The position numbers and the translations under genes were made by a program. A DNA stretch of 52,805 bases, filler included, from Bipalium vagum (Eukaryota), in the NCBI GenBank assembly GCA_037834085.1. It is 3 parts of 3 records of this genome, joined end to end, with 100 filler letters (N's around TTAATTAATTAA, not from the genome) between each part and the next. Parts side by side here need not be neighbours in the genome. Positions count along the whole stretch, not along the records: positions 1 to 16,573 come from JBBMKC010104697.1; 2 more parts are not named here. One strand, 5' to 3'. This document shows positions 1 to 52,805 of the stretch, piece by piece (the first letter of the stretch is position 1; the number at the start of each line of letters is the position of its first letter). The notes beneath the pieces are model-generated. The model was not told the DNA's origin and did no database searches. It worked only from the letters and a program-made list of their open reading frames with translations.

Positions 1-2
1 AT

Positions 3-110
3 GAAAAATGCAAAGGCGGGAAAAAATTCAAGGACAGAATAATGATTTTCTTAACATGTTCAGCTGTGGGGGAAAAACTTCAACCTTTAATAATTGGAAA
101 GTCTAAGAAA
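3..110 (+). mobile_element. pogo/Tigger (TIGD-like) transposase fragment, cut by the window edge
   Basis: The frame from nt 3 reads EKCKGGKKFKDRIMIFLTCSAVGEKLQPLIIGKSKK. This matches the Tigger/TIGD motif CKGGKxSKERITVLLCxNAxGEKLKPLVIGKS. Confidence 0.8.
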
Positions 111-3100
111 ATAGCTGGCAAACTTCCTGAGGCCTTTAACACACTAGACTAAGTCTGTGTTTAAAGATTTCTGATCGATCAGTTTAACATCTCATTGTTA
201 AATTGTAATTTAAAGTTTGTGAAAAAGATTTATCAATAAAGATTTCGTTTAAAAATTTGTTCATTTCGTTTTGAATTATTTTACATTGTGACAGTAATTT
301 TTATATTTTGCTTGAACGTTCATCAGTAAGCCCTTGTGATATTAAGTACTTTGTTAAGTGACCTAAAAGCCGAGTTAAGTCTTTTTAAAAAATCAGTCAC
401 TTTTTAGGAACTTAACACAAGCAAGCATAATATTTATGATAAATTTTTACTACATGCTAGTGTTAGAACAAGAAATCATTAATAGATGTACCAAGTCAAA
501 TATATCGATTTTATATCCTATAACTTTGAAATATTATTGATGTGGTATATTTTAAAAAATTAAAACGATCGAAATTTCGAATTTAAATTAATATTCTGTG
601 TTTGTATAAAAAAATAGAAAAAAAGAATCATCTTAAGTAATTATTAAAACAATTGACAAATTTCGTTATCAACCTCACTTAAATTCCACTTTTCAATCTT
701 TTCATGGGACTATTTTTTTAGAAATGTATTTTTTTTACAAAATTTACAATACAATTGTATAGCCTTGCTGTGAGAGCTTCGCTCGTTTTCAGTTTTCAGT
801 GTTTTTAGAAATAAAATTTAAAATTTAGAAAATATTTTTATTGGAATGTTTTTTTTCATGGTTTGTATACAGTGTTCGCCTTTTTATTTCTTTATAACAA
901 AAATGGTGAATCATCATTATTTTCTATTCACAATCTACACCCTGAAGGGATACCAATAAAACTCAGATTCTTCAATACACTAAAATGAATTCTTCGACGT
1001 CTAAATTTATTTATTGAAAATTCCTATTTTGATTGTAATAAGCTATGTAATAAGATTTGAAAAATAAGTTATATAATGACCTTATTCTAGAAATTCTTTA
1101 GAAAAATGTTATCAACAATATATGAAATGGACAATAATAATTATTTGAGGTTTCCTATTGAAGAACCATACCAAAAAATAAAAATGCGGTTTTCCAATTA
1201 ATAGGGAATAGTGAAAATTTAAATATGGAATCTGAAATACAGAAAAACCAAATGAAGTACAATCAGAACCAACTCAATTACCAAGATATTCCCCGGGGTG
1301 ATCTCTGTCAATGATAATTGATTTAACTATTAACAAATTCCTCAATCAATTAAGCAGAGTATAATGTTGTATAATTATAAGGTATAATTACTCACGTACA
1401 TCAAGTATTTTTCAAAAAATTGGAAGTCATTCAGGAATAAAACAGGAAGCTCAATAGTTACACTTTACCAAAACAGAAATACATTACCTGTTTTACAATA
1501 AATGTTTTATAAAAATCTTTGTTTTTTTAACAGTTTTATTGGTCATATAGCATTCTGTCTTTTCAGTAAACAGTATTTCGTTTTTAATTATACTTTGTAA
1601 ATTGTAGATGGACGAAATTTTAGTTAGACTAAAACAATTTTTGGTTACTGCTCCAAATCATTTATCATTTAATATTATTAAAGGTATAAAACTAAGTTTC
1701 CTATTTTCTACACTTTGTTATTAGATAATATAGATGTAGAAACGATAATGTTACTAAACCATAAATGGATTTCCATCTAAAACCTGGATTCTTAAAGTTT
1801 AAGACAAATTTGAGAATCAAAAGTAAGAAATTGAAATAGCAATCAGAACTGTAATACTAAATATTATCAGAACCGTAATTACTAAATATTTTCTAAACGA
1901 ATCAAAAGAATCAAATATGTCAACTATTCTCAACTTTGAAATCACTAATCGAATTAAGCAGATTAAATATAAATTTAGAATGATGGTTGTATAATTTATC
2001 AATCAAGATTTACACAAATACTAATAATAATATTCATTAATAACAATGGAGTTACTAAATGAAATTTTAAGTTAGATTCCATATAACCTTAATAAAATAG
2101 ACTGCTTGTGTTCCATATTTAATCATTTGTTACACTTTGGCATTTATTTCAAGAATATTTTAGCTTGAAATTGATTTTGTGTATTTTATCAACTTTTTTA
2201 AAACTTGAAACGCCCAAGAATTATTAATAAAATAGAAGTTGGAAACAATATTAATCTAAACATTTGTTGATCTATATTTTATAAAAGTATTTGAAATATT
2301 CTGCAATGGACTTTTGTGAGAAACTGATCTAATTTTCAAAGGAAAAAATTTAAATTCCCTCTAATAACTAAAATTCTGTTTAATGATTATTTAATGTATA
2401 CATGTTAAAATTAATTTTATTTAAAAATAACCTATTTTTATCAAATGAATGTTACACTTCAATGTAAAAATTTGTTGAGATTCAGCTTATGGAGATCACA
2501 TCGAATAATCTTATTGTGCAGATTTTCATATTTCATTATATCAATAGAGATTGATATACACTTACTAGATAGTTCTATTTACATTGTTTTATTTGTTTCA
2601 AAAAATCCCCATTTATCTGAAACTGTTATTATGTTAAGAATATTAATAATTATCCTAAAATCATAATATCAAATCCAGAAATATGATTAGATCATTTCAT
2701 ATTTTTTATCCTTATTTATTACGTTTCAAGAATAAATACAAGAAAAAATACATGGTTACATTCAAAAATTGTTCAATAAGATGTAAAATTCCTCAAAAAT
2801 AAACATTTATTATTTGTGAAACAAATTCAAGTTGTTGTGGACAAAGACTTGTAAAATATGATAATATTTTTTAAATGTCTAAGACCCCAATACATTATAT
2901 CGTTTCATATTCATTTGAATTCTTTAATAATGAGATTCATCCTAAGAGTTTTCAATCTAATTTCAGATAAAGTTAAGAAAAATTATTGTTTTAATTTTAA
3001 CCAGAGGCTACGAGAGCACAGTACATCAGTTGAGGAAACTTAGAAACCAAAAAGAATGTAAATTTTTATAATTTATTATGGTAAAAATAAATAAATAAAT

Positions 3101-4271
3101 TCTGCTAATTATCCTAGGGTAGTCGAACAGTTTGTGTCAAACTATATTTTTAAGTTATGTCAATAAGTGAAATTTTTATGATTGGCTTTTACATACCTGT
3201 TAATTTTATTTGAATATATCATATATTTAATATCCTCTAAATTTCTAACATAATTCTTTCAAGTTCATTTTAATTGTTATTTCATTAAAAATAAACCAAA
3301 TTTATCAAAAATACTCAAAAAATATAGGTATTGAAGTCGAAAATCAAAAAAAATTATAAGTTCAGATATTGAACTACATAATTAGATGCAAGAAAAACTC
3401 GGAAAAAAGAAGCTATTTCATAACACCCTTAAACGATGATCTATTATAAAAGATCAAAAAGTATTTCTTTTTATTTCTAATCATCTTTTTTATTAAAGTG
3501 AAATTTTTGTTTTTTGTCATCCTAATTGTATGATGAAGCTTTTAAAAACATCCCTTTAAATTGATTTTTTGTGAAAGAGTAAGAAAACAGTTTATAATGA
3601 TTATTTTAATGGTAGCAGATAAATTCTGTAGATATCTTTAACTGGTAAAAACAGTAATGAAGAATCATATAAGTATTCTGACTTATTCTTTCTTAAAAAA
3701 TAATTTCTAGTAAAGATTTTATAGGTTACATAAACAATAATACTTATAATACATATAATAATAAAAGATCATGTACATTTAATGTTAAGATTAATGTTAA
3801 ATTAATTAGTGTCTTTTTCGATCATTAAGTCAGTGTTGCAATCAATTAAGTCACTATTGATTTTGATAATTTCAGTGTTTCATGTTTGTCAAAAAATTCA
3901 AGGTAGCAGCTCAAAAGATTTTTAGTTTTGAGATAGGTATAAGATAAACCATTCAAGTGCAAGGACAGCAAAGTATTATAAAAAAAATTAAAAGAATATC
4001 CATATTTGACTTAATCCAAAAATATTTTATAATTTTCGAGACTTTAAATCGATTTTAAGAAATTAAAAATTCAATAATTTTCAAAACAGTGAAACAATAT
4101 TACTTCAGCATAAAGGAATAATTTTTCTGATCAGCTATCAAACCAAAATAAATATTATTAGACTTCGGTTTTACAGTTTTTGCTTTTAAAATGCAGAACA
4201 ACTCCACTTAATTTTTATTAAATTCTATACAAATATTAAAAATTTCAATCTATTCCAATGATATAGTCACC

Positions 4272-4876
4272 TATAGGGTACCCCACAAAATTCCATAAAA
4301 TTAGAAATAAAATAAAAAATTTTATCTTATTTTGTTGTTTTAATTAAATTTAATTACCAGCAGATCTTTAGGAATTTATTGTCATATTCAAAGAAAACAT
4401 CCAACCTGGGGACTTTCGAATTACCCTGAAATTTTACCAGATTTCTTTGGTGCAATCAATCAAATTTAGTGTAGTGGTGTAGCAAACAGTTTTAATAAAG
4501 GATTTTATCTCCCAAACTAAGATGAGGATCTGGTAGAAAAATGCAAGTTGATTTAGTTACCAGACAATTCGTCTTAGACATTAGTGTTACACCATCAACA
4601 TCATCAAAAGGTGGAAATTTCTAGGCAGTTCAACGTATCAAAAGGGATAGTATTTTTCTGTTCTCAAAAATCCCAAATTAAAATGCTTCAGGAGGATTAA
4701 ATGCAATTATCTAACTGATGCACATAAGCAAGCACAAGAAAAATACATGGCCATGAACAAGACAAATGGAAAAAGATCTGGTTTTCGGATCAAGCAACTT
4801 TCAGTCTTCATCCACCATTTAATCTTCAAAATGAACGAATTTGTCGTGCTGTAGAAATCAAGACAGACATTCCCAG
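4272..4876 (+). mobile_element. Tc1/mariner (maT/DD37D-like) transposase relic, 5' part
   Basis: At ~4765-4876 it reads, with frameshifts, KW..IWFSDQ.TFSLHPPFNLQNERICRAVEIKTDIP, resembling maT ILFTDEKIFTxExxFNxQNDRI. A possible TIR start TATAGGGT lies at ~4272. Confidence 0.55.
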
Positions 4877-6180
4877 ACTGGCCAGCATTTGAAAACTTTT
4901 ATGAGGTTTGAACTTTTTAAGCAGATTATATAAGGAAATTTTGCGCTGATTTCAAATCAGTAATTTGTTTGTCTTAGTCACGTCTAGTTTTTATGTTACA
5001 ATAATTTGAAATTTTTATATATTATTACATAAAAACACTACGATTATATGTACAATACTGTTTATAATTGTCAAAAAAACTGCAGTAACAATATTAATTT
5101 ATTATAGATTAAACGGTGGAAGAAAGGGCTTCTTCAACGACTTTCCATTGTGTTGTGCAGCAGGATAATCTCTTTTCAGGCACCAACAATAGTCGGCAAG
5201 CACGTTCACATCCCAGCGGCCCTGATACCTTTCTTCCATAACACTAATGTCTTGATGAAATCACTCTCCTTATTTTTCGCTCATGTCACCAGAGTTGTCA
5301 GGAAATTAGTCCAAATGTGAGTTGAGGAAATGTATCTTTACAGACATACGTGCACCAAGAACCTTGAAACTCTGAAGGAGCTCTTTTACAATATGCTCAT
5401 AGTCTGAACTTCGATGGTTTCCTAGGAAATTGTTGACGATGGACTTAAATGTACGCTAAGCGTTGGCTTCATAATCTTTGTGACAATCATCGAAATCAGT
5501 ATCTTTCATGAGCTCTCTAATTTGAGGGTCATCAAAAATCCCTGCTTCCAATTTAGCCTTACTTATGCGGGAAATTTATCTTTAATGAAAGCAAAAGCTT
5601 GACCCTTCTTGTCTAGTAACGACAAAATTTTTTATTACGCCGAGCTTGATGTGCAGCGGTGGAAGCAAAATCTTCTGGGGATTGACAAGGGCATTGGAAA
5701 GAACATTATGTGAACCTGGCTGGAGATGAGGTCTTACTGGCCAATCCATTCTTATGTAGTGCGGCTCGTCTGCCCTACTGTCCCATAAACAGATGAAGCA
5801 GGGATATTTTGTATATCCACTTGTAGACCAACAATAAAAAAATAACTTTTAGATCACTACATATCATCCAGTTGTGATTTTCGTACTTTAAACTACCTAG
5901 AAGAAGCTTCATACTTACATAGTTTTCCGACATTTGCATTGAGAGGCCCACCGGAACAGAAGAGACTTTGTTACCATTATAGAGAAGTACAGCTTTCAGA
6001 CTTCTGGGTGAAGAGTCGATGAATAGGCGCTATTCTAAAGGGTTTTATATGATAAATCCATAGCTCCTATAAGGCCGCTTATATCATTGCAGTAAATTAG
6101 CCTTACTTCTTTATGCAGTGTGAAGTATTTACGAAATTCTTCTTTACGATTACGGTACCAGGAAAATGTCACTGATGGAT
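4877..6180 (-). mobile_element. Chapaev3-like (CMC superfamily) DNA transposon relic, 5'-truncated, with pseudogenic transposase
   Basis: The minus strand reads NHNWMICSDLKV...GYTKYPCFICLWDSRA...LVNPQKILLPPLHIKLG...KIHFLNSHLD...FHQDISVMEERYQGRWDVNVLADYCWCLKRD, with several stops and frameshifts. I am confident it is a transposase. The Chapaev3 label is from memory of these motifs. Confidence 0.75.
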
Positions 6181-6184
6181 GTAA

Positions 6185-6312
6185 CTGATTATTTATTGAT
6201 AGAAATTGATAACCAGCAGCATACGACCATGTGTCCCATCATAGTATGGTAAAATAGAATTGCGATTTATTGAAGTTTAACTCTTATTTTTGTTCAAATT
6301 TCTGGTGTTTAT
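6185..6312 (+). mobile_element. continuation of the maT-like relic after the Chapaev3-like insertion
   Basis: Reads DYLLIEIDNQQHT...IIVW...IAIY*SLTLIFVQ.SGV, resembling the segment QHPxSVMVWxxIxxxGKTPLIFVxxGVK that follows NxQNDRI in maT transposases. Confidence 0.45.
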
Positions 6313-6439
6313 ATGTAAGTGTAATTTTGAATAGTCAGAAATTCAACTTTTACGTGAAAAAGTAACTTTTTATATTTTACTAGGTTGTTACTTAGTGAAA
6401 CAACCAGATAAATTTATGACAATTTATTGACAAGTCCTG

Positions 6440-6900
6440 GTTGTATAAAGTAATTCAACACAACTCCTGTCTCAAAACAAAGATGAACGTTTGACCTTAG
6501 CTCATGAATGGATTAAATATCAACGCAAAAAGAGCAGTGGAAAAAATTAATTTCAGTGTATCTTAGCGCACCTACGCATAAGCAAACAATCGTTGGTAGG
6601 TTATGGATAAAAGTCATAATACAAAAAATGTCAAAGTAATCAATTTGATATGATGGTTCTCGTTATTGTGACAGTTACATGTACTGGAAAAGTTATTCAA
6701 ATATCCTGGAAAAGTATGAAGCTGTCAACAGCACAAGATTTTTAAGAAATATGATCTACAATTTTTCTCGACAAGAATCTCTCATTTTGACATCAAGGAT
6801 AGTGGTCAAAGAGAATGAAAGACCAAGTAGCATTAAAGAAACTACAATCAAAGGACGTATACTCACCCCACCTTAATTTACTAGATCGATTGATACATTT
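6440..6900 (+). mobile_element. heavily decayed Tc1-like transposase relic
   Basis: Fragments ERLTLAHEW and EQWKKLI.S resemble the Tc1 pre-catalytic motif RLxFAxxHxxWxxxWxxVxFSD. The rest is too degraded to read. Confidence 0.35.
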
Positions 6901-8182
6901 CGGCGAGTATATTCGTAGAGTTTTTATGTTTGTTTTTATAAAAGCTGAGTTTTGCAAAAGTAAGCTCAGTCAAATATAAACTCATGGGCCTCTAATTGAG
7001 TTAATTGACTTTTGAAATTTTTAAAATTCAATTTATCAATATTTTAAAAATATTGTATTTTATATATTTTTATGACAATATTTAAATTAATATTTATGTT
7101 TTACCTTTCTGAGAAATTTAAATTGAATGTATCTTAGCATATTGATCAATGGTATGGGATACTCGAAAACCCAATTCACTGTTGTTTTGGCAATAAATGC
7201 CTCGGAAATTTATTTAAAAAATGGTTATTTTGAAAAGACTGAAAAATATTCCCAAAAAAATTATATTAACCGTTTCAAAAAAAGGGAGCTATGACTTCAT
7301 GTTTAATGAAAAAATGGATTGACAATTGTTTCATATCTGATCCATTTTTTGCTAGTAAGAATACTCAGTTAGAGAATACTTCTAGAGAGGAATGGTGATT
7401 ATTTAGTTTCGTTAATTTCTTTTTAAAATCGTTGCCGTTTAGAATTTTTTCAAAACTACTTTATATCTTTGTTCACATGGATACTTTTAAAAAATTTTAT
7501 GAAATTAGTTGTGTGTGATTCTTAACAAAACACCCTTGTCCACTTGAGTCCTTCGGTTTGAAATGACCAATGTACAGAACATTATTAATGTACATGAAAA
7601 TTATCTTGAATAAAATCAGACCAACGGAGACATTATATGAAGAAATACATAATTTCACAAAGTTATTAAATAAAAATAAGGAATTATTATCAAATTTAAA
7701 ATAGAAAACATGAATTGCGATTTTTCCAACATTTGTCGTTGAGAAATCTCAATAGTTATTCACTTTACCTCATCTACACAAATTATTTTTAAAACTTCCG
7801 AAAAAAATGCAAATTCACAAAGTTTTTTCTAAGTATTAATTGTCGATTTATACTTAAGGTAAAAGAAAATTAACATTAAATTTAACCGTTAACATAATTA
7901 AGTGTACTTTCAATACATATAAAAATATTGGTTTTTCGATTTTTAATATTTGAATTAATCAATTATAATTTATAATTATTTAATAGGTTTAAGAGAGAAT
8001 TAAAAATATTTCGTAATGAAAAATGGTTCATGCTATCTTCCTCAATCAAATTTATCCCATAATTATCATTACAATAATTTTCATTATATATCATTATTAT
8101 AATTATCAACACAATAATTAATACTTCAGAAATGTAACAATTTTAAAAACGTACCAACTTTTTGCAGAAGAGGAACTATTGT

Positions 8183-8385
8183 TTGGTCACCAAGGTCACC
8201 TATCCTTACCCCTATGAACTTATATTAAGATAGTTTATTCACAACTAATTGGAAGATTTGAAGCAAAACATTGATGCATTTAAATATGTAATAATAGAAT
8301 TTTATAAAGAAACTTGCTTGTCTGTTCCTAGTAGATTGCGTAGTTGCAATGAAGCTAAAGGAGAACATGATGAAAATAAATGTTT
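8183..8385 (+). mobile_element. Tc1/mariner C-terminal relic (WPPRSPDLTP type)
   Basis: Reads WSPRSPILTPMN...LEDLKQNIDAF...CLSVPSRLRSCNEAKGEHDENK, compared with the consensus WPPRSPDLTPLDF...RLxxCIxxxGGHFE. Confidence 0.6.
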
Positions 8386-8602
8386 TTTATCTTTGTTTTC
8401 ATATATTCACTCATAATTGTAAAGCTACTCAAGTGACATTCTAAATATTGAGAGCTACCTTTAAATCTGATAATAATTAACCCAATATTTTGTTTTTATA
8501 TTTTAACAAAAATATAAAAATTTAACTAAAAATAAAAATCAATTTTTATATAATAAATATAAATATAAATATAATAATACTTAAAGATTAAAATTTTCTC
8601 AC

Positions 8603-8800
8603 CCAATGAAAAGACTAATGAAAAGAAGATTCCGAGAGCATCCAATTCCGAATTGGAAAAATCTAGTTGATTGTCATAACTACTAACAAGCTGTTTTAAG
8701 GAAAAATCGCATAAATTGATAAAACTTTTCATTTTATCAGAAACTGAATTTTCATCAACCTCTATTGTTTCAATGTCCACATTTTTCGTATCATCTGTTA
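8603..8800 (-). CDS. candidate internal exon of an unidentified host gene
   Basis: A 198-nt open segment bounded by tttttag| and |gtgaga, phase 1-1: TDDTKNVDIETIEVDENSVSDKMKSFINLCDFSLKQLVSSYDNQLDFSNSELDALGIFFSLVFSL. No family recognised, and neighbouring exons could not be phased. Confidence 0.4.
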
Positions 8801-9429
8801 CTAAAAAACATAAAGTTACTAATTATAATAAAATTTAACATAAAAAATTACATTTCGGTTGGATTGTGAAAAGATGGTGTGAGATAATAGTTTTTTATAC
8901 TATTTTTATAATGTTCATCACTAAAAGTATATGAATGATCATGATATATACGATTCAATGTAGGATATGGATTTACCCAATTGAACATTCAAAAATTTTC
9001 ATAATAATTTTTATTTAAAACAAATTTATCAAATAACTTTTTTTTTCATTTAAGTTTAATGAAATCTATTAATAATAAATTTATAATAAATTAATAATAA
9101 ATCTATCATTAATTTGTCAAACTATTTTCCTGTAAATATAAATCTCAACAGAATATATCTAAATGTCTTGATTGAAGTATAAATTAATAAAGACAAATTT
9201 GATTATATATAAATTTTTATGAAATTTCTTGCAGAAATCGTCAATATTTTAAAATTTTTTTAAAAAATCAAATCATACAATTGTTATTTGCAAAATGGTG
9301 GAAATTAATCAAATTATCAACAGAAATTTTGAGCTTCCAAGGATCTAAATATTCATTGTCTTGGAAATCTTTTTTTAAACTTTTTTTCTATATAAAAACT
9401 AAATGACTAAAATCTTTAGTCTAAGTATC

Positions 9430-9870
9430 TTCTTACGGAAAGGTGTTTTTCTGCAGAACGAAAATCTCAGACATCATATCACAATTATTGGATTACTGGA
9501 TCAACCAGTATTAAAGTCTACAGTGGTCATAAAAGAACAAACAGAATTCCGCAGAAGAAGTAGCATCCAAGCAAAGAGTTGATGGAGAACCATAACGAGT
9601 CTGCAAAGGCTACCAAAAATTTGAATAAAATTAAGGAAAACTTAAGTACAAACCAGTAGCAGAATTTAAAGCTGAAATAGCGATTTTTGTACCCTACACA
9701 AAGAAGATAAGAACAAGCTGAAGTCAAATTAGAATCAAGACGTTTGAATAGCCTACATCAAAATAAAGCAAGTGAACAACTAAAACCCACTCTCTATTCA
9801 AAAAACAACAATATATACAGACTTCGGTGGAGAACTAACTACTAAACAAACGCAGAAAGATCCAAATAAT
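9430..9870 (+). mobile_element. possible decayed LTR-retrotransposon (Gypsy-like) integrase C-terminal region
   Basis: A-rich, GC-elevated block with fragments QTSYH..IG and EFKAEIAIFVP...KNKLKSN, loosely resembling the integrase tail Fx(x)GDxVxV...KLxxKW. Confidence 0.25.
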
Positions 9871-10653
9871 ACAGTACATGCGCATTTAGTTTTGTTGAAA
9901 ACGTAATTTTATTTATTTTATTTTATATTTAACTACTTGTTGCACTTTGTGTAACAAAGTTAAAATTATTGATTATTATATAACCATTTGTATAAAATTA
10001 GTTCATAGCTTGTAATCCCAGTGTTAACAAGACTAGAGCTTCTTGAAATAAAGTTTTTATTCATAAATTAAATAAAGCAGTTAGATTTATAATTAACACA
10101 ATTTGATATTTGAGTTTATTTTTCTTTTATATGTAAGGGTTTGGTTTGACGCTTACTGCGAGACCTAATCTCGAAAATATAAAAATGCTAACGCTATTAA
10201 TATAGGTTAGAACTGGGCTCACCGACTACGTCAAAGGTAGTGTAACAAATAGGTGTTCTAAGATACGAACTACGTCTAATTAAATTAACTAAAATGACAC
10301 GTTTTTAGTTACAAAAATATATTTTGTAATACAAATACAACTCTTATCACAGTTATAATTGATTAATTAAAGTCTTCTTGGTTTTACGATAACCGAAGAA
10401 GCCCTGATGTTTAAAAATGCGTATTCTGTCGCCTAGAGCGAAGCAGAATCGAATTGCCAAGAAAACAAAGAAAAGAAATGAGAAGATTAATAAAAAGAAC
10501 GTATTGCAGAGTATTTGCTCTGAACACGTTAATGATTATTTAGTTAATATTATTTTTCTCAAAAAGAGATCGATGTTTTAAATAGCCGAAGCGTATTTAT
10601 TACCTTTTTATTATTACCAGCTTAACTGGTCGATGCGATGTTAATTGCGAATT

Positions 10654-10697
10654 GAATGAGAAAACCAGGAGCTTATAAACTCCTGATTTTCACATTC
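10654..10697. repeat. 44-bp imperfect palindrome
   Basis: gaatgagaaaaccaggagcttataaactcctgattttcacattc is self-complementary with 3 mismatched pairs. Confidence 0.85.
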
Positions 10698-11849
10698 CTG
10701 ATCTCTTGATTGGTGGAAAATAAAACTTTCCATTAATAGAATAATATTTTTTTTATTTATATTAATTAAAAACGAATATATAATTTAATTATTATTATTT
10801 TTTATAAAATATAAAAGGACATAAAAAGAGTTAAAATATAAAAGAAAGTAAGCCTAACAAGGCTTTTTCATGCACATTTTTAAAATCAAAATGTAATCAA
10901 AATGTTTAATAATTGTCAATAATGAGCTTTGGAAAATCATCCTCCACAAGCTCTTGCTCTGGTTGTAGCGATTCCGGCTCCTTTGCGTGCTTTGAATTTG
11001 AGTTGATTGGTGCTGGGATCTCTTTTTCTATAGATTCTATTTCTATTTTTATTAAAACAGGCGTGTCTTGTTAGACAAAACACAGTTTGTTAATATTAAC
11101 TAAATAAAAACTCAGACCAGGATCTGAGGATTATATAATTATTTAATCTCCATTTCTTATACTTCTTTCTTTTTTATATTTTTATTTCACACGTTAAGTA
11201 GGGCGGTGAAATAAATTATTTTTCTTTGCTGAGGACCTCTGAGCCTAAGAGCGAGAGGTTTTTTCATAATAAATAACTTTAATCAATAATCTAATGAATC
11301 AATCAGGGACGATATCACTGCAATGTAATTTAATACTTTATTTTAATAAAAATAAAAGTTTTGATAATCAATTCATTATCTTAGTAATTTTAAATAATAA
11401 ATTCGAACAACCATTAAGCAACATTCGCCGTTAAGACCAAAATCACACTAAGCTCCACCTGCTTACATCCCTTTTTAGAATCTTAACATACGAATAAATT
11501 TTAAAAATGATTAATTTTCTTCTGAATATTAACACTTGTATTGTTTTTATCCTATTCCTTGCGATTTTTTATCTCAGTTTATCAACTATTTTTATTTAAA
11601 ATTTAATTAAGAGTTTATTCTTAGTTATTGTTTTATTATGGAAATCCTTAAGTCAACATTACTTAATTTAATTATAAATTTATTCACAGTCAACAAAATA
11701 AATAAAAATTCTTTTTTACCTAAAATATCAAAATATTAATCAAAGTAAATTAAATTCAAATAATTCAAGCTATTGAAAATCAAAAACAAAATTCAAATAA
11801 TTTTTTTTCATATGAATGATTCTTTGTATCTTCTTGCTATCGATTAGAT

Positions 11850-14014
11850 TAGACATGTTGCCACTCAAATCAATATATATAGTAAAAATTTTTAAAAAAA
11901 AGATAATAAATGTTTTGTTTATTCTGTAATTACTTATTTACATCCAACAATAGATCATAGCAATAGAGTAAATAATTATGCTCAATATATAATTGAATTA
12001 AATTTAAATGATATAAATTTTAATAAACAAAATAATATTTCAGTAAATGAAATATTTGAAATTTAAAAAAATAAAATAATAACACAGATTCATATAGAAC
12101 ATTTTATAACTCATCCAACTATAGAAGATAGAACATATAATTTATTATTATATAAAAAAAATTATGTATTATATAAAAATATGCATATCTTTGCTAATAA
12201 AAAATTGAATAAAATCATCTTTGATTAAATTCTTATCGTTTAGAAAATTTATTAAAAGAACATTTTTAGAAAAGAACAATAATTTATAAAATCAAAAACA
12301 ACATTTCATTATGATGAATATTGTCAATTTAATAATTATTACTTTAAAAGTAAAATTCCATTTGTATTATTTGGTGATTTTGAAACGTGGAATTTATATG
12401 AGGAAAATTCAGATATAAATCAAAACCATTATCAATAGGAATTTATATTAAATCGAATTATCCTGAATTATATGAATCAAGATATTTTGAATGAATTTAT
12501 TAAGAGAATAAATGAAATAAACAAACATAGTAAAAATGCAAATGATTATTACAAAGATGAAATAATTTTATCTGAAGAAGAAAAAATAATTATTCAAATT
12601 TTAGAAAATGTATTTATTGTAAGAAGGAATTACAAGATGATAAAGTTAAAGATCATGATCATTTAAATGGAAAATATAGAGGAGCAGCTCATAATAAATG
12701 TGATATAAATGATAAGTCAATTAAAAAATTTTATTTTCTAATTTTATTTTATAATGGATCTGGATATGATTTGTATTTTTTTTCAAAGAATTAATGACAA
12801 AACATATAAAAAAATATAATTCCACATACAGATGAAGATTATATAAGTTTTAGTTTTAAGAATAAAAATTTCTAGATTCTTTAAGAATGTGTTCCAATAT
12901 TTCTGTTAAAGCTATGGGAGAAAATTTATTAAAATCTAATAAATTTTAAATTTTAAAATCATATGAATTAAAAGCTAAGAAATCATTTTATCCTTATGAG
13001 TATACTAAAGGTTCTAATTATAATGAAGTTGATAAAATAATATCAAATAAACTAGATTTTAAGATAAATGATTTTAATAATAAAACAAATGGTTCTTTAA
13101 CTGAAAATGATTTAAAATGATATAAGAATTTTAATAATTTTAAAGATTATATGTTTTATTATTTGAAATCAAATGTTTTAATATTTTAATAATTTTTGAT
13201 ATTTTGAAAATTTTAGAGAAGCATGTTTAAAATTCTATGACATAGATCCTTGTTATTGTTATTCAACTCTAGGTTTAAGGTGAAATATAGGATTCAAATT
13301 TACAAACGTAAAATTAAAATATTTTATAATACATACATGATTATTTATTGTTAATTGAAAAAGGTATAAGAGGTGGAATTTACTCTGTACATATAAATAG
13401 ATATATTAAATTAAACAATAAAATAACAAATAAAGATTTTCATTATTCTTATGAACCTTCTAAATATGAATGGAATAAAGCTATACAGAATTTTAACAAG
13501 AATAAGAACTTTGACTTTAAAGAAAGATATTTAAAATATCATGATGCTAATAGTTTATATTCTAGGTGTATGACAAAATGTTTATGAACAGAGGAAATGT
13601 ATGAAGATGAAAATTTAATTTATAAAAGAACTGAAAGATCAAAAATATTTACCGAAAATATAGTAGCATGTCACATGAAAAAATCCTAATATATAATTTG
13701 ATAACTTTAATTATATAGAATTCTTTGTATTAGAATATTCTAAATTTATAATATATGATGTTGTTTATAATTTTTTAGAAAAAGAATTGTTTGGAAAATA
13801 TGAAATTCATTTTGGTGATACAGATTCATTGTTAATTGAATTTATTTTAGATGAGAATGAAACTCTTAAGGTTATAAATTCCTTTGATGATAAACGTTTA
13901 ATTGATAATAATGGAATAAATATTTTTCCACCTGGATATTCAATTAAATGTAATAATTGGGTTTATAGATTAGAAGTTATTTCTGGAAATTATGAATGTA
14001 TATGTTTACGATAA
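11850..14014 (+). pseudogene. Polinton-type protein-primed DNA polymerase B pseudogene
   Basis: Motifs occur in order: DNKCFVYSV..LHP (11902), KIPFVLFGDFE (ExoI, ~12352), KVKDHDHLNGKYRGAAHNKC (HNH/endoVII-like, ~12642), FYNGSGYD (ExoII), FLDSLRM, FYPYEY, DIFENFREACLKFYDIDP, IEKGIRGG, YHDANSLYSRCM (motif A), HFGDTDSLL (motif C). There are many stops and frameshifts, and motif B was not found. Confidence 0.9.
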
Positions 14015-14339
14015 AATATATTAATCTAAACTTTTAATGTAATAAATACTTTATTTATATAAAAATGAGTGAAATAGATAAAAAAAATTTGAATTAAATA
14101 AAATTTTATATTTAAAGGATTTATATTCTGATTTATCAGATTTTCAAATTTCAAGTTTATAAAATATTTATGATTATTTAGATATTAAGTATTTTATATT
14201 TCCATGTTAAGAATAGTAATAGTTTATTTATAAAAATATAATTATTAAAAACGTAAATTTAAAAATATTTATAAAAACATTCTAGAGGTTTTGTCTAACT
14301 TTTGTTTCAATATTAAACATTTTTCCTTATTTAATTTAA

Positions 14340-14748
14340 TGGAAATTCTTCTGCAAATTTTTTTGTGAACATAAACTTTTACTAGTTTTATATCCTTTAT
14401 TTTCTTTTGTTGGATTATATTCAATTTTATCTGGTATCTATCTAAATATTTCCCCATCATTGTTTTTATCAATCATTATAAAATTTGTTATAGAATTTGA
14501 TTGACTTACATTTTAAATTGTTTCTATTTCAGTTGATCCTAATTTCAAAGTTGTATTAGAAAAAAATATGGAAAGAAGTTATTTTGTAAGGTTTTATTTT
14601 GGTTATCTTTTATATCTAGAATTTAAATTTCAAAAACTAAAATTGATTCTGATAAATCTAAAACAATTTCTGATTGTAAAATAGAAAAAGCTAGATTTCC
14701 ATTATTATTTAAATTTGTTGCAGTTGTTAAAGAAATAACTAAATAGTC
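14340..14748 (-). pseudogene. Polinton/adintovirus-like major capsid protein, N-terminal remnant
   Basis: Reads TTATNLNNNGNLAFSILQSEIVLDLSESILVFEI*...TLQNNFFPYFF/SNTTLKLGSTEIETI*NVSQSNSITNFI. This fits the MCP N-terminal pattern LNNxxxIxFxIxxxDxxxxxSESYLxxE...LxNNxxxxLFxxxxxxLxxxEIE. Confidence 0.6.
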
Positions 14749-14749
14749 A

Positions 14750-15384
14750 CATGGTGAAAAATTGGAAATTTTGGTCTTTCAATGATTCTAGGTCCTCTTG
14801 AAACACTATTCAAAGGAAAGTCTTTCTTAATATTATATTAATTCTTTCTACCATTATAAAATCCTCCTTCAACAATATTACAATCAATCATGATTTTATT
14901 TATCTTTGAAATTTTCACTGGTTTTGATTCATAATCACCTGTATAATGTTTGTTTTGAAATCCTAATAATTTTCCGATTGGATTTTCGGAAAAAGAAACA
15001 ATACAACCTTTATATATATTTTCATTACATAGCTTGAAGAAATGGAAATACGATTAATTGATACATAATACCTTATGATTTTAATAGTTCTACGTAATTC
15101 TTTTATGCTTTTAAGTTCATTCTCAGTATATGTAGATATATAAAAAATTTCATGTTTCTGGAATTATCTTTATTTTTCGAGATACTTTTTTTCCTTTTGA
15201 ATCTGTAACAACTACATCTATTCTATTATAAATATGTTAGGTTAGCCAAACACATCCCTGTTAACCATTGTAAAAATTATATGTTATTATCCATTTTTTA
15301 ATATATATTTTAATCAGAATCTATATCAAATGTAACTTTCATTTTTTCACAAAAATCATTAGTGATACTTTTTGATTTTTTCAT
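14750..15384 (-). pseudogene. Polinton/adintovirus-like minor capsid (penton) remnant
   Basis: Reads YESKPVKISKINKIMIDCNIVEGGFYNGRK...FPLNSVSRGPRIIERPKFPIF, matching SxxPVxIxxINxIxIxCNIVxGSYxNG...FxPxVxPGYKIIExP. An ATG lies at 15384. Confidence 0.6.
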
Positions 15385-15814
15385 TTATTTAATATTTTTA
15401 AAATTAAATGATCTACATTATCATGATTTGCCTTCATAGCAGACAAATATTTTTTTAAAGTTATAAATTTATAAGTAAATATTTCGGTTTGAAATTTTTA
15501 TATTCTTGTCCATCTCGTCTTAATTTTATATTTAGGTTTTATTCCGTTTTTATATTTTTAATGTAAATACTAAACTAGATTTTGATAATTTTATTATTTG
15601 AAGATAATTACTCAAATATTTTACTTTAAATGGCGTTTCTCTATTTGGATTAAATTTTCCTTCTGATATTAATTTTAAATCTTCATTTAATTCAAATAAT
15701 TTTTCATCGTTTGGTTTTTGATCATTTGAATTATTATATTTTAATATTTTTTTTTCATTTTCTTTAATAATTAAAAATGGAATTTCATTTATTAATAATG
15801 TGTTACCTATAATT

Positions 15815-16480
15815 GATGGAGTAATGGTTGATTCCTTACTACTGAGGAGGATTTGGGTAATACGTTGTGTAATGTAGAAGGAAGATTTGATAGAGTAATA
15901 AAGAAAGGAAAACGGTTTAAAAGAGCATCGTTGTTGGAATGTTTGATAAATTAGGTGGGGCCCGTTATTTTAGCTCAATAGACCTGGGTAATAGCTATTA
16001 ATGGTTATCCAAGTGAATTGGACAAATATTTGAAAAAAAGATTGTCTTTTCTACTAAAGATGGTCAGTACTGTTTTAAAAGAATATCATTTGGAATTGCA
16101 ACGGCATCAGGAACGTTTCAAGAAGTAATGACAAAAGTCATCAGCAAAATCAAAGGAGCTATATTACTTATAGTAAATCTATAGTATATCTAGATGATAT
16201 TCTGGTTTGGAAAGAATTACATTTTATTTTGGAAAATCGTTGCAATGTATTAAATCAAGTATAAATGAGCATTAAATAAGATGGTTTAAGAATTAATCCG
16301 TAGAAATGTCAGTTATTAAAGGAGGAGGTCATATTCCTCGACCATATTATAAACAAAGATGGTGTTCAAACAGACCTATCGAAAATTAATGATATCTGAA
16401 CGTTTTTGCAACCGAAATGTGTAAAAATCCTAAGGAGCGTTTTGTGTATCAGCAACTAGTATAGGCAATTCATAAAATTG
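15815..16480 (+). mobile_element. Ty3/Gypsy LTR-retrotransposon reverse transcriptase relic
   Basis: Reads MFDKLGGARYFSSIDLGNSY...FSTKDGQYCFKRISFGIATASGTFQEVM...VYLDDILV...KCQLLKEEVIFLDHIINKDGVQTD, with stops and frameshifts. Confidence 0.9.
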
Positions 16481-16573
16481 TATGTGTGGAGACTACGTTC
16501 AACAAACCCTACAGCTCAATCAAAACAACCAAAACCAAGTGGATCAACTCAACCGAACCCTGCGACAGAGTCA

Positions 16574-16673
16574 NNNNNNNNNNNNNNNNNNNNNNNNNNN
16601 NNNNNNNNNNNNNNNNNTTAATTAATTAANNNNNNNNNNNNNNNNNNNNNNNNNNNNNNNNNNNNNNNNNNNN
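16574..16673. other. artificial scaffold gap (44 N + TTAATTAATTAA + 44 N)
   Basis: An exact 100-nt construct, repeated identically at 33493-33592. Confidence 0.95.
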
Positions 16674-18019
16674 TTTAAAAAATGAAGGTCAAACTGTACT
16701 TACATTTTAATTGTTAATGTAAATAAACAATCAATTGTAAATATTGATATTTAGCGGCGTATATTAAGTAAAAAAATATCAAATTATCAAAACTACTAAA
16801 AAACGCACTGACTTTTTGAACAACCCAATATTTTAAAATTCTCATATTAAAATATTGGATTTTCATTTTTGTTTAAATTTTAGCAATGGAGCACAAACTG
16901 ACAAAGAAATTCGATAAAATTACTTATATATGAATGGAAATTATCACCCACAGCATCGGAAAATGCTGAAAACAATAATTTGGCAAGATATAGCTAATGA
17001 GTGCACTATTATGCGTTCCCAAAAGTACATTAGGAATATGATATTACCACCCATTTGGTGTTCATAAAGAAATACCGCTATAGTTTTGATGTCGTTCATC
17101 TCATATTCAATTGCTTAAAGAAAATTTGGATATTTTTTCTTTATTAAACATTTTTGTTGATTTATCTTTTTAAAAGATTTCGCTTTAAGATATAAACAAA
17201 TTTATATTAATAAAACAAATTTTCATTTAACACTTCATGAAAACCGCCATGATTTCTTTACAACCTTATAAACAAGTTGATTGAACTATTATTAACTATA
17301 CTTATATATTATCTCAAATTATATTTTAACAAGATCCATTAAAAATAATTATCATTTTATTACCATTGTCTTTCTCTGGTTAAGACGTTTAGATATTAGG
17401 ACAGGCAAGATTGTCTATCAGATTCTATGGAAATCTTTTAAAAATAATTTTACACAAATTGACCGATTTAAGAATATTAACTGTGAATTCAATGACTTCA
17501 ATATCTAAGTCACATAATATTGTAAATGATAAATTAAAAATATTATTTATATATAATTGATATCATTTTAAATAATATGAAAAAAATTATCCTTTATAAT
17601 TCTCCATGAAAAATTACTATATTATTTTAAATTGAATATTATTCAAATGGGTAACATGACGCTTTGAGTCAATATTTGCATTTTCAATTTTAATATTAAA
17701 TTGCCTTTAATGGGAAATTATTTTCAATGTTTATTTTACAAATTAATTAGTCAGAATAACCCAATAATCAAATAGTAAAATAAAATAATAATGTCAATAT
17801 TTATATTAACCAAACCTGCTTTGAACCTGACCTCAATATGTTTATGATAAATAATTCATTCTTATTCTCACTTCTAAGGATATATAGAATTCAAAATCTA
17901 TATTCTACTTCTTACGTTTTACTTATGTTAGTATTGATATAAACCAAGCTCACGAAGACCTGACTCTAAATAGTTTAGTTTCCGCTAATGGATATGAGTC
18001 AAAACACAATTCTAAATCT

Positions 18020-18600
18020 TTTAATGAACAGAAACATACTAACAGAACAACCGTGTATCTCATATTATTTTTTCAAAACATCTCACTAAACAACAAAATA
18101 TCTCAAACTTCGGTCTATCGATTTTCTCAATGATAAAAATGAAAAAGTTCAAATAAAATTACAAAAAAAAGTTTCGCCCAAAAACGTATGGCTTTGTATT
18201 TGGTGGGACTGGAAAGGAATTATAAATTATGATTTGATTTTTAAAAAATGAAGCAATTGATTCTACACCAAGTTCAATTTTTTGAAGGCAGAAATCGAAG
18301 AAAGCGACCGGGATTGAGCAATAAATATGATTTAATCTTTCAACGAGATAAAGTTAGTCCACATGTTTCTTTATAGATTAGAAAAATTTTTTTGCAATTT
18401 TGCTGGTATGTTTTGCTCTACCAAGCTTATTCACCAGATCTGGTACTAGTAGAATTCTCTTTAGGGGAAAATATTTCAGTTCTTTAGAGCATTGTCAAAG
18501 GCGCTTGGATCGATCTAAAACCAGAGAAGTTCTAGGTTGGGATTTTCAAATTACCTAACAGATGTAGAAAAGTCATTGATGTAATATAACATTTTATAAT
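18020..18600 (+). mobile_element. mariner transposase relic
   Basis: Reads PKNVWLCIWWDWKGIINYDL...KRPGLSNKYDLIFQRDKVSPHVSL...AYSPDLVL. Confidence 0.85.
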
Positions 18601-20064
18601 AATAAAAAATCGATTTTAAATCTTTTTAAAAATACGAAGATTTTTAACTCAGCACAATTTTTGTTCTCCTAGACTTACATATGATTCAAGATCATGTTTA
18701 TGTTGGTAGGATAATTTTATATATATTTCTCTATTCATTAATTTTTTTATTTTAAATAGAAATAATAAATGAAATAAAATAATATATTTCACCAATAATT
18801 ATTTATTTATATATTTTAATGAAATGAAAAAGATATTTTTAATACTACCTTAGAAAAAGAAGATTTATTTTTGAGACTGGTTGTACTGAAAAGGTATTCA
18901 TAAAGTCAATTGTTGAAATTTTTAAAATTTAAACAATACTAAACCCTAAACAAGTTTGCCTGGCTGCACCCATTAAAATCATAACTGATGAGAGAATAAT
19001 TAACTATTATTATTATTTGATTAATTTTTAATTACATTCTGATAATTTGTTTTAATTGTTAAAAAAAATTTCGTTTAATCTTTTCTTTAATATTTTTGTT
19101 TAAATTAATTAGTATTATTGTTGCTACTATCTATTAATCAATTTTCTTTATTTCACTCAAGATTTTTAATATTGACTTTTCTCCGATTCACTTTCATCAT
19201 TCCTTTTTTCATAAACTTGTTTTGATGATTTATTAAGATTAATTCAAACAAAATTATTTGAAAAAATAAAAAAAAAGAAATTAACCTTTTTTATTTTTGA
19301 CTACCCTATAATATGATGATGATAATAACTATTTACTATTCACTAAAAATGTTAATTAATAAAAACATCAATTAATTTTTTTATTGTTATTAAATACCAA
19401 AAATATTCATTATAATTATTTTTTTAAATAAAATTTTTTTAAAAAAATTAATTTTAATTTTAAAATTAAATTTTAGATTAATAATTCTATTTTTTTATTT
19501 TTTTAATATTTTTTCATGGTTAATAATATTATTATCATTGATTTTTTTTTATTATTATTATTTATTTAGTATTATTAAATTAAATATATAATCCACCTTC
19601 GAATTTTTGTTAATATTAAAACAAAATTAAAATCTTTTATTATTTTTTATTTATTATCTATTTATTTTTATAAAATTATTTGTTATCATTTTTAGAAATT
19701 ATACAGATTTTCAGTCGTATTTTTAACTATCAGACTGGTGCAAAATTAATTCAGATATGTGGTTTTCATAATTTCGAGGTAAAGAATCGATATCATAAAA
19801 ATTGTTTCAATATATCATTTTAAAGATTATCAAATGCTCGTCATTCAAATACCCATCATTACATAAATTAATCAACATAATATCTTTGTATTTAGAAGAA
19901 AAACGACAAATGTCTAAAGAAGATTTATGAATAATATATTATGTTGTAACATTTTTTTTCTTGATTTTGAATAATATATAAGTCAATTAACTAAGTAATA
20001 AAACATTTTATTTAAAAATAATAATGAAAAATTAATCGATAATGCAGTTTTTGTTTTATTATAC

Positions 20065-20380
20065 AGTAACTTCCCCATTTTTTATCAGTTTCTCGAAACC
20101 TTTATTCCTCAAATTATTAGAGCTACCTATGAAGAAATTGGTTAACAACTTTTTAAGCTCTTCCTTCTTCTCAAGAGTATTTCTTTTCATTTAGTTAGGC
20201 AACAAGTGCATTAGAGAGAAATATGCTAGGCGCAAAGTCTGGGAAATACGGAGCTTCAGACTGTTGGAGAATTAAAATAAAATAGCAATAAGTGGCAGAA
20301 ATGGTGTTTTGATCAACTGGCACTGCATTTCAAATCTGTCAAATTTAAATAAACTCAAATGACATCAAAAACCTTACCAT
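20065..20380 (-). mobile_element. mariner C-terminal relic
   Basis: The minus strand reads APYFPDFAPS (compare PPYSPDLAPS) ...EELKKLLTNFF...GFEKL. Confidence 0.55.
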
Positions 20381-21899
20381 ATTTTTGTACTTCATAAAAA
20401 GATTTTCAAATAAATTAATTTGATATTAAATAAATATGATACAGTTAAACAAGATCATAGAATAATAAAATGGCGAAAAACCATTTTACAACCTAATACG
20501 TATGACTAAAACATTTGTCCAGTTAAAAAGGAGCAATTTTATATTATATTTTAAGATATATTTATTAATATTTAAAGTAATTATTATTCTAAATAGCCGA
20601 GCAATTATCAAACTGATTTTAACTATTTTCATAGTCTGCATTTTTCTATTTAACAATAATGATAAATGCATTTATTAAACAGTTACAGTTATTGGGAATT
20701 TTAAAATTTTATTGATTTTTAGAAAAATTTTCATCAAATGTCTAAAGATTGTTGAGATAAAACTTTCGTTTGACTTTGCTTCGTCAATTTAATTAAAAAT
20801 ATTTTCAAGACTTAATAATTAAACAATTATAAAATACATATAAATAATAATAAAGTATTTCTTAATTTTAATATAAAATTTAACGTAATTTTTTATAAGA
20901 ATTATAAAAATTTTTAATCATACTACTGTAATCAAAATAATTCCGGAATATTAAAAAAATAAAAATTACATAGAAATAATTATGTTTAATAAATTTAAAT
21001 AAATAATTAATTAATTAATTTTAATAATTTTAATTTTTAATACAAGTGGTATTGTCTCCTTTAAACTAATCATCTTCACATAGAATATATAATAATATTT
21101 ATTCCAACGTTTTCTCTAATCTTTCATGTACTTCTCTTATTCAATTCTGAATATTTATCTTAGATACCTTTTTTTTGTTTTATTGCTTCAATAGATTAGA
21201 ACCAAAGCTCGCAAAGTTGAAATTTAACAACCCAAAGGACACTTTATGTGAACATACCTGTTGATCCGATAAATACTTTTATAACTTTATGTTCTGGCCA
21301 TTATTGGAAAACTGAATCATGTCATTTATTTTATTTTATTTATCCTTATTTACCACAAGATTGATCTTTTGATTATGTTTTCTTCAAAAATCGTTATGAT
21401 AAAAGAATAGACATCGGTTTGGTCTCTTCATGTATAACTTAATTTATAACAAAATTTGTTATAAAATTATTATTGTGAAACATATTTCGAACTTTCTTTT
21501 CAGTTCTTCGTCAGTCATTAAAATAGATAATATTAAAAAAATATATTTTTTTTATAAATATATAAAATAAATAATATTAAACATTTTAATCCATTAAATT
21601 ATAGTATTATTTTTTAATTAATATATTTTATCAAATCCTGGTTGATTAGGATTATTCTTTTATTTGTATAAATAATATTTATAATTAATTAGAGAACACT
21701 GACAATCCATTGGTTTTTAATTTCTTCCAACCAGATATTAATATCTGGTTGTCGTTTTTTGACAGCCATTTTCAGTTTTATTGAACACATTTCATTTTTA
21801 TCACAAGTTTATTAGTATAAATGAGAACAAATAATTCTCAGAATCATAAAACAAGAAAATTAGTTAGCAGAGAAAAGTTAGCCATATTTAAATCTTTAA

Positions 21900-22403
21900 T
21901 GGAAACCGAAAAAAGAAAAGCACTTATCAACATCTTCGTATCAAATATAAAAATTGAGATTTAAATGATTTTTCTTTTTAAGATTTTTCAGATAATATAA
22001 ATTCAAAGAAGGACAAGGGTTTATTGAAAGAAAAACTTTCTTGTCCCAATACGACATTACGAGACATATCCAAGAAGGTTCAAACATCAATGTCAAAAAT
22101 TTCAAGAACTATTAAAGATATGTGTTATTCGAAGAAAGTGATAACAAAAATCCCAATACATACAATATTAGTGATTCTAATCATATCTTTTTTATCGAAA
22201 CTGAGTTCAACTTACATGTAACACTTCCATTATTTAAAAAAAGGACTTATAATTCAGATTGTCACAGATTTTATTTTAGAAAAATTAAAAAGACCAATGT
22301 AGTAAAAACTACTTGTCTTAAGAAAGTGTTCACCTTACACTTTTTGCCTCCATGCCCGCCTCAATTCGGATTTTTTTCGTCTTGGAATTTATCAACGTCC
22401 TAA
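21900..22403 (+). mobile_element. Tc1/IS630-like transposase relic with internal deletions
   Basis: An HTH-like segment PNTTLRDISKKVQTSMSKISRTIK, then IFFIETEFNLH (compare IFxDETGFNLH) and LHFLPPCPPQF (compare FLPPYSPQLN). Confidence 0.65.
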
Positions 22404-22843
22404 AAAATGGGCTAAAATCATTGCTAACGATAGTCATTACTTTGATTATTTTATCTTTTTCTGTTTATGTGTAAATAAATATTCAAAGTTGTTAAGAAAT
22501 GACTCATTTTTAACACACACTTAATATTTTTGAAACTTTATTATTATTAAATATTAACGACGTTCAGATAAATAAATCATTCTTTTAATTTTTAAAATCA
22601 TTTTACCCAGACTAATTTTTTCTTATCATTTATCTAAAATCCATGTTCTCAATTCAGCTTGTTAATTAAAAGTGATGTGTTTATAAAGCCTAAACTTTAT
22701 TCAACCTCGACAATTTTGAAATTGTATAAATTATGCAAATTGAAACGGATTAAATTTGCCACAATTTCTTATTAAAAGAATATTTTAAATATATGGAAAA
22801 ATAATAAGTAAATAAATATTATTATTATTATAAAAGTTCATTA

Positions 22844-22962
22844 TACATGATGTGTAGAAATATATTTAATATAATAATGCACATTTTTGAAATAGTAACA
22901 TTTACTTAATAAAATTTAATATTTTCCTACAGAATGACCATTAACTTTCGTACACTCATGTA
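22844..22962. mobile_element. candidate ~120-bp TA-flanked MITE
   Basis: The left end tacatgatgtgtagaaa aligns to the reverse complement of the right end, tacatgagtgtacgaaa, with 2 indels. Confidence 0.35.
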
Positions 22963-23169
22963 ATTATACGAGTCGAATGACACATTATAAAAATTTTGGC
23001 ACATTTAATATAATATTAATATAATAATATTTTAGTTACATATTAATTGACACAATCTTTAACTGAATGAAATAAGCTTTGTGTATCTAATTGAAATACA
23101 ATTAAAATTATTATTAAGTTTTGTTTTACCACTCTAAATTGATAATTCATTATTATAGACAAATTTGAA

Positions 23170-24159
23170 ATGACCATGAATTCTGAGAAAATTAGAATAT
23201 GTATGTATTATGAGTTCAAGCTGAACTATTCCGCTGCACAGGCAACTCGTAACAGCATGCAAGCATTTGTTAAGAACAGTATTACAGAGCGTATGGTTCA
23301 GAGTTGATATGTACCTTTTCGTTCCGGAGATTTTTTGACTTCAAGATAAACCTCGTGAAGGACACCAATCAGTTCTTGACGATGAAGTTTTGAAAATGCA
23401 TGTTAGGTGGGTTTTACACAAATTGAATGAAAAAATAAATACCAGTGTCTGTGTATCTGCACTGCTTTGGTACTACGAAACAACAATGACCCTTTTTGAA
23501 CAGAATTATTACCAGTGATGAGAAGTAGATCACTTATAACAATTCTTGTGGCTCTGAACAATGGCTTGATGCGAGTAAGCCTGCAGGGAAAGGGGCAAAA
23601 TGAGACATTCATTTTAAGAAGACAATGGTAAGTGTCTGGTCGTTCATGTCTTTAATCTACTTTGAGTTTCTTAAACGAGGCGAAACCATAACATCTGATG
23701 TCTACTGCAAATTGCTTGATAAAGTTCATCAAAACCTTAAAATTCAGCAAGCATCATTGGTCACCAGAGAAATTCCAATGCTCCTGAAAGATAATGCAAT
23801 ACCTCACACGTCAAAATTAACTGTACAAAAATTGGAAGACCTCGGCTACGAAACTCTTCATCATCCTACTTACTCATCAAACATCGCCCCTATAGATTTC
23901 CATTTATTCAGGTCTCTGTCAAACTTTCTTGCAAGCTCGCCTTTTAAAAACCAAGACGAGGTGGAAAATGCCCTTCGCGGATTCATTAATTCCCAAAACC
24001 AGAAATTTACAGATCATCAATTGAAATGCTAGTGGAATGTTGGCTACTGGTTATAGATGATGGTGACTATTTCAATGAATAAATTTTATTATATTATTTA
24101 ATTATGTTTGTTCAAAGTTTGTGTCATTAAAGCTGATATTACTTTTTAACAACCTAATA
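23170..24159 (+). mobile_element. mariner element (cecropia/Hsmar1-like), pseudogenic transposase 23170-24083 plus 3' TIR
   Basis: Reads MTMNSEKIRICMYYEFKLNYSAAQATRN...RIITSDEK...MVSVW...LLKDNAIPH...HHPTYSSNIAPIDFHLFRSL...DGDYFNE*. It ends in the TIR-like tttaacaacctaata. Confidence 0.92.
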
Positions 24160-24184
24160 ATTCTACATTTTTAGTCATTGGAAA

Positions 24185-24630
24185 ATCGATGAAAGCTGGT
24201 GTTGTCATAATGAAGAAAAATTTGTCGATTTCGACTTTTCTCTCTAAATTTAGAAATCATTTGTGGTAAGGAAAATGTTATAAAATATTCATCATTGACA
24301 ATTCTTTGATTCTCTAATGTTATTGTTGCTACATACCCTTTTAATTCGAATAAACAGCCAGTTTTGTCTTTGCAAGACTGTGTGACAGAACTATTTCTAA
24401 TTATTTGAATTAACCTTTAAATACCCAAACACAGGATTCTTGCTTATTTTCAGAGTCGAACAAATAAATCCAATTTTCATTAACCATTGTGATGTTTTAA
24501 ATTAAATTTGAACGATAGCTATTAAATATCTGAAACATTTTTGGTATCTTTGTTCAGATGTGAAATTTAACGTCTACATAGCTTCCGTACTTTCAGTGTG
24601 TTATGCGAGGATACGTGAAGTCGAAACTAG
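24185..24630 (-). mobile_element. mariner transposase relic of a different subfamily
   Basis: Reads NITMVNENWIYLFDSENKQESCVWVFKG...KGYVATITLENQRIVNDEYF..FSLPQMI...IFLHYDNTSFH. Confidence 0.8.
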
Positions 24631-36780: not shown

Positions 36781-36842
36781 GGGGAAGTATTTCATTGGTC
36801 AGAGCAGGTGAAAGATCCCGATTTCGAATCCCGATATCTCCA
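36781..36842 (+). pseudogene. tRNA-Ala-derived pseudogene or SINE head, copy 2
   Basis: GGGGA...tcattggtcagagca...cccgatttcgaatcccgatATCTCCA has tRNA-Ala acceptor ends and A/B-box-like motifs. The anticodon arm is deleted. Confidence 0.6.
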
Positions 36843-37739
36843 ATTAATTTTCAACTAACAATATAAATTTAAGAAAAATATGTTTTCATACAAAACTGAC
36901 GAACTAAAAGTTTAATTCTCCAGTTTTCATATAATCAGCACATCTTTCAGCATTTCAACTTGTATAATATAAACATTTTAGAACTGGAGGTATATCAAAG
37001 GTTTTAATAATTGTGTAAAATCTTTTTGGAATTGTTACAAAATTGTCAATCTTTTCTCAAACCAATTTCTTTATCAGTTGTCTTTTGTCTGTCCTGGTAT
37101 TAAATATGTAAAAACCCAGAATCACGGGGAAATATTATCGATAAATCCTTGAAGGTTTACAGGATGCTTTTTGATTGGTCTTATTAAACATTTTAAAGAA
37201 TTCACTGAGAATATTTCGAAAAACAGAACGGGAAAAGATGGAGAAAACGAAGGTGGTGCGAAAGATAATTAGAAATATAAAAATCTTAATCGAAATGAAA
37301 AAAGATATTAATATAATTAAAACAAAATAGTAGACAGGTCTCAGAAAATTCGATCAATTCAGCAAATGTAATTCAATTTTTCGAAAGGATTTATTGTAGA
37401 AAGATGAATGAATCGCCCTGAGACATGACAGACAGAAAATATTCTTTCATTAAATGATGATTTTAATTATGGAAATTAAATAATGATTTTTTAAATTACT
37501 GAAGGGTCTTGTGAGAAGAGAGGCAAAAAGTAATATTGAGAATGAGAAGTAAATTATTATTTTCCCGTATTGAAATGACATTAACGTTTGGAGACGAACT
37601 TGTAACAAGTCTTTCTCACATTTATAAAAGAGGGTTCTGATTTTACTTTACGGTATGGTTTGCAATTTACAATGTCAGAAGTGTTACAATGATTTTTCAA
37701 ATATTTTTCTTTTTTAATTTTTCCTTTCATTTTTCATAT

Positions 37740-38000
37740 GGACAATTACGTACAGAGTTACAGACTTAAAGCCGTTTTTGAGATACTTCACCTGGAAAGT
37801 GTAAAATCAGCATTCCCCGGGTTCTAAGGTCGGCTTGAGGCTGTAATAGATGACAATATATTGGTTATTTTGTAAAAGATTGCTTAACAATTGTGTAATT
37901 TACTTTTGTGTTAGATTTCCTTAAAATTTATAAAATTGTGTAATCAATCAATTTTTCTTTTCATGATGAGATTGTCAAATTTATCCAGAACTCCTTGTAA
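37740..38000 (+). mobile_element. Tc1/mariner C-terminal relic with 3' TIR-like end
   Basis: Reads GRLEAVIDDN.GYFVK (compare RLEAVIxANGGYFE) and ends in ccagaactccttgta. Confidence 0.5.
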
Positions 38001-41000
38001 TCTGCCCGGTGTGGATGAAAAGTCCTTAGAATCGTATAGAAGTATGAGTGATACTAAGATAAAACTTTTATTCAAAACCACTGAGTTTTGAGGTAACAGA
38101 ATTATTTTTCTATCTTTTTATCGTCCATCGATTTACAAATGAAACAAAACCATTGTAAAAGAAAGAGGCATCCTTTCTAGTGAAAACATTTTACACTAAT
38201 CTTATGAAATTCTAATTTTACTCTATTTTCCTTTCTCTTCAAAGCTGTTTTCAACTGATTTAACAAGAGAGACAATTTAGGATGTGAAACCAGAGCCTAC
38301 TTCTATAAATCGGTGATCTGTGTAAACCGGAGCGTTATCATGCAAAATATAGAGCTTTTAGCAACCGTCATAACTTTCTGACATCACCAAAAAGTATACA
38401 GTTCTCAGTTCAATCGATGATTTCTGGGATAAAATTTGTATTGGCCGTGGTCAGAGAAAAACCCATTCCCGAGACTCATGGTTGGTGTTTAGAACCAAAA
38501 GACACAAAGGGGTCACTTCCTCCGGTATAATATGTTCGACCATATCATAATTGCCATTTTAATCTTTTTATCATTTTCACAAAAATGACGAATGCGATCC
38601 GTTAACAATTTCCTTTAGGTATTTATATACAGTTTCCAGAGGATCCTGTTCAAAATGTTAAGAGTCCATCCCGATATTTAGGTCTTGCGACCTTCGTGCA
38701 TTCACTCTCAAATACATTTCTAACGTTATTTTATTTTAAGATACTGATCGAAATATTATTTACATTTCTTCAATAATAATCATATTTAATTATAATTAAA
38801 GTTATAGAGTTTAAATTACCGGAACTCGTGTGAATACCTCCAATAGTAAAAGTACATTTGAAAATTGTATTGAATAATTTTTGTTTAGCTGAAAAATAAT
38901 TTTGATAAAATTGAGAATTTTTTAGCAAGTATAATATTAATTATTATAAATAAATAATATAAATTTATATGATAAATAAAATTTTTTCAGATTAAATTTC
39001 TTTGTTTTAATAATATATTAAAAATATTTTATTTTCTTCATATATGTATTAAAAAAATTATTTGAATAAAAATATAACGAACTAATATTACATTATTAAT
39101 TTACTAAATAATAATAATTATTATAATATTTTTATATTTTTATAATTGAATAACAAAGTTATTTTTATTTATATTTAATATTATTTAAACAATAAATTCC
39201 AATTTTGGATATTTAAAATTAATATGAAAATGTTTTGTCATTTTTTTTCTTTTTCATAAAGATGAAAGCCATTATAAATATTTAATTAAGTTTAATAAAT
39301 ATAAAAATTTAATAAATAATATTTCTACTACACTTTTCTAGTTTTTAGTCTTTATTGTCTCATCCTTTGAAAAGAAATATGAACATATTTCATTGCATTA
39401 ATTAAACGAAATGGATTTGAATAAATTCTTACATTGAACTTATTAAAACAAAATTTACTATATATAGACAGAAAAAATATTTCATTTAACATAATAACTT
39501 TAGAAACAGTTAGTGATAAATTATGCTAGACTTTTTAGAAAGGCTATGATAGTAAACTTAAAGTTTATATTTCTCGTATCAAATTTGTAGAACGTAATAA
39601 AGATTAGTAGGTTGCCCCTTCAATAATCAATCCTAAAGACTTCCTCAACACTGTTCTTTTCAATCGATTTAATTTCCAACTAATATAGTGAGTATTTTTG
39701 TAATATGATGTCCAGTGTCTATTTTAAAGATAACCTTATTGCTTTAAAAACACTTGGTTAATATTTTCTATTATAAAACTTTAGTTAAAATTAAACAAAA
39801 TTTTACTTATAGTTAATAATAATATTATTATTATTATGGATTTTTTCTATTAATAGAATTTCCAATGTCATATATAAAATCGAATAAAATCAATTTTTAA
39901 ATTTGGATTTATACCTAACTTCAAATTATTTTCCTCCAGTTATTCATTTAAACAAAACTTAATTTTATGAAATTTCTAAAAATGTATAGATTTAAGTAAA
40001 ATATCTTCAAACAACATTGATATCCAATATTCAAATTTGTTGTATACAACAAATATATTAATTATGATAATTAATATTGATAGTAAATAATAATTAATAA
40101 TAAAATATGAAGATTTTACACTTTAAAATTAATTGGCTTAGCAAAAATTTTAACATTACTGAATTATTTATATAAAAAATATTTCATTTTTTCCAATTAA
40201 TAATAACAACTTTAAAAGATAATTTATTTTTTGAAAATATCTTAATATTCTTATAAACATTTCTCGGGAAATTTTACTTGCAAATCCATCAAATTATGTG
40301 GTTAGATAAAGTATTTTTATCCCTATGGAAATCGAAGTAATTCTACCATGTACAGATTTCATTATTATTGATGAAATAAGCAATTGCCTTTGTTTAAATG
40401 GTTGAGTGGTTCGATATCTTGTTTGAAAACATTTTATGTTAGCAAAATACATGAAGATAATATTTCTGTTATTTTTATTGGTTTCCGTATAAATAGATTA
40501 ACAAAGTGCCAAAATTAATTTTAAAAATAAACACTTGATTTTTTCTCATTTGCAACTTTTAAAATTAAAAAGGTTATTTTATAATTAACATTGAAAATTG
40601 GTGTGAAAGTATTGGACACAGTGGAGGTTCAATTATAAAAAAATGATAAAAATTTTTCATGTCTAAGATTAATTTAAAAAAAAAATATACAAATATATTG
40701 GTCGCTTTGATAAAAGACAAATTTGATTTATTTTTGAAGTCAGATAAATTCTTTCAAAAAATAATGATAAAGTAAAAATAAATTATAAAACATCATATTT
40801 ATGCAGTTTTAAAAATTTATATAATTTTCAGTGATTAAACTTAAAATTGTGATTTTATTGATCAATTTGTCAAAATTAAAAATTTTCAGCCTTTGAATTA
40901 CTTACGTCTCAATATTTGTATTATAAAAAAATTATTTTAAAATCATAATCCAATTCTATAAAGGATGGTATAATAAAAATATTAAAATACTAAATAAGCT

Positions 41001-42905
41001 CAAATGATTTTCATTTATTCAAACATATGACTCAATTTTTAATAGGTCAAAATTTTACCAATCAGAAATAGATCAAATGTTAATACATTTTTAAATGATC
41101 ATTTCGCCTGTTTTATTATTAAAACATTTTAATGGGTATGTGTTTTGAAAGCTAATTCTGCAAAAATATTACCTTACCATATTGACCAATACAATAATAA
41201 TAATGAATAAAAATGAAAGTTATTGATTTGATATCTTGACTAAGGCTTTTTTTAATGATTATATAAGAAAGATAAAAATTTTAAATATTTTTGAAGGAAA
41301 AAACAAACTATGTTAAGGTAAATTTTGTTAGCGAGAGAATAAAATTTAATTTCTCTTGTCAAAAAACACAAGTTTTCTGTGAAAAATGAATATTTTTCTG
41401 CCGAAATACCGATTTCTAATACTGATAGTGAAAAACTGAAAATATTATTGGACTTCTAATAAAAAGTAAAACATTATAGAGACTCTGACACTAAGAAAAT
41501 ACTTTGAACATATTTACTTTGGCTGCTCTATATTTGATAGTGCAGGTTTAGAATATTGGTGTAATAGTGACCTTCATGGATTTATGAAAAATGATAATAA
41601 GTAAGATTTTAATATTACTTTGTTAAGTCATAAATGCCTGTTTACAAGACTACGTTGATGTGAAATTCATTTGCGAGATTTATTTTTTCACTTTGATGTA
41701 AATTAAGTTTTATGATCACATATTTTCTCATATAATTTTTTGAATAGTTTGTTTAGAATCTGTCCCAATGAATTAATTTAAATCATCATTTACTGTTGGA
41801 TAATTTCTTACATGGTGATCATCTTTCAGATCTACATTTTCATGTTCTAATAGTTGAAACCATCTCCTGAATTGAATTTTACAAATAACAATATCAGATA
41901 TCAGAAGGAATTGATTCATCATTATTCCTTATGTCCAGCCCAGTTGATAGTCAAAAATTCTTTCTCAAACCACAAGCTTCTTATTGATGCCTGGTTCCAG
42001 AAGTGGCGAAAACCACTCACCTTCATTCTCTTGTAAAGATAGGAATCATGAATAGGCATTACGCATGACTGAAAAATATAAAACTCTTTTTCTAAATCGA
42101 TCTGTAATCTATCTTTTGAAGTTTGCCAAAATAGATAACCCTGTGAATGTTACCGAACTAGAAAAGGTCTCTTTTAAATACCTTTTTGCTCTGTGACTTC
42201 TTTCATTCATATTTCTCAGCGGTTCTATTTTGAAAACGAGCAACTAAATAAATAAAAAAGAAAAAACTAATAATCACATTAATTACAGTGTCAACGGGGG
42301 TGAAAGTGTGAAAAAAGAAATTTCTCCACGATTTAATATTTAGGGAAATATGATACAAATCATAGTAGGAAATCATTCCCATTCAAAATGTTAAAAATAT
42401 TAAATTATTTGAAAAATAATAATTGGTAAATTAAGGTTTTTCTGATTTTCAAGAAATTAATTTTTACATTGATTTTGCTTCTGAAATCTGCCGCTGTCAA
42501 TAATTAGGGAAAATGGGAAAATATTTGAAAAATTATCCGTTAGATTTTAAGTCATTAATAATACTTTAAAACGTAAAACGTCAGGGGTATGATGGGAAAC
42601 ATGACATTCCATCTAAAACAGTGTATTGGGGTTGTCAAACGGCCTTTTAAAAGTATTGGGGATTTTTTCTCAAATGGGTTTGGTGAACATGAAAATTGAT
42701 GTCAAAATTGGGTGTTTTTGTTTTTTCAATAATAAAATTGCACTTTCCCTTTATTTTTATTATTTTATATTCTCTTTTTATTGGTCTTTTAATGTCTATT
42801 TGAAAAGCACATTTGGAACATTTCATTAATATTTAATATCTGCTTCAAAATTGATTTGATATTAAAAGTAAAAGCTGTAGTTTAGTTAGAGACCGAACGG
42901 AAAAG

Positions 42906-42970
42906 ATAATATATAATATATAATATAATATATAATATATAATATATAATATATAATATATAATATATAA
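42906..42970. repeat. (ATAAT/ATATAAT)n low-complexity microsatellite
   Basis: A visible run of ataat/atataat units. Confidence 0.85.
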
Positions 42971-44854
42971 GAGTGAGGAAGAGACCTTTGGCGTTTAGTG
43001 CTGTACATTATGTAACTGTGTTATAGAATATGATGATTTCGTGTGATTGATTATATCTTTTGAAGTCATACCTGGAAAAAATTTCCGAAATACTTTTTTA
43101 TAATTCTTAATAAATAATATAAAATAATAATAAATAATATAAAATAATATAAAATAATATTAAATAATATAATAAAATATAATATAATATGTATAATATA
43201 TATATAACAGTTACTAGTAACCCTTAATCTGTTTCGGAAACTAAGTAATTTAACTAATCTTTATACTGGAAATAGCGAGAGAAATGACGTAGGTCAGAAG
43301 TAAAATAAGTGTCTTTTATAACAACCTAAATTAAAAATGATTATGAAGTATACTTATATCCGCGATTATCTTTCCAACTAACATGAAGCCTCCAAAATGT
43401 TACATATGTCATCTAATTTAAAGAAAACTGAAAGTATTTTATACAGTTTTACATTAATAATAAATATTTATTATTTATCAGCCAAGTTCCACAATATTAT
43501 ATTTGCATTTTGGAAACGTTTTTCAAAAATATATGAATTAATATTTATTATTTATCATTTTTCCTACCACTTCCAAGCCATTAAAATATCTTTGTTTCCT
43601 AGCAAAAATAACTTTGTCGCCAAAAATAAAATAATTTATTATTTATTATCATTTTCGGCGTTTAGCTGTTCCCTGTCTGTCTTAATAACTTTCATTTCGC
43701 TCTCCAAAAGGTTCTCAATAATCGTGTCGCTGGTGGTTAAACAATAAACTTCCGAAGTTGTGAAATGCAGACAATATTAGAGAAAATAATATTTTCAGAA
43801 TAATAATATTATGCCGAAATAGTTGTAAGTAGTCAGGGGTACCTTTTATATAATATTTCTTAAAAAACCTTGTCAGAAAAATTAAAGATGTAATTTAATT
43901 TGATTATTAAAATAATTGAAAGAAAAGTATTGATTATCTTATACGTTACTAATATCAAGGATTGAAACAGGAATTAGTGGCTTAAAATAAAATAAAACTT
44001 TTTATCCTAATATTTTATTAAAGTTTTGGATTGAAATGCTGAAGGTCATTGGTTTGTTTTAATATACTAATTTACCGAAGTAATTAATTTTTAATATTTA
44101 CTTTAATATTGGATTGGCAATTAAGTCCGTTCGGTTTTTGAAATGAAATGAAATAATTGCTTTTTGTCGAAATATTTATTAATTTGAATATTGCGAATGT
44201 TATATGGATTTCTTTAGGGTCATACCTTTTGATTGTTGTATTTTACTTTATCAATTTATTTGTCGAATTTTCCATATTATTTCTGCAAATCTTAAAATTT
44301 GAAATCTAAGCACTAACTAAAATATATATTAATCTTTAAAGATGATCTAAAAGCTAAAATATAGGAGAATGTAATATTTAGCCTCGGAAATATTGATAAA
44401 ATCTGATACAAGATGATGCATCACAAGTAGTATAATTAAAACCTGATCATCAATATTTACAGATAGAAGTGTATTTGATACCTAAATCTATTAATGATAA
44501 AGGATTGTTGCAGTTTTTATGTCCATCATATCGTGAGCAATTGAAATATTTCTGAATGCGTTTTTAGCGAAAATGTCCAAAGGAAAATAATCACGTAAAT
44601 AAGTTTATCAAAATGAGTTTATTTGTGTACAATGAAAAAGAGGTATATCAATAAAAGCACTATTGACCGTGCTTGCCAGTCGAAATCACCAGAAATAGTT
44701 TTCTTTGCAATTCAAATTCATTTCTGAACGTAACTTAAATTAATATTTAACTTAAAAACATAAAATTATATTATTATCTAACTGAATTAAATATAATATA
44801 AGATTCTTTTTTTAATGTTGTAATTTTTTTATTTTATAATAAAATAATAATATC

Positions 44855-44855
<1 letters not shown>

Positions 44856-44892
<37 letters not shown>
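44856..44892. repeat. (AAT)n microsatellite
   Basis: A visible run of AAT repeats. Confidence 0.9.
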
Positions 44893-44894
<2 letters not shown>

Positions 44895-45669
44895 CATATT
44901 AATAATAAAAGTAATTATAGTTAAGTAGTCCTGAGCTCTCAAATTAATAATCATTAATATTTATTCCTTATATATAAGGACATCATATCTTATTTTGTAT
45001 GATTTGTTAAGCTACAATTCTGATGAAGTTGATAGGTAAAACAATAACATTCTTCCTAAAAGGTTTCTTTCATCATTAATGTTGAAATTCTTCGGCCATG
45101 GCTTCTAATTTCATAATCCTTTTTAGTCTGTTTCTTTCAAGATTTTTTTTCATAGTGGAATGAATTTTACTTTTCTTTTAATATTGAGATATTTTACATA
45201 TTTCTCTTTTGTTTTTCCCAGACTTTTTCTTTGTTTCACTAAAGCTGAAACAGATGACAGATATGTGCACTTAATAATTATAATAATATAAAAAAGTAAG
45301 TATATTGATAGTAATATTATTAATAATATATGAACGGTATTAAAATTTATCCACAAAGCCGGCTTAAACCTGTAGGGTTTCGAAAACTCATTTTAATTGA
45401 AAAAATAAGTTTTCTGAAAACTTTGTGTGAAAATATATGATACTTTGTTGAAATAGTTTCGAGAACAGAAATAGTGAAAAAAAAAGTGAACACACAAAGT
45501 ATGTGCTTGGAAATAAGTACGTTCGGATTTTTATGATGAAATTAAATTGATGCTTATAGTTTGAAAAACGGAGATTAAATGGCAAATAAAATTTATATTA
45601 AATATTTATTCGTCATGGAATTTGCTTTTGTTTAAATAATCTATTTTTATTCGAATATTTAAATAAATC

Positions 45670-46380
45670 AACATGGAAGATTTTCATGCTAATTTTAAAC
45701 ATTTTTATTTAACTTTGAGAAAGGTAAATGGGCTACTGATACTAATAAAATAAGTTTTTGTGTATATGGAATAATGTTCTAACAGATCTTGTGTGTCAGA
45801 AATGATTTTTGAAATTCCCAGTTGGATATTTTATTGCTGCGCACCTATCGCTCTAGCGAGTAAATAAGCATTAAATATTTTCAATAAATCTAAATGCGTG
45901 GGTGCCTCAGAAGATAAGTGAAGCCAATTTAGCTGCAGCATTTCAACATGGGATTCAGTGCTGAAACATCAACAATTAAGAAACAGCTGGTCACAAGTTA
46001 TGAAAAATTGATTGTTTATAACAACATAGTACTCAATAGATCATGGAATCATAAAGATGACCCACTGCAAACAACACTAAGACCCGATTGCTGGCGAAAA
46101 ATGAGCAAATGCCATCTGCTAAAAATGAAATTGAATTTGTACTGCTTGTAACTAACCAAATGAAAGCAGGTAATTCTAGAAAAGTTCAAAATTCAAAAAT
46201 TTTTAATGCGTCGTTTTTACCACGCCAATGATAAACCCTGTACAATTTTGAATAAATAAATTACCAGGCTTTGTGTGGAACTCTACCACAATAGTTATAC
46301 TCACCAGACTCGGCTCGTATCGACTATCATTTTTTTCAAATCGCTACAAAAATTTGAACGAAAAATCTTTCAGTAATATA
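45670..46380 (+). mobile_element. mariner transposase relic
   Basis: Reads NFEKGKWATDT...VYG...LTDLVCQK*FLKF...YSPDSARIDYHFF. Confidence 0.75.
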
Positions 46381-46454
46381 CTACACAGCGAAAACTGCAG
46401 AAACGGTCAACATGATTTTGATTTTGGAATGGATCTAACAACGGCTCATTATAG

Positions 46455-46800
46455 TTCAATTTTGCTTGCCATGTTTGTAGACTTGTTTTGACATGGTACT
46501 TTCAAACCCATGTCTCAGTACCGGTGACAATGTTTTCCAAGAAAGTATCGTCTGTAGAAAGCATTTTGCGTGACTAATGTAGAAAACCTTCGGGAATGTT
46601 TGTCAGCTTTCATGCTCATCTGTGTTTTGTAAAATAATGTCCCATTGAAAGTCAGCGCTTGAATTGTGTGACGGAAACGGATCTACATCATTTCCCCTGT
46701 TCTAGAACAAAAGATATCATTCCTCTGAGAAAATGTAATACATGATCGTTGATTTTCAAACATTGAGATTTGAAAAGTTGTTGGTTGAATTATTTAAACA
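46455..46800 (-). mobile_element. mariner relic (irritans-like)
   Basis: Reads DDTFLENIVTGTETWV.KYHVKT (compare FLxxIVTGDETWVxxYxxET). Confidence 0.65.
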
Positions 46801-47079
46801 AGATTCTCTTGACATTATGATCTTAATATCATGATCCTTTGGATTTATGTTAATGGACGTTCAATAAGTATATCCAAAAAATGTTTTCTGAAAAGTCAGG
46901 AAAGCTTAAATGAGATATTTCCAAACTTTTGAAACAGTACTTTATTATTTTTATAAATATTATTTTGACAAATAATAATATTTATAGTTTTAACGGGAGT
47001 TTGATAAACAAACAATGATGTAATATTATTTACTTGGAGAAAAAGATGAAAAGTGGAAGAAATGTTATTTCTCTCTTCT

Positions 47080-48153
47080 GATACGAGTAATAAATCAATA
47101 AAAAAGCAATATAACAGAAATAATTGAAAGGATGCGATCAAAAATGACATTCCTTGATACATTCTTTCAGAAGAATTAAAAACGTAAAGATCAGCAATAA
47201 CAGATTGGCCATGGGAAAGTATTTCAAAAAAAGAAGTTCTTTTCTGCTATCACATGGCTTTTTTAGCTGGAGAGCAGAAGAAATTATATTGTCACATATA
47301 ATCCACATGCAACATCGTGCACCTTGCTAAGTTATTTGATAGTAGTCATACCATCATTCAACATCATTTGTATGGTATTGGGAAATTCAGAAAACTTGAT
47401 GTATAGGACGTATAGACCTCAATCACCAACACCGGATTGACGGATGCAAGATATTGTTATGATTGGTTGAATAAAATCGTAACGGCTGATAAAAGGTGGT
47501 GTTACTACTCCAGTATTTCTGGCAAAAGAAGACAGTTGGTCAACGGTAAAAATCCACAGCCTCACCCAAAGGCTAACCGATATCACAAAAAGATAATGGT
47601 TTCTGTGTGGGGGTGTATGAATGGCATCATTTATTGGGAAATGTTAGAACGAAATCAGACCGTAAATACCGAATTATACTGCCAAAAATTGCAGCGAGTT
47701 TCAGATGCGATCACACAAAAAATATTCAGAAATGAAAAAGATAATTCTACTCCACGATAATGCTAGACTACATATTGGTCATTTCAACGTGAAAGAGTTC
47801 CTAAGTGGGGGTTGGGTGTTCTCCCATACCCGCCTTATTCATCAGATCTGGCTCCAACACATTTCAATTTATGCTATGGAACTACGCAGAACTACCTAAA
47901 TTCTATGACCTTCGCAAATTATGATGAATTGAAAGCAGCAGTGGGTGAATGTTTTGAAAGTAAAAAACGTATTTTTATAACCAGGGGATTATTGATCTGC
48001 CACGTTGTTGGAAACAAGTGATAGAGAACAATGGCAATTATATTACTGACTGATATCGACTTTGTTGTTGTAATATTACATTGTATTATAAATTTTCCGT
48101 TTGATATTCGTCTATGACTACGTTTTGTTCGGAAACTTTGTTTCCAACCCAAC
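47080..48153 (+). mobile_element. mariner element with pseudogenic transposase and 3' TIR
   Basis: Reads WLNKIVTADKRWCYY...HKKIMVSVW..MNGIIYWEML...LYCQKLQRV, then IILLHDNARLH and VLPYPPYSSDLAPTHF, split over three frames. It ends in aactttgtttccaacccaa. The 5' boundary is approximate. Confidence 0.9.
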
Positions 48154-50040
48154 AACAGCGTATCATAATAAAACTTGTCAACTGCATCATCTGAAAAAAA
48201 AAATTATCCATATTATCTATAAAATATCGCCTGTGCTTCCTCTTGAGCATTTTATGAACTCAAAACCAGTTCAAAATTATGGTTGTGAAATTGGGACACT
48301 GATTTTACTAATATTTTTAATTATAAGTTTATCTAAAAAATATCAAAATAAAAATGAAATTTTGACATTGTACTTTATCAAATTTAATAATATCACAAAG
48401 AAAATAAAGCTAAATTTTACCTATTGTATTCGCTATTGATATCATTCGGACAATGAGGGATTTGAAGGCGTGGCAAAGGGACAGAAACATTATAATAAAT
48501 ATTTTCAATTTTTATAATGCAAAGAAAAATATAAATATTATTATGAATTTGAAAGAATATGTTCATATGTGGGACCGTACTTCCATGATCCATTCTGGTC
48601 CATGAGTACATGATATGAAAATAATATATAAGTAATTATTAAGTAAAAGTTTTTTTTAATTATTAAATGATTTAAAAATTCGCTAAAATAGTAAAAAAAT
48701 ATTCTCGTTATTTATTTATTTTTTTCAGTTGTAAATTCCAAATATTGACGTATAAAATCCAAATAAATTGTAACCATTAAAATTAATCGTAATTAAATTT
48801 TTGTTTATAAAACATAAAAAAGTCAATATGCAGTCAAAACGGGAATAATTGGTTAAAAGTTTGTTTTTTATATAGTTTATTTATTACATATAGATCGGTT
48901 ATTTATATATAAAATAAAGTAGATAGCAATAATATAAAAATTAATAAAATTAAAAAAAAATAATTAAAAATATTTATAAAAACATAAAAAAATATAAATA
49001 AAATATAAAATATAACAAATAACATTTAAAAAATGTAAAAATATTATATATTTTATAACAAAATTATTATTTATGAAGATTTAAACTGATAATGAAAATG
49101 TTTGCTTTCAATATTGAAATTTTTATTGACCATTTTTGAAAAGTTTTGAAAAACACTTATCGATTTTTTGAAAAATCAGTTAATTATATCCATTGAAATT
49201 AATTTGAATGAATAATTAAATTGATATTTGAAGCTGAAAGAATACCTCCGTAACTATCGAATTGTGCTCAACGAATTTCCATAGGAGCGGCATTGCTGTT
49301 TTATCATATTAATTCAATTGATAGACATTTTATATGCAACATTCCATGGTAGAAAATATAAAATATTTTATCACTGAATAATAGAAATCGGAGCGATGTC
49401 TCGAGGATAAAACACATTTCCTATATCATTCTTCATGTTTCCGCTTTGACTGACATAAATGGTGGTACAAAGTTTTAATAATTTTATATTGAATAAATTG
49501 TTATCATTCATATATCTGGTAATAGGATGTTTTAGTCGCTTTCAGAATATACCGCTGATAATTTTGAATTCAAAATATAAATAATTTGAGAAATATTTTA
49601 TATTTTCAAGTTAATTTTACTAATTGAAGTGAAAGCAACAATAATAATAATATTAATACTAGTATCAGTGATTATTAACATCTATCGGTTTACGATCAAT
49701 AACGAACAAATTCGAACAAATTTAATCAAACTATGGAAAACATATAGCAATATAAATTTAATTATTAAATTTATATTTTATAATTGTATATTTAAACATT
49801 ATTAAATTATTAAAATATAAATATTATTATATTACTGAAGAGAAAATATAATATAAATACAATAATATTGTATAATATGCAATATAAAATTAAAAAAATC
49901 ACAAGGTCTTATTAGCTTTCTTTAAGTAATAAAAGTTTATTATTATTATTATTATTATTAATAATTATTATTATTAATCGGTGTAAAACTATGACTCTGG
50001 CTTTTTATTAAAATGATAATAAAAATTTTGCTTGCATATA

Positions 50041-52425
50041 CATATACTCCAATAATTATCCGTACTATAATAATATAAATAAAAAAATAACAATTTCACT
50101 AAAGAATGAAAACATTTTTTATAAAAGTCTACTGTTTCCAAGTATAATAGCTATCCTAGATATATAAAATAAGAATAAGAATTGTAGACATAAATTATTT
50201 TTGATTGTTCGAAAATGAGTAATACAAAAATTAACCATACGAATTCATTTATTATAAGCTTACAAAATAATAATTAATTGGACCACCTCTATTCTTGATG
50301 ATCATTTTACATCTCATATTCAGCGAAGTAACCAATTTTTTGCAGAAATCTGGGTTAATTTGTTGCCATTCTTCCAAGATATACTTTTTCAGCATGTCTT
50401 TTTCAGTAATTTCTCTCCCTTTGAGTTTTCTCTTCATAAAAGTTCACAAATTTTCAATTTGGTTCATGTCCGGTGATTGCCCAATCCATTTCAAGATATT
50501 TACACCGGATTGATTAAGCCAATGTGTAATAATTTTGGCCGCATGTTTTGGGTCTCAGTCATGCTGGAATTTGAAGTCAGTCTCAAGACCAAGGCGTTGC
50601 ACAGATTCCAACAAATTTTTTTCTAAAATTTTCAAATAATTTTCCTTATGCATTATTCCATCTATGAAGACTAAATTTCCAACACCCAAAATCGTTAAAC
50701 ATCCCCAGACCATAACCGACCCTTTACCATGCTTAACTGTCGATTGAAGACATTCTAATTTCATTTCTTTTCCGGGTTTTCACCAAACAGTAACCCTTCC
50801 TTCTGACCCAAATACTTTAAATTTACACTCGTCTGACCAAAGAACTTTATTCCAATCGGTTGAAGAGTTTAACAGTTCTCTTACCCATGCAACTCGTGCT
50901 TTCTGATTCATCTTCAAAATTAAAGCTATCTTCCGTGTCATCCACCCATTAAAATAGTCACTTCTGAAACAAATGTAGAAAAATTTGTAAGAATACAAGA
51001 ATTTAAAAATTAACTAGTCTTACTTACATTAATAAAAAGTTTAATCAAAGATTTCTTTACTATTTAATATAAATACTGTAAAATCCCGAGTATAATCTGC
51101 AGCTAATAAGTACATAAAGGCAATATTTTTGAGTTGCAGCTAATATGATGTGCAGCTTATACAACTGAAAAACAATTCAAATCGAAGATAAGATTATTTA
51201 TTTCAATTTTCAACATCATACTCCTCAAAACCATCACACTTTTCATTGTCAGTAAAGGGAAATTTTCTAGTAATTCTACAATGTTTGGATCAGACTCGTT
51301 CACATTCATTTCATTTTCTTCAATTTCAATAACATCGTCGTCTTCACCGAATGCAATACGAAAACCATTCGAAATGGTTGAAAGGTTAACATCTTCCCAA
51401 GAGGAAACAATCCATTCGAAAATAGTATTTCAGTGAGCAGCTTTTAAACTTGGCCATCTGAAATTCCCAATCTTTCGGCAATTGTTGCTTCGTGGTAGGC
51501 TGTCGAACACAAATATTCTTGCGTTTCATAAAATTATCAGACCATTGAGAGCTCGCGACAAATCCTTCAATTTTCATCTCTTTGGTAATTACTTGTGCCT
51601 GTAAACGAATTCGAACAACCGATACTTGAAGTTTTCGTTCACGTTGAATTAAGATCCATTCGTGTAATTTCGTTTCCAATTCCTGATATCTAGCGTTAAA
51701 CCACGCAAAGATCTTCGATTTGGATTCATTGCTTTGATAACAGACTCTTGGGCGATCCATCGTCGAATAACAGTTTCATTAATATCATATCGTCTTGCAG
51801 CCTCCCGTATGTTTCATAACAGACGACATAATTCAATAATTTCTTTTTTCTTTGCTGAACTACAAGATCTTCGTTGTTTCTTTTGTTTTTGTTCAGAATC
51901 GTTATCCATTTTAATCAAGTATTCAAAACAGTGCAATAGGCAATGTAAACAATATATACGATTAAAACAAAATGGTTATTGTCGCGATGAAATTTTTTTT
52001 TAATGATAGGTTGCTGATTTTAAAATCATGTGTTTTCAACGTAAATGGTGCAGCTAATACGTGCTGCACTTTATACGACTAAAAAATACATTTTTATAAA
52101 ATGTCATCTGCAGCTAATACGCGCTGCAGCTTATACTCGGGATGTCACAGTATAATGTAAATTAAAAATGTAAAATGTAAAACAAATAATTAAAATTTAA
52201 GATCGTATGGATATTTATTGTGTATTAATATCAATAAAATAATTTTAATTACGATAATTTAAATATTTTCTTGATAACAATTCGACAAAAACATTTATAA
52301 ATAAACGCATTGAAAATTAATGTATTATTAACACCTAAAATTTATTTCATAGGTGTTGATTTTCCATACAGAAATTATCTTGAAAATATTTACATATCAT
52401 CATACGGATAATCATTGGAGTTATC
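50041..52425 (-). mobile_element. Tc1-family (DD34E) element nested in the mariner; transposase relic 50960-50265
   Basis: Reads DWNKVLWSDECKF...TVKHGKGSVMVWGC...FQHD*DPKH...QSPDMNQIENL...NRGGPINY. Left TIR TA|catatactccaataattatccgta matches the right end (reverse complement) TA|gataactccaatgattatccgta. Confidence 0.85.
51076..52150 (-). mobile_element. pogo-family element (Brinker-like DBD + CENP-B HTH), DDE domain deleted, nested in the Tc1
   Basis: 28-bp TIRs ctgtaaaatcccgagtataatctgcagc and ctgtgacatcccgagtataagctgcagc, both TA-flanked. The ORF relic 51909-51203 reads NIREAARRYDINETVIRRW...ELETKLHEWI...FVASSQWSDNFMKRK, then jumps to EWIVSSWEDV...NGF and an acidic tail. Confidence 0.92.
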
Positions 52426-52731
52426 TAAATTATTTTCGATTGATTTATAAAAAAAATATCATATAATTAATAATATCACGAGACAGCTGTTTAATATTCC
52501 TTGTTTAAATATTCATCCCAAATAAACGAAATTTGCAGGAATTAATTCTACATTACATTATTGCCAAGAAAACTATATCGTAAACGTACTGCTGGCTTCG
52601 AGATACCTATGGAGAACATGCTCCTTTGATGACCACATGTAAAGATTGGTTTCAATAAATAATTTAAATAAAATTTGTAATAAATGTCTTTGTTTCTTAT
52701 TAAAAAAAAGCAGGAGTCATAGTTGTACACC

Positions 52732-52732
<1 letters not shown>

Positions 52733-52805
<73 letters not shown>
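52733..52805. repeat. (AAT)n microsatellite running to the window end
   Basis: A perfect AAT run abutting the right mariner TIR. Confidence 0.95.

Follow-up and report, generated by a model that had tools for sequence, protein, structure and literature searches.

Analysis of the window, a stretch of 52,805 nucleotides of Bipalium vagum DNA, revealed what is very probably a defunct copy, with internal deletions, of a Polinton/Maverick-type DNA virus element from a family that is likely to be high-copy in the genome of this animal. A protein-primed DNA polymerase gene (pPolB) on the + strand converges on a minus-strand penton remnant and the probable start of a major capsid protein (MCP) gene, in agreement with the first-pass annotation, which had described a Polinton/adintovirus-type element eroded by deletions. 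The genes are identified by homology, and their order and strands, as well as the stops, frameshifts and deletions, were observed directly. This damage runs across polymerase, penton and MCP; the element is a remnant and not a functional Polinton. The following features were distinguished:

10012 to 11276, no strand assigned: very high-depth repeat or repeats left of the polymerase
11887 to 14014, + strand: decayed protein-primed DNA polymerase gene
13611 to 13628, + strand: deletion junction, with about 145 to 175 residues including motif B lost
13846 to 13871, + strand: second deletion junction, with about 120 residues after motif C lost
14480 to 14733, - strand: probable N-terminal 90 or so residues of a double-jelly-roll MCP, in two frames
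14742 to 15026, - strand: remnant of the penton (single-jelly-roll minor capsid protein)
15027 to 15384, - strand: presumed N-terminal half of the penton gene
15387 to 15800, - strand: coding remnant on the upstream side of the penton, probably belonging to the element
15933 to 16342, + strand: reverse-transcriptase relic of a separate retroelement

The polymerase gene was located by tblastn with P0002 and P0036 (the nearest intact polymerase), by profile mapping and by frameshift-tolerant alignment. Its homology-matched part extends from 11887 to 13945 on the + strand. The segment from 11887 to 13846 is collinear with a profile built from 45 intact or partial relatives (segments with E values of 1e-23 to 0.03), the C-terminal part from 13871 to 13945 matches weakly (E 0.41), and the final reading frame ends at a stop at 14012-14014. 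The frameshift-tolerant alignment scored 152, against a maximum of 20 among 12 shuffles, which bears out the earlier description of a decayed protein-primed PolB on this strand. Identity to the nearest relative found is 44% over 332 columns. When 1,041 ORFs of 120 loci were used as tblastn queries, 198 of the 199 hits fell within 11899-13855 (+) and one on the penton, the rest of the window receiving none; because the 120 loci were chosen by a motif from the window polymerase gene, the 110 hits in the bin with that motif are circular.

Six in-frame stops lie inside profile-matched segments of the gene, which also shows about six frameshifts and has lost sequence in two large deletions. At the first junction the profile jumps from position 853 to 997 or about 1030 and so passes over motif B (position 991), without which no working polymerase can come from this copy. 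The loss of motif B had been noticed before, whereas the second deletion (profile 1102 to 1223), which takes the greater part of what follows motif C and leaves only the weak match downstream, had been overlooked. The same applies to the first 258 or so positions of the profile, for which no match was found in the window; no N-terminal terminal-protein domain was detected in the window polymerase either. The segment 11887-12090 matches (E 1.8e-7) a profile region that aligns to a viral OTU in the structural model of a relative, with a middling Z score of 6.4. The OTU Cys motif is present in the window, and the His position has no match.

The penton remnant was identified by phmmer (E 2.2e-11 in a search of 1.84 billion proteins), by a profile (E 1.4e-22) and by a family model. 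It spans profile positions 113 to 208 of 242, i.e., the C-terminal half without the last 34 or so positions, contains one stop inside the profile-matched segment and shares 51% identity with its best relative. The best solved fold match of the family model is the mavirus virophage penton (PDB entry 6g42; E 4.4e-13, TM 0.51, 14% identity), followed by adenovirus and then Sputnik pentons. A word-based search of proteins with this piece as query gave no match. The first-pass annotation had assigned a whole penton lacking its end; the missing end and the C-terminal half stand. The N-terminal half is presumed from size and place, with a gap of 361 nt available for about 112 missing residues, and similarity at 15030-15384 was not significant (58 of 200 shuffles scored as high).

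The MCP start is probable, as suggested by a profile of 120 PF21738 proteins, which is narrow, by tblastn (best E 6.5e-4) and by hhalign (probability 74%). The profile match covers positions 25 to 114 of 426 (E 0.002 and 0.09), and its score is marginal, at 30.1 against a maximum of 28.1 among 98 other window tiles. All 46 MCP HSPs, which derive from 38 of 120 similar queries, lie at 14400-14800 on the - strand, directly 3' of the penton. The remainder of the MCP was not detected, and the stretch 14340-14480, previously counted as capsid sequence, has no match. PF21738 itself did not match window pieces in the Pfam search, and an Atlas search with a 41-residue MCP stretch returned no usable match, from which neither absence nor novelty follows. 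Another MCP-like score, with E 0.2 at 14027-14173, was taken as chance.

Upstream of the penton, the coding remnant at 15387-15800 is marked by an open frame (15550-15969), by an AT skew of -0.23, with the sign seen in the capsid genes, and by a summed contig depth that resembles the capsid region. It probably belongs to the viral element. Pfam, Atlas and relative-locus ORF searches gave no match here; for the ORF at 15553-15969 the lack of a usable Atlas match is evidence of neither absence nor novelty. Profile, locus-ORF and Pfam searches did not support a supposed resemblance between 15553-15800 and the C-terminus of an integrase.

Relatives of the element, of which the first-pass annotation had suggested that intact ones could exist elsewhere in the genome, are numerous in the sequencing run that holds the window DNA (run X1, a single study and possibly the source of the assembly). 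In this run, 11,596 contigs align to 9000-16570, most of them at less than 99% identity, and the family is probably high-copy in the host genome. Relatives of polymerase, penton and MCP occur together on contigs that look intact and also encode a packaging ATPase and a protease, and in some cases an integrase. One such contig (L121) matches the polymerase, penton and MCP profiles together with Pox_A32 and the adenovirus protease, and on another (L002) polymerase, penton and MCP end are accompanied by rve integrase (E 2e-7) and Pox_A32. The structural model of P0036 matched phi29 polymerase best among solved structures (Z 19.1, rmsd 3.3, 524 aligned), the next solved match reaching Z 11.0, and the viral OTU match lies at its N-terminus. 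Its best viral structural matches were bidnavirus-like, adintovirus and MELD polymerases; a sequence search with P0036 found no match in the PDB. Scans of viral contigs for related loci found nothing. Pfam searches of the window, in whole frames and short pieces, detected no polymerase or capsid family. This null result is uninformative, because the intact polymerase and penton relatives are missed by Pfam as well. Likewise DNA_pol_B_2 (PF03175), against which the first-pass annotation had proposed to check the polymerase, matched neither the window nor the intact relatives.

The limits of the element differ from those first drawn. The left limit at 10600 is not supported, as 10600-11850 shows no Polinton homology. 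The repeats at 10012-11276, also devoid of Polinton gene homology, reach a summed contig depth of 22,000 to 147,000, against 2,400 to 13,200 over the viral genes, values that do not represent copy numbers. On the right, the supposed Gypsy boundary comes down to sub-threshold RVT_1 matches (E 2.8e-4 and 5.8e-4; 21 and 20 bits, with the Pfam cut-off at 29.6), which we take, from motif resemblance, to be of Ty3/Gypsy type. This relic runs towards the gap at 16574, and the repeat scan found no LTR pair for it. Profile searches of the window for integrase, ATPase, protease, PLA2 and pX gave no match (best E 0.13 to 1.5), the ATPase and protease profiles comprising only 3 to 8 sequences. The best rve integrase score (E 0.21 at 11130-11354) was taken as chance. 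No credible terminal inverted repeat was found in the window, and AGTAGT, which we presume to be the Polinton end motif, is absent from 8500-17500. ACTACT at 15838 was rejected as an element end: there are five such hexamers in 9 kb, it has no partner, and it sits where the reverse-transcriptase relic seems to begin. The window contains no Rfam families or tRNAs. Missing genes are expected in this copy, since it is cut by the reverse-transcriptase relic and the assembly gap.

The absence of integrase and terminal repeat matches in the window would also suit passive capture of a Polinton-like or MELD-type virus without an integrase, or recombination of two elements, in place of one self-integrating Polinton. 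The two closest polymerases lie on short contigs (L056 and L032; 6.5 and 3.6 kb) on which no capsid gene was seen, summed depth is unequal between the polymerase (2,400 to 6,700) and the capsid side (3,000 to 13,200), and module exchange among adintoviruses is described (PMC8502044). However, the integrase profile was built on ORFs that came from 17 of the 120 motif-bearing loci, most of the 120 being too short to show an integrase; the thousands of related contigs found for polymerase, penton and MCP are consistent with repeated integration; and the truncation of this copy makes gene loss expected. Passive capture or recombination is thus improbable. Derivation of the polymerase from a linear cytoplasmic or mitochondrial plasmid, with capsid resemblances arising by chance, is much less probable still. 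Beta-type polymerases were formerly binned with mitochondrial plasmids, as noted by Starrett et al. (PMC8502044), and the polymerase tree held no eukaryotic plasmid polymerase. Against this origin, the penton match is strong and extends to structure, and the polymerase family co-occurs with capsid genes and has a probable vOTU-like domain, said to be absent in mitochondrial plasmids (PMC11161782). P0036 matched none of 72,556 plasmid or 50,697 phage records, collections that are essentially prokaryotic.

That the element is not dead, its stops and frameshifts being short spliceosomal introns of about 48 nt or assembly errors, is equally hard to credit. The host does have such introns (GT..AG introns of 46 to 48 nt in its tropomyosin gene, at 28545-29783), but six stops in the polymerase and a single one in the penton fall within profile-matched segments, a GT..AG pair of 40 to 120 nt is lacking in 7 of the 10 gaps that separate such segments, and introns cannot account for the loss of motif B. 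In addition, run X1 contigs agree with parts of the region at 0 to 3 differences, although none spans it. The intron or assembly-error reading is therefore largely refuted.

For the dead Polinton/Maverick-type copy, the intact relatives and the literature suggest an ancestor of 15 to 20 kb that would have replicated with its own polymerase primed by a terminal protein, integrated by means of a retrovirus-like integrase and packaged its DNA into an icosahedral capsid with an A32-type ATPase and a maturation protease. Neutral decay would have followed integration. The window copy cannot make a working polymerase or capsid and is most likely now repeat DNA without a further role. It is conceivable, though doubtful, that it represents a deep-branching, AT-rich Polinton lineage with hundreds of copies and intact capsid-coding members, and thus the host's own undescribed adintovirus-like virus.

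As a fossil the copy is real but ordinary, such fossils being common and well described. It shares with animal Polintons/Mavericks (PMC8097293; PMC8502044) a protein-primed PolB, with a possible vOTU-like domain, a single-jelly-roll penton and a probable double-jelly-roll MCP. Unlike them, it has no detected integrase, ATPase, protease or terminal repeats in the window, and its ends are unplaced, so that no target-site duplication could be assigned. Vertebrate Mavericks show the same decay by stops, frameshifts and deletions, and 96% of their loci are degraded fossils (Barreat and Katzourakis 2021, PMC8097293). With 20,702 integrase-linked pPolB1 genes in 960 genomes (bioRxiv 10.1101/2023.08.22.554363), the window copy is one more fossil of a class present in hundreds of animal genomes. 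It is nevertheless a useful pointer, because run X1 suggests a large, divergent host family to which standard Pfam scans are entirely blind. Should there be intact copies, this host could also serve to examine whether particles are made by animal Polintons, which is stated as an open question (PMC8097293).

Polintons/Mavericks were already reported in planarians; Mavericks have expanded in Dugesia, and Polintons are piRNA-silenced in Schmidtea (PMC8532177; bioRxiv 10.64898/2025.12.11.693146). The present family resembles these, by description and not by sequence, in being probably abundant in an AT-rich, transposon-rich flatworm genome. Its intact relatives lack a pfam03175 (DNA_pol_B_2) match, as do Beta-class adintoviruses (Polinton group 1; PMC8502044); the likeness to Beta derives from this absence, the polymerase tree having no named Alpha or Beta references. 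Two features argue against the Beta class on the same source: a PLA2-like gene, described there for Alpha-type virion modules, is present in two intact relatives, and the top fold matches are bidnavirus-like polymerases, linked there to Alpha. Exonuclease motifs I to III are kept in the window polymerase, whereas the mavirus polymerase is reported to lack most of the exonuclease domain (PMC11161782).

Analysis of the window with Pfam polymerase profiles, a check suggested in the first-pass annotation, revealed no polymerase family. A stop-free stretch of 64 residues matched the related protein P0002 (E = 2.3e-10), whose cluster includes the nearest intact polymerase, P0036 (1,336 residues). 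In tblastn, P0036 gave ordered matches on the plus strand at 11899-13843 (lowest E = 8.5e-17). A motif taken from the window's polymerase was used to gather 120 loci, and their 1,041 ORFs produced 199 HSPs with E ≤ 1e-3, of which 198 lie on the plus strand at 11899-13855 and one at the penton (minor capsid) remnant; no other part of the window was hit. The 110 HSPs in the motif-holding bin are circular because the loci were chosen by that motif; the others are not. The polymerase profile was built from 45 relatives, and the region contains the following features.

11887-13611, plus: polymerase profile positions 259-853
13628-13846, plus: polymerase profile positions 1030-1102
13871-13945, plus: polymerase profile positions 1223-1247, weak (E = 0.41)
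14605-14733, minus: major capsid protein (MCP) profile positions 25-67 (E = 0.002 among 1,410 chunks)
14480-14623, minus, next frame: MCP profile positions 67-114 (E = 0.09)
14742-15026, minus: penton profile positions 113-208 of 242
15387-15800, minus: frame with no family assigned, adjoining a reverse-transcriptase relic

The jumps in the polymerase map indicate two deletions. One, between positions 853 and 1030, removed motif B (position 991), as the first-pass annotation had proposed; the other removed most of the region past motif C. Profile positions 1-258, the expected site of the terminal protein, had no match in the window. Frameshift-tolerant alignment scored 152 (shuffle maximum 20, n = 12) with six frameshifts, and six in-frame stops lie within the profile-matched segments. 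The ordered matches, the profile map and this score confirm the proposed plus-strand PolB.

In a search of 1.84 billion proteins, 33 matched the peptide at 14751-15032 with E ≤ 0.001 (best E = 2.2e-11, 51% identity). The penton profile, made from 19 full-length proteins after exclusion of low-complexity matches, fragments and longer fusions, has a partly circular score because the family was gathered with the same peptide. The fold was an independent step: the model of the penton relative P0003 (pLDDT 88) matched the mavirus penton 6g42 best (E = 4.4e-13), followed by the pentons of adenovirus and Sputnik, and also PLV, virophage and adintovirus proteins. The final ~34 profile positions are absent from the window. 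At 15027-15384, the expected site of the N-terminal half and of the right length, similarity was inside the shuffle range (58 of 200 scored as high). Profile and fold thus uphold the penton claim for the C-terminal half, without its end, and not for the N-terminal half. Two penton relatives of 400 to 423 residues, P0015 and P0022, have a phospholipase A2 (PLA2)-like domain fused at their N terminus (E = 7e-11 and 0.003), whereas this domain is a separate ORF in loci L002 and L121.

The MCP of locus L059 had 2,478 relatives, and PF21738 (double-jelly-roll domain) was found in all of the best 120. Searching these 120 closely similar proteins against the whole window (E ≤ 0.05) yielded 46 HSPs from 38 queries, every one at 14400-14800 on the minus strand (best E = 6.5e-4). 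The first MCP piece reached an hhalign probability of 74%. The frameshift-tolerant score of 30.1 was above 60 shuffles (maximum 16.9) but only slightly above 28.1, the top of 98 other window tiles. Judged by position, strand and collinearity, 14480-14733 is a probable, not proven, MCP start; the MCP remnant of the first-pass annotation survives in this part, with marginal support. The penton match stops at 14742 and the MCP match starts at 14733 near profile position 25, abutting ends which suggest that a single deletion probably removed the end of the penton together with the beginning of the MCP.

Profiles of integrase, ATPase, protease, PLA2 and pX gave no match in the window (best E = 0.13-1.5). 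Homology matches at 10130-11850, 13950-14400 and 15030-15830 were no commoner than chance, and a search for a terminal inverted repeat found none; the proposed left limit at 10600 therefore lacks support. A reverse-transcriptase relic does lie to the right, running towards the gap, with RVT_1 below the cut-off (E = 3e-4 to 6e-4). No LTR was seen beside it, and it is therefore a neighbor rather than the demonstrated Gypsy boundary.

Locus L121 (17.6 kb) has profile matches for polymerase, MCP and penton together with Pox_A32, adenovirus protease and PLA2-like domains. L002 has polymerase, penton, the MCP end and Pox_A32, with rve (E = 2e-7) slightly short of the cut-off. These gene sets probably represent the parent type of the element. 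Of the 120 motif loci, 8 had MCP matches, 6 had penton matches (L058 being a duplicate of L002) and 17 supplied integrase ORFs. Just 17 of 121 loci were at least 9 kb long. L121:1-17634 looks like an intact viral contig and additionally carries a DUF2738 gene.

The model of P0036 residues 290-1336 (pLDDT 84) was compared with 48,161 solved chains, and phi29 polymerase was the top match (Z 19.1, rmsd 3.3, 524 aligned; next Z 11.0). Its N terminus resembles viral OTU proteases (Z 6.4), and in a viral library bidnavirus-like, adintovirus and MELD polymerases ranked highest (18-25% identity). These matches fit the TP-vOTU-EXO-PALM layout of polinton polymerases described in PMC11161782. In a midpoint-rooted tree without named references (344 columns; 22 of 47 rows, each covering at least 60% of columns), the window polymerase clustered with L056 (44% identity) and L032 (41%) at 100% ultrafast bootstrap, a grouping that may partly reflect a long branch and AT bias. 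No capsid gene was seen on the L056 or L032 contigs. A 697-residue ORF with Cys/His motifs (L056:44-2134, plus) converges on P0036; Pfam gave no convincing family for this ORF, and it does not match the window.

Introns do not explain the breaks: stops sit inside profile-matched segments, 7 of 10 gaps between matched segments have no GT..AG pair of 40 to 120 nt, and motif B is missing altogether. A plasmid origin of the polymerase is disfavored by the presence of a penton and by the genes that accompany the polymerase in its relatives. The element is a real fossil Polinton-type fragment, as first read and largely correctly, but of an ordinary kind. The core frames of this copy are interrupted, and it is classed as a remnant; its ancestor would have worked as published Polintons and adintoviruses do. 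The general definition of Polintons is reviewed in PMC6431247. Adintoviruses are defined by OTU-PolB, integrase, ATPase, hexon and penton, with pfam03175-type Alpha and divergent Beta polymerases, and a degraded Beta relic is described from the human genome (Starrett et al., PMC8502044). Among 3,511 vertebrate Maverick loci 96% are degraded, and certain hosts carry solely defective copies, in hundreds (Barreat and Katzourakis, PMC8097293). Jeong et al. reported 20,702 pPolB1 genes across 960 genomes from 30 phyla (10.1101/2023.08.22.554363). In Schmidtea, piRNAs target Polintons (PMC8532177), and a Maverick expansion is described in Dugesia (10.64898/2025.12.11.693146).

Of the sampled words of the DNA, 47% occur in one sequencing run, X1, a single study that is possibly the source of the assembly itself. 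On 9000-16570, 11,596 X1 contigs were placed (1,239 at ≥99% identity, 2,799 at 95-99%, 4,116 at 90-95% and 3,442 below 90%); none of the listed pieces spans this region. Summed depth, which is not copy number, was 2,400-13,200 over the viral genes versus 72-104 at 9253-10011; single contigs with zero differences had depths of 17-29. Contig identities and summed depth point to a diverged multi-copy family. That the host holds a divergent high-copy Polinton lineage with intact members seems unlikely. At 10012-11276 summed depth was 22,000-147,000, far above most of the viral region; this segment (32% GC at 10130-10720) matched no ORF family, no Rfam family and no tRNA, and may represent either an independent high-copy element or a terminus of the Polinton family.

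The surroundings (window GC ~25%) contain the following features, of which the tropomyosin gene and the hormone-receptor-domain exon point to an animal as host.

23604-24029, 32529-33487, 47416-48018 and 51389-51775: mariner, Tc1/Tc3 and pogo/Tigger-type transposase relics (Pfam Transposase_1, HTH_Tnp_Tc3, DDE_3, HTH_Tnp_Tc5)
25488-25703, minus: exon encoding a hormone-receptor domain (PF02793, E = 6e-8), probably from the gene for a secretin-class GPCR
28545-29783, plus: divergent multi-exon tropomyosin gene (Pfam Tropomyosin, E = 4e-4, one exon)

By eye, 27063-27305 and 50783-51013 resemble the transposase relics. Overlapping open frames at 5585-6238 (minus) are GC-richer (up to 38%) and had no Pfam match; they may represent a decayed transposon-derived protein. 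The gaps at 16574-16673 and 33493-33592, each a 12-base TTAATTAATTAA spacer flanked on both sides by 44 N, are artificial scaffold linkers and not biological sequence. The tropomyosin gene, which may be flatworm-like, has several GT..AG introns of 46 to 48 nt.
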